Below, piece after piece: positions 1 to 64,000 of a stretch of DNA of 64,000 bases. The notes under the pieces were generated by a model that saw nothing but the letters and a program-made list of their open reading frames with translations, was not told the origin of the DNA and did not search any database. Both the position numbers and the translations under genes were made by a program. Numbering within the stretch: the first letter of the stretch is position 1; each line of letters starts with the position of its first letter. This DNA comes from Oopsacas minuta (Eukaryota; Animalia; Porifera): positions 732,184 through 796,183 of the forward strand of contig JAKMXF010000144.1 of the NCBI GenBank assembly GCA_024704765.1, given 5' to 3'.

Positions 1-859
1 ATCTAACCTCATCCACCTTATCTACACCACAATTAATGCGTTCACTATTTATGCCATCAAAAATGCTGAAATAGAACTGACATAGATTTGAGAATGTTTC
101 GCAAGTCTATTTCTGGCCACCACATTGAATTAATCATGAGTTAATTTCGAATAGGCCCATCTGTTAGGTATTGACTTGGCTTCACAAACATTTGAATAAA
201 TACCCCACTCACTTTGATACCTTGTTTGTTTTTCACAATTCATTCAACTTCCTACTTCTTCAACACCTGTAGTACCACTCCTGAGTGTATTACTCTAATT
301 GCTTTTACCAGGAAATTCTGAGGTATTTTATAGCTACGATTATTAGTGGGACACTTTACATTCACATATCACCTTAGTTGAATTGCAAATATTGTATAAT
401 TATAATTTTATGTACACATCATATACGTGTTACATTATGAAATCATTATAAGATTACATAGTGAATTTTTTCTAATATATCGCACTGAGAATGTGACGTC
501 ATCACGTTTATGTATCGGTAAAGACAGATTCAGTGTATTTTCTCAATGTGATTCGAATAGAAAACCTACATAAGGGGTGTTCAAAAGCTACGTGACGCTT
601 CATAGGGTACTACAGGTAGTTGTAGCTAAGTGATATGATAGCAATACTGCTTGAAGGGTGTTGAATTTGTAGAAATTTCCGCTACAACTTCATTAGATAA
701 AGTGTGAATATGCCAAAATTATCAAATTTCATAAGAATATCTACGATTCCTTGGGTATTGGGTATAAATACTAATCCTCTTAAATCTTAACAATATAACA
801 CTTTTTAATAATCTCCCAGTTTGATTGTATAGGATCAGTGAAACCAGGTACTAGTTAGC

Positions 860-1348
860 ATGTCCGGTATTGCACTAGGTCGCCTCAGAGAAGAGAGGAA
901 AGCTTGGCGGAAAGACCATCCATTCGGTTTCATCGCAAGACCAACAAAAGCACCAGATGGGGATGGATCTCTCAATTTAATGTTATGGGAGTGTGCAATT
1001 CCAGGTAAGCAAGGAACTGACTGGGAAGATGGCTTGTTCAAAATTAAAATGACATTCAAAGACGACTACCCTTCCTCGCCCCCTAAATGCAAATTCGATC
1101 CCCCACTCTTCCATCCAAACGTCTACCCGTCCGGTACGGTATGTCTCTCGCTGCTCGACGAAGACAAAGACTGGAAGCCTGCTGTAACTATAAAACAGAT
1201 TCTGCTTGGAATACAAGAGTTATTGGACTCACCCAACATTAAAGATCCCGCCCAGGCTGAAGCTTATGTTGTGTTCACACAGAACAAAGAAGATTATACC
1301 CGAAGAATAAAGGAACAAGCCAAGAAGTTCAAACCTCTGCCTTCATAA
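860..1348 (+). CDS. UBE2I: SUMO-conjugating enzyme UBC9, intronless
   Basis: [25 protein letters not shown]-terminus, [13 protein letters not shown] active site, [13 protein letters not shown]-terminal motif; 162 aa. Confidence 0.97.
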
Positions 1349-1784
1349 GTTATTTTTAGTACTGCCTCTATGTACTTCTCTCTGTCCTTAATTGATAGTT
1401 GTAAAGTTGAAATAATGATCACGCTCGCGTTCCACCTTTTTGCATTCGGTATATGTCTCCTAATGCTAATCCCCATTCGATTCCTTATCAAATGGAAATT
1501 TAGATATAATTGTTAGTATAATTTAATTACTGTAAGTACAATGCTAATGTATCTAATATTAGTGTTTAATGTGTTAATCAGCTGGGAAGAGGTTCAATGT
1601 GTTAGATTTAGTAATTTACATAAACATATACGGTATAGTGAATTATACAAAGGGCTATGTTACTATATTGTCCAATTCTAATTCATATATGTTTAATGCT
1701 GTAGTAATAGCTAAAAGTTGGTAGAATTGTCTATACTGTGATTTTGTGTATCATATACACACACACAATATATTCGTAATTAGA

Positions 1785-3019
1785 ATGGCAAACTTAAGAG
1801 TAGATGAGAGAGACGAGTTTCTCTCGCATCTAGAATCTGTTCGTTCGAAATTATAGGTAGATTCTATCGAGCTCGCAGACTTCTCCAAGAGAGAGAAGAA
1901 GTTCTGTTATTTCAGCTGGATGAGATAAAGGATTCTTACAAACAGCAACTTGTTAGAAATGAACAGAGAAGAGAGCTTTTAGCTACCAGAGAAAATTTAC
2001 AATCCTTTCTTAAAGGTAATCAAAATCAAGAGACTCTACTTGCAATGCTAGCTCCTCTTGAAGATAAACTGAGAGAAATGGAAGGGGGAATAGAAGAACT
2101 ACAAGTAATTAAACTGAATTGGAGCAGGGAAGGAGAACTAGAAAGTTTATTAAAAGACATAGGTACCTTCAAATTGAGCAAAGCGATAGATAGAGATTAT
2201 ACTAGAAAGGGCATTCCTGTACTTACAGCTTGTAAATACAGATTAAAGACTACTCAGTTCGGAGAATTTAATTGGCCCACTGTTATTGCAATACAACCTA
2301 AAACTGACAACTTATACATAGCTGATACTTTTAATCACCGTGTACAAGTTTTCAATAAATCTTGTGAATTTGTCATGTCTTTTTCAACTTTAATGGATCA
2401 CCCTATTGGCATTTGTTTTCACGGAAGTAAGATACTTGTTACTCAATTCGTCGGTAATATCGTCAATATGTATACAACAGATGGTGAACTAGTAATGTCA
2501 ATAGGAAGTAGAGGAGAGAAAGAACTTGAATTTGAACATCCTTTGAGAATCTGTATTTCTGAATGCACGACTAAGATTTATATTTGCGATTACGGAAATG
2601 ATAGAGTTCAGGTTTTAAATAGTGACTTCACGTTTAATTCTTTTATGTTTCGGACCAAGCCTAGAGACGTTAAAGCTAGAGGAGATCAGATATATATTCT
2701 CAATGAGAATAATCCCTGCCTTCATGTGTACAACTATGAACATCAGTTAATTAGAGATTTGATTTCTTTTGGCAATGAAACGAGTCAAATTTATAGTTCT
2801 GATCATTTCTGTATTGATCACAATTCAAACATTCTGATTTCAGATAGAAAAAATTGTTGTGTGGTTGTGTTTAACAAAATCGGCAACATCATTCACAAAT
2901 TCGGGAGAAGAGGAAGCAAACCTGGCGATTTGATCGATCCACGAGGGATTGTAATAGATAGAGAAGGCAGGATAATAGTAGCATCTCTAAATCCTGACAA
3001 TTGTATACAGTTCTTTTGA
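1785..3019 (+). CDS. Coiled-coil + NHL-repeat protein (TRIM-NHL-like, no RING or B-box); one 1-nt frameshift near 1845
   Basis: ORF 2045-3019 has NHL repeats (YIADTFNHRVQVF, ICDYGNDRVQV, PRGIVIDREGRIIVA). ATG at 1785 gives MANLRVDERDEFLSHLESVR, and after a -1 shift EIIGRFYRARRLLQEREE..., collinear with the paralog at 30159. Confidence 0.8.
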
Positions 3020-3404
3020 TATAGTAGTAAGTGTGTATATTACTGAACATTCAATGATAATGTACTTAGTTCATGTAATTGTACAATTCTTAATTCCTAA
3101 AATTGCACATATTTACATTCGCATTTCACCAGGTGCACACATAGCAGAATATCATGAAACTTTTTAGTGCAGCTCCTATAGGGAAGTTGGCATGGATGAC
3201 TGGCTGTAACACGTTCCTTGGATCCTGCGAAATCGAGCAATTCGATTAAAATTAAAATTGCCACAGACTAGCTTACGGACAGGGAGATTATTCGAAGTGA
3301 AAATTGTTCACTCTCGACCCCAAATTCTATGAAATGTCTTCACTAAATTACTAAAACATAATTATTTAGTTACTATTGTAATTACTAATTTTACTTGAAG
3401 TGAG

Positions 3405-4229
3405 ATGGCTAGTATATTACCAGGTAAGAAGATAGCACTAGTGACTGGGGGAGGAAGTGGTATAGGCAGAACTACTGCTGTCAAGTTCTCTATAAACGGA
3501 TACAATGTGATAGTAGCAGACATTGATAAGAAATCAGCTGATCAGACTGTAGAATTATTGAAAACAGAAGGATTAGCTGTTGAGGTTGATGTCACAATTG
3601 AATCTCAGGTGGAGGCAATGGTGAAAGCAGGTGTGGATAGGTTTGGTAGAATTGATGCCTGTTTTAATAATGCTGGGATTAACTGTAGCCATGCTGATAT
3701 ATCTAATGTATCTTATGAAGTTTTCTCAAAGGTCATGGATGTAAACGTAATAGGAACATTTCTATGCATGAAGCATGAACTAAAACAATTTCTACAACAA
3801 GAACCGTTAGAAATAGAGTTAGATAATAGTGTAGTAGATCCTAACGTTAGTGAGGCTCTACTAGCTAAATCGGCTCCTAAGCCAGTTAGAGGATATATTG
3901 TTAATATGAGTAGTATAGCTGGTGTTATGGGTGTTAGATTTATCTCTCCGTATGTAGCGTCTAAATGGGCAGTTGTGGGGTTGACAAAAGCCGCGGGACA
4001 AGAATACGCCTCTAGCGGTATTCTAATTAACTGCATTTGTCCAGCATTCACGGCCAGTAAGATGTCAGAACAGTTTAGTGATAGACTTAAAGGCAGTATA
4101 ATATCTAGGATGGGTGTAGGGAGGTTCTGTACAGCTGCTGAGTTAGCAGAGATAGTCATATGGTTGTGTTCTGGGAAATGTACTTTCATGGCTGGAGAGG
4201 TTATCACCATCAGTGGGAGTTCTGTATAG
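3405..4229 (+). CDS. Classical short-chain dehydrogenase/reductase, paralog 1
   Basis: TGGGSGIG, NNAG, catalytic S and YVASK; acidic residue after beta2 (VADID) suggests NAD(H) preference. Confidence 0.92.
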   Translation: MASILPGKKIALVTGGGSGIGRTTAVKFSINGYNVIVADIDKKSADQTVELLKTEGLAVEVDVTIESQVEAMVKAGVDRFGRIDACFNNAGINCSHADISNVSYEVFSKVMDVNVIGTFLCMKHELKQFLQQEPLEIELDNSVVDPNVSEALLAKSAPKPVRGYIVNMSSIAGVMGVRFISPYVASKWAVVGLTKAAGQEYASSGILINCICPAFTASKMSEQFSDRLKGSIISRMGVGRFCTAAELAEIVIWLCSGKCTFMAGEVITISGSSV

Positions 4230-4519
4230 CTAATGGACTTTACTCGTATACATGTAGGGTAAATTTGATATTATTATTTTTAAGATTACATTTTCAGATT
4301 TGAGTATTCTGTTTACTTTATATGATTAACCATTTGCTTACAGCTGAGTACTGTTTTTTATCCTGATTATCTTTGCAACGAATCAGAAACTACGAAATAC
4401 AATGTTACTTCGTTGATATGAACACCAACGGACAGTCAAATTTTGTTTGCCTTATCTGGAGTAATACCATTTGGATATCCATTGTAGGGACCTGATTATT
4501 TGCGAATATTTGTTCGCCT

Positions 4520-4630
4520 TATCTGGAAATTCGTATTAACGAGGTTCCACGGTAGCAATAAATACAGTGGAACTCGGATAAGACGTATCCTTCGGCTGGA
4601 ACTACCCGAGTATACGTCTTATCCGTCATA
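4520..4630. mobile_element. Adjacent pogo/Tigger-like MITE termini
   Basis: ttcgtattaacgaggttccacggta followed by tacagtggaactcggataagacg; CAGTGGAAC-type ends with TA flanks; related sequence near 32170. Confidence 0.35.
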
Positions 4631-4728
4631 TCTGAATTCTACAATAATAAGATAAATATAAATTGCTCTTAAGCTAAAGGTATGATGTGATATGAAATTT
4701 TGATGATTTTATTGAGAATTCATTAGTA

Positions 4729-7700
4729 ATGGCGTTCAGAGAAGTAGAAACAGATCCACTCCTACATCCCACTAATTACAGTGACCAATCTGATCAACCT
4801 GTAGAAGATAACGTAATACAGGATAAGCTGGACTCTTTAGATGTTAAGCGAGAAGAATATGAGTATCTAATTGGCCAGGGAGTAAAGCTTCTGGAAAAGC
4901 CGAATATATTAGCAAAGAAACTAAAGATAGATATAGATAAAGCCACAAAGATTATTCAAACTATCAAATCGTTTCAAAGTGATTCTCATGGTTCACAAGC
5001 TAATCTCATGTCTGATTTTAGGAAAATAGCTAAGTGTTTGAAAGAAAATCCTGATGAAGACGATCCTGAAGATTTATCGTTACTCTGTGGGGTTGAAGTA
5101 GGTATTGTTTATAGATTTTTTGAATCACAACCACTTGGCGCTAACCAAAAGGCTGCAATAAAGGAGAAATTTAATATAGGGAATTCTGTCCCTGATATTG
5201 CGAAGTTGTTAGGGCTGTCAAATCGAAAAGTTAAGAAACATGTAGAAAGCACATTTCTAACATTTACTTGTGAAGAAGGGGAGAGAAGTTTGCAAATCAT
5301 ACAGAAATATAAAAGTATTGAAATTCCTAAACTACGTGAATCGGTTATTTCTAATGACCTCAAATTTCGAAATGATATTTATAAAATTCCAGAAAAGGAA
5401 AAAAAATTGTAAAAGAATATTTTCAAAAATTTGCAGAGTCGAGATCTTTCTTTGATTGTGATATGAAACTAACCATGGATGATATTTCTCTAATTAACCA
5501 GAGTAATAACTGTGATAACATAGAACATATCAGTAATAGAATACAAAAAGTAGAGACAGTTATAAGAGAATATCTTGAACAATACCAACCAAACCAGGTA
5601 GTTACAAATTTCTGTACAGAATTGCAAAAAGAGAAAATTCAACAAGTTGTAACTGATTTTGGAGAAGATAAACTAACTTTTCATTCTTATAGAATGATAA
5701 TTTCTAACTCATTCGAAAGCATGATAGATGATGCGAAAGAAAATGAAACTCCTAGGGATGTGTTCAGGCAGGTGTTACCGCTAGCTTTCTATTATCTTAA
5801 ATGCAGTCTCCCTTTCGAAGATATCACACAAATAATAGCCAATGCTAGCAATCTCATACTCACTACTCACGATCTGTTCCATATAATATTTCAATTATCA
5901 GAACCAGTTTTAAGAGGTTTCTGCATTGAACATTACTCATTCAGTAATTCTGTTCCTTTCTATTACCCGATACTACCCAGTAAATCATTGAAACAAAAAG
6001 ACACAAAATTTGCTATCTGTAAAGAGCTATGGTATTCTCTGCAGCAGTTCAATGGATTGGTTTCATTCGGACTGGGGAGAGCTGGTTGGAATCCTGTTGG
6101 AAAATCTTATTTACTCGATTTTATCTTTGAGACAGATTTTGTTAAAGGAAATCCTCAAAACAGTACTTTTCATTTCAATTCTATTGATATTCAAATGACT
6201 AAAAATTTGTTTGGAAAAATGAAAAATACATCTGATGCTGAATCTATCAAATGGGCTTATATTGACTGTCATAGACAAACCAATCATACAATCCTTAAAA
6301 TCATTTGTCAACACTTGGATATTGCGTTAGTTCATATAACAAATGATGATTTTATGAATAACAAGTCAGAATTAAATTCAGATATTAAACGTTTATTGGG
6401 ATCCGTTAAACACTGTTATTATCTTGTCAGAGATTACAAAGATACTAAAGTAAAAATAGAAAGTGTCCAGCGTGGGTCTACATATGAAAAGTATTATTTC
6501 ATTCCTAATCTGACCAGACAAGACACTAATAGCCATTCTGTTAGAAAATCTTTGAAAGAACTCGGCTACGAAATATTACATCTCAAAAATCCAAAAGTTG
6601 ATCGGAAGTGGATTTCTAGACTCCGTGATGCCGAAGGATGATTATCAACTAGTAGATATTCTATCGGATAAACGTTTAATTAAACGAATCACGGATCAAG
6701 TTTGTCGTCAAGCTTTAACTTGTAGTCAAGTTGAGGTCTCCTTTTTGAACTATTATCCACTGTTCGTTAACTTTATGCGGTTTTACTACGCAGCTCTCTA
6801 CGAAACAGATCAAGGCACTATTGATAATCTTAACATGGAAAGTGCTCAGCTTGCAAAGAAATTGCGTAATGCTAAAATCAGAAATGTTGTGCACGATTTC
6901 AAGGAGATTATCTCTAGAGAGAATTCAGCATTACTTTTGTGGAAACTGTCACAAGAACTTTCAATTCTCTCAAAGCAACACTCACAGTCTGGCAATGATA
7001 CTCACGTACAAAAGAGCTCTAGATACAGTCTGGAAATATTTTGGAGAGAAGCTTTACTTTCGATTAAGTATGGAAGCTTCATTGATGAAGGAAGTAAGCG
7101 ATTTAGAGAAGATTTCGCATTTAGTTATGGCAATCATGTAGAAAGAGGAGAACCATTTGAGTTGATCGATGGTGATAATCTTCGTTTTTTTAGTAAAGAA
7201 ATTGACAATATGTTATTCGATTTATATCAGAAACAGATACAAGACTTAGAAAAAATAAATGAAGGCAAACATGTATTGATAAAGCAGGCCCCGATTGTGG
7301 TGAGTATATTTGGACCACAAAGCTCTGGAAAATCAACGTTATTAAACTACTGCTTTGGCTGTAAGTTCCTAACCAGTGCTGGCAGGTGTACCAGAGGAAT
7401 TTATGCTTCTCTCTCCCAATTGAGCAGAACTGTTGCCCTCACCAACCAGTTCCTTATCTTAGATACGGAGGGTTTAGATGGAATTGAGAGATCGAACGTC
7501 AGCGACAAATCTCATATTCATTTTGACAGGACGATGGTTCTATTCTGCCTTGCTGTATCTCAAGTTGTAATTATAAATGTGAAAGGAGATATTGGTAGTG
7601 AAATGCAGAATTTGTTACAAATATGTGCATATTCTTTGAACAAACTGAATGTTAGGAAAGTAGCAGCTCCCAAAATATTCTTTGTTTTGAATCAACAAGC

Positions 7701-10700
7701 TGACCCTGATCCAGACAAACATTTAGACTCTATCAATATTTTGATGGAGAAATTGAGTAGAGAGTCTAACTTGATTGATTTAGAGGGAGTTAAGATTTCA
7801 GATTTAATTCATGTGTCGAGAGAAAATTTGTTTATTCTCCCTTCTGCATTTAACTCAGAACAGATGAATAGGCCAGGTGCAAAGCTTTTCGATTCAGAAG
7901 TGATAAAATTATCTCCAACTATTACTTTTGCTAATAAATGTGCGGAATTACGACTTGCGATCATTGACCAACTGGATAATATGCCAATAGATGATAGAAC
8001 ACCTTTCCAAACCATGAGCGAGTGGATGGATATGTCAGGGACCATTTGGGACACTATTATCAAATATCAAGATATTGTTAAGTACAGAAACGTTGAAGAA
8101 ATGATATGTTGTAATCTACTAAGGGAAATATTGTCTGAATTAATGGGGGAGCACATTTATTGTCACAAACAGGAATTTCTTGCGATTATAGAACAATTGT
8201 CAATTGAAATTCAAAAAATAGAAATTTTAGGTGATGCTGAAAGCTTACTTTATAAATTTATGCTCAAATTCGATGAAACCTTCTTTCCACGTCAAGAGGC
8301 TTGTTTCAGAGCATTTACCACTCGATGTCAAAATTCCAAAAAGCTAAAGAAGATGGATATTATTTGTGATGAATCTAAGTCCAATTTATCTCGACTGATT
8401 TATATGGAGAAGAAAATCTATGAAGATAAACTCAAATTCCAAATTAAAGCGGTTTTGATTGAAATCATGTTGTCAGAGGGTATGAAGAGGTTTCAAGAAG
8501 CAATTACCATTAATGTTGATAAATATGTGGAATTAAAAGTTGAAGAACAGATCAGTGCTTTTGAAGAAACTTGGATAAAATGCTTTGGAAGAGATGACCA
8601 GAAAGAAGAAATGATTGAGCGTGATGATAGCTTCAATAATTTATATTCTCTATTTATGATGGAGTCCAAAACAATGGAGAACAAACAGGCTATCTCTGAA
8701 ACGTTCAATGATTCCAATTTCCAGATGGATACAGTTATTTCTTCTCTTAAGTCACTTATATTGGCTAGATTCATTAACGATCCTGATTCCTTTGAGGGGA
8801 CTGAGCAGTTCATTTATTCATGCAATGAAAGTAATTTTTCAATCAAAAACATGACACCATATATTGGGAAACGTAATTATGAGTATTTATCTCCAGATTC
8901 TCTATTTACGGTCGATAAACAATGGCGGTTCTCTCCACGAAAAATAACTTTGTCAAACTGGGTTCCAAAACAATGTAAATCTCTTGTAAAGTATTGTTCA
9001 GGTTATTATAGCCAACCAGATATAGTTTGGAAAGGACTGGACAGAGTGCGACAAATTCTATTGTTAGCATCTAGCTTAATTGCTCCAGGTAGTATTACTG
9101 AGGAATGTAACAGCTCATGGCAACTATTAATAGACAACATTTCCAAAAGCATTAAAACTTTCACTGATAATGATCCAAATATTTCGCCCGGGACTGTGAA
9201 AGAGATGGTTAATTATCTCTGTTTCCTGTTTAAATTCGTTAACTATGAAATAAACTTCATTCAAGCAAAACTAACGAATGTGGCTGAGAGGACCATTACA
9301 ACTTTAGTATTCGCTTTTGCGTTCGAATCTCTATGGAAAATCAAATTACAGAAACGATCAGAACAAAAAGCTAAAACTGAAGTCAAGAAAGATAATTTTC
9401 GCCAATACTTTCTGCAAAAAATCGAAAATCGCAAAATTATCCGCGAAAACTGGAATCGTGAGAAGATGAAAGAAAGTGATTGTAAAATTTCAGCAAAATT
9501 TGCTCAAGATTTTTTGGAAAGTGTTAAGAGAGGAGTATTAACCGCAGAACAGCTGGAGATTGAAAACTACTTCAATAATAAGAAAGAAATTTTCTCGCAC
9601 GCAGGCTTACTCTTAACTGCGAATTGTATGTTAATGACTGAACTCGAAAAGGACCCTGAAAGCGAAGTTTCCGATCAGGATAATTTTGTTATTAAGTATA
9701 TCTGTAATCGGAATGATGAACTCAAGAAGATATTCGCAGACAAATGGGCCAAAGTTCAAGATGAGTATTATCTATGTATACTTAGAGAGATTAGAAAGAA
9801 GTTATCAGAAAACATAGAATCATTCAAACAGGTCCTTATCGCATTACTGGATAGTCTCAAACAATCTTCCAACTCATCAAGGAATTCAGAATATCAAGCA
9901 TTCGATTCTGACAGTAACTTTGAGATTGCTGACATTGAAGCATGTAAAGAAATTGATTTTGAAAAGAAAAGAGAGACTCCATTCAAAGCAATGCTTATGT
10001 ATTTGCATAAGTATCTCAACCCACAAGTTACTCCTGGACAATTTCAAGATGTTTTTAAGCAAAACAATATCTTTGAAGTAGATGGGTAAACATTAAAATT
10101 TCTGATACATACATGTTATGCACTAAACCGATTTATCCGAAATTCATTCTTGATGAAGAAACCTTTAAAAAGTTGGAATTTACAAACATGTTCACGTCTG
10201 AGAATATTTTCAATATCTATCAGTACGTCACTGAATTTCTGTCTGTTTTAAATACCGATATTGCTGAATTGACAAGAGAAGAATTTGCAGAAATGGTTCA
10301 GCCAATAAAAGAACAATTCGAGAAAGATTCTATTGGTTGCCCCAATCAGTGTCCTAGTTGTGGAAAGCTCTGTGAGAGAGAACTGCATCCAAATAACGGT
10401 AAATGTATGATTAAAACTGGACACCAGATCTGTTCAATGGGTGGTAAGGTTTGGAATTACGATGAAAATAATAGTGCTGTTTTATTCATGTGTGACGATT
10501 TCAGAGATAATACCACCATTGTTCTGCAAGGGCGTACCAGAATTTGGAAACAATTTAAACATTTTTCCGCGTTTGAATGGGATTGGCATCTGCCAAAAGA
10601 TCACAAAAACTTAGCTTTACAATATACTAATCGCGAAAAAATGAAAAATATTTGGAACAAATTCGGGAGAGGAATCCTGGAATATTACTCGGTCAGAGGG

Positions 10701-11411
10701 ACAGCTATTACATTTGTACCATACACTTCATCTTATGACGTATACCAAATTCTTCAAGTTAAATATTACATTTGTTTCGTCATCGATGGGACAATGTCTA
10801 TGCTCACAGAACTCAAGAGAGTTCGTAATTCTGTTGGACAGTTCATTAAGATGTATAAAGAACATGGGAGTGTACCGCATTTTAAAGTAATAATCTATCG
10901 TGATCACTGTGACAAAGTTCTATTGGAAAAGTTTCCAAATGACAATAAATTCACGTCAGATTTTGCTAGTATTCAGGAATTTCTTCTTTCAGTTGAAGCA
11001 TACGGTGGGTTAGATTTCCCAGAGGCAGCATTGGATGGACTAGCAACCGCAGCAACTGAATGCGAATGGAAGACTACAATTGGTGTTAAGAACATCATTA
11101 TTCACATTTTTGACGCACCCCCACACGGGGATTTTCCAAACCCTACTGTACATGATCTTAGGAGTAATAAAGCGCATTGTTGCTGTTGTAATCATGGTAC
11201 AATTTGTCCGTTTGATTGGCAAACTCATGTCTGGGATAATATTGAAATAAATCAAATTGAATATCATGGAATAAATACAGGCAAAAGAAATCCTTCTTTC
11301 GAAGCTACGATGAAGGAGAAATTGGGAGATCTGTGTGGTGAATTCCAGACGGTAGGAAAGGAAGTGGTTAACGATGCGATATTAAAATTTTTTATTGATC
11401 ATCAAAATTAA
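4729..11411 (+). CDS. Very large inducible GTPase (VLIG/GVIN-like) with N-terminal HTH-like motifs and C-terminal VWA domain; four ORFs joined by three 1-nt indels, ~2,230 aa if repaired
   Basis: G1 GPQSSGKS, RCTRG, G3 DTEG, FDRTMVLF; Cys/His cluster CPNQCPSCGKLC..H; VWA MIDAS DGTMS, GGLDFPEA, DAPPHG. Frames join at A8 5399-5406, near A4 6593-6596 and at G3 10084-10086. Confidence 0.82.
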
Positions 11412-11806
11412 TTATAATTTTCTTATTTTATAATTCTTTTAGGATTTAGGCTATTTATTATTTGGTTTTTCAAAGATTTCCAGAGGTACTTACCTTGTGG
11501 GTGAACTACCAAATCTGTATATTTCCCTGTAAATATTATATATTGATATTTTGTATATTGAAGTTAATGAGTGTAATTACGTATTAATCAATAAGATAAT
11601 TTGCATGAATATCTGCTGAATAGAATTATTGATATATTATAGCAGGGGCAGCCTGAGTGTTGGGTTAGGTAGGGCCTGTGCCCCGTCTGAAATTGAGCGG
11701 AGTAGACTGTATCTGATAGAATTGAGATATACAATAATCTAATACAGTCTTACTTGTTATTTAAGTAAGTATTACACAAAACTTTATTATCATTGTCTCA
11801 CAATGC

Positions 11807-14800
11807 CTAACACGTGTGTATTGGATCTATGATTGTGAATAACATTCTTGCAGGTGTAGACAGGCGAGTACTGCATATTACTATTCTATGATTCTTCTTG
11901 TTCAAAGCTCCACAAATGTCTGTTAGACTTTTAATTTCCTTCCCTGTAACTCCACCCATCATAAACACTATCACAACATTGTTAGAGGAAGGTTTTCTTT
12001 CGAAGCTTTGAGCTTTTCCCATATAATATCCCAAACTTGACATGAGACCCTCTCCAAAGCTAATCGGGTGATATTCTAGTTCTTCTATTTTAGCATTAGA
12101 CAGCAGTAGAGTAGATAGGATGTCTCTTATCAAAGGTTCTCTGACTGCCAAAGATCTGCTGGTACTTTGTGAAGAGAATTTCAGTGGTGGCCATTGTAAC
12201 TGACAAAGATCTCTAAATATACGATTGTGAGAAATATCTAAATACGTACTTATTTAAAAAATTTTTATCTTTCTATTTACGTATGGTACGTATTTATGAA
12301 TACATGCAGCCGTGCATGATATTATATCCGCAAGTATGTATTGTCTCAACTAGAGAAATATACGTATAGTAATTGTGTATACAGAATTTTTCTTTATTAT
12401 TCTAAACATTGTAAAAGTCATACGTTATCAATTGACCTTTATAGTGAGATGGCTAGTATATTACCAGGTAAGAAGATAGCACTAGTGACTGGGGGAGGAA
12501 GTGGTATAGGCAGAACTACTGCTGTCAAGTTCTCTATAAACGGATACAATGTGATAGTAGCAGACATTGATAAGAAATCAGCTGATCAGACTGTAGAATT
12601 ATTGAAAACAGAAGGATTAGCTGTTGAGGTTGATGTCACAATTGAATCTCAGGTGGAGGCAATGGTGAAAGCAGGTGTGGATAGGTTTGGTAGAATTGAT
12701 GCCTGTTATAATAATGCAGGAATAGCTAGCCCAAGAACTAGGGTTCCTAATGTAAAGAGCGAAGATTTCTCCAGAGTAATGGATGTGAATGTGAAAGGAG
12801 TATTTCTATGCATGAAGTATGAAATACAACAATTTCTACAACAAGAACCGTTAGAAATAGAGTTAGATAATAGTGTAGTAGATCCTAACGTTAGTGAGGC
12901 TTTACTAGCTAAATCAGCTCCTAAGCCAGTTAGAGGATATATTGTTAATATGAGTAGTATCTTAGGTGAAATTCCACTACCGGGATCTTCCCCTTATGTA
13001 GCATCTAAATGGGCAGTTATAGGTTTAAGCAAGACAGCAGCTAGTGAGTATGCAAATGATGGTATTCTGATAAACTGCATTTGTCCTAGTTTTTCTGCTA
13101 GTATACTGGTTGATAAACTTAGTGAGAATATGAAGGAGAAACTAATTGCCCGAACTAGTTCGGGTAGGTTTGGAACTCAAGCTGAGATAGCAGAGACAGT
13201 TCTCTGGTTGTGTTCTGGTAAATGTACGTATATGGTTGGAGAGGCCATTACTATTAGTGGAGGTTTTGTTTAATATATATTATGAATTATTTTAATTGAT
13301 AATTCTTAGTATACTAGTGAGTACCTTGTATTTATGTTCCATAACTTGTATTATACTAAACCATATACAATGGTGTCCGCCTATTATTACTATTCGCCTA
13401 ATAGGAAGGTTTTTCAGGGATTAAGAGTCCATTTTGTATTGGTAATAATTCCTCTAATAGCAAGGAAAATTCGTGTAGATACGATTAGCTAATTGGTAAA
13501 GTCCCCTGTATGTGTGAGTGTAAACACATATTTATCATATGATAAAAATATTTTCACACCTTTGAGTCAATTAATTTGCAAATTTTCCAGAGATTATAAT
13601 TCAGCTGCTAATTACCTTAAAAGTAACACTCTATGAAATTACCGGATGTTTTGAAAATAGCGTTAATCTCCTATAAAGTGGTAGTGAACAACTAATAGGG
13701 ATGTATATTTGGATTCAGACACTTTCAACTCTATAAATCTCTAACACAATTATTTCTATACATTTACAATCCTTTGGTGAAATTGATTATTTATTATTAG
13801 TCAAATACTATTGTCTCAAACTCACAATAATTAATTCACCTATGGGGCCATGGCCATGATCCACGGTTTGTAATTAAATCTGAATATGCTGTAATTTGAG
13901 AGTTTTGGAAATTTCCAAAACGTTATAACTTTCATCAGAATCAGATACTTTTTAATTTTCCTATTGACCTATACTTTCAAGTTAGATGGCTAGCAGTACT
14001 AAGATATTACCAAGTAAGAAGATAGCACTAGTGACTGGGCAGGGAGAGGTATAGGCCAAACTACTGCTATAAAGTTCTCTGCAAACGGATACAATGTGAT
14101 AGTAGCAGACATTGATAAGAAATCAGCTGATCAGACTGTAGCGCTGTTGAAAACAGAAGGATTAGCTGTTGAGGTTGATGTCACAAATGAATCTCAGGTG
14201 GAGGCAATGGTGAAAGCAGGTGTGGATAGGTTTGGTAGAATTGATGCCTGTTTTAATAATGCAGGAATACTTAGTCCAACATGCAAACTTCCTAATGTAA
14301 AGAGCGAAGATTTCTCCAAAGTAATGGATGTGAATGTGAAAGGAGTGTTTCTATGCATGAGGTATGAAATAAAACAATTTCTACAACAAGAACCGTTAGA
14401 AATAGAGTTAGATAATAGTGTAGTAGATCCTAACGTTAGTGAGGCTCTACTAGCTAAATCGGCTCCTAAGCCAGTTAGAGGATATATTGTTAATATGAGT
14501 AGTATCTTAGGTAAAATACCAGTGCCTGAATTTTCTCCGTATGTAGCATCTAAATGGGCTGTTACAGGGTTAACCAAGACAACAGCTAGTAAGTTTGCAA
14601 ATGATGGTATTCTGATAAACTGTATTTGCCCAAGTATTATTGCCACTTTATTGATAGAGAAAATGAGTGAGAGTATTCAAGATAAGCTTCTTGAGCGATA
14701 TAGTTCAGGTAGGTTCGGGACTCAAGCTGAGATAGCAGAAGTGTTCTCTGGTTGTGTTCTGGTAAATGTACGTATATGGTTGGAGAGGCTATCACTATTA

Positions 14801-17800
14801 GTGGAGGTTTTGTATAATTATTTTAGAGTATTATTTCATATTTTTAGATTATCTATTAGTTTACTAGTGAGTGCTGTATTACAGATTTTGGTAAAATTGT
14901 ACCAAACATTTTATTCTGCTTTTAGTATTTTCTATTTTAGAAATATGTATGTAATTTAAAATCATATTTTCATCTTATTGGCTCAATAGTTATTTATCTA
15001 ATGCTAGAAAATATACGTAGGTATTTACTAACAGTGTAGATTTTGATGTCCCACCTTTTCGGACATGTCGAGTTAGTATACTAGTGAATGCTTTTTTACA
15101 AATTTTGAAAATTGTACCAAGTAATGTACACTTAAATGTAAATACTTATTTTTCAGATGTCATATTTTCACACCTTTTGGCCAATCTTTTTCAAAAATTC
15201 CGCCGTCCTGACCTCCCCAAATTATAGAGGTTCTACTGTATTACATAGTTTTCGTTGAAATCATATCATTTTATAGGATTGGGTTAACTTACTTGAACCT
15301 AATCAAGATATCATTCAGCCATAATCTCAAGCTTGCTTTATTCCTTGCAATTCTCTTTAACTCATCTGACAGACATTCTAGAAAGTTCTCTCCTCCTTCA
15401 ACTATCTTATTCACCATCTCTTCTTTCATAATCTCTTCTACTTCTCTCACTACTATTTCACTACTACTTAACATTACATATAGCAATGTAGTCAGTAGCT
15501 GCGATAAATTATTCGAATTATCCACTATTTCTTTGAGTTGTAAATTTACACTTTGAGCATCAGTATCTTGAGTTAGGACTAAAGTTAATAGTTTCTCTCT
15601 GCTCTGCATTGTATCCCACTCTCTGCTCCTTTCTCCTCCCTCCAAACATCCTATACAGGCTTCTGCTATCTGTAGCTCTCCTGCATGCCTTGCTATATCT
15701 GCAATGTCTAATTTACTGTAGGCTTCTAGCAGAGCAGATAGATGAGTTGATGTGATACGTCCCAGGCGTTGTGGTAAAGGAGATTTGTGTCCTATATAAG
15801 TAAATATTTGAATCTGATTCTCCTATATAAATATTCTACTAGCATATACTTTCGGTTGTAATTGTATGCAACAGTTACATGCAATAAGTTCGTGTAAATT
15901 TGCATGCAATGCACACATATTTGTTTTGTAAATTTTTTAGGGCAATTTTACAACTACATTATTGCACCATGTATGGTAAAGCCCAACCATACGCAATGCA
16001 GGTTTCTGTATGCAACAAGATAACAACACAATCAATAACGTTGCATGAAAAAAGTAAATTTTCATGCAACATTGTTACAGGAAAATAATACACGTTCCTA
16101 TTTCCTTGTAACAAGTTGTTTGCAACATTATTGCATGCATTTCTTATCATACAGGGCGCAGCTATTTTATACAAATTTTGTTTTTAGAATTTCGAGGGAA
16201 AATTTGTTGCATGCAACAATATTACAAGTATATGGTGGGGGCTAGGAAATTGATTACGTTCCAATAGCTAATCAGGGTAAGTTGTTAGAAAAAGAGTTAG
16301 CAGCTGACTCCGGCCGCACTATTAATAATTGTGTATTCTCTTCATCATATTCCTTATTTAATTTCAAATAATTTAATACTCATCATTAGTAGAGTTATCT
16401 AGAGCATAATGGCTAGTCTCCGCCGCAGCTACCAACAAGTCTGTGAGAGCCACGCAGTCAACAAGCCGAGCGTCTTATCTCTTCAAAGATTCTTTCAAAT
16501 AGAGAACGGACTTCCTATTCACTTGAAGGCAGGTAGGAGAGATGGCTTAGTGCTATCAGGACTAGTATTCGCATGTGGTGTAGGACTTATGGCTACTGCT
16601 TACAATATGTACAAGCTATCATTTGGGAAAATGAAGAAGTAGTATAAGTACGTGGATAGTAATAATACAAGCATTATATCAACAATTACCAAGTGCTATT
16701 TCACGACATATGAATATAAATACATTTGTAATGTAGAAGTACTGTTTAACTTATTAATTAATTAATTAGAAATTATCATAAATAAACATTCATTCAGGCG
16801 AATATCTTCAAAGATCAATGATCATATGTTGAAGAATATACATTGTTATTCTATCTGACTCCGTGGCGCAACGGTAGCGCGTCTGACTCCAGATCAGAAG
16901 GCTGCGTGTTCAAATCACGTCGGGGTCATTAACTTTTTATACTTTTTATACTTTTTATACTTTCTATATTATATAATTGTCAGTTAGTTTGGGTGTCTAA
17001 TATTTGAAATTTCCTTTATATACGTAGTAATTACTAAGTTCGTTCCCATATTTTGCAACATTTAGATTCATTTTCAAAATTTTAGATTCCGACCGCTTGT
17101 CATGGTGATATACCAAAAGTTTCAACACCCTTTTTGTCAACATATATTTATATTTAAACTTACCCATCTTCTTCAGTCCATCTAAAAGAGAAGCTACTAT
17201 TTCTAGCAGAACTTCTTGAGGTCTCAAGGTAGCCAAACTCTTGATTAGATTTTGAGCTATAATGTTGTTCGGCTGAGACAGACACCCAGGTACATAGTTA
17301 GGAGTTATATACTTCTCTGAGAACATTCTTGACATGTTTATTCTTACATCTGAAGAATCGTCACACCAGTCAGGGAAACATCCACATACTCTGTCTAGAA
17401 GATTATCCCCACAGTGACTCAATACTGTTGCCATATCCTAAGAAGACACAATTAACAATTAGATGGGAGTATATACCTACAATATTGTACATTACATACA
17501 AGTGTTCTGTCAATGAGAATGAGAGAAGCTTTCTTTCCGAACTCTGTTGGCTCATCTTCTCTAATTACAGATATGATGTTCTTGGCTAGTACTCTGCTGC
17601 TACTTCCTATACTGAATACATCCGGTGTTACACCTAACTCACTGCATAGACATAGAATGTGTTCACTCAACACCTGTAGAATGATAATATAGGGTGAGTA
17701 TGATGTTATCAGGGGTGATGTAAGCTGTCGAGTTGGTCAGGTTTGACCTGACTACTATATGACTGCTTTTATCTTCCCTATTATGGCACACTTGTTCTTA

Positions 17801-18356
17801 CTTGTAATTCAAGTTTATATGAAGCAGAAATGTTGTTCGGTTCTATCTTCCCTCCTATTGTAGTTTCTGCTCCCTGCCAGTAGTAGATATCACTTCTAAT
17901 TGCTGGTTGAGTATTGTAAGCTGGTATCAAGTGGATGTCTGGAGCTATATTAATGTTACTGCAGTTTATATGATATATATCTACATCAGCTGTTGTCTTT
18001 ATGAGAGATTCATTGAGTTGCTTATAGAGAGCTGTGTTCTGGCAGATTATTGTAGAGGCTGATATTTTTGAGATATAGCTATTAAGTGAGATTAGTGTTG
18101 ACTGAAGAAGCGGGGAAGATAAGAGAAATACTGCTGCTTCATCTGTTGAGGGAGGAGATTTCCCTGATAACACTTCTTCAAGGATGTATATCTTTAGGTT
18201 TTGTGGTTGGTTAGATATATGAGGGAGGATATCCACGTGTATCCGTGTAGTCTGCCAGTGAATTAGTTCAGCTGTAGCTTCATCTAGTAGTAACTGAGAC
18301 ACGTTTTTGTTGAGAATATCAGCTGATATGTTTGATAAATATCTACTGAGATACAT
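11807..18356 (-). CDS. SCFD2: Sec1 family domain-containing protein 2; 5 exons: 18356-17802, 17673-17500, 17437-17164, 15791-15293, 12212-11807 (635 aa)
   Basis: All four introns are GT-AG with matching phases and the exons total 1908 nt. Motifs LLDEATAELIHW, LIDRTL|DMATVLSHCGDNL, VPGCLSQ, LGRIT, VFMMGGVT..EI and ICSTRL match SCFD2 as I recall it. Confidence 0.85.
12449..13273 (+). CDS. SDR paralog 2, nested in SCFD2 intron 4
   Basis: ATG at 12449 matches the start of paralog 1; TGGGSGIG, NNAG, YVASK. Confidence 0.9.
   Translation: MASILPGKKIALVTGGGSGIGRTTAVKFSINGYNVIVADIDKKSADQTVELLKTEGLAVEVDVTIESQVEAMVKAGVDRFGRIDACYNNAGIASPRTRVPNVKSEDFSRVMDVNVKGVFLCMKYEIQQFLQQEPLEIELDNSVVDPNVSEALLAKSAPKPVRGYIVNMSSILGEIPLPGSSPYVASKWAVIGLSKTAASEYANDGILINCICPSFSASILVDKLSENMKEKLIARTSSGRFGTQAEIAETVLWLCSGKCTYMVGEAITISGGFV
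13986..14817 (+). pseudogene. SDR paralog 3, nested in SCFD2 intron 4; two 1-nt deletions (pseudogene or assembly error)
   Basis: One extra G at 14037-14039 restores TGAGRGIG. One extra A at 14739-14740 restores AESVLWLCSGKCTYMVGEAITISGGFV* (stop 14815-14817), as in paralog 2. Confidence 0.75.
15860..16230. repeat. Palindrome-rich TGCATGCA repeat element (MITE-like); related copy at ~29750-29990
   Basis: Hairpins ttgcatgaaaa..ttttcatgcaa and ttgttacaggaaaata..tatttccttgtaacaa. The same core (gcatgaaa..tttcatgca..cattgtt.caggaaaata) occurs near 29790. Confidence 0.5.
16409..16642 (+). CDS. COX7A: Cytochrome c oxidase subunit 7A-like, nested in SCFD2 intron 3
   Basis: QRFFQIENGLPIHLKAG..D motif followed by a single hydrophobic TM helix; 77 aa. 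Confidence 0.78.
   Translation: MASLRRSYQQVCESHAVNKPSVLSLQRFFQIENGLPIHLKAGRRDGLVLSGLVFACGVGLMATAYNMYKLSFGKMKK
16857..16928 (+). tRNA. tRNA-Trp(CCA), nested in SCFD2 intron 3
   Basis: GACTCCG/CGGGGTC acceptor stem, TGGCGCAACGGTAGCGC D-arm, TCTGA-CTCCAGA-TCAGA anticodon arm, GTTCAAATC T-loop; 72 nt. Confidence 0.96.
16934..16938 (+). terminator. Pol III T5 terminator of tRNA-Trp
   Basis: TTTTT 6 nt after the discriminator base, followed by further T5 runs. Confidence 0.7.
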
Positions 18357-18671
18357 ATCCGCTAACTAAATATTATTATTTAAACTATAATTGTATATTG
18401 CGTGAAATGTGGGAGTCAACATTGCATTGTAAGCGTTTTTAATACAGTACAGGACTAGCTTTGAAATTTCTGTATACTGTATTGTAATCCCTAATATGGC
18501 TGAAATATAGGTGTTAACACAGCATACACGACGCACTAATGTTGTATCTTGTATGGCGGTCTTGAAGACTCAATATAGGTATTTCTTTTGCAATTTTCAT
18601 ATCCTGAATGTTTATTTACTGATTACTGACTAGTAACCATACCGTAGGCTGTGAGTATAAATCGTTTAGAT

Positions 18672-18811
18672 CAGTGGTTTTCAACCTTTTTCACCTGCGT
18701 ACCCCTTGGTCAATTTTCTGGGGTCCGGGGACCGACCCCCCTGCCATTAAACATAATTCGATCTCTTTTAGGACGACGAACAGGTCGCTAACCCCAGGTT
18801 GAGAACCACAA
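18672..18811. mobile_element. hAT-type MITE in the SCFD2/CLPB divergent intergenic region
   Basis: CAGTGGTTTTCAACC ... GGTTGAGAACCAC termini; flanks gtttagat / ctttagat (7/8 match, 8-bp TSD). Confidence 0.7.
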
Positions 18812-18867
18812 CTTTAGATGTTACGTTATAACTTATAAATATTAACCATATTTGTTCAAGTATATAA

Positions 18868-20676
18868 ATGTCCCTGAGATCATTGTTTCACATTTTGAAG
18901 GGAGCAAAGAATTTATATTTATTTAGATCACTTGCTTTCCAATCAAAACACAAGACTCGTCTCAAACTGATACAATCTAATTCTCGTACATACTCTATCC
19001 TCCCATTACAAACTGAACACTTTAATCATGACAACAGAACAGGCACAGAGAATTTCACCTACCAACCATTATTACTCGCTATTGTGTTATTCTTCACCAG
19101 TAACAATTCAGATTTCCTTAAAGATCAGAATGCACTATTCACTGCTATTTTAAATAGAAATACAGCAGCAGTAAAATCCCTCTTGTCACAAGGTGCTGAT
19201 GTTAATACAAGACACAAATACGGCTGGACACCACTACATGCAGCAGTAGCTACTGGTAGTGTAGAGCTAGTGAGACTGCTCTTGAAATCAGGAGCTGATA
19301 TTAATGCACAAGATGAGTTCTCTAGTGTACAGCGGTTAGCTAAGAAGACAGGGTTATCCGCTAGGCAAGTATGGGAGCAGAGAGATAGTCAATTCTCAGA
19401 TAAACTAGACCATAGTTCAGATTTCAATGGATTCACAGCTCTACACTACTCAGTACTGTTAGGTGATAACAAGATGACTGATCTGCTGATAACCAAGGGT
19501 ATTAATGCTACGTTAGAAGCACACGCAGGGTATACAGCTAAACAGTTGACAAATGATCCTCAGCTCAAGAAGCTTCTAGATAGAGCAGAAGAAAAATCTA
19601 GGGAGAAAGAAAATGAAAGAGAACGTGAAGAGAAGTTAAAGTTTCCGTTAGAACTCAGATTCAAAGAGGTTATAATCGGACAGGATGGTCCCATCCTCTC
19701 TGTGAGTGCAGCTATACGTCGTAGAGAGAATGGCTGGGGAGATGACGAACATCCTCTAGTATTCCTATTCATCGGATCATCTGGCATAGGTAAAACTGAG
19801 TTAGCTAAACAGCTGGCTAAATACATACATGGGAAGAATCCTAAAGGGTTCATACGATTAGATATGTCTGAGTTCCAGCAGAAACACGAGGTAGCTAAGT
19901 TCATCGGAGCTCCACCTGGATACATAGGATTTGATAGCGGAGGTCAGGTTACTGATAAGTTAAGGGAATGTCCTAATGCTGTTGTGTTATTTGATGAAGT
20001 TGAGAAAGCACACCCAGATGTATTAACTATCATGTTACAGCTGTTTGATGAAGGCAGGCTAACAGACGGGTTAGGTAAGACTGTAGAGTGTAAGGATGCT
20101 ATATTTGTGATGACGTCAAACCTTGCTAGTAACGAGATAGCTAACCATGCGGTTAAGTTAAGACAGGATGTACAGCTGGCTAAACAGGAGAGAAGAGAGA
20201 GAGATATCTCTAAGATTGAGGACCAGATTGTTATCTCTCGTGATTTTAAACGTAAAGTTGTTGAGCCTATTTTAAAGAGAACTTTCCTACGGGATGAGTT
20301 TCTTGGTAGAATTAATGAGATTCTATACTTCCTTCCTTTCACACGATCTGAACTCAACCAGTTAGTTCTTAAAGAGATGGAATTCTGGAAGAGTAAGGCT
20401 TATGAAAGGCACAAGATATCTCTCACGTGGGAGAGAGGAGTAGTAGATCTGTTAGCAGATGCTTATAACATTAAATACGGAGCTCGTAGTATAAAGTACG
20501 AGGTAGAGCGTAGTGTAGTGAGTCAGCTGGCCATGGCACATGAGAGGAGATTGATACAAGTAGGGGATGAGGTTAATGTACGAGTTGTAGAGATTAAAGG
20601 AGGTAGTGTGATACAGTTACAGAGACTAGAAGGTAATAGATACACTGATATAGAGCTTACACCTGTTGTTATGTAA
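18868..20676 (+). CDS. CLPB: Mitochondrial CLPB/Skd3 (ankyrin repeats + AAA+ domain)
   Basis: Basic N-terminal leader, ankyrin repeats (GWTPLHAA, GFTALHYS), Walker A GSSGIGKT, pore loop GAPPGYIG, Walker B FDEVEK, FLGRI, YGARSI. Confidence 0.93.
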   Translation: MSLRSLFHILKGAKNLYLFRSLAFQSKHKTRLKLIQSNSRTYSILPLQTEHFNHDNRTGTENFTYQPLLLAIVLFFTSNNSDFLKDQNALFTAILNRNTAAVKSLLSQGADVNTRHKYGWTPLHAAVATGSVELVRLLLKSGADINAQDEFSSVQRLAKKTGLSARQVWEQRDSQFSDKLDHSSDFNGFTALHYSVLLGDNKMTDLLITKGINATLEAHAGYTAKQLTNDPQLKKLLDRAEEKSREKENEREREEKLKFPLELRFKEVIIGQDGPILSVSAAIRRRENGWGDDEHPLVFLFIGSSGIGKTELAKQLAKYIHGKNPKGFIRLDMSEFQQKHEVAKFIGAPPGYIGFDSGGQVTDKLRECPNAVVLFDEVEKAHPDVLTIMLQLFDEGRLTDGLGKTVECKDAIFVMTSNLASNEIANHAVKLRQDVQLAKQERRERDISKIEDQIVISRDFKRKVVEPILKRTFLRDEFLGRINEILYFLPFTRSELNQLVLKEMEFWKSKAYERHKISLTWERGVVDLLADAYNIKYGARSIKYEVERSVVSQLAMAHERRLIQVGDEVNVRVVEIKGGSVIQLQRLEGNRYTDIELTPVVM

Positions 20677-21586
20677 TGTATTAAATAATGCTATTACACA
20701 TACGATTAGTACGGAATGATAGCTAATAAACGTACAGTGATCTCTTGTTATTAAGAAGTGCTCGGGACCTTAGTTTCATTTCGTTATATGTGGAGTAAAA
20801 TCAATTACTTTGAAGCTATAGGGTGTAAATCGAAAGAATCACTTCGTTACTACGATAGTTTCGTTATATTAATCATATTAGTTAATAATTGGAGTTTAGT
20901 GGATAAATCCAGTTTGGTAATCTTCATTACTATTCTATCTATAGTTATTCCAAACTTATGCGACAGCCTGCATGTCTACAGGTGTATGAATGTATTGTAG
21001 AATATTTCTTCAAAACAAAGGTTTGATGCATAAATATCGTATGTTAATTATTAGCAGTTTCTAAGAGTGACTACGTTACGTATTTCTGGCATAGACTTAA
21101 AGTTGCTAGGAAAAAATTGTCCTGCATATGATAATTAAATGAACAATGTCATGATGGCAAGTTCGTTTAATACACTTAACTCTCTTTTTTAATGAACACG
21201 GATATATCAACATACCAGCTTAATAGAAGTCTGAAATTGTACTAATATCCTCCCAAATAGTTGGCTGTGTTTCTACTATCCAACGCTCTATTGATATAGT
21301 ATATAAATATATTGTCAATTCGTCATACAATTCTATTCTGTTAAATGTAAGTTTCACATGAAAACTCTATAGAATGGAGCTATTATTTAGAGTTTTTACG
21401 GTATTTGATCATACATTTATTAATTATCTTAGTTTATCTAATTACACCAATTTGTTATATTAGATATATTCACTGAATCATTCTGTAAGTTCAGACATCA
21501 CAGCCATTATGTCTAAGTTCACCACGCTAGTATATAAATACTCAAATTACTATGTATTTCTATTTCCAAACTGATCAAGTTGTCCG

Positions 21587-22888
21587 ATGGCTGAAGACAA
21601 GAAGGCCAAACCAAAACCAATCTACAAATCATATTGTACCTGTACTAGTCTACTCTACATTCTTGCTGTCATAGGAATTATACTAGCTGGGGCTTATTAC
21701 TATGTACATTATGGATGTGATCTTAGCAACGAGCATGAAGAGATGGACTGTTCCGAAATATTTAGGATGAAGACATTGCCGATGTTTTTCCAATGGAGCA
21801 TTGAGTGGACACAACTGCTAGATTCCTGGGGCATACTAGATTTCAAAATGAGCATACGTAGATCCTTTGATAGCATGAACGTTAATACTACTCATCTATT
21901 CAATACACCTAATATAACTAACCTGTCTATATTGGTGCAGGAATGGGAACACAATGGTTATAATCTGTACAGCTATACACCTAATGAATTAGTGGGGGTA
22001 TCTAATCAACCAGTAGTCATACATCTACATGGAGGCGGTGGTGTTCTATTTAGTCCAAAATATTTCGATTTTACAATAAGATATTTAGCTAATAGTTATA
22101 AGATCAAATTTATTGTGCCTGATTACCCAAAGAGTCCAGAGGTTGTCTTCCCTACTGTTCACGAGTTTTGTTTGAATGCAGTTAAGCATGTGTTTGAGAA
22201 TAGTAAGAAGTTCTCAATTGATCCTAAACGTGTTTCTATCACAGGAGATAGCTTCGGAGGACATGCAGGATTGTACGTATCATTTAAATGGAGAGAGTTA
22301 GGTTATTATAAGAAATATGCACCAATACTAACGTTATCTCTGGTGTACCCATGGGTACAGTTTGTTAATACGAACCTAGACTCCTATAGGGATAGTAATA
22401 ATAATAATAGACTTCTAAGTGTTCGTTCTATTGCTACTTTTGCTTCTTTCCTTATCAACGGTAGTCTAGATCTTACTGATTTGATTATAAACCAATCTTT
22501 ACCAAAAATGAGTCCGAATTATAAAGAGAGACAGTTAGCTTTCCCTGAGCTATTGCCTAAAATTGATTGGGAGCCACCCCAGTCCATGATTGAGAAATAC
22601 GCTAGTTCTGCTGACACAATTATAGATCCGTATACTTGCTTTCTATTCCAAACCGACTTTTCACACCTACCTCCTATTTACGTCATAAGTGCAGGTTATG
22701 ACTTACTTCTATCAGAGAGTATCATGTTAATTCAGAGGATGAATGAGAGTGGAGTACAGGTTGAGCATTATGTGGCTGAGAAAATGTTCCATGGATTCTT
22801 TGCTATATCAAAACCTATGAAGACGTACTCTGAGACTTTCATAGGATTTGAAAAGCTAGGAAAGTTTCTCAAAAAACATAATAAATAA
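21587..22888 (+). CDS. Arylacetamide deacetylase-like / HSL-family esterase with N-terminal TM anchor
   Basis: HGGG oxyanion motif, GDSFGG nucleophile, GYDLL acid, HGF His; hydrophobic N-terminal segment. Confidence 0.85.
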   Translation: MAEDKKAKPKPIYKSYCTCTSLLYILAVIGIILAGAYYYVHYGCDLSNEHEEMDCSEIFRMKTLPMFFQWSIEWTQLLDSWGILDFKMSIRRSFDSMNVNTTHLFNTPNITNLSILVQEWEHNGYNLYSYTPNELVGVSNQPVVIHLHGGGGVLFSPKYFDFTIRYLANSYKIKFIVPDYPKSPEVVFPTVHEFCLNAVKHVFENSKKFSIDPKRVSITGDSFGGHAGLYVSFKWRELGYYKKYAPILTLSLVYPWVQFVNTNLDSYRDSNNNNRLLSVRSIATFASFLINGSLDLTDLIINQSLPKMSPNYKERQLAFPELLPKIDWEPPQSMIEKYASSADTIIDPYTCFLFQTDFSHLPPIYVISAGYDLLLSESIMLIQRMNESGVQVEHYVAEKMFHGFFAISKPMKTYSETFIGFEKLGKFLKKHNK

Positions 22889-22990
22889 GTTTCAGCTCGT
22901 ATAATATCTGTGTTTGTATATTACAGATGTTTAGGTGATAATTAGTAATTCCTGTAATTGGTGAATATTATCGTTGCAATAACTATGTGT

Positions 22991-24050
22991 TACGCTGGTC
23001 AACAAGCAATTTGTCGCCTAAGATGTTAGATCAGTTTCCAGGTATATTGACCCAGGAAATCTGAAAATGGCATCGGCTTATCCGAATTGGCTCTAGTTTT
23101 TGCGATACCTAATATTAAATTTGGCCCGATAAGTATAAAAATAGTGAAGATATACTACACATAAATTTCTTCACATTAATAGTGGCATGGTGTTTCAGTG
23201 GTGACATTCAACATTTTATGCTTCCAAGTGTAAAATTTGAATTATTGAAATTTGTAGTTTTTGAATGTAACTATTAACTGCAAAACCGAAAATCGGGAAG
23301 TAGAATTTTATCATTATAGCTACTCCGTATAAATACATTGATTATTGTCAAAACAATTATTCGGTTAAAAGTAATAATATTAAAAAGAATACTAAACTTG
23401 TTTATTGAAGAACATCTAAAAATAGTCTCTTATTTGATTTTCTGTTATGAGATATCAGAGGGCAATCTCGCTGGAGGCTCCAACAGTAATCTGCCATCAT
23501 GTGGGTATCCCACCTGCCTTGATATCTCTCTTCAATGACCTTGATGTCCTGATGAAACCTTTCCCCCTGTTCTTCACTTAGATCCCCAAGGTTTTCAGGG
23601 AAACGATCCAGGTGGCTAAATAGATAGTGAACCTTGATGCTCATGTTGACATCTAAATATTTAAATTTGTGAACATGTCATTGACCAAATCTATGTACCT
23701 AAGAAGTTATTTACTACAAAAACAAATGCACACCACGCAGAAGATTCTAAATTAGTCATGGATTGGACGAAACCAGAGTTTCTTATGAGACTGCGGATCT
23801 GAGGACCATCAAAGATCCCTGCTTTCAGTTTTTCATTGCTCATTCCTGGGAATGATCTGCAAATGTACTTGAAACAGGGGCCGTCTTTATCTAGAGATTT
23901 TATGAACTGCTTCATTCAACCCAACTTGATGTGGAGGGGTGGAAGAATGATTTTTTTCTCTAGAAACCAATGGTTCATACAGAATGTTTGCTTCTCCAAC
24001 TGTTAGATGAGTTCTCAAGGGCCAATGCCTTAGTTAAATGTATTTGGGCA
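22991..24050 (-). mobile_element. Degenerate Chapaev-like (CMC) DNA transposon, transposase remnant
   Basis: PPLHIKLG*MKQFIKSL, GIFDGPQIR, HYLFSHLDRFPENLGDLSEEQGERFHQD, MMADYCW; broken by stops and frameshifts. Boundaries approximate. Confidence 0.7.
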
Positions 24051-24087
24051 ATGAATAAACAAAAATTAACATAATTACATATTTCCC

Positions 24088-24509
24088 TAAAAGTAAACAA
24101 ATATACACAAAATGTTATTTACAATATCATATTCGGGCTCAGCATACTTGAATACCCCAGGATAGTCGTTGAAAGTACGAATCTACCACAATGTTAAAAT
24201 TTGTTTACTTTACGTTCCTAAAAGTAAACAATTATTCACAATATGTTATTTACAATATCATATTCGGACTCAGGAGACTCGATTACCCCTGTATAACCGT
24301 TGAAGGTATGAATCTATCACAATGTTAAAATTTGTTTACTTTGTGTTCCTAAAAGTAAACAAATATTCAGAATATGTTATTTACAATATCGTATTCGGGC
24401 TCAGCATACTTGAATACCCCAGTATAGCCTTTGAAAGCATGATTCTGCCACAATTTTGAAATTTGTTTACTTTGTGTTCGTAAAAGTAAACAGATATTCA
24501 CAATATGTT
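24088..24509. repeat. Tandem array, 131-bp period (3.2 units)
   Basis: taaaagtaaaca starts at 24088, 24219, 24350 and 24481. Confidence 0.9.
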
Positions 24510-24840
24510 GCTAGAAACTACTGGAAATTACTGGAGACTGCTAGAAACCGGTGGAAGCTGGTGGAAACTGTTGGAAACTGTCCGAAACTGCTGGAAACTG
24601 TGCGAAACTGTGCGAAACTGTCCGAAACTGCTGGAAATTGTGGGAAACTGCTGGAAATTGTGGGAAACTGTGCGAAACTGCTGGAAACTGTGCGAAACTG
24701 CGCGAAACTGCTGGAAACTGTGCGAAACTGTGAGAAATTGCTGGAAACTGTGGGAAACTGCTGGAAACTGTCGAAACTGCTGGAAACTGTGCGAAACTGC
24801 TGGAAACTGTGGGAAACTGTGCGAAATTGCTTGGAATTAG
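24510..24840. repeat. 10-bp minisatellite (NNNGAAACTG), ~33 units
   Basis: ctggaaactg / tgcgaaactg / tgggaaactg variants in tandem. Confidence 0.92.
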
Positions 24841-24861
24841 TTCCTTTTTAACTACTAGACT

Positions 24862-25020
24862 GGGATACTCGATTACACTGAGTCCGGTATGATATTGTAA
24901 ACAACATATTGTGAAGGTTTGTTTACTTTTAAGTACATAAAGTAAATAAATTTCAAAATTGTGTTTGATTCATACTTTCAACGACTATCCTGGGGTTCTC
25001 GATTATGCTGAGTCCGAACA
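24862..25020. repeat. Inverted copies of the 131-bp unit
   Basis: The reverse complement reads taaaagtaaacaaaccttcacaatatgtt... and ...ccccaggatagtcgttgaaagtatgaatc. Confidence 0.85.
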
Positions 25021-25030
25021 TAGCAATATT

Positions 25031-25306
25031 TGTTTGTTCGTCCGTTGATATGCAAATTTATTGTTGTTTTTATGAATATACAGTAAACAATTCGCAAAAT
25101 CTCAAAATTTACGTAGGTACTTGGTCTCAACGGCTTCAAACGGGGTTGACCTTACAAAATATTTCATTAATATGTACTTATATTGTGAATTACATTGTTC
25201 TATATATTTATATTATAATACTCAAAGGGGCGCCTCTTTGGAGAATAATGGATACCCTGAGGCGCAATGCCCCGAGTTCATCGTGAAGCGACGAGTCAAA
25301 GGCTCG
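25031..25306 (+). mobile_element. Non-autonomous Helitron-like element, 3' portion
   Basis: Collinear with 62330-62603 (caaaatctcaaaattt, tactcaaaggggcg, gagaataatggataccc); ends with cgtgaagcg hairpin and CTCG|T. Confidence 0.55.
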
Positions 25307-26013
25307 TATAAAGGAGAATGAAAGCAACAAGTAGCATTATATACGCGTCGAATATAGTAACAATGGTAAGACAAGGATAGTGCATGAAGAACCCGGAGAA
25401 ATATTTGATTGATATGGATAATAACCAAGGAAAACAAACCTTCGAAAGAATGCACCGGGCACTGTCATATTACTACGAATACATAAACGAGAAAATAGAG
25501 AATCAAATACATGAACTTAAACGAGTAGAACATCATCAAAAGCATGATAAAGAACAAATGAAATAAGGAAAGAAAACAAAGTTAACAATATGAACATTTA
25601 CAATAAACTCGTTTTGAGTAAAATGCACATATCACACCAATAAGCTGTTTAGTATTAGTACCTTTCAAGTAAGATTGAACTGTAACCCTTTTCGTGTACA
25701 ATTAACCCCTTTTGTGTACAATTTACCTCTCTCGTGTACAATTAATGTCTATAATTTTTTTTCTTATATTTCGTATTCATTTAATTTCTTTTTTACTTGC
25801 TTCTATTTAGCCTGTTTGCTCGAGGTGTACAGTATGTGATAATTAGTAATTTATATTATTCAGTCCTAAAAGTATATTTCCTTGTATTTGCTTTCTTTAG
25901 CAATTCAGAACTATTAAAAATTGCATAGCTTTTTCAATTTGAAGGATTATCTCCACACAATTCTCCAGCTGTGTTTATTTTAATAAAGATATTTCTATAT
26001 ATGAATCATTATA

Positions 26014-29000
26014 ATGGCTGAAAATGAATTTCTAGAAAACATAGAAAATTCTCGTTTGCTAGAGATAGGGCATGGTTCTAAATCTATTCTCCATCTAATA
26101 CAAGAGGATCCCTCTAACCCTACACCTCCCCATCTAACACCCATATCTCCCCTCCCATTCGGATTCCCTCCTAACACATTCATCACAGAAACTCTAGACT
26201 CGTATCTAAATGACGTTACTAACACCTCTCTCTATGAGAGACTCTCATGCACCCCTGAGGTATGGGAGCCTGTCATCAAACAAACCTGTCTCCTCACTGC
26301 TCACCACCTCTCTACTCATCCCTTCCAGCTAGCTGTAAGGAGACATCCTATCACTGGTGCTCTACAAGATTACTATGAAGAGTGTACAGAGCCTCCGGCT
26401 AGACGAGAGGACTGTAATGAAGATGTTATAGCTCTGTTGAAGCTTGACAGACCTGATCAGCTGATGACACATCCACCTGGCTTCCAGACAGGTCTAGACA
26501 CCAATACAGCTAGTACCGTAGGTATACAGGATATGTTTAGTAGTGTTAAAGTAGATTTCTCATGGGTGGAACTGCAAGAAGCTGAGAATAAGAGTGAAGA
26601 ATTGGAAGCTAAGGATTCTGTAGAATTTGACACTGAGTTAGACATGGTTCTAAAACAAGCAGAGGAGAATACCCCGTCTGTTTTAAAACAAACAAACAAA
26701 TCTATTTCACACAAACAACCACGTAAAGCTTATGAGTATACAATCATTGAAGACTCACTCAGTGAAATTATAAATTATAACGAGTTATTGCCTCATCCAG
26801 CAATGCAGTTTAGTTTTGAGTTAGACATATTTCAAAAGAAGGCAATTATGTTATTAGAACAACATGAAAGTTTATTTGTAGCAGCTCACACTTCAGCTGG
26901 TAAAACTGTTGTGGCGGAATATGCAATCGCACTCGCGAAAAAGCACCATAAAAAGGCTATATACACCTCACCGATTAAAGCTCTCTCTAACCAGAAATAT
27001 CGCGATTTTAAGGACACCTTCAGTGATGTAGGAATTATAACAGGTGATGTACAGCTGGAGAAAACAGCTCAATGTTTAATCATGACAACAGAGATACTAC
27101 GATCCTTTCTCTATCGTAATGATAACATAATGTCAGATGTAGAATGGGTTATATTCGATGAAGTACACTACATTAATGATGAAGAAAGGGGAGTTGTATG
27201 GGAAGAAGTATTAATCATGTTACCCCAAGATGTACGTATTGTTATGCTAAGTGCTACTGTACCTAATGCGGAAGATTTCGCAGAATGGGTAGGTCAGACT
27301 AAGCGAGCTAACATACACGTCATAAAGACACTGAAACGACCTGTACCATTACGTCACTGTATATACACAGGGAATAGTAGTAAGACTTGCGATCAGCAGT
27401 TCACTATTGCTTATAACAAAGGATTAAGCATGGTAGAGAATGTTGAAGGATTTAAAGAAGCTAATACTGTTATTAAAGAGAGATTACGTCATCAAGTTAG
27501 ACAGCCTGATTATAACACACAGTTAAAACAAGATAGAAATATTTGGAAATCTCTTATCGATTCACTTAACAAAGAAGAGAAACTACCCCTCATAGGATTT
27601 GTGTTTTCTAGGAAGAAATGTGATGAATTAGCAGAGATGATGGCTAATACTGTATGTCTAACTACAGGCAGTCAGAGAGGTTCTATACATAATTTCTTCA
27701 CGAAATCTATAGCTAGACTAAACCCATGTGATCGTGTCCTACCTCAAATTGTACGTATGCTATTTCTATTGAAGAAAGGGGTGGGAGTACATCACAGTGG
27801 TATCCTTCCTATACTCAAAGAGATAGTGGAATTGCTTTATCAGAGAGGTGTTGTTAAAGTATTATTCGCAACTGAGACTTTCGCGATCGGAGTCAACATG
27901 CCAGCACGTACTGTCGTGTTTGATTCCATTGTTAAGTTTGATGGACAGAATCGTAGGAATTTACACCCAGGCGAGTATATACAGATGGCAGGACGTGCAG
28001 GGAGGCGTGGTAAGGATGATCAGGGATTTGTGATAATAATCGCGAAAAATGAGCTCCCAGATTTCTCGGTTTTTCACGAAATGATGTTCGGTAAGCCTCT
28101 AACTCTATCCTCAAAGTTCCGTCTGAGATACTCCATGATATTAATCACTCTCACATCACAAAGCCTATCAACTGAAGAACTTATTCGCAAGAGTTTTGCG
28201 GAATCTGACACTACGAAACAAGAATCTACTATCAGAGAGGAGATAACTGAATTGGAGAAAACTCTCTCATCTCTTCCTCTTATAACAGATCCATACTGCT
28301 TAGATATAGTAGGCTATTATAAGTTGTGTGTTACACGTGCTGATCTCAATCGTAGGGTGATAAAAACCGCGTTAGAGAAGGGTCATCGGAATACAATAAC
28401 CTCAGGTAGAATCATGATTGTCCGTATAGACAAATCTAAATACACAATAGGAGCACTCATGTTTGTTGGTTTACAGAACCCAACGAATTTGAATCCAAAC
28501 ATTGCTCAAAAACGTAGCTACACACTAGCTATATTGAGAGAGAAGAACTATGTATTTACTCCTATAGGAAGTGATTATATTGAGTCTTATAGAAGAGATT
28601 TTCCGTTAATATTCCCTGAGAATGTTGATGGATTAGAGTTGATAGAAACTGATGGAATTCAAATTGTTGCTATTTGTCAACAGATGGTTAAGAAGTTTGA
28701 TTCGGGAACAGCTAAGAGAGTTGTAGAGGATGTTAGAAGGCGCAAACAACCGCGAAATAGTAGAGATCCACCTGAGAATTATACTATATCTCTTCTAGAA
28801 GAATTAAAAAGAATACTCGTGTCCTACTCTATGGGGCAAGTCCCTACAGTAACTGCTAAAGACCTTCATATTAGTACGCTAGATTTCGCAGATTTGAATC
28901 ATAATCTGTCGCAGATAGAGAAAAATCTTGAAACATTTCCTTGTGAGAACAGTCCGAATTTCTTAGAATTATTTTCAATCGCACGAGAGAAGGTAAATAC

Positions 29001-29643
29001 TCAGAATCAGCTAAAGAATGCTAAATATTTCCTTTCTAATGAGAGTCTACTTCTAATCCCCGAGTATAGGAAACGACTACATGTACTACAACGTCTAGAC
29101 TACGTAGATGAAGGTATGATAGTTCAAACAAAAGGAAAGATAGGCACTGGATTCTCAGTTAACGAACTATTGTATACAGAGCTAATTGTTAGTAATTTCT
29201 TTCAAGAACTTACAGCACAAGAATCAGTAGCTCTACTTTCTTGTATTATATTCCATCAGAATGTAGAAGAACCTATTCTAAATGAGAAACTTAAACAGGG
29301 TCGTGATAAACTACTGGAGATAGCTAAATGCATTGTAAACTGTGAGAGAGAATGCGATCTGCCAGTTTCTGATGATGATTTATTGGAACAGTTGAATTTC
29401 GGTTTGGTAGAAGTTGTATATGAGTGGGCTATGGGTAAAACATTCGCGGAAATAATGGAAAACACACAAGTTCACGAAGGTATTATAGTTCGTTGTATCC
29501 AGCAACTTAATGAGGTTTGTCGTAACATAAGAGAGGTTGCACATACCATAATGGGTACCGAAGAGCTAAGCGATAAGATGAAGCTAGCTAGTGACTGTAT
29601 CAAGAGAGATATTATATTCACAGGTAGTTTATATATCAATTAA
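26014..29643 (+). CDS. SKIC2: Ski2 DExH RNA helicase, intronless, 1209 aa
   Basis: AAHTSAGKT, TSPIKALSNQKYRDF, DEVH, SAT, QMAGRAGRRG, C-terminal DSHCT (EGIIVRCIQQL..RDIIF..SLY). The N-terminal LAVRRHPITG motif fits SKI2 rather than MTR4. Confidence 0.92.
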   Translation: MAENEFLENIENSRLLEIGHGSKSILHLIQEDPSNPTPPHLTPISPLPFGFPPNTFITETLDSYLNDVTNTSLYERLSCTPEVWEPVIKQTCLLTAHHLSTHPFQLAVRRHPITGALQDYYEECTEPPARREDCNEDVIALLKLDRPDQLMTHPPGFQTGLDTNTASTVGIQDMFSSVKVDFSWVELQEAENKSEELEAKDSVEFDTELDMVLKQAEENTPSVLKQTNKSISHKQPRKAYEYTIIEDSLSEIINYNELLPHPAMQFSFELDIFQKKAIMLLEQHESLFVAAHTSAGKTVVAEYAIALAKKHHKKAIYTSPIKALSNQKYRDFKDTFSDVGIITGDVQLEKTAQCLIMTTEILRSFLYRNDNIMSDVEWVIFDEVHYINDEERGVVWEEVLIMLPQDVRIVMLSATVPNAEDFAEWVGQTKRANIHVIKTLKRPVPLRHCIYTGNSSKTCDQQFTIAYNKGLSMVENVEGFKEANTVIKERLRHQVRQPDYNTQLKQDRNIWKSLIDSLNKEEKLPLIGFVFSRKKCDELAEMMANTVCLTTGSQRGSIHNFFTKSIARLNPCDRVLPQIVRMLFLLKKGVGVHHSGILPILKEIVELLYQRGVVKVLFATETFAIGVNMPARTVVFDSIVKFDGQNRRNLHPGEYIQMAGRAGRRGKDDQGFVIIIAKNELPDFSVFHEMMFGKPLTLSSKFRLRYSMILITLTSQSLSTEELIRKSFAESDTTKQESTIREEITELEKTLSSLPLITDPYCLDIVGYYKLCVTRADLNRRVIKTALEKGHRNTITSGRIMIVRIDKSKYTIGALMFVGLQNPTNLNPNIAQKRSYTLAILREKNYVFTPIGSDYIESYRRDFPLIFPENVDGLELIETDGIQIVAICQQMVKKFDSGTAKRVVEDVRRRKQPRNSRDPPENYTISLLEELKRILVSYSMGQVPTVTAKDLHISTLDFADLNHNLSQIEKNLETFPCENSPNFLELFSIAREKVNTQNQLKNAKYFLSNESLLLIPEYRKRLHVLQRLDYVDEGMIVQTKGKIGTGFSVNELLYTELIVSNFFQELTAQESVALLSCIIFHQNVEEPILNEKLKQGRDKLLEIAKCIVNCERECDLPVSDDDLLEQLNFGLVEVVYEWAMGKTFAEIMENTQVHEGIIVRCIQQLNEVCRNIREVAHTIMGTEELSDKMKLASDCIKRDIIFTGSLYIN

Positions 29644-30158
29644 ATACAATTATGACTTGTGTATAGGTTTTCTCAGTTGTTGTGTAGCAATTAATTAACT
29701 TTTAGCAACATACTAAATACGTAGTTATGCTCTCATCAAGGTAAATCCCACCATGCAAGATGGCAACAAGGTAACATGTAAGATAACAATGTGCATGAAA
29801 CTAATACTTTCATGCACATTGTTGCAGGAAAATAGAACATGTTAGTATTTACTTGTAACTCTTACAATACACAGTGTATGCAACAAATTTGCTTTAAAAT
29901 TCTAAAAACAAACTTGCATGCAAGTTTGTTATATGAAAATGTAACATGCACGATGCAATTTGAGTTACATCGTGTATAGTGGCTTTATATTATGCCATTA
30001 ATTCTCCTTATCATGTGACCTGATACTTATACTTGTATGGAAATGAATTAGAACACTATTAGATATTGTACTTCATTGCTATATGCATTCAGCTCTAAGG
30101 ATAAATTTATTATCTTTCTATACACATTATTAGAATTTAAACATTTTGATCTTCTGAG

Positions 30159-31406
30159 ATGGCAAATGCAATAGAAAGTGAAGGTGAAAAGTTTCTCTCT
30201 CGGTTACAAACTGCCCGCGAAGAGGTTAGAAATAGATTCTCTAGCGCTCAAAGACTTCTCCAGGAGAGAGAAGCAGCTCTCTTACAACAGCTACAGGAAA
30301 TAGAGGACTCTTACAAACAGGAAAATTCGAAACTAATAGTACAGAAAAATGTTCTTTTGAAAACTAGAGAACAATTACAGGCCACTTTGAAAGGAAACGA
30401 AAATCAAACTACTCTACAGTCAATGCTAGATCCTCTTAATGCTAAACTAAGAGAAATTGAAAAGGAAGAAGAATTACAAAGAATCGAATTGAATTGGAGC
30501 AGAGAGGGAGAACTAGAATATTTACTAAAAGAAATGGGTACCATCAAGTTGAATAAAGATATTATTCCAAATAAAAAGGATGCACCTGTACTCACAGCTT
30601 GTAAGTACAGAGAGAATACTACTCGTTCAGGAGAGTTCAAATGGCCTACTGTCATAGCGGTACACTCAAATACTAACTTGTACATAATCGATCCTCTCAA
30701 CAACCGTGTTCAGGTTTTCGACAAATATTGTACTTTCCTATTTGCATTCTCAGGCAGCATGAATCACCCAGCTGGTATTTGTTTCCATGACGATCTAGTC
30801 TATGTTACACAGTCTGAAGCTGATAAACTTAATGTCTATTCGACAAATGGTGCTTTCGTTGAATCCATTGGGAGCAGGGGAGATAAAAAACTACAGTTCA
30901 AAAGTCCAGTAAGAATGTGTATTTCTGAAACTACAAATACTATCTACATTTGTGACAAAGATAATAACAGAGTTCAGATTTTGAATGTTAACCTCACATT
31001 CAATTCTTTCATTACGAAATTGGTCTTTCCCAGAGATGTTAAAGTGACTACAGATGAGATATTTATTCTTGATAAACAAAACCCATGTCTTCACGTGTTT
31101 AACCATAGACATCAGCTATTACACGAGTTAATTTCATTTGGGGGCAAGAATTCTCAAATTCAAGATTCCTACCATTTCTGTCTAAGTACTAATTCTAACA
31201 TTTTGTTTACAGATACTGCCTCTAATTGTGTGGTTGTGTTTAGTAAAGGAGGTGAACATATTCACAAGCTGGGGAAGAAAGGAAAGAAGGAAGGAGAATT
31301 CCTCAAACCCAGAGGAATAGCAATAGGCTCTGAAGGAAGGATTATTGTTGCTTCCAACAATCCTGAGCATTGCATCCAATTTTTCCTACAGTTCCCTCAA
31401 AATTAG
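30159..31406 (+). CDS. Coiled-coil + NHL-repeat protein (paralog of 1785-3019)
   Basis: N-terminal coiled coil, LNWSREGELE linker shared with the paralog, NHL repeats. Confidence 0.85.
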   Translation: MANAIESEGEKFLSRLQTAREEVRNRFSSAQRLLQEREAALLQQLQEIEDSYKQENSKLIVQKNVLLKTREQLQATLKGNENQTTLQSMLDPLNAKLREIEKEEELQRIELNWSREGELEYLLKEMGTIKLNKDIIPNKKDAPVLTACKYRENTTRSGEFKWPTVIAVHSNTNLYIIDPLNNRVQVFDKYCTFLFAFSGSMNHPAGICFHDDLVYVTQSEADKLNVYSTNGAFVESIGSRGDKKLQFKSPVRMCISETTNTIYICDKDNNRVQILNVNLTFNSFITKLVFPRDVKVTTDEIFILDKQNPCLHVFNHRHQLLHELISFGGKNSQIQDSYHFCLSTNSNILFTDTASNCVVVFSKGGEHIHKLGKKGKKEGEFLKPRGIAIGSEGRIIVASNNPEHCIQFFLQFPQN

Positions 31407-31552
31407 GCCATATAAAATAATATACTTGTTTATCATCCCCGCCCGCCCCATTTAATCTCCCTTCTCTGCAATTTTTTTTTTCATTGTAATATATATCTTT
31501 ATTTAAACTTATATTCGCAGATGAGCATTTTCGAAACAAGCTAATTATTTAA

Positions 31553-31740
31553 CACTAGCGCCCTTCGCTTGCTAGGTCGCTGAGCAGGTGGCTAATCATG
31601 TGATTTTTCGAAAATCCAAAAAGGTGGCAATGGCATCATAATTTCGTCAGGTGTGAATTTTCGTCCAAGATTCAAACCTGTCCGAGTCAGGCCCAAATAC
31701 CCCTCCCTGTATGGAAAAAATCAGCCCTGGGGTGTGCACT
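31553..31740 (-). mobile_element. Helitron-like element with 3' CTAG end (second family)
   Basis: The minus strand ends gcaagcgaagggcgCTAG|T; the body is shared with 40540-40690 (ggtgtgaattttcgt, caggcccaaatacccct). Confidence 0.55.
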
Positions 31741-32885
31741 AAATTTTTATTATTATTTTTTATCATTATTATTATATAGAATTATAGATTAATCGCGTTT
31801 GAATAATATTGATTATTGTAGTATAACCACAATAAGCACAACGTAACAAAAAGTTAGTAATTCTTAATCAAATTTGGTTAAACACTGCCTGTTTACTGAT
31901 TTTTTTTCTGCGTATAATTAAAGCTATCTCGCCTACTCTACTTGAGTTCCAGTTTTTTCAATTTTACTCTTCTAAATTTCATAGCTACATATTAGTAAAA
32001 TTCCTGGATGGTTTTTATTATTATTCAGATTCGTAGTGGTGTGAAAGTTGTGAAACAGTGGTATGGTTGTGTAATAAACGATTCCTGTACGGCTATCTGA
32101 TATTTACAATGAGTTCAATGGAGGAAATATTGATGGTGGTTCACCAATCTCTGACGAACATTGTTCGTCTTATCAGAAATTCGTATTAACGAGATAGTTT
32201 AAATAAATAAGTAAAATTACGCAAAGCAAAAAATAAAATAAAATGCCACCCCCCCGCCCCTATTTCGCAGAAAAAATGGATGAGAGACAAGTAATTTATT
32301 TTACTGGCCTTAGTACAGTATTTTTTGTGATAGACAATGGTTGGTTTTTATGTGTGTTTAGAATTTACGTATTCTTTTATCCGTATTTCCCTATTATTAT
32401 TATTTCTAATAAGTATAGCTAATAATGTGTAGGACATTTGTGTGATGGTATTATTTATTTTAGACAATAATTATTGTATTTCTCTATTCAATTATTTATA
32501 CAATAAGTGTCGTACTCTAGGAACCTAGTTGTAAGCACAGACTACAAAATACACGTAAATGAGGGTGATTACGTATTTCTTGTTTTTTTGCATTGTCCAT
32601 ATGATAAGACCTTTGGATTTGCTATGAGATCAGTATTACTTTCATTAATGATAATATTATGAGAGTAGTAGGTATGTACATGCTACCATTGGGAGAGCGA
32701 CAAACAATTTCAAGTCATCTAAATCTAATCATGACATGTATACTACACCATTTGATAATTAATAGGTTTTTCATCATATAACACATCTCTACTACATTAT
32801 CGAAACCTATTAAATTTTCTAACTTCTGCCATCAATAGTATAAAGAGAATTTTATCTATAAAATTGTTAATTCGTATGTTAAAAA

Positions 32886-35800
32886 ATGAATATGTTAAGT
32901 GATTACACTATGAAGAACCTGACTGACAAAGAGCTATCTAGCTATGCTCATCAGCTGCAGAAGTACGATATGGATGGTTATGTAGGTATGATAGTGACTG
33001 ATGGACTGCTAAGGAAACGTAGAGCCCTATTACTATACTACATGAAGATGAAAGGGAATATATTATTCTATTTTAAAGTTAGCGACAGGGGAGAGGTATT
33101 GGAGAGCCAGCTGGAAGGTTGTCAGATATTAGAGGGCTGTGTACCGCGTCTTGATGACGGAATCAATGAAGAGTATAAGTTCAGAATTACCCTGATTTAT
33201 CCTAGAATTATAGAGGATAAGCTCATATTCACATTCTACATAAGAGATAGGACAGAAGCTACCGCATGGGAGCAAGCTATCAATAAGGGTAGATATGAGT
33301 ATATGAGAAAGAGGTTCAGTGAATTGAGAAACCAACTACAGGAAATGACGGGAAATGATCCGGTTGAAGGAACTTATTTCGCTTGCAAGCCTGTCTTAGA
33401 TCCGGGACAACTAGAGGTCCTACGAAAACCAGGGACAGCTCCAAACGGTCCAGATATGCCATACCTTGAGCTATCTATCGCTTGTTCTAGTCTAGTCTCT
33501 ATCAGCCCAGACTCTGTACCAAGTCCTATGATAAAAGTAAGTCTGTTCGATGAGAGTATAGGAAAATGGATTAAGTTCTGTAAAACTGAGACTGTAGAGA
33601 ATTGTGCTGATCCTCAGTTCATTCACACTATACGTTTATCAGAAGAGCAAGCCAACACTCACTCAAAGGTTAGATTCGAAGTTTATGACGTCAGAAATAA
33701 GAAAGAGGGTATCGTTAGCAGAATCGGACACTCAGACTGCAGACTATCTCTCTTGAAGAAGGGCGACGGTCTCAACACACTTGAGATCAAAGGAGCAGAT
33801 GAGGAGGATAATCTGAAAGGATTCATCTACATACAAACATATAATTCTAATGGAGACAGTAGCAGAGCTCAACTTGTAGCAAAGAGACTAACTCAATTTA
33901 TGCAGAGTTCTGATGAGCATTCCAGACGATCAGAAGAGATGCTCAACTTCTCTAAGGAGATACAAGACCACAGTTTAGTTAACAACTCTATAACCAGTTC
34001 CTATAGATTACCTCAGAACGATAGTAGTGAAGTACTACGTGTTACAGAAATAATGAGTGAATCTAAACAAGTATGGGATATTACTATAGGCCTAATGCAG
34101 GTGTGTATGATAGAGGAGACTGATATGTTGTATGAGTTGGAAGAGTTATGTGGGCTCAATCAGCGATGGCAAGATCGTATGCAAGACCTGATTGAAGAAA
34201 AGAAATCATTCATAAATCATTACCGTTCATGTATTGATCATCTCAGCAAGCATGAAGCTAAACAATACAGTTTCAAACGTAGCATTGACAAGAAGGAGGT
34301 CTGGCTAGAGTGTATGCCTACTAATCTACATGTACAAACAATGAAGATTAACTCGAATGCATTAGTTGGTGATGTAGTTAAACTAGCTTCACAATACGAA
34401 ACTATTACAGTAGGTTGTCCCACTGCTTTTAACCTAAAGTACAAACAGGGCGGTCTTAAGAAACTTCTACAAAGTGATTCTCCTCTCTTCCTTCAGACAA
34501 GCCAGGAGAAAAGGGTGAGAGAGCTGCTAGAACATTTTCCTCTCCTTTTGAACAATCTCAAGAAGAATGTTTATGAAGTATTGAAGCATGGCTGTAGGAA
34601 ACAGAGGACAGAAATGAAGATAGCTATGGATGACTTAGGCAAATGGATGGGATCTGAATTCTACACAATACTAGCTACACCTCTTATCCAAGAGAGTCTC
34701 ATGTCCTTACAGCAAGCAAAGACAGCACCTCTATCTCCTAACAAACGAATTCAATCTGTAGTGTACAATAATAACGCAGATGAGATACAAAACGATCCGC
34801 TGTCGTTTGGATTCGGTGACATAGACGGTGAATGTGATACTCTCAATCTGCTGGAGAGTGACTATTCACTTCCTGAGATGATACAACGTGCCGACTATCA
34901 TCTATACGAGCTTAATAATAAAGTAACAGACTTTGTTAATGACGATTATCGTGGAAGATTACAGCAAGAAGAATGGGATATACTCATGAATCCATCAGCC
35001 GATTCTCTACTAGAATCCGCCAGGATATTAGTCAGTCAAGCTAAACTAGCGCTCTTATTCTCAATCTACAGAGAATATTTCCAGTTGAGTGAGAGCGGGT
35101 ATGCTACTGGGATTAAGGGATTACGTCATCGTAAAGATATATGCTTCATACAGGCAGCAGCAACTATTGCAGTCTCATTTACTATTCACCTAAAGAGCAA
35201 TATCCTAGACTGGAGTTTCATGGCTCAATTGCATAACATAGGATTTCTAATTCATTGGGAATCTTTGATTAGTACAATTGGTGAGGAGAATTCTATGCTA
35301 GAAGATATTGAAGTTACGAAAACTGAAATTAATCAGAGTTTATATTTCCAGATAATTTCCCAATCAGATGATTTGTACGATGATAAGCCTATCATTAAGG
35401 GTAAGAGATCTCGCGTTATTATTCAGGTCCCTGTGTCTCAATCTCTTTTTGAGCTGCTTCCGTATCCTCTGCAAACTGGCCAGCTTATCAGAGTAAATTG
35501 GATACTTTTCAATATCGGGGTTAATGAACAGCAGTCGCTAGCTGATCGTATTGGAGACTCTTCAATTCAAGATAGGATCAATACAAGTAGTCTGAATGAT
35601 CTCCATAAATACTTTATGAAATATTCAGAGTTATTCCTATTTGCTACAGAGGACTTAGGCAAGAGTGTGGAGGATACAAAGAAAATGCTAGATAAACTAC
35701 ACGAACTTGTATTTCAACGCAAACAGAAGCATGTCGAGATCTTACAGCTATCAGCTCTGCTCTGTAGAAAGATGAATGCTTCTCGCATTACGTCATGTAA

Positions 35801-36047
35801 GAGTGGCAAAGATCGCACAAGTATGTCATCTACCCTTGAGCAGTGCAGGATACTATCTCTTAGTCATAATCTGAGAGAGGACATATTTTACAAGACGCTC
35901 GATGCTATGCGGCTAACAGGTACACGTATACAAAATGCACAAAAGAACATAGGAGAACGCTGTTACGCGTTTAACAAGCTTCAGCGTATGCTGTTACCAG
36001 CTGATTACAGACCCCCAGATGGAAGTTACAAAAAGCTACAAACCTAA
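32886..36047 (+). CDS. INPP4: Inositol polyphosphate 4-phosphatase (INPP4), intronless
   Basis: CX5R motif CKSGKDRT, PTNLHVQ, GIKGLRHRKDICF, YAFNKLQ; C2 domain and PH-like N-terminus. Confidence 0.92.
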   Translation: MNMLSDYTMKNLTDKELSSYAHQLQKYDMDGYVGMIVTDGLLRKRRALLLYYMKMKGNILFYFKVSDRGEVLESQLEGCQILEGCVPRLDDGINEEYKFRITLIYPRIIEDKLIFTFYIRDRTEATAWEQAINKGRYEYMRKRFSELRNQLQEMTGNDPVEGTYFACKPVLDPGQLEVLRKPGTAPNGPDMPYLELSIACSSLVSISPDSVPSPMIKVSLFDESIGKWIKFCKTETVENCADPQFIHTIRLSEEQANTHSKVRFEVYDVRNKKEGIVSRIGHSDCRLSLLKKGDGLNTLEIKGADEEDNLKGFIYIQTYNSNGDSSRAQLVAKRLTQFMQSSDEHSRRSEEMLNFSKEIQDHSLVNNSITSSYRLPQNDSSEVLRVTEIMSESKQVWDITIGLMQVCMIEETDMLYELEELCGLNQRWQDRMQDLIEEKKSFINHYRSCIDHLSKHEAKQYSFKRSIDKKEVWLECMPTNLHVQTMKINSNALVGDVVKLASQYETITVGCPTAFNLKYKQGGLKKLLQSDSPLFLQTSQEKRVRELLEHFPLLLNNLKKNVYEVLKHGCRKQRTEMKIAMDDLGKWMGSEFYTILATPLIQESLMSLQQAKTAPLSPNKRIQSVVYNNNADEIQNDPLSFGFGDIDGECDTLNLLESDYSLPEMIQRADYHLYELNNKVTDFVNDDYRGRLQQEEWDILMNPSADSLLESARILVSQAKLALLFSIYREYFQLSESGYATGIKGLRHRKDICFIQAAATIAVSFTIHLKSNILDWSFMAQLHNIGFLIHWESLISTIGEENSMLEDIEVTKTEINQSLYFQIISQSDDLYDDKPIIKGKRSRVIIQVPVSQSLFELLPYPLQTGQLIRVNWILFNIGVNEQQSLADRIGDSSIQDRINTSSLNDLHKYFMKYSELFLFATEDLGKSVEDTKKMLDKLHELVFQRKQKHVEILQLSALLCRKMNASRITSCKSGKDRTSMSSTLEQCRILSLSHNLREDIFYKTLDAMRLTGTRIQNAQKNIGERCYAFNKLQRMLLPADYRPPDGSYKKLQT

Positions 36048-36530
36048 TATACCCGATTTTCTATATAAATATATTTGATTTAATATATCAGTGATGTGTG
36101 TGATAGTTTTTTAGTAGCCTTTTCAGCTTTGAAGAACTTTCGTTAGCGAGTTATTCGCTTCCCGATTAATATTTTGTTAATATTGTTTGTAATTAAATGT
36201 GAGTATTGCTTCTTCCATATTTTAGAGCTGTATCCATTCAGGGAATTAATAAGTAGCTTACATGGACAGTCAAACTGTTTAATGGGTTCGTTTGACTTTA
36301 TTATTATTATTATTTATTCGCTGAAATGAACTAGGAAATACTTCTGTATACAATATTTAGAGAGAATTCTATCTTGACAACTTAACCAAATTAGGTGATA
36401 GAAATACTATGTTAATTATGGGACTGGTACTTCGATGCTTGCTTGTTGCAAATTCTAAATATTGTAACAAATAATGTTACCACGATTCTTAATATGTTGT
36501 GACATACAAACGTATAGTGGAGTATACGTA

Positions 36531-36685
36531 CAGTGAACGCTCCCTCTACAACGGACAAACCTCCTTGGAATGGAATGAATTAGCAATCATATATGTAATA
36601 CTTTAGCAGTCTCCGAGAAGCGGACAACTCTCTAAAAAGGCAGAAGCGATGTCCCCAACGTGTCCGTTATTCGGAGACTATACTG
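36531..36685. mobile_element. pogo-like MITE
   Basis: TA|CAGTGAACGCTCC..ACAACGGACA versus TGTCCGTTATTCGGAGACTATACTG|TA: imperfect TIRs with TA flanks. Confidence 0.5.
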
Positions 36686-36801
36686 TATTTTAATTGCCAA
36701 TTTGATTAAATAACATAATTAATGTCGAATATTTAAAAATGAAAATATTATAATACGAGTATCACAGTTAACAGCTGATTTAATCAATTAACTCTTAGTC
36801 T

Positions 36802-38514
36802 ATGTATTCTATCCATAGTTTACATAATACAGTTAGACTTATCACTCGATTTACTCATCGATTTACTTCTATCAGATTTCAAAGCTCTGGGCCGAAACCT
36901 TTCTTCTATCAAGATGTACTTTCTCTTTCCACACCAGACACTACTCCGTATAGATTACTCACGCCAGATTTCGTGTCACAGGTGAGTGTGAATAACCGCG
37001 AGTTTTTGAATATTGACAGCTTAGCCCTCACCCTCCTAACCAAAGAAGCTATGACGGATATTGCTCACTTACTACGACCAGCGCATTTACAGCAACTAAG
37101 CAACATTCTAACAGATCCAGAAGCTACCAGTAATGATAAATTCGTAGCTCTAACTCTCTTAAGAAATGCTAATATAGCCTCAGCCATGGTACTACCAGGT
37201 TGTCAAGACACTGGTACGGCTATTGTAATAGGTAAGAAAGGTCACCAAGTGTTGACAGATGGTAGAGATGAAAAACATATAGCTATGGGTGTGTACAAAA
37301 CTTATACAGAAGGTAACCTCAGATACTCACAAGTATCTCCAACAGACATGTTCACGGAGGTAAACACCTGTACGAATCTCCCTGCACAGATAGAATTATA
37401 CGCTACTACAGGTAATGAGTACAGGTTCCTGTTCATTGCTAAAGGAGGAGGATCTGCAAATAAAACATTTCTCTATCAACAGACTAAAGCTATACTGAAT
37501 CGTAATAAATTACTAGCATTTATTGACAGTAACATCCGCACCCTTGGTACAGCAGCATGTCCTCCTTACCATCTAGCTATTGTTATAGGAGGACTTAGCT
37601 CTGAAATGACACTAAAAACTGTAAAGCTAGCTTCCACCAAATACCTTGATAATCTTCCTACCAGTGGGAATGAGCATGGACAAGCTTTTAGAGATTTGAA
37701 CCTGGAGCAGGAGGTATTACAGCTGACCAGAGAGACTGGTATCGGCGCTCAGTTCGGTGGTAAGTATTTCTGTCATGACGTCAGAGTTGTGAGGTTACCA
37801 AGACATGGTGCTTCTTGTCCGATTGGTATCGGCGTGTCATGTTCCGCAGACAGACAAGCACTTGGAAAGATTACCAAGGAGGGTGTGTTCTTAGAACAGC
37901 TAGAACGAGAGCCTTTCAAATACCTGCCAGAAGTTACACCTGATCAGCTGATAGAAGGAGAAGTTGTAAAGATAGATCTGAATCGTCCTATGAGAGATAT
38001 ATTGAGTACACTGTCAGGTTATCCTGTTAAAACCAGATTAAGTCTAACAGGTACACTGATAGTAGCTCGAGACATAGCTCATGCTAAACTGCAGGAGAGA
38101 ATATCTAATGGACAGGATCTACCGGAATATATTAAGAATCATCCAGTGTACTATGCCGGTCCAGCCAAGACCCCCGAGGGTATGGCATCCGGTTCATTTG
38201 GTCCCACAACAGCTGGAAGGATGGACTCGTATGTCGAAGAGTTCCAGGCACAAGGAGGAAGTATGATAATGCTCGCTAAAGGAAACAGAAGCAAACAGGT
38301 GACGCGTGCCTGTAAGAAGCATGGAGGATTCTATCTAGGGTCTATTGGAGGACCAGCTGCTATTCTAGCACGAGATAATATTAAGAAAATGGAATTATTG
38401 GAGTATCCTGAGTTAGGAATGGAAGCTGTGTGGAGGATTGAAGTAGCAGATTTCCCTGCATTCATTGTAGTAGATGACAAGGGAAATGATTTCTTTCAGG
38501 AATGGGCTGTTTAG
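36802..38514 (+). CDS. Class I (4Fe-4S) fumarate hydratase with putative mitochondrial presequence
   Basis: [50 protein letters not shown] and LAKGNRS are FumA/FumB-type motifs; Arg-rich, acid-free N-terminus. Confidence 0.93.
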
Positions 38515-40379
38515 AAATACTATCAATAATATGTTCTGTTTATTGTACTCTCTCACTTTATTCGAATATATAATACACCATAGTATACTAGCAATCTAGA
38601 GTATATGCATGCTCTGTTGCTAATGACTTGACCGAATCTTATAATATATACATATTTGGAATGTTATTTAAATCTATCAAATTAGCAAATCGTATTTTTG
38701 GAAGACTTTTCCTTACTAATACGCGAAATTTGCTATTATGCGAACTATTTACCATACAAAACTGCACTTTATATCCATGAGAAATTTTAGACGAATTACG
38801 AATAGTCGGTTTCCACTGTATAGTGCAGATTTAAAGTAGTATGAGTGATTTAAGGTCAATTAATAGGTGTGATTTTCTCATGATATCGTGCAAAGCATTA
38901 TTTGGCTTACTGCAATAGATCACTAACTATTATTGATTAGTTCATATTATATACAAAATGTGTTATATTCTTCATGTCTTTATCAATTAATACGTTTGAA
39001 ATTCCAGCACATACGTAAGGGCAATAGAATTATTGGAATATTCAAATATGAACTATGTCATTTATATCATGTTGCTTGTTGTGGGCGTATAGATTGTGAC
39101 ATAATTCTCGAATTAGTTATTACAAATTCCTGATACAGATAGTTCATGTTACAGTCTAGCAGATTGTGTCTAGATTCTTATAGGAAATTCCTAGTACTAC
39201 GTATATTCAACGGGGTAAAATCCTGCCAGTCCTACAAATTATACATCGTGATATTTTATAATTTATATCAACCAGCAATTTATTTCAAACAACTTAGCCA
39301 GGATATTAATAGCTATAGTAATAATAATATAGATGCTATAACACCTTACAGAACGCTTACTTCTTATCTTGACATGCCAGTGAATATATACGTAGGGGTG
39401 TTTTCATACAATAAATATAGTAATGAATAAAATTTAAGCTTACAACCTTCGCCTCCACGTTCCCACATCATCCATGTTTGTTTTCATCAATATGATAGTC
39501 CTAACTACGGTACACAGCGAATTTATGCGATATATTTAATCTTGCGAACGTGCTGTTTTCCGAAACCCGCACAATTTATTTAGGCATAACTTTCGATAAC
39601 GAAAATTTCTCAGTTGTTAGATCATGGTTGGTTGTGTCGCACAAATATATTTCCGTTTGATAAAATTGCAATTGTATCCAAATCATAATCAAATCGCACA
39701 AATAAAGCTGTATACGGTATTCCAAACATACTTACATACACGTATGTGTATAGTGATTAATTGCTCTTCCAATCACCTTTAGTTAAACTTGCATACATGA
39801 CGTATACGTATGTATTTAGAATCGTAACATAAACTGCCCAATCTCTAATGTCGATAGTCTAACTCTTCCATGTTATGAATGCTCAATCTGGGTAAGTATT
39901 ATTTGTTGGTTAATGTGTATATGCTACGACACGGGATGTGGCTGGGATAAGCTGTGTTTCTGTGTCTGAGTGTTTTAATTATTCTCTGTGTATCATACTT
40001 TTTCCATGATTTTCTGGTAAATTCTAGCCTAAATTTAGGTTAATTTCTATTTATATAAGAGGTTTTGCTTTCAATGTAACATGATTTATCAGTTTCAGAA
40101 CGGGGCAGCTTTATCATGCATTCCTGATTACACAATTGTAATTAGAGACAAACCAAATTAGGTATAATATATATACTTTCAATACTCCCACTACCTTTAT
40201 GAAATGAATGTTACACAATCATTAATACTACACTTTCAACATTTCCTAGGATTTAATTGCCTTCTGTCTGTGCTTGAGAAACAGCTTACTGGCATATGAT
40301 TTAATACAAATTCTTGCAAATACATCGGTATGATGAGAACACCTGCTAATATGAAGATATAGTGAGAGTTTAAATTATG

Positions 40380-40700
40380 CAGCTACCTTCGCTTGCTAGG
40401 TCGTTTCGTGACAGCTTAGCGCCTCCGGTTAGCTTAAGAATTAAACAGGTAAATTTTTGATGTTTTGGTCGCTTTGCGACCAAAACATGTGACACATTGA
40501 GGGATACCTGTGATCCAAATTTCAAACTTCTATCCTGTATATCAGCTGAGCAGTGGTTAATAATGTGTTTTCGAAATGCAAAAAGGTGACGATGAGGTCA
40601 TAATTTCGTCATAGGTGTGAATTTTCGTTCAAGACTCGAACATATCCGATTCAGGCCCAAATACCCCTGTATGCCAAAATCAACCCTAGTTGTCTTCCAG
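40380..40700 (-). mobile_element. Helitron-like element (same family as 31553)
   Basis: ccttcgcttgctaggtcg end motif and shared internal sequence with 31560-31740. Confidence 0.5.
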
Positions 40701-40853
40701 TTTCTTCAATCAATTCTGGACTGCTATTATGTATATGTATCTTTGATTGCAAGCCTGCCCTAATTCCAGTATTTGATAAGAATCACTTTATCAACTCAAA
40801 TTCATTCTCTATAATTACTGGCCAAAATAATTCTTCCTTCCGAAATAGCACAT

Positions 40854-41939
40854 ATGGCTACATTTACTCCAATTCTTGAAGGTGATATCACCAAAGCATC
40901 CATAAGACACAAAATATGGAAACATTTGGAAGACAGTAATATAGCATTACATCCTCGCCCTGTATTCAGTCATATACCTAACTACCGAGGTGCCACAGAG
41001 GCATGTGATAATATCACTAAGCTAGATGCATACAAATATGCCACATCAATTAAAGTTAATCCTGATAAATCTCAGGAAGAATTACGGTTCTTAGCGTTAA
41101 GAGACCGGAAGCAGTTATACGTACCTACTCCTAGACTAAAGAATGGGCTCCTTAATTACATTCAGCTACCAGAACCATCGACTAAAGCAATCCGTAGGTG
41201 TGCTAGTTATAACGGTATAAGCGAGTTTGGGAGAGAGATTGATCTTGATGACGAGATTCGAATAGATCTTGTAGTTACTGGGTGTGTTGCAGTGTCTCGT
41301 GAGGGATGGCGGATAGGAAAGGGAGAAGGTTATGCTGACTTAGAAGTAGCTATGATGTTGTTACTACGAATAATGACACCAGAAATACTTATAATAACTT
41401 CAGTACATGATTCCCAAGTAGTTGAAATACCTGAGTCCATAATGCAACCACATGACATACCAGTAGATATTATAGTAACCCCTACACAAGTTATAAATTG
41501 TCCAAGGAGACCTAGGCCACCTGGAATAATATGGAATCTGTTGACTACTGAAATGCTATCAGAAATTCCTATACTAAATGTCCTACGAGAGAGAGAGTAC
41601 TCCTCAGGTGCTGACGTCTCTCTCAAGAAGACACCAGAGGACAATGCACAATTAGACAGAGCATCTGGAAGCAAGAGTAAGAGAGGGGTTTCTTACCGAT
41701 GTCTATACACAGATAGATGTAGTGGTGGTGAAGAGAATAATAATTATCAGGGCGAAAAAAGTTTACCTAATGTTCCTTACACGAGCATCAGGCAAGCTTC
41801 CCCTGTCCCTAATCCAGATAGAGAGGATGAATTGTATGAGGCTAGTTCTCCTCCTGATGTAGATGTGAGTAAATACCAAGTTATAAATTTCACAGATTTC
41901 TACGCACAAAATCCTGATTGGACTTTGTATAAGCAATAG
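40854..41939 (+). CDS. MTHFSD: Methenyltetrahydrofolate synthase domain-containing protein
   Basis: HIPNYRGA, KVNPDKSQ, LYVPTPRL, RIGKGEGYADLE, HDIPVDIIVTP. Confidence 0.88.
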   Translation: MATFTPILEGDITKASIRHKIWKHLEDSNIALHPRPVFSHIPNYRGATEACDNITKLDAYKYATSIKVNPDKSQEELRFLALRDRKQLYVPTPRLKNGLLNYIQLPEPSTKAIRRCASYNGISEFGREIDLDDEIRIDLVVTGCVAVSREGWRIGKGEGYADLEVAMMLLLRIMTPEILIITSVHDSQVVEIPESIMQPHDIPVDIIVTPTQVINCPRRPRPPGIIWNLLTTEMLSEIPILNVLREREYSSGADVSLKKTPEDNAQLDRASGSKSKRGVSYRCLYTDRCSGGEENNNYQGEKSLPNVPYTSIRQASPVPNPDREDELYEASSPPDVDVSKYQVINFTDFYAQNPDWTLYKQ

Positions 41940-42223
41940 GTTTTGATCGATTTTATTTGTACAACAATACCACATATATTTTATACATCTACATATCCGT
42001 ATATGTTATAATCGATTAATTGAAAATACCGAATTTAGATGGTACTTTTATTGTGCAATTTGCATCGCACATAATTTACCTACGTAAGCTTGAAAATTAT
42101 CAATCCCCAATTTTCCCACGCCAAACATTTTCATTATTTCAAAACTTCCCTGACAGCCTAAAATAGCTAGATTTGTTCGCTAAGCTTATAATAGCTTGCA
42201 ATTATAGACTTTTCTAATTTTGT

Positions 42224-43138
42224 ATGAATCTAAGTGAATTTCTGCTTGGTGGTCTATCAGCAGTCTGTGCAGGTTTGTTCACCAATCCCCTTGAGGTTAT
42301 TAAAACCCGTCTCCAATTGCAAGGGGAGCTCCGAGCACACGGTACATACAAGCGACACTACCGGAATACACTACAAGCTTTCTACAAAGTAGCACGTACT
42401 GATGGAATATATTCCATTCAAAAAGGGCTGGGACCTGCCCTCATGTATCAGGCCGTCATGAATAGTGTGAGATTAGGTAGTTATCAGGTTCTATTGGATA
42501 CAGGGGCTGCACACGATGATAAAGGAAGAACACGTCTGCCAGTTACCATAGCATTCGGTGCTATTGCTGGATGTATGGGTTCATTCATGGGTAGCCCTTT
42601 CTACCAGGTTAAAATTCATTTACAAGCTCAGAGCGCGCCCTCTATTGCTGTAGGCTATCAACGTAGTCACACAAGTGCTACGAAAGCGCTATGGAGTATA
42701 TTTAAGCAGCATGGCATCTCCGGACTATGGAGAGGGGCGACTGGGGCAATGGTTAGAGTTACTCTTGGATCAGCTGCTCAGTTGAGCACATTCTCAAATG
42801 TACAGTCAGTACTGAGTGAATCTTTGAACAGGAAAATAACAGATATAAGCGTGTTAATTGCTTCCAGTTTTGTAAGCGGATTAGTTGTGTGTCTAGTGAT
42901 GACGCCATCAGATGTCATATGTACGCGACTATACAACCAGAAAGTGGATACTCAAGGGAAGGGTGTCACTTACAAAGGTATCCTGGATTGTGGGAGAAAG
43001 ATTCTCAAAAATGAAGGATTGAAAGCGTTCTACAAAGGTTTAGGTCCGCATTATATTCGTATTGGCCCTCACACTTTGCTGTGCTTGGTGTTTTGGGGCA
43101 AATTTAGGCATGTTTATCAAATTCTTAATGAGAAATAA
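42224..43138 (+). CDS. SLC25A35: Mitochondrial carrier, SLC25A34/35 (Oac1-like)
   Basis: Three Px[DE]xx[KR] repeats (PLEVIKTRLQLQGEL, PFYQVK, PSDVICTRLYNQ), QKGL.PAL.YQ..MNSVRLG, RIGPHT. Paralog 34 versus 35 cannot be resolved. Confidence 0.8.
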   Translation: MNLSEFLLGGLSAVCAGLFTNPLEVIKTRLQLQGELRAHGTYKRHYRNTLQAFYKVARTDGIYSIQKGLGPALMYQAVMNSVRLGSYQVLLDTGAAHDDKGRTRLPVTIAFGAIAGCMGSFMGSPFYQVKIHLQAQSAPSIAVGYQRSHTSATKALWSIFKQHGISGLWRGATGAMVRVTLGSAAQLSTFSNVQSVLSESLNRKITDISVLIASSFVSGLVVCLVMTPSDVICTRLYNQKVDTQGKGVTYKGILDCGRKILKNEGLKAFYKGLGPHYIRIGPHTLLCLVFWGKFRHVYQILNEK

Positions 43139-43300
43139 AGTACAATAGGTTTATAGTAATAATAATTGATGTGATGTATGCTTTGATTAAATGAATCTAG
43201 TTTTTGTTTCAATTCAATTCATTCAGTTTAAACTGCTTGATAATCTACTGCAGTGGATCTAATATGTAGTAGCGAATTTATCGCGGTAGAAAACGCACTA

Positions 43301-43370
43301 TACAGGTCACGAAACTTCTTGCCGGAATATCGTTAACCGAAATTCCAGCGAAGAAGTTCATTGACCTGTA
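43301..43370. repeat. 70-bp imperfect hairpin / micro-MITE
   Basis: tacaggtca.gaaacttctt.gccggaat ... attccagcgaagaagttcattgacctgta; TA at both ends. Confidence 0.6.
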
Positions 43371-43645
43371 GTCTGTTTCCTTATTAAGCAATCAATTAGG
43401 GCTGATTAGGTGTTTGAATAATGTTGGTTAGATGTTTATCCGCTTTCTTCCACAAAGTATTATTTGCATTTCTGTGTTCTTTGGGAAATTTTGGCAACTA
43501 AAATATCCTACTCGAATCTGTAGAATTTATTATCCAATTCTATGTATAGAAATAGTAAATAGTAAATAGTAAATATATCATTTAATCATTGGAAAATCGA
43601 GAAATACAAAATAAGTGATTTTGTTGATTCTATCAAAATGTTAAA

Positions 43646-44875
43646 TTATACAAACTTGCCCTTCTTACTAAAACTTGTATCTAGTCCATTACTCGTTCTG
43701 ACTCTACTCTTGCAGTTATTTCTCTTTACGTCTACCTTGATTTGCTGACCATCAAGCATTCCCATTGCCTGGGGACTAAGTTTGAGATCATCCAACACTT
43801 TCCACTCATTGACGTGGTTTCTGTACGAAAATTGTAATGGTGCTTTGTTCAGAAATTTTACATTTTGTTTAAGCTGTGTTTCTAAATTACTGAAATTCGC
43901 TAATCTACTCATTTGAACTACTTTATTTTGTTTGTCCTCTTTGTTATTAATCTGACAATTTAGTGCCAATAAATATACTTCTACTCGTAACCCCTTCCTA
44001 AAGCTACCATACTCCACCACCCATCTGCGTATCACAGAGCTTTTAGACCCAAATTTTTCGAGTAATAATCTCCATGCAGATTCTGGCACTAACTTATAGT
44101 CAACGTTTTGGACGAGATTTTTCTTAAGAATTCCGTTAGTGTTCAAGAGATCTAAATTATCAACTGGTCCTGGGGACTCACTTACTAATTTGTTGCTAGC
44201 GTATTGCCTCCAGGCTCTGAACCAAGAACAACTCACTAAACACCAAATGTCTCCTTTCCGTAACGTGCTATCCATTAGATCCATTATGACGTCATAATGC
44301 GATTTTTCCTGCACCATTTCCTGTTCCTGTGGAGTGGATTTGAGTTCATCAAACCAGCTATTTAGTTTTGGCTGTGTTGGCATTGGCGCAACATCTTCAC
44401 AGTTGCAGCTACAAAATTCATTTGACCTTTCCTCAACTTCCTGTTTGATAATTGGAGAAGGAAAGTTATATGGGAGCGGATAGTTTTCTTCCTGAGGAGT
44501 TTGAGGAGGCGTGTCCAGTTCTGCAAGTTGCTCCATGAGGATTTCTCCACATTGTTCGATTTCTTTCTCGACGGGACCTTTCTGGATCTGGAATTTTATT
44601 TCGAAAAATTGTGGTTTTTTATCGACGTACTTAATAGGGGTTTCCTCTGCTATGAATTGAAGGATACTAAGCTGAGTGGGAGGGGGAGTCTCGATGGAAT
44701 CAATCTCAGTAGAGTTTTCAAATTTTATTAGGTTCAATTCTTTCTCTTGATTTTGTAAATTTATGTACTCATCCAGTTTCGTTGTTAACGCATGTTGTCT
44801 TCTGTCGAGGAGACTATGGAATCGATTGAATTCTTCTTCGATAAGATTCTTGAATTCTTTCACAGTGCCTTTCAT
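43646..44875 (-). CDS. Coiled-coil + DUSP + UBL protein (USP4/11/15 N-terminal module, no catalytic domain)
   Basis: LRKGDIWCLVSCSWFRAW..PGPVDN..DYKLVP..AW..RWVVE.G..LRVEVY is the DUSP domain; the UBL follows (SRLANF..QAMGMLDGQQI); stop soon after. Confidence 0.82.
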   Translation of the reverse strand: MKGTVKEFKNLIEEEFNRFHSLLDRRQHALTTKLDEYINLQNQEKELNLIKFENSTEIDSIETPPPTQLSILQFIAEETPIKYVDKKPQFFEIKFQIQKGPVEKEIEQCGEILMEQLAELDTPPQTPQEENYPLPYNFPSPIIKQEVEERSNEFCSCNCEDVAPMPTQPKLNSWFDELKSTPQEQEMVQEKSHYDVIMDLMDSTLRKGDIWCLVSCSWFRAWRQYASNKLVSESPGPVDNLDLLNTNGILKKNLVQNVDYKLVPESAWRLLLEKFGSKSSVIRRWVVEYGSFRKGLRVEVYLLALNCQINNKEDKQNKVVQMSRLANFSNLETQLKQNVKFLNKAPLQFSYRNHVNEWKVLDDLKLSPQAMGMLDGQQIKVDVKRNNCKSRVRTSNGLDTSFSKKGKFV

Positions 44876-45461
44876 TGTAATTTAGATTTATTCTGTGGGA
44901 TTATTTGAAGTTCGTGTATTGCAATTGTAAGAATTGATCTGTATTTATACTCGAGATATACAATTATGTTATAGTAACTATCTATAGCTGCTACTGTATT
45001 TTCAATTTGGAGTTATAGATAAATCAATGGCTCTTTCTAGGCGTCACAATAGCATTATTAACATAGAAAACCTACAAATTGTGTGTGACATCTTACGTCA
45101 TGAAACATTACAATCTCAAATGTTATTGAGGTGACAAGTTGTCATAAATATATCGTTTTGATTGTTCCAGATTTTGTAAATTCTATCAGTATTGCGTCGT
45201 ATAGTTCTGACACCAATTACGTTAATACAGATTGTGTCCAAAAGATATATTTTATATATAAAATACGAAAATTAAACACAAATTTTGATCTTAATCTTGT
45301 CAATTTTGAAAAAATCTAAATCTCAAGTTTGGTAAGTTCTATTTCGCCTACTCCATGAAGTATATTGTTTAAAATATTTCATTTATTTTTAGGACACGAC
45401 CTTTGTTAAATGGTTGAGATTACGCTTGGAGATCATTATTACAGAGCTCTGTTTAATATGA

Positions 45462-45900
45462 AACGGGTACTTCGCCGCGGACATTTCCTCGAACGGATAT
45501 TTCGTTGAATGAACATTTCGTCGTGTGTCCAAATTAGCTGGAGATGTCGGGATTCTCGGCTACCCTACGGTTGGTTGATAGGGAATTTTAAAGCGATTCT
45601 CACTGTTGATATGGAATTTTTATTGAATTAGTGAATTACAATGCATTTATACGAAGCTATATGTATCTTGGTCAGTATTCCGTTAGTAAACCTGAATTAC
45701 AATTTAATTGAGATAGGTGGGAAGGATGCTATGTAATATTCCTCGCGGTAGAAAATTTCTACATAGTTTTTTTCCCCGGGAAAACTTCTTTAGGGGGACG
45801 TTTATTATACGAACCGGAAATGATATCTAAATCTGACGAAATACTGTTCTACGAAATGTCCGTTCGGCAAAAATGTACTTCAACGAAGTGTCTACCATTC
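45462..45900. mobile_element. MITE-like element with inverted CGAAATGTCC-type subterminal repeats
   Basis: ggacatttcctcgaacggatatttcg at the left versus cgaaatgtccgttcggc at the right. Confidence 0.4.
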
Positions 45901-46914
45901 ATTTGATATATTGTTATAATTTGTTGTACTGGTTTCTTGCAATATATTTTGTAAGAGAATGAGTTCAGCAATGAAGGCTTGATGGTTGAAACTTGAAATG
46001 CTAGTTTTATTTGATAATATCTTTTGTGGAGAAGACTTCAAGGTTTCTAGATGCCTCAGGATTAAAGAAATAGAAGATTGATAATAAATGAAAATTTCTG
46101 ATCTTTGATAAATTCAATATTTGTATTATTGTTTATTATATATATATGTATATATATTAAAATTGCTTTAATCATCAAACATTTATAATAAATATTCGGT
46201 TAAACTTGTGGGAAATAATCTATTTATAGTCTAAAGTTCTTCGTATATTATTTAATATTTGTTATATAATTAATTTTGAGTATAAAAGCTATTTTAATAC
46301 ATTAAATTTTCAATACTAAACCTCAGTGCACTTTCAATATTCATAGATTTAATAACTCAATTTATGATTCAATGAATATTTAATTATATCTTATAGGATT
46401 TGGTTAGGGCACGAGGTTAAGATATCCTGTTATTTAGTTATGAATAATTAATATATCTATCATGTTAGAATTTGTATCAATTGATATTACTTCATAGTTC
46501 ATTGTAATGTCCTTTACGAGAATGATACTTTCAACATGGCCAACCTGCAAGTTCCATTTATATACAACTTCCATGAAGATGGCAACAAATCACCTGTGAA
46601 TATAGGCAGACATATTGTAATGCAAGAATGTTTTCGCTCATTTACAATGGTAGAGATTCTTGGAAAAATGTGTTCATTGCGGAAGTTACACCGAATATGC
46701 AGTAACAATACAAGATGTATTATAAGATTTTTATAAGCTCGTTAATTCAATGAACTGGTAGGACATGTGTAAAGAGTATATACTATTTGAATTTAGCTCA
46801 ATTCTTGAATATTCTACATGTAATTCAGAATTGGTAGAATACGTATTGTCAATATAATACTATTAGTGTGATGTAAACAAGCAGCAAAGTTGCATCGCAT
46901 ATGATGGGCTTTAA

Positions 46915-47150
46915 TCTATATTATTAAATCACAATTGTTGTCTGTCTGTCTGTCTGTCTATTTGTTTGTCCGTTGTCAAGGAAAGGATTTATGGTATGCA
47001 ATTTTGAAATTGTCGCATAACTATGTATTTATCGTGTTTATCAAGGAAGTAAATAGAATTCAATGAAACTTCATTAAATATATCAAACATGCTGGATCCG
47101 ATTTTCACACTTTTGGATTAATCATATGTAAATGTATTGTTTTTTTATGA
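46915..47150 (+). mobile_element. Helitron-like element, 5' portion
   Basis: A|TCTATATTATTAAATC start, (GTCT)n tract; collinear with 62143-62360. Confidence 0.6.
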
Positions 47151-47720
47151 TAATTTACAAATATCGAGTTATCCCGAGTCCATAGTAAATACTCTGTTAC
47201 GGATGTAGTGGATGTTGGATCAATAAAATACAAAATTTTAGGTGTATAACTACGTAGTTGGAATTTCAAGGCACATTTCTGTAAACTGTTGATAATTCGC
47301 ACAATAGTCAAGAATATTCTATATTTGTGAATATTGTAACATTGGTTAATGTGTATATGCTGGTCAAACCAGCGGTTTAGGGTGTGCGCTTACGTTGTAC
47401 ATATATCCTAAAACGCAGGGGCGTAGCAAGCTGTTTTCATTGGTCAGGTCGACCTATACTAAAATCTTTGGAGCGGCCATAAGTTGGTCCTGTTTACTAA
47501 TACAATTAGCATTAGCAGGTCAAAGGTTTGTTCTGTTGAAATCTTGTCTCCTACGGACATGAAATATAGGGAGTAATTAGCATAAACAGAGGTGGCAGCT
47601 AATTCCTCGCTTTTTCGGGAGTTTTCTTATCTATTTTTGCAATCGTCTCTTTTCTGATGCAAATATTTATCATTACATCATTACTCTTTGATTTCTAGGC
47701 ACACCCAATATCCACTAAAG

Positions 47721-47936
47721 CAGGGGTTCCCAACCAGGGGGTACGCGAGAAGGTTGAGTCATTTACGAATATTATTTTCAAATTTGTAATTATGATACCA
47801 TGCAATTGGAAATTAATCTAAATGTATAATTTGACAGAAGATTTGCAATAGTAATATTACGTAGAGTATGAACTTAAGCGTAATGATTTCCTTTTTGTAT
47901 AGTAGGACATGGGCTACAAAAGGTTGGGAACCCCTG
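47721..47936. mobile_element. hAT MITE, 216 bp
   Basis: Perfect 15-bp TIR CAGGGGTTCCCAACC/GGTTGGGAACCCCTG; perfect 8-bp TSD cactaaag (47713-47720, 47937-47944). Confidence 0.92.
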
Positions 47937-48222
47937 CACTAAAGTATCCAAATCAAGTGTGAAATTACTAGGAGAAATTCGTGCAAATATTACTTGTTTA
48001 GATCTAAATCCCACTGTACCAACTCAAGAAATTACTCCACTTCTATTAGTGTACACTTTATATGATTATATGTAATCTCCTATTTCTTACCGTTAGCATT
48101 GAAGACGTAGCTTATACTTGAGGTATATCAGGTAACTTGGTTGAATATGCATCTTAGAACATTTTGGTATATATTAGTAGCGGATATATCAGTACAGCAT
48201 GTTAATACTCTGTATTAATTTA

Positions 48223-49998
48223 AAGATAGAGATAGTGAAGAGAAAGCTTATGGGTATGTATTACTACCCTGGATCTTTATGTACCATTTATTGATTCTAT
48301 TTCTTATAGACTGAGAGAATGTGTAGAGATATACGCTAATGAGAATGATTGGGAACTCCCTGAAGGATTCAATCAGTTCCCTCAACAAATAAAGCAATCA
48401 CAATGTGCCTCTGCTTGGGCTGTATTAGCTCTGCAAGAGAATTCTAATCTAAATATCAACAAATAAGTTGACTTATTGTTTTGATAGAATAATTATTTGA
48501 ACAATAAAAAGCAAGAATTCATTTGAATGTTTGTAGATAATACGCGTGTTTGTATTTTATATATTTTGAATTCTTTTGGCTATTTTATTGATTTCAATTG
48601 TACTTTTTACTTAATATCGATTTCAGTTTCAGTTAATAATTATATATGTACGAGTTAAGAGTATGTATTTATACATATATAATGTAATATACTGTGGGTA
48701 CAACTGATCGTCAGGCACTGCGAGCGCAGTAGGCTAGTTTATGGTTAAAATGAAATTAAGTCAGGTTTTGGGTATTTTATCAACATTTTATTTATGGAGG
48801 AGACTAATTTCATTGTTTAACAGAGCATAGCATTATTCCAATCTTTTTATTGAATATCTTTGCAATCCTATTTTACTATAGTATTAGACTCATAGGTTAG
48901 ATATCTTAGAAACAATGCTGTACACATAGCCGTAGGAGACGGTACGGTTGGTTAGGCTTCAACCGTATCAATATTTGGGCTGCTAATAGAAATAGTATTA
49001 GTTAACAAGACTAACTTTGGTGGGTGCTATCTTGGTCAACCTCATCAACCTGATAATTGAATTCTGCTTCCTAAGGATACGTGGCGGAGCCCCTATTACT
49101 GAATATATTTTGTAGAATGTATTATTTATTATATAGCATTACAGTACACTAGCGCACTTCGCTTGCTCGCGCTACGCGGTTGCGAACACCTGAAATTTTG
49201 GATTTATCATATATAAGTTATCTAACCTGCGAGGTAAACTCTATATTATATATTATATTAGGATTGCAAAGATATTAAATAATATAGATTGAAGTGGATG
49301 AGTAATAGTATTATAAACCTGGATGGAAATTTGAACAGGTAAGGATAAGAAAAATTGTTACTATAGTGCTAGCTCTGTTAAACAATGAAATTTTGTATTC
49401 CACTCCTCCATACATAAAGTGTTGTTAAAATATACAAAAACCTGACATATCTTCATTTTATCCTTAAATGTAATAGTAGCCTAGCGAATGAACCGATTGG
49501 TCAGGAGAGGTGGTACGGCGCTCGCAGTGCCTGACGATCAATTGTACCCCCAAAATCTTATATAATATATAATATATAAACTTGTTAACTGAAACTGAAA
49601 TCGATATTAAAGTCAAAGTACAATTGAAATCAATAAAATAGCCAAAATAATTCAAAATATATAAAATACAAACACGCGTATTATCTACAAACATTCAAAT
49701 GAATTCTTGCTTTTTATTGTTCAAATAATTATTCTATCAAAACAATGAGTCAACTTATTTGTTGATATTTAGATTAGAATTCTCTTGCAGAGCTAATACA
49801 GCCCAAGCAGAGGCACATTGTGATTGCTGTATTTGTTGAGGGAACTGATTGAATCCTTCAGGGAGTTCCCAATCATTCTCATTAGCGTATATTTCTACAC
49901 ATTCTCTCAGTCTATAAGAAATAGAATCAATAAATGGTACATAAAGATCCAGGGTAGTAATACATACCCATAAGCTTTCTCTTCACTATCTCTATCTT
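48223..49998. repeat. Large inverted duplication; arms 48223-48726 and 49519-49998 contain the RNF213-like 3' end
   Basis: The arms are reverse complements with only scattered mismatches over the first ~400 bp. Weaker inner inverted homology at 48741-48895 versus 49258-49465. Confidence 0.92.
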
Positions 49999-52900
49999 GT
50001 AAAAAGAAGATAATATATTCATGGAGATACGTCATGATCTTGTCTACTGGAAAGTGTTTACAGCTTTCCTGTATCAGTTTTCTCTCTTCCTCACTTACAA
50101 CTTCCTGAAACTCATTTTTCAGAGATGAGAAAGGAATCTATAAAGACATTAGTAGTAAATTAAAAGAGTGATGTTGAAAGTGAATGTAGATATTACAAGT
50201 AATCTAAGAGAGTTTTTGTTTGTGTATGGTTAATTGAAGAATCGTTAGAGGCTACAATATTGTATCCAATTTGTATTTGCATACAATATGGTACAAAAGC
50301 TGCACATTGCAAGCAAGCAAAGCGTACTTGTCAAAATCATATGATACATACCTGTCCTTGGAGAGAGAGCTTCCGAGCTTTCTCTATAGATAGAAGGTTC
50401 CTGAAGCTGATTACATGTTTCAGACATAACTCTACATTTGCCTGTAAATAATTTATGTAATTATTAAGATATTTAACATCAAGAAAAGGAAATCAGCAAT
50501 ATATACCCTTCTGCTCTGTAGAGTACCAGCTCCATAAGAATCATGAGAATACTGTAAAACATCAGTAAGATAAGAAGACAATTTCTGTTCTGGATCTCCT
50601 CCTGCTGATGATAAGAATCTAATCACTACATCTAGTACTAGGAGGACATCACTAACTGCTTCAAGTGAGTCTAAATCTTCTTGTATAGCTTTCCATACTA
50701 TCATTCTCACTTCAGTCTGGAAGAAATAGTTATGAGATTAATACAGAATCTAATCCACGAGAATATGGATCAGTCCCACTTGCAATGTTAATGAACTACG
50801 AGACACTCACTCACTTGAGTGAGTGTCGCGAATACTTCTAATTAGATTGGATCATGTGTATATTTAATATGAATAGAAACACACGTGTATTCATTCTAAC
50901 ATACCAAATGTACAAAACAGACGAACCAATAACAACAAACAGAATTTAAAACACACAAGTACAAATGACTTTACAAATAATATAAGAAAATTTCTGACCT
51001 GTTGAACTTTGTGTCGCACCTGTTCGAACACTCCCAGGTTGTAAGCCTCACGAGTGTACTCGAAGCGGAGATGTTCTGCTAGAATAAGAGGTTTGTTCTG
51101 AATGAATTGTTCCATTAATTGCTGTTCTACTCCCTCAAAATCATAAGTCACTTGACTTCCTTGTCCGAGAGCTAGTGAGTAGTGAGCATGTGACAGTAGT
51201 AGAGGCTGCAGATGTTCCTCGTACTCAATCACATGACTCATATTCAATTCACGGAGTGGTATCTTGTCACTACGGGACCTAATACAATGAGAATAATATG
51301 AGACATGTCTATAGACATATCATTCAATAGAATGATGCATACCACTTCACTCTGTCTCTGTAGGCGTGTACAAATGAGTTGTGTATCAGCACTAGATAGT
51401 CAGTGAGTGAGGTGATCAGCACTCCCCTTCCTGTTGAGGAAGGGAGCAGGTAAGCTAGAGAAGTAGCAGGAGTTATTTCTTGTTGTTCTAGAGATTCTTC
51501 CATTGTGAGACGTCCATTCTTCTTCACATCTTCTCCAATCATACTCCATGCTGTAGCAAGACTCTCCACTAGTCTAGCTAATTCTTCTGATTCATGTTTG
51601 TTATCTAAAAGAAATATAATCGCGATGATTATCACTGAATCAATCAGGTAAATATTGATATTATATTTTACCAGTTTTCATTCTATTTAAGAAATCTTTA
51701 ATAGAAGTATTAGCAGCTTCTCTCCTATCCAATCTGTGTAGGAACTTATCTCCTACTCGTCTCTGTAGCTGTATAATGTCTGGTAAGTAACGAGTCACGA
51801 ATAATTTGTTTTCTTCTTTCAAGAACTTGTCTACTAACGGACACTTGTTTTTGGTATTTAAATCAGCTGTACTGAAGCTCTGAGAGAAATGCTCCAGACT
51901 CACAATAGTTCTGTAACGCCATAGATGAGGTAACGGGTTGTTTGGTTCTGGTTCATCTCTCTCGAATAGAATTCTAAAGATAGAGGTGAATTCATGTAAA
52001 TTCAATTAATCTATATACGAGTACGTAGTGTTGAAACTCAATATTTTGGGGTATGTGTGTGTTTATTGTTTGTCAGGTTTGAAGTATAATATTATAAACA
52101 GGACAAAAATTTCATTATCTCATTGGGGTAATCGAGCATACTTACATGTTATGAATATTTATTGCCATATAATTCATGAATTAATCTTTTCACACTTTTG
52201 ACTGATAACACTGGGCAACATCAAATTTATTCCTCAAATGAAAATATATTACCTAGACTAACTTTGGGATGCTGATTCCAAATCTGAAATCAGAATTGGT
52301 CTATCACGTCAGGATTTCGAGATATGAAAATTCACGAAATTCGGATTTTGCATTGATTGGCACTATATTATAAGGTACTATACAGTACAAGTTAGGCCTA
52401 TTGTACAATTTTCTTTCCCAGCGAATTGTTGGTCAACAATGCATATTATGTACGGTTAATATTAACATTATTTTGTAAATGTAATGTTCTATCTTTTGAC
52501 AATTAATGCATTCTTGAGTGTTCTTGGCCATGGCTATAAGGAGGGGTTATTTAGCCTACTTGCGGGTGGATTGTAGACTGTATCGATAAACCAACAACAT
52601 TACTGTTTCGCAGAATTTTTAGTTTGTAACTGATTGTGTATTTAAGCTTTTTGTTTACAATGAATACGAGCAGAAGACAATGCACGAACTGGGATATTTG
52701 TTGGCCCCCAAATACGTGATTTGATGCGTGACCCAGTATTTCCATCCAAGCTTAATTCAATTGAATTGGAAGCCTGGAATGCATTTGTACAGATTGTACA
52801 AAATTTTCTTGGAAACTATAGGGCAGAAAATTACTCGGAACTAGTGGACAATTTGCTGGAATCATACCGCAAAATGGGCTGCAGAATGTCGCTTAAACTG

Positions 52901-55900
52901 CATTTTCTTCATTCACACTTGGACTTTTTCCCATCAAACCTGGGTGATGTGAGCAACGAACATGGAGAAAGATTTCACCAAGACATCTCTGTGATGAAAT
53001 CGCGGTATAGAGGTCGATTTAACCCAAACATGATGGGGGACTACTGCTGGTTTCTCCAGCGTGAAACTGACACTGAACATGCTCGAAAGAGCAAGTGTAT
53101 AAAGCACTTTTGAGAGGATACAATGTTATTTTTGTCTGGTTTAATCATCCTGAGTTGTGTTAAATTGTGCAAAATGATAATTTTGTTATTTTCACTAGCA
53201 ATCACTGTGTTTATTACATGTAATGTTTTGTTCTGCACAGCCAAAATTAGCCAAAATGACAATTACGGGTTGTTGTGTACATAAGTCATATCTCAAAAAC
53301 GTGACGTGTTAGAAAATATCTAAGGCCAGAATTGGATTCAGCATGGCCATATTAGTCTAGGTAAACTTGAAACGAGCAAGGAATAAAAAATAAGTTGTAA
53401 AATGTTGTCTAGTGTAATTCAAGATGATGCTAGAGAATTCGTATCATTGGTATTATATGGTACTTGGGTAGTAGGTTCACATTTCGAATATAGATCACCA
53501 TGTGTAGCATATGGGAAATCATTATTCACACCTAGAGAATTCATTTCAATGGTACAGCTTATACTGGGTAATCGAGTATGCTAATTCCAGATACAATAGA
53601 AGCCACTTAATCGGGACAAGTCGGGAGTGAGGTTTTGTCCGATCATCCGTACATCCTGTTAACCGATGTAAATATTTACTATTAGAAAACTTCTCATATA
53701 CAAATTGTTGTTCTCCTGTAAATTGTTCTATCAAATAAAATTTGATGTAGAAGTGTTAATTCCACAAGAGCACGAAATGTTCGCAATCCACGTAGCGGGA
53801 GCAACCATAGCGCTCGTATACTAAGAATCGCGCTGTATTGACCTGAGTAAGTGATTGTTAATAATCTTCTTCTCACTCAGCACCTGTTCCATCTGTCTCT
53901 GTACATCTGTGTTTAGAGAGCTGAGTATAGGTTGAATGAATTTCTTATCAAATTCTCTCTCCCATTGCTCTCTTAATTCACGCTGTGTTAAATCAGTAGT
54001 AATGCCACCTGTAATATAATCGAATAATAAATCACAAATATACTAAGACTGTTAAACCACTCACATGGCTCTTCTACTCTTTCCATTACAGATTTTATGA
54101 TCAGATGGATAAAGAAGATAACTTCCTCAAAGTTCTTTCCTGTCAGTCTAGTTAATGATCTAATGTCTCTCTCTAGATGTAGATAGAAGAAGTTGGGAAG
54201 ATCTCTAGGATCATTTAGTCCTCCTTTTATGAGAGAAGGAAGTAATGGACTCCTGTCTGTAGGATGTTTGGAACAAGATGACCAGATGAAGGAGATGTCC
54301 ATTAGGATACGAATAATCTTAACTGAAGCAGGAGATAGTGACCTATATAATTAGTATATGACCATGTAATCTAAAATATGTTAATTAAATCCATATTTCT
54401 AACCGCATCAACCCATTGAAGGCTAACTTGTACATACCTAGTGGTCTGAATAAGCCCCCCCCCCTTATTGATTTTTAGATTTTCTTCCAACCCCTCCCCG
54501 TTTTTTCGGACACCTAGAGTTGCTGGTTATAGTGAAGTGGTTAGAAAAATCCTAAATAAATTGTCAGTGATCCGGATTAATAACTTCTCTTAGAAATGTA
54601 TATATAATTTGTATTAAACTAAATTCGCTCGATATGCATAAACTCTCTATATTATGCGATTTATATGCAATATTTTTGATCCACTTTGGTTTACGTTTAG
54701 CATAAGCGTCCTTGACAGTATATATCCATGAAGTTGACAATACAAATGTGTTGTAAAGTATAAACAACCTTTCCCCACTTGGTACATCAATACTATCATT
54801 AGCGTTTGCTAACAAATATCCTAATTTTGTTTCGTCTTTGTTTATGTTAAGTATAACATTCTGAGATTCCAGTACTTCATTAATTCCTCCAATTTTACAT
54901 CCACAATCTGGACAAATAGACACCTCTGTAGGGTTGGTACACTAAATAAAATATTGTATGTAATGTTAAGGTTCAAACACAAAATTATGCAGTATATACT
55001 AAATTATAAAGTGATTACAATCATAGCATAATATCTATGTGCTGAACTAAGTTCTACTAAGTTGCATTCTATTGCAGCTTCTATAGCTATAAGGTGGTGT
55101 CCTAATGTAATAGAGGATATCCTTGCGGCGGTATAAATGCTAGTGGTCATACTGACACGACAATTCGTACACATAGATACATTTTAGGGTGGATAGACAT
55201 TTTATTGATGATTAATCATACTGTCGAAGATCCGAATCTCCAAGATGTGGGATGCTCCTTAAACTGGGCACCATTTATCCAAAAGGTTGAAATTTTATTT
55301 GATCTTTTTCAGATAATTCCCCTAGTGATAGAGTTGTCTTTGGTTGTAGTACTTGAAGTCCGTTTATTTGTAACAACAATCTGTTAAACATTATTCAAAT
55401 GCATCTTGATATTTAATATCACAGTAGAACGCATGGGACCCGGCACTTCGTGCCTCGAATTTAGCAGAGTATAAAATTGCATAATGAATTAACAAATATA
55501 TATTTTAACTATTTGTTTACTTTATATTCATAAAAACAACAAAGATTTACATATGAGAAACTTAAAATTCAGATTCAGCGTACATTGTTACCCCATTGTA
55601 GCCGTTAAGAGCAATTCCCTACCTATATTCTGAAATTTCAACTATTTTTTTACTTTATATTCATAAAAAACCACAAAAAATACTAATTCAAAAGTGTGAA
55701 AATCAGATTCTGCACATCCGATATATTTAGTCAAGTTTATTCAATTCTGTACACTTTCTTGGTAAACACGATAAATACAATATTATGCGACATCTGAGAA
55801 TTGAGAAATTCAAATTCACTACAACATTCCATAAATCCTTTCCTTGACAACGGGAAAATAAACACGCACCACAATATTTGAGGTTTGATAATATAGATTT

Positions 55901-58900
55901 GTATTTTAAGTAATCAGGATTGAATTTAACCATTGTACATTCGGGAAATTGCAAAAGATTCAATGTCAAACCATTCCAATAATTGTGAATTATACAAAAG
56001 AGTCCTAGCATCCACTTTTTATTGCAAGAATATTGAATATTATGCAGAACAACGATGAAATTTGTAAATTATTTGCAATTACAAAGGAGCGCGCTCCTTC
56101 AAAAAATGTAGCGAAGCTCCACCTTCCGCTCCTGAATCATAATTCGTGCGCGCAACAGGTCCCGCTACTTCAAAATAGGAGCGCGACCGGGAGCGACGTT
56201 CTTGGGGAGCGCTCCTTTAATGCTCTGATTAAGCGAAAACGTATCACGAATTTAAAAGTTGAGTGTAAATTGTATCTTACCCCTCCAATTAAGTAAGGAT
56301 GACCTTTAGGGCATCTATGCCATCCTCTAGATGCAGATAATACAGACATAACATCTTTAGCAGATATTAATGGATCATCCATCATAGTAGGAAATAATCT
56401 GTCCTGTAGAGTCTGAGGGTTCTCGTATATCAAAGCAATAGGTAGGAACAGCTTGTGATATTTCTTACAAGATAGCATAACAGCTACATGGTATATTAGT
56501 CTGATTAGGAATAATTCATGATTACTGGAAGTATCTGTGAGTTTAAGATTTGGTAGATTTCCATCTCCAAAGTTGTTTGTTGTTATCTGAATAGCTAAAT
56601 TGTATAGTACTGGGTTGATTTTCTTCAGGTCAGAATTCACAAAATTTGTGAGTGTAGCATATTTCTAAAACAATGTATCCGATAATATGTGACAGATAAT
56701 CGTTAAATTATAACATTTATTAATGGCGAATTTTACAGTTTTGCTGTCAAGGTTTGAAGTCAAATTACTAATTCCTCAATCAATACTGTGCAACAATAAA
56801 GATATACAAACTGGATGGAATTTAGAATAAATTTAACAACTATGAATTAAAGACTACTTACACTCTTTTCAAATATTTTATTATCTCCACTCTGCTGTAT
56901 CGAAGATAAAAGTTGTTGAAAGATAGAATAAATGAAGTATTCTGGTGCCTCAGATTTCTAAAGAGCAGTATTTTGATAGATTATCGCGAATATCTTTACT
57001 AGATCACTTCACGAAGAAGTAAGGCACCCGCACGACACTGATTGTCTGTCGTCGTTTAGGAGCATTCGGCAATTCATACGTAAACAGTATGCCACGACGA
57101 TAAGTTTGCACTGATTATGATGCCAGGAATGGAGGGTCTAGCACATAAGCTATAAGTAAGGGGACTGAAGTTTCAAACCTGAACAGTTTCCCATATAATT
57201 TGTGTGAATATTAATAGAAATTATATGAATATTGCTATCCCAAAAAGATTAAAGTACCAACTAATAATTATAACTAAAAGGCTCACAGTTTTAGGTTTGA
57301 ATAATTGCAAGATAGTATCATTTTTGTTTATCTTAATGGCTTGTTCAACTGCTTTAATCATTCTTGTATATTCTTCTCTGTATATCAAAAAATAATCAGG
57401 AATCTAAACAATAAAATGTAATGAAAGCATACTACCTCGGTATTTCTAACTATTACCACACAAATATATCTCAGTATAGATTATAGGCGTCGTAAACCAC
57501 CCGGATACCCAGAAATGTCCGAATGGCCCCGAGGACTATCTGGAACTCAGGGTGTTACCCTCGGACCTATCATATACTTCATACAATAGATATTTGGTGC
57601 TATAATATCAAACTTTCATTATACTCAATCTAAAATGTCCTCTAAAGTACAGAAATTCAGCTCTCCACACCTCAAAATGTTGTATTTGGTGTCTAATAAC
57701 GGCCCGAATTGCCAGGTTCACGATCCTGGCGAAAAGCCTCAGGGCGACCCAAAGTTGAGGATAATTTTACGAAGCCCAGGTATATATTAATGGAAGGAAT
57801 CAAACACATTATCCAAGTACCTGTTTTTACGAAAATGTATCATATTGTAGAATGATACAGTTTCGTAAAAGAATATTTCTGGGGTAATAGTCAGAGGTAA
57901 ACTATATTTTCTAACTGTAATAAGTACCTCCATATTGTCCGTTATACAATCTGGTAAAATCCAGGAAAATTTTGTATTTGAATTAAGAAAATTTATTGTA
58001 TCACTTCCCAATTGATGATATATATTCTTGAATAGGAGTAAACGGATATCTGCATGTCCTTTCAGCAAAGAGATTTCCTGGAAGCTAGTAACCAGTCCCA
58101 TTCTCTTTCCATGATCAGGTAGTTGTGTGTTTGTATTATTAAGGTTAAAACATTCAACAATCCATTTAGATACGGACACACAGATAAATCTTAGTGTAGC
58201 TATCTTCTCTAACAATTCATAAGATATTTCTAGCTGAACATTTCGCATACTAGTAATCTGGGATGTTAGAAAGTTGAGTTTATTTTCATATTTTTCACTG
58301 TTATATCGTTGATGAATAGAATCCTAAATATCAGTATATTACAAATAAAATTTGTTAGGTATGTAATAACTGTTTGAAATGTGATACGGGTGATAACATA
58401 TAATATCGAATATATTATAGAAAATAGTGACTCCAGGTGCGCCGGTACTCATCTACACCAAAAATCACCACATCCTATATTTAATATTTGAAAAATTACC
58501 TCAATTGAATGAGCTATCAATAGGTACAATTCTCTCTTCATTAAGTGATTTTTTAGATTACTCGCCACATTCGTCAAATAATTCGAAATGTATTCCTTAA
58601 ACACATCTTCCCTACAAGTAAACAAGATCAATATTAAGTATCCTGATAGCATATTGAATATAAACATCATTGTAGTTTTCTAATTGTAAATTATAGTATA
58701 TTGTTATAGTAGTTTAGTTATAATATGTATGAAGGCATCAAAATTGAGGGGAGTGATTCATGCACTATAGATCGAATATGTAAATATAGCAAAGATAGAA
58801 GGTTACCTATATCTAATCAGCAGCTGTAGTAAATAGGCTCCGAAAGCTAGAGAAGGCTCAACTCCATCTTTAGTAAAAATATTAATTTTTCCTTTGTCAT

Positions 58901-61900
58901 AACTCTTTTTACTTACACTCTTTTCATTGGGTATAACAAACTCCATAAGGAGATTACTGAGTTCATTATTTCCATCTTCTAACTCTATAGATTTGAATGT
59001 TAGATTAGTCAGGATACTGATGAAGAATCTTGTAGCTCTAATCTGGAATTCTTGCATGTCAAGTGCAGTTAATCTAGACCTGTACGTATAATATTTTAAA
59101 GTAAATAGTTGGTAGCAATGAATTGAATATTTTTAGCAATCCTTACCCTGAAACCTTTTTGATCTTCTTCACACTCTTAGATAAGATCTCAAGTATATGG
59201 TTAATTACTTTTACTGAAGAAAAATTTGGACTTTCTCCAAAGAGCTATTTAGTGAAATAAAAGAAAAGATGAATCCATAAATCTGAGATTTAGTTAGTCA
59301 CCAGAGGAAATTTTACAAAAAGAAGCACAAATTTGGTAACCTGAGCTGGGTGGTGCTAAGTTGCTTAATATGGATCAGAATGGGAGTATTTTCTGGCCTG
59401 CCTACGCGGCCCAAAAAGATTTTTGGCCAAATCCTTGACCTGTTTTGGATCACTAATTGATATTCAGAGCAAATTAAGCTCTAACTTTAATTTGGATTAT
59501 AGCAATATTGTGAATACTTTTGACGAAGTTAAACCGTAGTTTCTCCTGGAATAATATTGTTTTTGTGAGCTTCTTGCGAGGCCGAAATATTCATGCATGC
59601 TTTTTGAGGGCTGAATAATACAATCGCACGGCTGGCGCGGTTAGAAATTTCGGCCCGCTTGCAACTCTGGGACTGAGGAATAATGTGATAAACATTTGTA
59701 TTGATAATTTTCTAATTTAAACAATTGAATTAATCAACTTACCAAAAACAATTTGTGTATCTTGGATTCTATAACCTTGAACCAAACACCAAGAGCACAA
59801 TGAGTAATAAATAATTGAACTGCCACAATACGATTCCACCTAGACCTACATATAACACACACTATAATAATTCTATAAATGATGTAAAGTCAACAGACCG
59901 GCAGTGCAGCTAGCTGTTTTAAGAGGATTACAATTACCCCTACCCTGTCATAGGAAACTCATGTATAGTACAATTTTGAATTGGCCCAAAAGGCAAAAAC
60001 ATTGATTTGTATTGCATAGACGTAGGATGATAGTGTGAGCTGCCAGGACAATGGCTCAGGTCTTAATATAGATTTAGGCAACCCGCGGACCCTAAGTATG
60101 TATAGGTTAAATTTTGCACACCCAATGTATTAAAGTATATAACAAAGGGCTTTCCCTCTATTGATATTTAGGTCACAAACAGCTGTATTATATTTATTTA
60201 AAGTAGCTGTACCTCAGATCCAGTTTGTAATTTTCATTAGATGAATTTCTGTTTAAGCACAATCCCTTCTCCACTATACCATGCCACTGATTAACTTCAC
60301 TAACATATTGTTCAGCTAGCTCCCTACTAGCTGTACGCTCTTTCTTGTGTGAACACAGATTAATTATCAGTTCTAACAAAATTAGTTCGAGACAGTTCAT
60401 CTTGTTTCTGTTGTCAACATTTTTCACCAACTTTGAGAAAATTTGATTGAATTTGCCTGCCAAACTGTTTTCTAATTGAAAAGCTTGTTGCAATAAATCA
60501 AATAACTGCTTTGAGTCTTCATAAGCACAATGAATTCTTGGAATGGATATTTTATCGCTCAGCTTCGTACCTCCTTCATCATGTGAAGTACAGTTTAGCA
60601 GGACATTTTCATAGACCTATTATAATATAAAATCTAGTAAGAGAGTGTGGAAACTGCGTTATTATACAGGAACAAATTTCATAAAAATCTTTGATTAACA
60701 ATATTTGACAGATTAGTAATTTGGAAATTTTCAGATTAGGCTTTGTAGCTGGCGGATAATTTACTGTTGAATTTTGTGTATAAACATATCTCGTGTTGAA
60801 TTTCGTATTTGCTTTATCTCTTCATGTACAGATGTCCGATATATCGACCTGTTATGGGAAGCTCTGCGTCAAAGTGTTTGTGTTTCGTTAGTGTCAACAC
60901 ACAGCATACTTATGCTGTACATTTCTAGTAAGAACTTATATAACTCTAACGACATTAAAAGTGACCTACCTCATATTTATCATCATCAATTGGAAATAGA
61001 TTCATAAATATGAAATCTTTCAAATATAAATGCACTAACTGAAGGGATTCGTCCCTTTTCGGCATGTGCTTCATAAGTTTCTTCCCAATAGGAGTCTTAG
61101 CGAAAAGTTCCTCAAAACGAGTCCAAATGTCATCAGAAGCATCAGCTATAAGATATGCTTCATGTAAAAATAATTCATAATATACATTTCTGCTCTACCC
61201 GACCTGACTGGTTATTCTGACGATCAGACTCATTACAAGTACAAAAGCCATATTTTCAGATTTCAATTATCACGGTCAATCCAAATTGTTAGAGGTTACC
61301 AGACTGTTCGAGAGCTCTTACCTGTTTCAGCAATAGGAACACAGGTAATACAAATTTACGCTCCATTCTAAATTGTATTAAGGAATTATGCTAATATTAT
61401 ACATTCTATCTCGTTGGGATGCTACGACCTTTTGTATATGTTGAGTGGCATTACTAACATATTTCTCTAAAATGTGTATTAAATGGGATTTCCGTTTTTA
61501 TAGGTCAGACTGGTATCAAATAATTCTCATTCCCACAAATGTTCTAAAAATGCAGAATTCAATCTACTATTAAGTAAACTTTCTTATGAATAATATATGA
61601 TAAGATGTACTATTCTAACCTGATAAGATTTTTGTTTCTTTCAAAAGCTGAGATAAACACTGATTAATGAACCAAGAGAAAGGGAAGTGAGCTTTAAAGT
61701 ACTGTCCACCAGCTCCATCACTTAACACAGGAACTTTCCTTCTAGGTAGTAGTGTGTTTGGAGAGATTGTGTCTTTGTATTGTAACACAAGCAGACGCTC
61801 ATCTCTGAATATATCATGCCAGAGATTGAATAAACATTCTGGTACTTCTTCATTATAGAGAGCTAGCTCTAGATTTCCATTTCTATCTATACAAGCAATC

Positions 61901-62782
61901 AACTCTGCTACTAGAGGAGTAATAGTACTGTTAATACGGAGATTTACAGCTTTACGGAATGTTCCAGATGATTGTATGTCTTCTACACAATTAGCTGTCT
62001 GTAGTAACCAGTCTGTATTGGTATCAATTGAAGAATTAGATTGATCTCTCAACAGTATAGTCAATCTTTGACATAAAGTTCGATGAAGTCAACTATAAAT
62101 GAGGGTAGAGAATGTAGTTATATAAGAATGAGGTTTAAAAAATTTATATTATTAAATCTCAATTGTTGTCTGTTAGTCTGTTTGTTTGGCCGTTGTCAAG
62201 AAATGCTATTTTGAAATTGATGCATAACTATGTATTTATCGTGTTTATCAAGGAAGTAAATAGAATTCAATAAAACTTCACTAAATATATCGAACATGCT
62301 GAATCCGATTTTCACATTTTTGGATTAATCATATGTAAATTTATTGTTGTTTTTATGAATATAAAGTGAACAAATTAGCAAAATCTCAAAATTTAGGGGA
62401 GATACTTACCCTCAACGGCTAGAAAGGGGGTTGATCTTACAAAATATTGTAATAACACATATGCCATATACTGATATTAGTGAATTACATTGTTCTAAAT
62501 ATATCTATATCATAATACTCAAAGGGGCGGTCAATTTAGAGAATAATGGATACCCCGAGGCGCATTGCGCCGAATTCATCGCGAAGCGACGAGCCAAAGC
62601 TTATCTTATTAAAAATGAAACGGGACCTAACATTTGACAATCTCATACTTACAACTGTACTTGTTTGTAGTTAAGAGAAGATCCAAATGTTGAATTCGAT
62701 CAATAATACGATCATCACTGCAATGATCATCCTCTAATCTTGAAACTGTTAACTGAATACAATTTTTCAATCTTTCTTTTAT
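49755..62782 (-). CDS. RNF213: RNF213 (mysterin)-like giant E3, 3' part (E3 module, RZ finger, CTD); further 5' exons upstream or outside the window
   Basis: Phase-consistent GT-AG exons: 62782-62653, 62092-61620 (1-nt gap at 62067-62069), 61145-60970, 60616-60213, 59839-59743, 59244-59147, 59079-58807, 58611-58500, 58257-57928, 57403-57287, 56957-56862, 56664-56281, 54941-54769, then about nine more to the stop at 49757-49755. Peptides GTFRKAV..IDRNGNLEL, FPFSW, YLKDF, RCPKGH..CPDC, LPDIIQLQR, YLLP..GRG, FLSSAGGDP, QFPQQI..W match RNF213 as I recall it. Confidence 0.88.
52209..53414 (+). mobile_element. Internally deleted Chapaev3-like transposon in an RNF213 intron
   Basis: CACTGGGCAACA / TGTTGTCTAGTG termini; TAA duplicated on both sides; subterminal inverted tacctagactaa..atgctga..cca; transposase remnant GIFVGPQIR..HFLHSHLDFFPSNLGDVSNEHGERFHQD..MMGDYCW. 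Confidence 0.82.
55425..55790 (-). mobile_element. Helitron-like element in an RNF213 intron
   Basis: The minus strand carries gctgaatctgaatttt..catatgtaaat..ttgtttttatgaatataaagtaaacaaat (shared with 62300-62380) and a GCACGAAGTGC hairpin near the end. Confidence 0.5.
62143..62603 (+). mobile_element. Near-complete non-autonomous Helitron-like element in an RNF213 intron
   Basis: tatattattaaatc start, gtctgtt microsatellite, CGCGAAGCG hairpin about 12 nt before the end; homologous to 46915 and 25031. Confidence 0.6.
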
Positions 62783-63129
62783 CTAAGAATTAGAGTAATT
62801 GTAAACCAAAAACCTAAGTTTGCCAAATAATTATTTGTTCAGAACTCTTCTTCAGAATATAGAATGTCTCAGTAATGTTAATTATCTACATTATTTAAAA
62901 GTTAATTATGTGGATTATGTGTGTGTTTGTTTGTCCACTTTGTATTACTATGATAGAGTAGGGGTAAAGCTACGAGCCAAAGTTCATTGGATTGAAAATG
63001 CAGATAAAGAAATATTTCGCCGTAATTAATACACCTTATCTTACCGTATTTAGAAATGGAATACGGCACACAACAAATAGTTTCAAAATGGTGGCCATAT
63101 TGAACAGAGTTCATGCCGGCATATAATTG

Positions 63130-63470
63130 ACGAATACGCTTCGCTTGCTTGCGCTGCGCAGCTTGCAAATACTTTGCATTTGCACTGGCCCCGGCACTAC
63201 GAACCTCGAATTACTATCGTGTAACAAAATCCTAATTTATGAAATAAATATCCAACAAGTATGAAACTTGAAAAATCAGCGTACTTGATTACTCACGTAT
63301 AACCGTTGAGAGCAAGTCTCTACGATTATTTCAAGATTTCAATTATTTGTTTACTACATGAATATTCATAAAAACAATATTAGGCAAATGATAAACTTTA
63401 AAATGCGAAACTCGTGCTACGCTAAATCGTGTTTTTGTTGAGCTTGACACTTCGTGCCTCGAATTATTTC
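63130..63470 (-). mobile_element. Clustered Helitron-like 3' end fragments
   Basis: cttcgcttgc, cggcactacgaacctcgaatt and cacttcgtgcctcgaatt motifs, as at 31560 and 55441. Confidence 0.4.
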
Positions 63471-63912
63471 AACAGAAGGATGTATATTTTCCCTAAATTA
63501 TATACGCAGATCACCTTCCCTTAGGCATATATACTTGTGTCCCAAATTTACGTTTTTATCTACGGAGCCGTAATTATGCCTGTCTTTCTCAACCTTTTTT
63601 GAACTGCGATATACTTTCTTCATCTATTATTTACTGACAAGGTAAAACAAACCACCACGACTGTATATGAAATAATGGTGTGAATAATAATACAGTGGAT
63701 GCCAGTTATAAGAACATCGTCGGGAACTGGACATAATGTACTTATATCTGGCATGTTCTTATAACCGGTATGTAGCATATAGAGGATGTCGGTTATGAGA
63801 ATACCTCATTTAAACACATTTTTGGATTTAGGAACCATATTATATCAAACGGTTCTCATATATATATATACTGTATTATTTACGCCCATTCTACAAACAA
63901 ACCGGTGTAACA

Positions 63913-64000
63913 GCCTAGATTAGCCTCCCCACCCAGTTTAACCCCGGGTATAGTCTGGGCTAGCCTAGATTAACCCCCAGGTATAAACTGGGCTAGGCCA
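63913..64000. repeat. Start of a ~32-bp tandem repeat at the window edge
   Basis: aaccccgggtatagtctgggctagcctagatt / aacccccaggtataaactgggctag. Confidence 0.4.

What the first reader, a model, noticed from the sequence alone, without database searches (positions are those of the whole stretch)
54840..56313. RZ finger keeps the Zn ligands and catalytic Cys but has Glu at the catalytic His position
Seen: splicing 56281 to 54941 gives CPKGHPYLIGG|CTNPTEVSICPDCGCKIGGINEVL. Against human CPNGHPCSVGECGRPMEQSICIDCHAPIGGIDHKP (recalled), the alignment has no gaps. The ligands C4505/H4509/C4525/C4528 and nucleophile C4516 are conserved, but H4537, the proposed partner of the catalytic Cys, is GAA (Glu). 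His to Glu needs two base changes, so a single miscall is unlikely. With the RING also missing, this implies altered transthiolation chemistry or substrate, or a catalytically dead scaffold.
Basis: partly seen in the sequence, partly recalled or inferred. Interest (0 to 1): 0.72.

Follow-up and report, generated by a model that had tools for sequence, protein, structure and literature searches.

The report
RNF213 RZ finger with Glu for His
An expressed sponge-type copy of the giant immune ubiquitin ligase RNF213 keeps the zinc ligands and catalytic cysteine of its RZ finger but has glutamate where mammals need a histidine; its closest relatives mostly carry tyrosine there, so the histidine was lost before this gene arose.

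Summary
On the minus strand, exon A (56664-56281) ends in CPKGHPYLIGG. A GT..AG intron follows. Exon B starts at 54941 with CTNPTEVSICPDCGCKIGGINE.

- **Domain:** both halves hit Pfam ZnF_RZ-type.
- **Alignment:** both align without gaps to mouse RNF213, with C4451, H4455, C4462, C4471 and C4474 kept and Glu at H4483 (human H4537).
- **Reads:** contigs of four runs from one sample all carry GAA. So does a second haplotype. One RNA-like run holds the spliced junction.

Glu is unique in my sample. Of 93 full-length RNF213-type fingers, 82 have His, 8 Tyr, and Ala, Gly and Ser occur once each.

The framing "His to Glu" is wrong for this gene. It sits in a lineage-specific expansion (earlier notes of this scan say glass sponge; not tested here). 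In 12 related loci the position is Tyr in 9, His in 2 and Arg in 1, and it is the same within each species pair. Codon context (AAT TAT GTA CTG versus AAT GAA GTA CTG) points to Tyr to Glu.

This copy also changes two other near-invariant neighbours: Tyr(-2) to His, and Gly to Thr after the nucleophile. dN/dS is about 0.3, as in its relatives.

It is a divergent but maintained paralogue, and its catalytic state is untested. The scan had noted Tyr-type copies elsewhere in this genome.

The parts
56281..56664 (-). Exon A of the RNF213-like gene. It ends with the first half of the RZ finger (WHRCPKGHPYLIGG).
   Evidence: Open frame from acceptor AG 56666-56665 to donor GT 56280-56279. 29 bits to mouse RNF213 residues 4356-4460. 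24 related exon-level ORFs at 55-73% identity.
56281..56313 (-). RZ finger, first half. It holds Zn ligands Cys1 (56313-56311) and His5 (56301-56299).
   Evidence: Pfam PF20173 profile positions 8-23. Aligned to mouse C4451 and H4455.
56317..56319 (-). His codon (CAT) two residues before the first Zn Cys. Relatives have Tyr or Phe here.
   Evidence: Column count over 86 RNF213-type fingers: Y 77, F 7, W 1, T 1, His 0. All sponge-clade relatives have WY.
54942..56280 (-). Intron (GT..AG, phase 0) that splits the RZ finger. It holds a very high-copy repeat at about 55450-55970.
   Evidence: Sequence. Spliced contig in run X4 and summed contig depths up to about 96,000 over 55448-55578. Relatives have an intron at the same codon.
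54769..54941 (-). Exon B: second half of the RZ finger plus the linker, up to a donor AG|GT at 54769/54768.
   Evidence: Translation. Pfam PF20173 profile positions 25-52, 27.3 bits. Mouse 4462-4510. The RNA-like contig covers 54767-54941. Relatives' exons end at the same ...GER.
54939..54941 (-). Codon of the nucleophile Cys (position 12, mouse C4462, human C4516).
   Evidence: Gapless alignment. Invariant in 86 of 86 fingers.
54936..54938 (-). Thr codon directly after the nucleophile Cys, at a position that is otherwise Gly.
   Evidence: Gly in 86 of 86 full-length fingers and in all 12 related loci.
54903..54914 (-). Zn ligands Cys21 (54914-54912) and Cys24 (54905-54903).
   Evidence: Aligned to mouse C4471 and C4474. 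Invariant.
54876..54878 (-). GAA, Glu at position 33, the place of the general-base His (mouse H4483, human H4537).
   Evidence: No variant in any of four runs. Glu in 0 of 86 plus 7 full-length fingers and 0 of 12 related loci.
50352..54344 (-). Downstream exons of the C-terminal (E2-docking) region, collinear with RNF213 homologues: about 54344-54039, 53991-53845, 51981-51664, 51602-51357, 51250-50999, 50719-50552 and 50456-50352.
   Evidence: tblastn of P0010, P0011, P0020 and P0029 against the window.
61588..62079 (-). Upstream exon of the E3 module. The gene runs off the right end of the window.
   Evidence: tblastn, 33% identity to P0010 and P0029.

Best explanation
This is a real, spliced and probably expressed paralogue of RNF213, from a large lineage-specific expansion. 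Earlier notes of this scan call the genome a glass sponge, which I did not test. Its RZ finger keeps the four Zn ligands and the nucleophile Cys, and the E2-docking C-terminal exons are present. The general-base position holds Glu. This Glu arose on the gene's own branch from Tyr, which is the usual residue in this clade, and not directly from His. It arose together with changes at two other almost invariant neighbours: Tyr(-2) to His, and Gly13 to Thr. Inferred mechanism: the protein still accepts ubiquitin from an E2 as a thioester on the conserved Cys, a step that does not need the His. It then discharges it with altered rate or nucleophile preference, using the Glu carboxylate or another residue in place of the imidazole. 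Shown here: the anatomy, the rarity of Glu, the Tyr background, purifying selection of ordinary strength, and the spliced contig. Inferred only: every statement about catalysis.
For: Survey of 86 full-length RNF213-type fingers: H 78, Y 6, A 1, G 1, E 0; seven more with CxC spacing give H 4, Y 2, S 1. In the exon A tree the window lies inside a starred clade (96/91) of 22 exon-level relatives. Members with recovered exon B are Tyr (L007, L008, L009, L010, L011/L012, L013) or His (L001, L003, nested deep in the clade). The sister group is Tyr (L004, L005). Codon context: window GGA GGA ATT AAT GAA GTA CTG against L004 GGA GGA GTT AAT TAT GTA CTG. The residue is the same within low-dS pairs from different assemblies: L007/L008 Y/Y at dS 0.35, L010/L013 Y/Y at dS 0.25, L001/L003 H/H at dS 0.40. 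The position is therefore held, not drifting. The nucleophile Cys and all Zn ligands are kept in all 13 copies. dN/dS of the window against relatives is 0.25-0.37, against a median of 0.35 among the relatives. C-terminal exons are collinear and open. On the role of the His: PMC12075652 reports that H4483A keeps residual activity, below one tenth.
Against: No assay or 3D model of this finger was possible, so activity is unknown. A Tyr or Glu may not act as a base in this site. ZNFX1 H1881N abolishes the RZ route (bioRxiv 10.1101/2025.09.05.674436), so a non-His finger could be inactive in discharge. The window copy has the longest departures from consensus next to the nucleophile (Gly13 to Thr, 0 of 86) and a long end branch (0.28 against a median of 0.15; 0.93 against 0.53), which also fits relaxed constraint on catalysis. 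No orthologue of this copy was found (best 73% identity), so conservation of the Glu itself cannot be shown. Pairwise dN/dS averages over both lineages and 164 codons, with dS near 1. Run X4 is RNA-like only by its depth pattern; its kind is not on record.
Confidence: 0.55

Rival explanations
1. Pseudo-E3: the finger is kept as a zinc-folded scaffold, perhaps still loadable with ubiquitin. Productive transfer was lost when the His was lost. This copy is drifting further under relaxed constraint on catalysis while the rest of the giant protein (sensor, ATPase or scaffold role) is maintained.
For: His is needed for full activity in mouse RNF213 and in ZNFX1 (PMC12075652; bioRxiv 10.1101/2025.09.05.674436). 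The window copy alone changes three near-invariant positions around the nucleophile: Y(-2)H, G13T and position 33. It has long end branches. The second haplotype carries 3 amino-acid changes and 1 silent change within 175 bases of exon B. No RING motif was found. Unchecked notes of this scan report a copy with Cys to Phe plus His to Tyr elsewhere in the genome.
Against: The nucleophile Cys, which is not a Zn ligand, is kept in all 13 copies examined. That is unexpected if thioester chemistry were dispensable. Tyr is conserved within species pairs. dN/dS over the two exons is no higher than in relatives. The haplotype changes lie in the poorly conserved linker, not in the finger.
Confidence: 0.3
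2. Decaying pseudogene or assembly artefact: the Glu is one of many random changes in a dead copy, or a consensus error.
For: The gene belongs to a family in birth-and-death turnover, according to unchecked notes. Only the C-terminal quarter is visible in the window.
Against: GAA is present in contigs of all four runs and in both haplotypes. A spliced contig joins the exact exon ends. All recognised exons are open and collinear. dN/dS is about 0.3.
Confidence: 0.05
3. Relocated base: the new His two residues before the first Zn Cys (Tyr to His, unique to this copy) takes over the general-base role. Glu33 then supports it, as in a Cys/His/acid arrangement.
For: His at -2 occurs in 0 of 86 other fingers and in none of the sponge relatives. 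It appears in the same copy that gained an acidic residue at position 33, which could be a coupled change.
Against: No structural model was made, so proximity of position -2 to Cys12 is unknown. Two coincident changes on a long branch are also expected by chance. No precedent was found in the papers read.
Confidence: 0.1

Closest known systems
RZ finger of mammalian RNF213 (mouse C4451/H4455/C4471/C4474 Zn site, C4462 nucleophile, H4483 base; human C4516/H4537)
   Same: Same domain (Pfam PF20173). Same gapless spacing C-x3-H-x6-C-x8-C-x2-C-x8-X. Same position in the protein, between the E3 shell and the E2-docking C-terminal domain. The conserved GG precedes position 33.
   Different: Glu instead of the general-base His. 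Thr instead of the invariant Gly after the nucleophile. His instead of Tyr at -2. No RING motif found upstream. The finger is split by a phase-0 intron just before the nucleophile Cys codon.
Tyr-type RZ fingers of RNF213 paralogues (sponge-clade loci L004-L013; bivalve proteins P0082, P0092, P0095, P0098, P0105; P0020, P0029)
   Same: They lack the His and keep the Zn ligands and nucleophile Cys. These are the window's nearest relatives, with the same intron position and almost the same flanking codons.
   Different: They carry Tyr, conserved within species pairs. The window carries Glu and further changes next to the nucleophile. No function has been reported for Tyr-type fingers in the papers I read.
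RZ finger of ZNFX1 (human C1860/H1881)
   Same: Same fold family and same Cys/His logic. H1881N abolishes the RZ-dependent route (bioRxiv 10.1101/2025.09.05.674436).
   Different: ZNFX1 is a helicase with its own E2-binding Z-RING. The window gene is RNF213-like along its whole visible length.
MYCBP2 RCR and RBR catalytic zinc domains
   Same: Zinc-binding transthiolation domains with a free His near the catalytic Cys acting as general base, as discussed in PMC12075652.
   Different: Unrelated folds. This is a comparison of mechanism only. No membership is claimed.

Membership tests
RZ-type zinc finger (Pfam PF20173) | Match to the family profile | tested here: met
   Exon B: 27.3 bits (cut-off 27), E 2.7e-06, profile positions 25-52. 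Exon A: 17.2 bits, profile positions 8-23. The halves were scored apart because the spliced protein has no reference.
RZ-type zinc finger (Pfam PF20173) | CHCC zinc ligands at the canonical spacing | tested here: met
   C1, H5, C21 and C24 align without gaps to mouse C4451, H4455, C4471 and C4474. All four are invariant in 86 fingers.
RZ-type zinc finger (Pfam PF20173) | Non-ligand nucleophile Cys at position 12 | tested here: met
   TGT at 54941-54939 aligns to mouse C4462.
Cys/His-dyad transthiolating RZ ligase (as defined in PMC12075652) | General-base His at position 33 (mouse H4483, human H4537, ZNFX1 H1881) | tested here: not met
   GAA (Glu) at 54878-54876, present in all reads laid.
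Cys/His-dyad transthiolating RZ ligase (as defined in PMC12075652) | E2-dependent thioester formation and ubiquitin discharge | not testable with these tools
   Needs biochemistry.
RNF213 / mysterin | Collinear similarity of the E3 module and C-terminal E2-docking domain | tested here: met
   phmmer to mouse and human RNF213 chains. tblastn of four homologues gives ordered hits from 62079 to 50352.
RNF213 / mysterin | RING domain in the E3 module | tested here: inconclusive
   No C3HC4-type motif in any minus-strand open frame, and no Pfam RING hit in the 10 exon-sized frames scanned. Not every frame between 61.6 and 56.7 kb was scanned, and a RING split by introns would be missed. Many invertebrate homologues also lack RING Pfam hits.
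RNF213 / mysterin | Dynein-like six-AAA core | not testable with these tools
   It lies upstream of the window's right end.

The most novel reading that the evidence does not exclude
RZ fingers come in a second natural class that works without the histidine. Tyr-type fingers are conserved between species in sponge and bivalve RNF213 expansions. This Glu-type finger is a further derivative with a remodelled active site (Glu33, His at -2, Thr13). The class would carry out different chemistry from the mammalian Cys/His dyad, for example another acceptor nucleophile, a relay to another Cys, or a long-lived thioester.
Probability: 0.2. Interest if true: 0.65.

Novelty: new variant of a known kind. 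Interest (0 to 1): 0.38.

Why it matters
The RZ finger is a recently defined E3 ligase class. It has two human members, both central to cell-autonomous immunity, and its Cys/His dyad is presented as conserved. The data here show that the His is replaced in about one in nine of the RNF213-type fingers sampled. The replacement is usually Tyr, it is conserved within species pairs, and the nucleophile Cys is always kept. That gives enzymologists natural test cases (Tyr, Glu, Arg) for what the second dyad residue really does, and whether invertebrate RNF213 expansions contain ligases with other chemistry or pseudo-ligases. The single Glu copy on its own is a small point, because it is one fast-evolving member of a large family.

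Tried and rejected
1. A word search with exon B alone found nothing. The length filter excludes full-length proteins, and exon B frames are too short to have been called as genes, so the blank says nothing.

2. The representative search with exon A returned mostly exon-level fragments. I used the few long hits, and then a region search with the full-length hemichordate protein P0011, to build the survey.

3. The exon B counterpart of L006 (P0003) was not found by pattern or tblastn, so its state is unknown. P0006 reads through a short in-frame intron into a degenerate finger with C-x7-C and no GG, and I left it out of the counts.

4. The exon B-only tree is nearly unresolved at 55 columns. I use it only to show that the nearest rows are all Tyr-type.

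5. A Pfam scan of ten other exon-sized frames gave only chance-level hits.

6. Two literature searches found no paper on natural variation at this His or on sponge RNF213.

7. I considered a sequencing error and rejected it.

8. I considered a nearby downstream His as a substitute and rejected it. Exon B holds no His at all, whereas mouse has a second one at 4486.

9. I did not fold or search the spliced finger. No structure tool returns coordinates, so distances could not have been measured in any case.
Full report
**What is there**

The right quarter of the window, from about 49.8 kb to the end, holds the 3' part of an RNF213-like gene on the minus strand.

- Exon A runs from 56664 to 56281 and ends ...SASRGWHRCPKGHPYLIGG, followed by GT.
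- After a 1339-base intron that ends in AG at 54943-54942, exon B starts at 54941 with CTNPTEVSICPDCGCKIGGINEVLES. It runs to a donor at 54769/54768.
- Pfam ZnF_RZ-type (PF20173) matches profile positions 8-23 on exon A and 25-52 on exon B. The two pieces are therefore the halves of one RZ finger.

Instead I aligned each exon to the chains of solved RNF213 structures.

- Exon A aligns to mouse residues 4356-4460.
- Exon B residue 1 falls on Cys4462 and residue 22 on His4483, without gaps.
- The Zn ligands (mouse C4451, H4455, C4471, C4474) and the nucleophile (C4462; human C4516 according to bioRxiv 10.1101/2021.05.10.443411) are kept.
- The place of His4483 (human H4537, by the same offset of 54) is GAA, at 54878-54876.

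**Is it a sequencing or annotation artefact?**

No. I laid contigs of four public runs, all from one sample and one study, on 54400-58300.

- No run shows another letter at 54876-54878.
- Two versions of exon B exist. The window's version is in X2. A second version is in X1 and X4, with changes at 54828 (silent), 54844 and 54853 (Ile to Lys), 54867 (Glu to Asp three residues after position 33) and 56281 (silent).
- Both versions keep GAA.
- X1 to X3 cover the introns evenly and look like DNA. X4 has zero depth over several introns.
- X4 holds a 240-base contig that joins 54941 to 56282, with one letter between that is the silent variant at 56281. This is the proposed splice.
- The kind of these runs is not on record, so "RNA" is my inference from the depth pattern. 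The sample is probably the source of the assembly.

**What the literature says about the residue**

- Mouse His4483 lies next to Cys4462 in the model. H4483A lowers autoubiquitination more than 10-fold, and the authors call Cys4462/His4483 a catalytic dyad, with the His as general base for the acceptor nucleophile (PMC12075652).
- In ZNFX1 the equivalent H1881N abolishes the RZ-dependent route (bioRxiv 10.1101/2025.09.05.674436).
- The His is described as highly conserved. I found no paper on natural exceptions.

**How often is it not His?**

I searched the representative library with exon A, which does not contain the site and so cannot bias the result. I then ran a region search with the full-length hemichordate protein P0011.

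Of 86 fingers with canonical spacing, position 33 is:

| Residue | Count |
|---|---|
| His | 78 |
| Tyr | 6 |
| Ala | 1 |
| Gly | 1 |
| Glu | 0 |

Seven more fingers with a CxC knuckle give His 4, Tyr 2 and Ser 1. Of the eight Tyr fingers, five are bivalve paralogues (Mytilus, Mercenaria, Ruditapes), two are P0020 and P0029 (source not shown) and one is a bird protein.

Glu is therefore unique to the window in this sample, but "not His" is not rare.

**The gene's own relatives**

- A word search with exon A found 24 exon-level ORFs at 55-73% identity, all from unnamed ENA assemblies.
- No orthologue closer than 73% was found.
- In the exon A tree the window lies in a starred clade (96/91) of 22 such rows, as one arm of an unresolved fork.

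I fetched the contigs of twelve relatives and read the exon that follows. In every case the intron sits at the same codon.

| Position 33 | Loci |
|---|---|
| Tyr | L004, L005, L007, L008, L009, L010, L011, L012, L013 |
| His | L001, L003 |
| Arg | L002 |

- All members of the window's clade other than the nested L001/L003 pair are Tyr, and so is the sister group (L004, L005).
- Codons make the origin plain. The window reads GGA GGA ATT AAT GAA GTA CTG, and L004 reads GGA GGA GVT... more precisely GGA GGA GTT AAT TAT GTA CTG.
- The simplest history is therefore Tyr (TAT) to Glu (GAA) on the window's own branch. That takes two changes, presumably through Asp.
- The fewest changes on the exon B tree is three for four states, so each non-Tyr state arose once.
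- Within low-dS pairs from different assemblies the residue is the same: L007/L008 Tyr, L010/L013 Tyr, L001/L003 His, with dS 0.25-0.40. The position is held by selection in each paralogue line.
- The nucleophile Cys and the Zn ligands are kept in all 13 copies.

**What else is odd in this copy**

Against the 86 fingers, the window differs at two further near-invariant places.

- The residue after the nucleophile is Thr. It is Gly in 86 of 86, and in all 12 related loci.
- The residue two before the first Zn Cys is His. The others have Tyr 77, Phe 7, and no His.
- Position 11 is Gly, where the others mostly have Glu or Asp.
- The end branch is long: 0.28 against a median of 0.15 on exon A, and 0.93 against 0.53 on exon B.
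- Exon B holds no His that could stand in downstream.

**Is the gene maintained?**

- Pairwise dN/dS over 164 codons of the two exons is 0.25-0.37 for the window against nine relatives. The median among the relatives is 0.35.
- The exon alignments were made apart. Only their codon columns were pooled for the counts, and no joined sequence was printed, saved or sent anywhere.
- dS is 0.75-1.1, so the figures are rough.
- Downstream exons of the E2-docking C-terminal region are open and collinear with four homologues, down to 50352.
- No RING-type motif occurs in any minus-strand frame, and no Pfam RING was hit in the frames scanned.

**Reading**

This is not a His-type finger that lost its base. 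It is a divergent member of a Tyr-type clade in which the His was already gone, and Tyr at this place is a recurrent, conserved state.

My best guess rests on three observations: the non-ligand Cys is kept everywhere, the E2-docking domain is present, and selection is of ordinary strength. On that basis I think these proteins still form the ubiquitin thioester but discharge it differently. Here Glu, or possibly the new His at -2, would stand in for the imidazole.

The main rival is a pseudo-E3 with relaxed constraint on the catalytic loop. That reading fits the three unusual substitutions and the long branch. Nothing I could run decides between them.

**Limits**

- The organism was not determined here. 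"Glass sponge" comes from earlier notes of this scan.
- Those notes also report Tyr-type and Cys-to-Phe copies elsewhere in this genome. I confirmed Tyr-type fingers only in relatives from other assemblies.

Noticed in passing
window 55317-56233 (peak 55448-55971): The intron that splits the RZ finger holds a very high-copy repeat. Summed contig depth reaches about 96,000 in DNA-like runs, against about 100-170 beside it, with many alternative joints at 55542. It looks like a family of short interspersed or MITE-like elements.
   Followed up: no
window 54828-54867 and 56255-56281: A second version of the locus, either a haplotype or a very recent duplicate, is present in the same sample. It has three amino-acid changes (Glu to Asp, and Ile to Lys twice) and one silent change in 175 bases of exon B. 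The spliced RNA-like contig belongs to this version.
   Followed up: partly
window 56347 and 56643: RNA-like contigs of run X4 leave the window sequence at these points and continue with paralogue-like sequence. One reads ...IGESGKW on the minus strand. Several family members therefore seem to be transcribed, and they share words in the assembly graph.
   Followed up: no
window 52664-53110 (+) and 23405-23915 (-): Two related open frames have a transposase-like tail (...GERFHQDI...YQGRW/YRGRF...DYCW...). The first sits inside an intron of the RNF213-like gene.
   Followed up: no
P0062 (Pseudopipra pipra RNF213 isoform X2), residue 33 of its RZ finger: This vertebrate RNF213 is annotated with Tyr at the general-base position (CHLPIGGVRY). 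It is the only vertebrate exception among about 65 in the sample. It could be real or an annotation or sequencing error.
   Followed up: no
L002 8707 (ENA ERZ20067936 ptg000511l): A more distant member of the same sponge-type family has Arg (CGC) at position 33, with the Zn ligands and nucleophile Cys intact.
   Followed up: no
L003 (ENA ERZ26869290 ctg346820) 276-2924 (-) and 6001-6252 (+): Two RNF213-like exon A copies face each other within 6 kb of a contig end. This fits dense, rearranged arrays of this family.
   Followed up: no
window 24435-24969, both strands: A long tandem array encodes SFQQFRTVS-like repeats that are open in several frames.
   Followed up: no

What the first reader, a model, noticed from the sequence alone, without database searches (positions are those of the whole stretch)
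59040..59244. RNF213-like E3 with no RING domain
Seen: exon 59244-59147 (LFGESPNFSSVKVINHILEILSKSVKKIKKVSG) splices in phase across a 67-nt intron (59146-59080) into SRLTALDMQEFQIRATRFFISILTNLTFK, and no Cys/His cluster is encoded there. From memory of human RNF213, the RING sits exactly between the equivalent segments (..ETASKTLSRFG [RING] ..KHARFRQMCNSFFVDLVSTICFKD). The intron is too short to hide a RING exon. Established: RNF213 can ubiquitylate LPS independently of its RING. Inference: this is a naturally RING-less, RZ-only mysterin, so the RING was either lost here or acquired later in other lineages.
Basis: partly seen in the sequence, partly recalled or inferred. Interest (0 to 1): 0.8.

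Follow-up and report, generated by a model that had tools for sequence, protein, structure and literature searches.

The report
Sponge RNF213 gene lacking its RING exon
This is the 3' part of an expressed sponge gene of the RNF213 (mysterin) family that has no RING domain because the small exon encoding it was deleted; the same loss recurs in other animals and already sits unremarked in public protein sets, so it is real but only moderately new.

Summary
On the minus strand, exon 59244-59147 joins exon 59079-58807 across a 67-nt GT-AG intron. Spliced with their neighbours they give one open frame of more than 500 residues, and no frame of the window encodes a RING.

The flanking exons align with RNF213 of many animals. 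In RING-bearing proteins the RING lies exactly at this junction. Seven paralogous loci from ENA assemblies have the same RING-less junction, so this is a family trait. Their upstream giant exons are about 40% identical to the RNF213 AAA core.

- A sister subfamily in one of the same assemblies keeps a separate 192-nt RING exon between the equivalent exons. It has the same intron phase, so its deletion keeps the reading frame.
- RING-bearing RNF213 also exists in homoscleromorph sponges, cnidarians and bilaterians.
- RING-less paralogues recur in demosponges, cnidarians and amphioxus.

Caveats:
- The AAA exon lies outside the window.
- The junction itself is inferred from the length of one RNA-like contig.
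- The RZ finger has Glu where the human enzyme has its general-base His.

The scan reached the same reading before on another paralogue of this genome (s1-248619).

The parts
60213..60616 (-). Exon 'E140', part of the E3-back domain. It ends with 2 nt of a split Arg codon, followed by the donor GTACAG.
   Evidence: 51-53% identical to the equivalent exon in L001-L007 (alignment A2). Aligns with the region upstream of the RING in RNF213 proteins.
59743..59845 (-). It carries the conserved E3-back motif W.R..AV.LFIEH. It is not a RING relic.
   Evidence: 58-84% identical in the paralogues. The motif is also present upstream of the RING in RING-bearing RNF213. No Pfam match.
59147..59244 (-). It is equivalent to the helix just before the RING insertion, the penultimate helix of E3-back.
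   Evidence: Aligns with ..ALGEE.D.KS....E.FL..C.. of hemichordate, cnidarian and bivalve RNF213.
59080..59146 (-). 67-nt GT-AG intron that splits a Gly codon after its second base. It lies at the place where other RNF213 genes carry the RING.
   Evidence: Donor and acceptor are conserved in seven paralogues. L008 has two introns of the same phase flanking a 192-nt RING exon at this place.
58807..59079 (-).
   Evidence: Profile A1 matches only RNF213 chains in the PDB, end to end (7oik_A 4002-4091). It matches RNF213 proteins of eight animals at E 4e-7 to 1e-2. An X4 contig covers 59077-58806.
58500..58611 (-). 112-nt exon (REDVFKEYISNYLTNV...AHSIE).
   Evidence: Its length equals the unlisted 112 letters between two listed pieces of the X4 contig.
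57928..58323 (-). E3-shell exon ('E178'). The donor is GAG|GTACTT.
   Evidence: An X4 contig covers 58322-58036. 15 paralogous exon products at 44-56% identity.
56281..56322 (-). First half of the RZ finger (WHRCPKGHPYLIGG). The exon ends here, followed by the donor GTAAGA.
   Evidence: Pfam PF20173, profile positions 8-23. Coordinates.
54855..54941 (-). Second half of the RZ finger (CTNPTEVSICPDCGCKIGGINE...). It keeps the nucleophile Cys and two Zn-binding Cys. The Glu codon 54878-54876 stands at the position of the human general base H4537.
   Evidence: Pfam PF20173, 27.3 bits against a cut-off of 27. Weak match to mouse RNF213 chain 6tay_A 3939-3988. Residue roles from PMC11549300. Coordinates.

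Best explanation
The window holds the E3-module and C-terminal exons of one member of a large RNF213 (mysterin) expansion in a sponge.

In RNF213 the RING is a small domain inserted between the last two helices of the E3-back domain. In this gene lineage the RING was encoded by its own exon. That exon begins with one base and ends with two bases of split codons, so it is 'symmetric'. It was deleted together with one flanking intron. The two neighbouring exons are now separated by a single short intron of the same phase, and the reading frame is intact.

The product is therefore a natural equivalent of the engineered RING-deletion mutant of mammalian RNF213. Any ubiquitin-ligase activity would have to come from the retained RZ finger and E3 scaffold, presumably driven by the dynein-like AAA core encoded upstream.

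Shown: the exon structure, the homology, the absence of a RING, the presence of a RING exon in a sister subfamily, and the recurrence of RING-less forms. Inferred: the direction of change (loss), the deletion mechanism, and any enzymatic activity.
For: 1. Structure. GT-AG sites and an open spliced frame, conserved in seven paralogous loci from five ENA assemblies.

2. Family.
- The paralogues' giant upstream ORF matches RNF213 of cnidarians, echinoderms, molluscs and vertebrates at 38-48% identity with E = 0.
- The profile of exon 59079-58807 hits only RNF213 in the PDB, end to end, and hits RNF213 proteins at E down to 4e-7.
- A MAFFT alignment of the spliced window protein runs collinear with RNF213 through E3-back and E3-shell.

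3. RING position.
- In RING-bearing proteins the last RING Cys lies about 16 residues before the equivalent of exon 59079-58807.

4. Absence. No RING by Pfam, by an RNF213-RING HMM or by pattern in any frame of the window and L001-L007. As a positive control, the HMM hits 98 of 263 fetched proteins.

5. Loss.
- Locus L008 comes from the same assembly as L002, L003 and L006.
- Its 192-nt exon carries a full C3HC4 (RNF213-RING HMM E 2.9e-5; Pfam zf-C3HC4_3 25.5 bits).
- That exon lies between the equivalents of the two reader exons, with the same phases and an open conceptual splice.
- L009 has half a RING and L010 has none.
- The two subfamilies form one side of a branch with SH-aLRT 100.
- RING-bearing RNF213 occurs in Oscarella, Corticium, Stylophora, Oculina and Montipora at the same site.

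6. Recurrence. The RING state needs at least 6 changes on the tree. Sister pairs with and without a RING exist in Stylophora (P0154/P0184) and Branchiostoma (P0160/P0177).

7. Expression. Contigs of run X4 join exons at the predicted sites.

8. Function of a RING-less enzyme. The mammalian RING deletion keeps auto-ubiquitylation and bacterial ubiquitylation, which depend on the RZ finger (PMC7311170; PMC11549300).
Against: - The tree is unrooted and no non-animal outgroup was found. 'Loss' rests on the two sponge subfamilies being a true clade and on the RING insertion being too specific to arise twice.
- The assemblies that hold L001-L010 are not shown to be the same species as the window. 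No exon product more than 56% identical to the window's was found.
- The AAA exon is not in the window, so this copy could be truncated at its 5' end.
- The junction 59147|59079 was not printed by read laying. Only the contig's length fits.
- The RZ finger has Glu at the general-base position, so ligase activity is uncertain.
- The RING-less proteins of other animals are gene models and could in part be exon-skipping artefacts.
Confidence: 0.8

Rival explanations
1. Primitive absence. This sponge lineage never had the RING, and the RING was inserted later in the line leading to other animals.
For: All sampled demosponge proteins and all seven subfamily-A loci lack it. The tree has no outgroup. 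An intron sits exactly at the insertion site, which would also suit an exon gain.
Against: The sister subfamily from one of the same assemblies has a RING exon at the same site and phase. Homoscleromorph sponges and cnidarians have the RING at the same place. A second, independent insertion of a similar RING at the same codon phase is very unlikely. RING loss is seen repeatedly between close paralogues.
Confidence: 0.07
2. The RING is present but was missed. It could be encoded by an alternative or distant exon, or lost through an assembly error.
For: The junction read itself was not displayed. The upstream 498-nt intron 59245-59742 and other introns could in principle hold small exons.
Against: - No frame of the whole 64-kb window gives an RNF213-RING HMM or C3HC4 pattern match within the gene.
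- DNA-type contigs of three runs (X1-X3) cover 57700-60385 collinearly, with only single-base and 1-2-nt differences.
- Seven independent loci show the same junction.
- The 772-nt RNA-like contig has exactly the length of the RING-less splice form.
Confidence: 0.03
3. The window copy is a decaying or 5'-truncated paralogue, with no working ligase, in a gene family undergoing birth-and-death turnover. Its RING-less state would then have no functional meaning.
For: - No AAA exon lies within the window.
- A very high-copy repeat lies in the upstream intron at 62000-62750.
- The general-base His of the RZ finger is Glu.
- An inverted duplicate of the 3' end lies just downstream.
Against: The spliced frame is open over more than 500 residues, with all splice sites intact. 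The exons are covered by spliced RNA-like contigs. The Zn ligands and the nucleophile Cys are kept. The His position also varies (Y/H/R) in paralogues with intact giant ORFs and in a RING-bearing coral protein. Introns of several kb occur in the paralogues.
Confidence: 0.12

Closest known systems
Mammalian RNF213 / mysterin (mouse 6TAX, 6TAY, 7OIK; human 8S24)
   Same: E3-back, E3-shell and RZ-finger segments are homologous and collinear. The paralogues have the dynein-like AAA core.
   Different: There is no RING between the last two E3-back helices. The RZ general base His is replaced by Glu. In the paralogues most of the protein is one giant exon. The N-arm and AAA core of this copy were not seen.
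Engineered RING-deletion RNF213 (Ahel et al. 2020; Otten et al. 2021, as cited in PMC11549300)
   Same: The same domain is missing at the same place. The mutant remains active in auto-ubiquitylation and in ubiquitylating Salmonella and Listeria through the RZ finger.
   Different: This one is natural, old and fixed in a whole paralogue family. Its activity is untested.
RING-less 'RNF213-like' proteins in public proteomes (Amphimedon, Halichondria, Dysidea, Ephydatia; Stylophora, Acropora, Montipora, Porites, Oculina, Actinostola; one Branchiostoma paralogue)
   Same: The same block is absent between the same flanking segments, and most keep the RZ finger.
   Different: They are separate losses on the gene tree. 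They are known only as gene models, and no paper in the searched library discusses them.
Sister RNF213 subfamily from the ENA assembly that also holds L002, L003 and L006 (loci L008, L009, L010)
   Same: The same exon order and intron phases, and a giant upstream exon.
   Different: L008 keeps a 192-nt RING exon, L009 keeps half of the Zn ligands, and no RING was found in L010.
ZNFX1
   Same: It shares the RZ finger (Pfam PF20173; PMC11549300).
   Different: ZNFX1 is an SF1 helicase without the RNF213 E3-back and E3-shell scaffold or the six-AAA core. The window exons match RNF213, not ZNFX1.

Membership tests
RNF213 / mysterin | Dynein-like core of six AAA units | tested here: inconclusive
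   No part of the paralogues' giant AAA exon is inside the window (tblastn blank), so it would lie beyond 64000. In the paralogues it is present: E = 0 and 38-48% identity to RNF213 of many animals, with Pfam AAA_5 and AAA_7.
RNF213 / mysterin | E3-back and E3-shell scaffold specific to RNF213 | tested here: met
   The profile of exon 59079-58807 hits only RNF213 chains in the PDB (E 0.2, full length). It hits RNF213 proteins at E 4e-7 to 1e-2 in the fetched set. The alignment is collinear over about 420 residues.
RNF213 / mysterin | RZ finger: Zn ligands C-x3-H...C-x2-C plus a nucleophile Cys and a general-base His | tested here: inconclusive
   Pfam PF20173 scores 27.3 bits against a cut-off of 27 for the second half, and the first half lies on the preceding exon. 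The Zn ligands and the nucleophile Cys are present with human spacing, but the H4537 equivalent is Glu.
RNF213 / mysterin | C3HC4 RING inserted between the last two helices of E3-back | tested here: not met
   No RING by Pfam, by the RNF213-RING HMM or by pattern in any frame. The 67-nt intron is too short. The feature gives the family its name but is dispensable for its core activity.
RING-type E3 ligases | Cross-brace C3HC4 or C3H2C3 zinc-binding domain | tested here: not met
ZNFX1-type RZ proteins | SF1 helicase core upstream of the RZ finger | tested here: not met
   The exons upstream of the RZ finger align with the RNF213 E3 module. The paralogues carry AAA_5 and AAA_7, not a helicase.

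The most novel reading that the evidence does not exclude
The RING of RNF213 is a symmetric cassette exon that animals have deleted again and again when the gene expanded into lineage-specific, probably immune, paralogue arrays. The expanded copies would work without any RING function. Some of them, this one included, have also replaced the RZ general-base His by Glu, Tyr or Arg. They may therefore use a different transfer chemistry, or act as non-catalytic partners or decoys of the catalytic copies.
Probability: 0.25. Interest if true: 0.55.

Novelty: new variant of a known kind. Interest (0 to 1): 0.4.

Why it matters
No physiological substrate is known for the RING of RNF213, although the protein is named after it (PMC11549300). 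Repeated natural deletion of the RING with retention of the RZ finger, from sponges to amphioxus, is independent evolutionary evidence on two points. The RZ finger and E3 scaffold would be the conserved core of the enzyme. The RING would be an accessory that expanded paralogues can do without. This gives specialists natural RING-plus and RING-minus sister pairs for asking what the RING does. It does not change the picture of how RNF213 works. The RING-less proteins are already in public databases, and the scan has already reported the same thing for another paralogue.

Tried and rejected
1. Degenerate-RING idea. This is rejected. 'CVIC' is intronic, and the W.R..AV.LFIEH motif is also present upstream of the RING in RING-bearing RNF213.

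2. Single-sequence searches of the PDB with exons 58809-59078 and 57790-58323 found no RNF213. The profile of exon 60616-60213 found none either. Only the profile of exon 59079-58807 did.

3. The exhaustive representative search with the 178-residue exon gave only single-exon fragments and two spurious repeat proteins.

4. The ESM Atlas look-up of exon 62088-61618 was uninformative; all scores were below 0.9.

5. No run is on record as RNA. Laying the four runs showed that one of them (X4) behaves like RNA, but the decisive piece was not printed.

6. The Cys-rich stretch 63196-63086 is not a RING and has no Pfam hit.

7. The 2-kb intron of L002 and the 5.7-kb intron of L004 hold no RING relic detectable by HMM.

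8. Four literature searches found no paper on natural RING-less RNF213 or on sponge RNF213. The library is incomplete, so this is weak evidence of novelty.

9. No structure was predicted.

10. The organism was not verified here.

Full report
**What is in the sequence**

The window is AT-rich eukaryotic DNA, about 35% G+C. On the minus strand, an AG acceptor at 59246-59245 precedes exon 59244-59147, which encodes LFGESPNFSSVKVINHILEILSKSVKKIKKVSG. A GT donor follows at 59146, and a 67-nt intron ends in AG at 59080. Exon 59079-58807 continues in the same phase with SRLTALDMQEFQIRATRFFISILTNLTFK and ends at a GT donor.

I extended the model on both sides:
- Downstream: a 112-nt exon 58611-58500, and exon 58323-57928.

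Joined at these GT-AG sites, the six exons give one open frame of more than 500 residues. Further downstream an RZ-type zinc finger is split over two exons, 56322-56281 and 54941 onward (Pfam PF20173).

**Expression**

No public run holding this stretch is recorded as RNA. When the four holders were laid on 57700-63300, three gave collinear genomic contigs. The fourth, X4, covers mainly the exons, with deep coverage only on some of them and none in two intron-only bins. It has contigs that skip introns at the predicted sites:
- One contig joins 60614 to 60968.
- One 772-nt contig in the sense of the gene lists 59077-58806 (272 nt) and 58322-58036 (287 nt), with 112 unlisted letters between them. 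That is exactly the 112-nt exon.
- The first 101 letters of that contig were not listed. Their number equals 1 + 98 + 2, as expected if exon 59244-59147 is spliced directly onto 59079.

The gene is therefore very probably transcribed and spliced as modelled. The junction in question is supported by length only, not by a printed alignment.

**Family**

Single exons did not find RNF213 in the PDB, apart from a weak match of the RZ exon (E 0.05). Protein searches with the largest exon found only single-exon products at 44-56% identity on many contigs of ENA assemblies.

Fetching seven of these places (L001-L007, from five assemblies) showed paralogous genes with the same exon order. In five of the seven, a single giant ORF of 3259-3581 residues with faint AAA_5/AAA_7 matches lies upstream. 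The last 1959 residues of one such ORF match proteins named RNF213 or rnf213-alpha-like from corals, crinoids, hemichordates, bivalves, fishes and reptiles. These matches have E = 0 and 38-48% identity.

The paralogues are RNF213 homologues beyond doubt. The window gene shares their E3-module and C-terminal exons at 37-88% identity. No part of the giant exon lies inside the window, so it would be beyond position 64000.

**Where the RING belongs**

A profile of exon 59079-58807 and its paralogues (A1) matches only RNF213 chains in the PDB. The match covers the profile's whole length, at 7oik_A 4002-4091: RKAIEKHAQFRHMCNSFFVDLVSTMCFKD....

Against the fetched proteins, the profile hits RNF213 of eight animals at E 4e-7 to 1e-2. 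In every RING-bearing protein the last RING cysteine lies about 16 residues before the start of this segment.

A MAFFT alignment of the spliced window protein with nine RNF213 proteins is collinear through E3-back and E3-shell. It shows a block of roughly 60-70 columns that holds the RING in Glandiceps, two fishes and two bivalves. The block is empty in the window protein, three cnidarian proteins and Ephydatia.

[quoted passage not shown] That fits.

**No RING anywhere in the gene**

- Pfam finds no RING in any of the exons.
- An HMM built from 41 RNF213 RINGs taken at the homologous place recognises 98 of the 263 fetched proteins.
- That HMM finds nothing within the gene in any of the six frames of the window, and nothing between the relevant exons of L001-L007.
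- A C3HC4 pattern has no match at all.
- My own idea that the unresolved exon 59845-59743 was a RING that had lost its ligands is rejected. Its motif W.R..AV.LFIEH is also present upstream of the RING in RING-bearing proteins.

**Lost or never present?**

A search with the Ephydatia protein returned full-length RNF213 from many phyla.

The RNF213-RING HMM finds a RING at the homologous place in:
- the homoscleromorph sponges Oscarella and Corticium;
- the corals Stylophora, Oculina and Montipora;
- nearly all sampled bilaterian proteins (one Branchiostoma paralogue is the exception).

It finds none anywhere in:
- four full-length demosponge proteins (Amphimedon twice, Halichondria, Dysidea);
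- nine cnidarian paralogues;
- one Branchiostoma paralogue.

A maximum-likelihood tree of the AAA core (46 rows, quick search) follows the phyla, so the expansions are lineage-specific. With the states corrected, the RING needs at least six changes on it. Sister pairs with and without the RING occur in Stylophora and Branchiostoma.

The decisive piece is a second group of giant ORFs. It forms one side of a branch with the RING-less sponge group (SH-aLRT 100).
- Its locus L008 comes from the same assembly as L002, L003 and L006.
- The RNF213-RING HMM scores that exon at E 2.9e-5. Pfam zf-C3HC4_3 scores it at 25.5 bits, E 1e-5.
- The exon begins with one base and ends with two bases of split codons. 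These are the same phases as the single intron of the window gene, and the conceptual splice is open.
- A second locus of that group, L009, retains only six of the eight ligand positions in recognisable form, with Gln at the His position and no C7/C8. In a third, L010, I found no RING.

The simplest reading is that the RING exon and one flanking intron were deleted in the ancestor of the window's subfamily. Because the exon is symmetric, the frame stayed intact and a short intron remained. That intron is 53-67 nt in the window gene and five of the seven paralogues. The RING is being lost piecemeal in the sister subfamily as well.

**How it probably works**

In mammals, deletion of the RING leaves auto-ubiquitylation and ubiquitylation of Salmonella and Listeria intact. 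Both depend on the RZ finger, in which C4505, H4509, C4525 and C4528 bind zinc. C4516 and H4537 are proposed as nucleophile and general base (PMC7311170; PMC11549300).

The window gene keeps the four zinc ligands and the nucleophile cysteine with the human spacing. It has Glu at the H4537 position (codon 54878-54876). The paralogues have Tyr, His or Arg there, and a RING-bearing coral protein has Tyr.

I therefore infer an RZ-dependent ligase driven by an AAA core. Its catalytic competence is untested, and for this copy it is uncertain.

**Limits**

- The tree has no outgroup.
- The species of the ENA assemblies and of the window were not identified here.
- The RING-less proteins of other animals are gene models.
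- The AAA part of this copy was not seen.
- The junction read was not displayed.

**Novelty**

Four full-text searches found no paper on natural RING-less RNF213 or on sponge RNF213. However, the RING-less proteins are in public databases under RNF213 names. An earlier follow-up of this scan reached the same conclusion on another paralogue of this genome (s1-248619).

This is a natural domain-loss variant of a known family. It is of moderate interest as evolutionary support for the view that the RZ finger, not the RING, is the core of the enzyme.

Noticed in passing
window 54876-54878 (-), and L001-L007 RZ exons: The residue equivalent to the human RZ general base H4537 is Glu in the window gene. 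It is Tyr, His or Arg in the sponge paralogues and Tyr in a RING-bearing Stylophora protein. The Zn ligands and the nucleophile Cys are kept.
   Followed up: partly
window 48239-48463 (+) and 49758-49982 (-): Two nearly identical 75-residue open frames (RESLWVCITTLDLYVPFIDSISYRLRECVEIYANENDWELPEGFNQFPQQI.QSQCASAW) lie in inverted orientation. One is the last coding part of the RNF213-like gene, so its 3' end is duplicated head to head just downstream.
   Followed up: no
window 62000-62750: A stretch inside the upstream intron has contig word depths up to about 5e5 in the DNA runs, with many rearranged joints. It is a very high-copy repeat or satellite.
   Followed up: no
L007 15503-20534: A second giant RNF213-type ORF (3516 residues in the collection) starts about 1 kb after the end of the first paralogue, so the genes stand in tandem arrays.
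   Followed up: no
L009 23744-23920; L010 27075-27800: In the sister subfamily, L009 has a half-decayed RING exon. C1, C2, C3, C5 and C6 are kept, His is replaced by Gln, and there is no C7 or C8. L010 has no detectable RING between the flanking exons.
   Followed up: partly
L008 22400-24320; L002 7299-9366; L004 890-6640: The introns next to the RING site are enlarged to 2-6 kb in some paralogues. In L008 the intron carries long open frames that look like a transposon insertion. L002 and L004 were not examined for ORFs.
   Followed up: no
P0154/P0184 (Stylophora, same contig) and P0160/P0177 (Branchiostoma): Closely related protein pairs differ by presence or absence of the RING, with near-identical flanks. 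They are either recent exon losses in tandem duplicates or exon-skipped gene models.
   Followed up: partly
window 37399-37509 (-): A weak match of the RNF213-RING HMM (E 0.01, 15 bits) lies in an open stretch far from the gene, opposite a 571-residue plus-strand ORF. It is probably chance.
   Followed up: no
P0072, P0073, P0079, P0115 (ENA), P0148 (Amphimedon), P0202 (Corticium): P0072, P0073, P0079, P0115 and P0202 carry a precomputed UBA-domain hit (PF00627) in addition to the AAA core. For P0148 only its UniRef name says 'UBA domain'.
   Followed up: no
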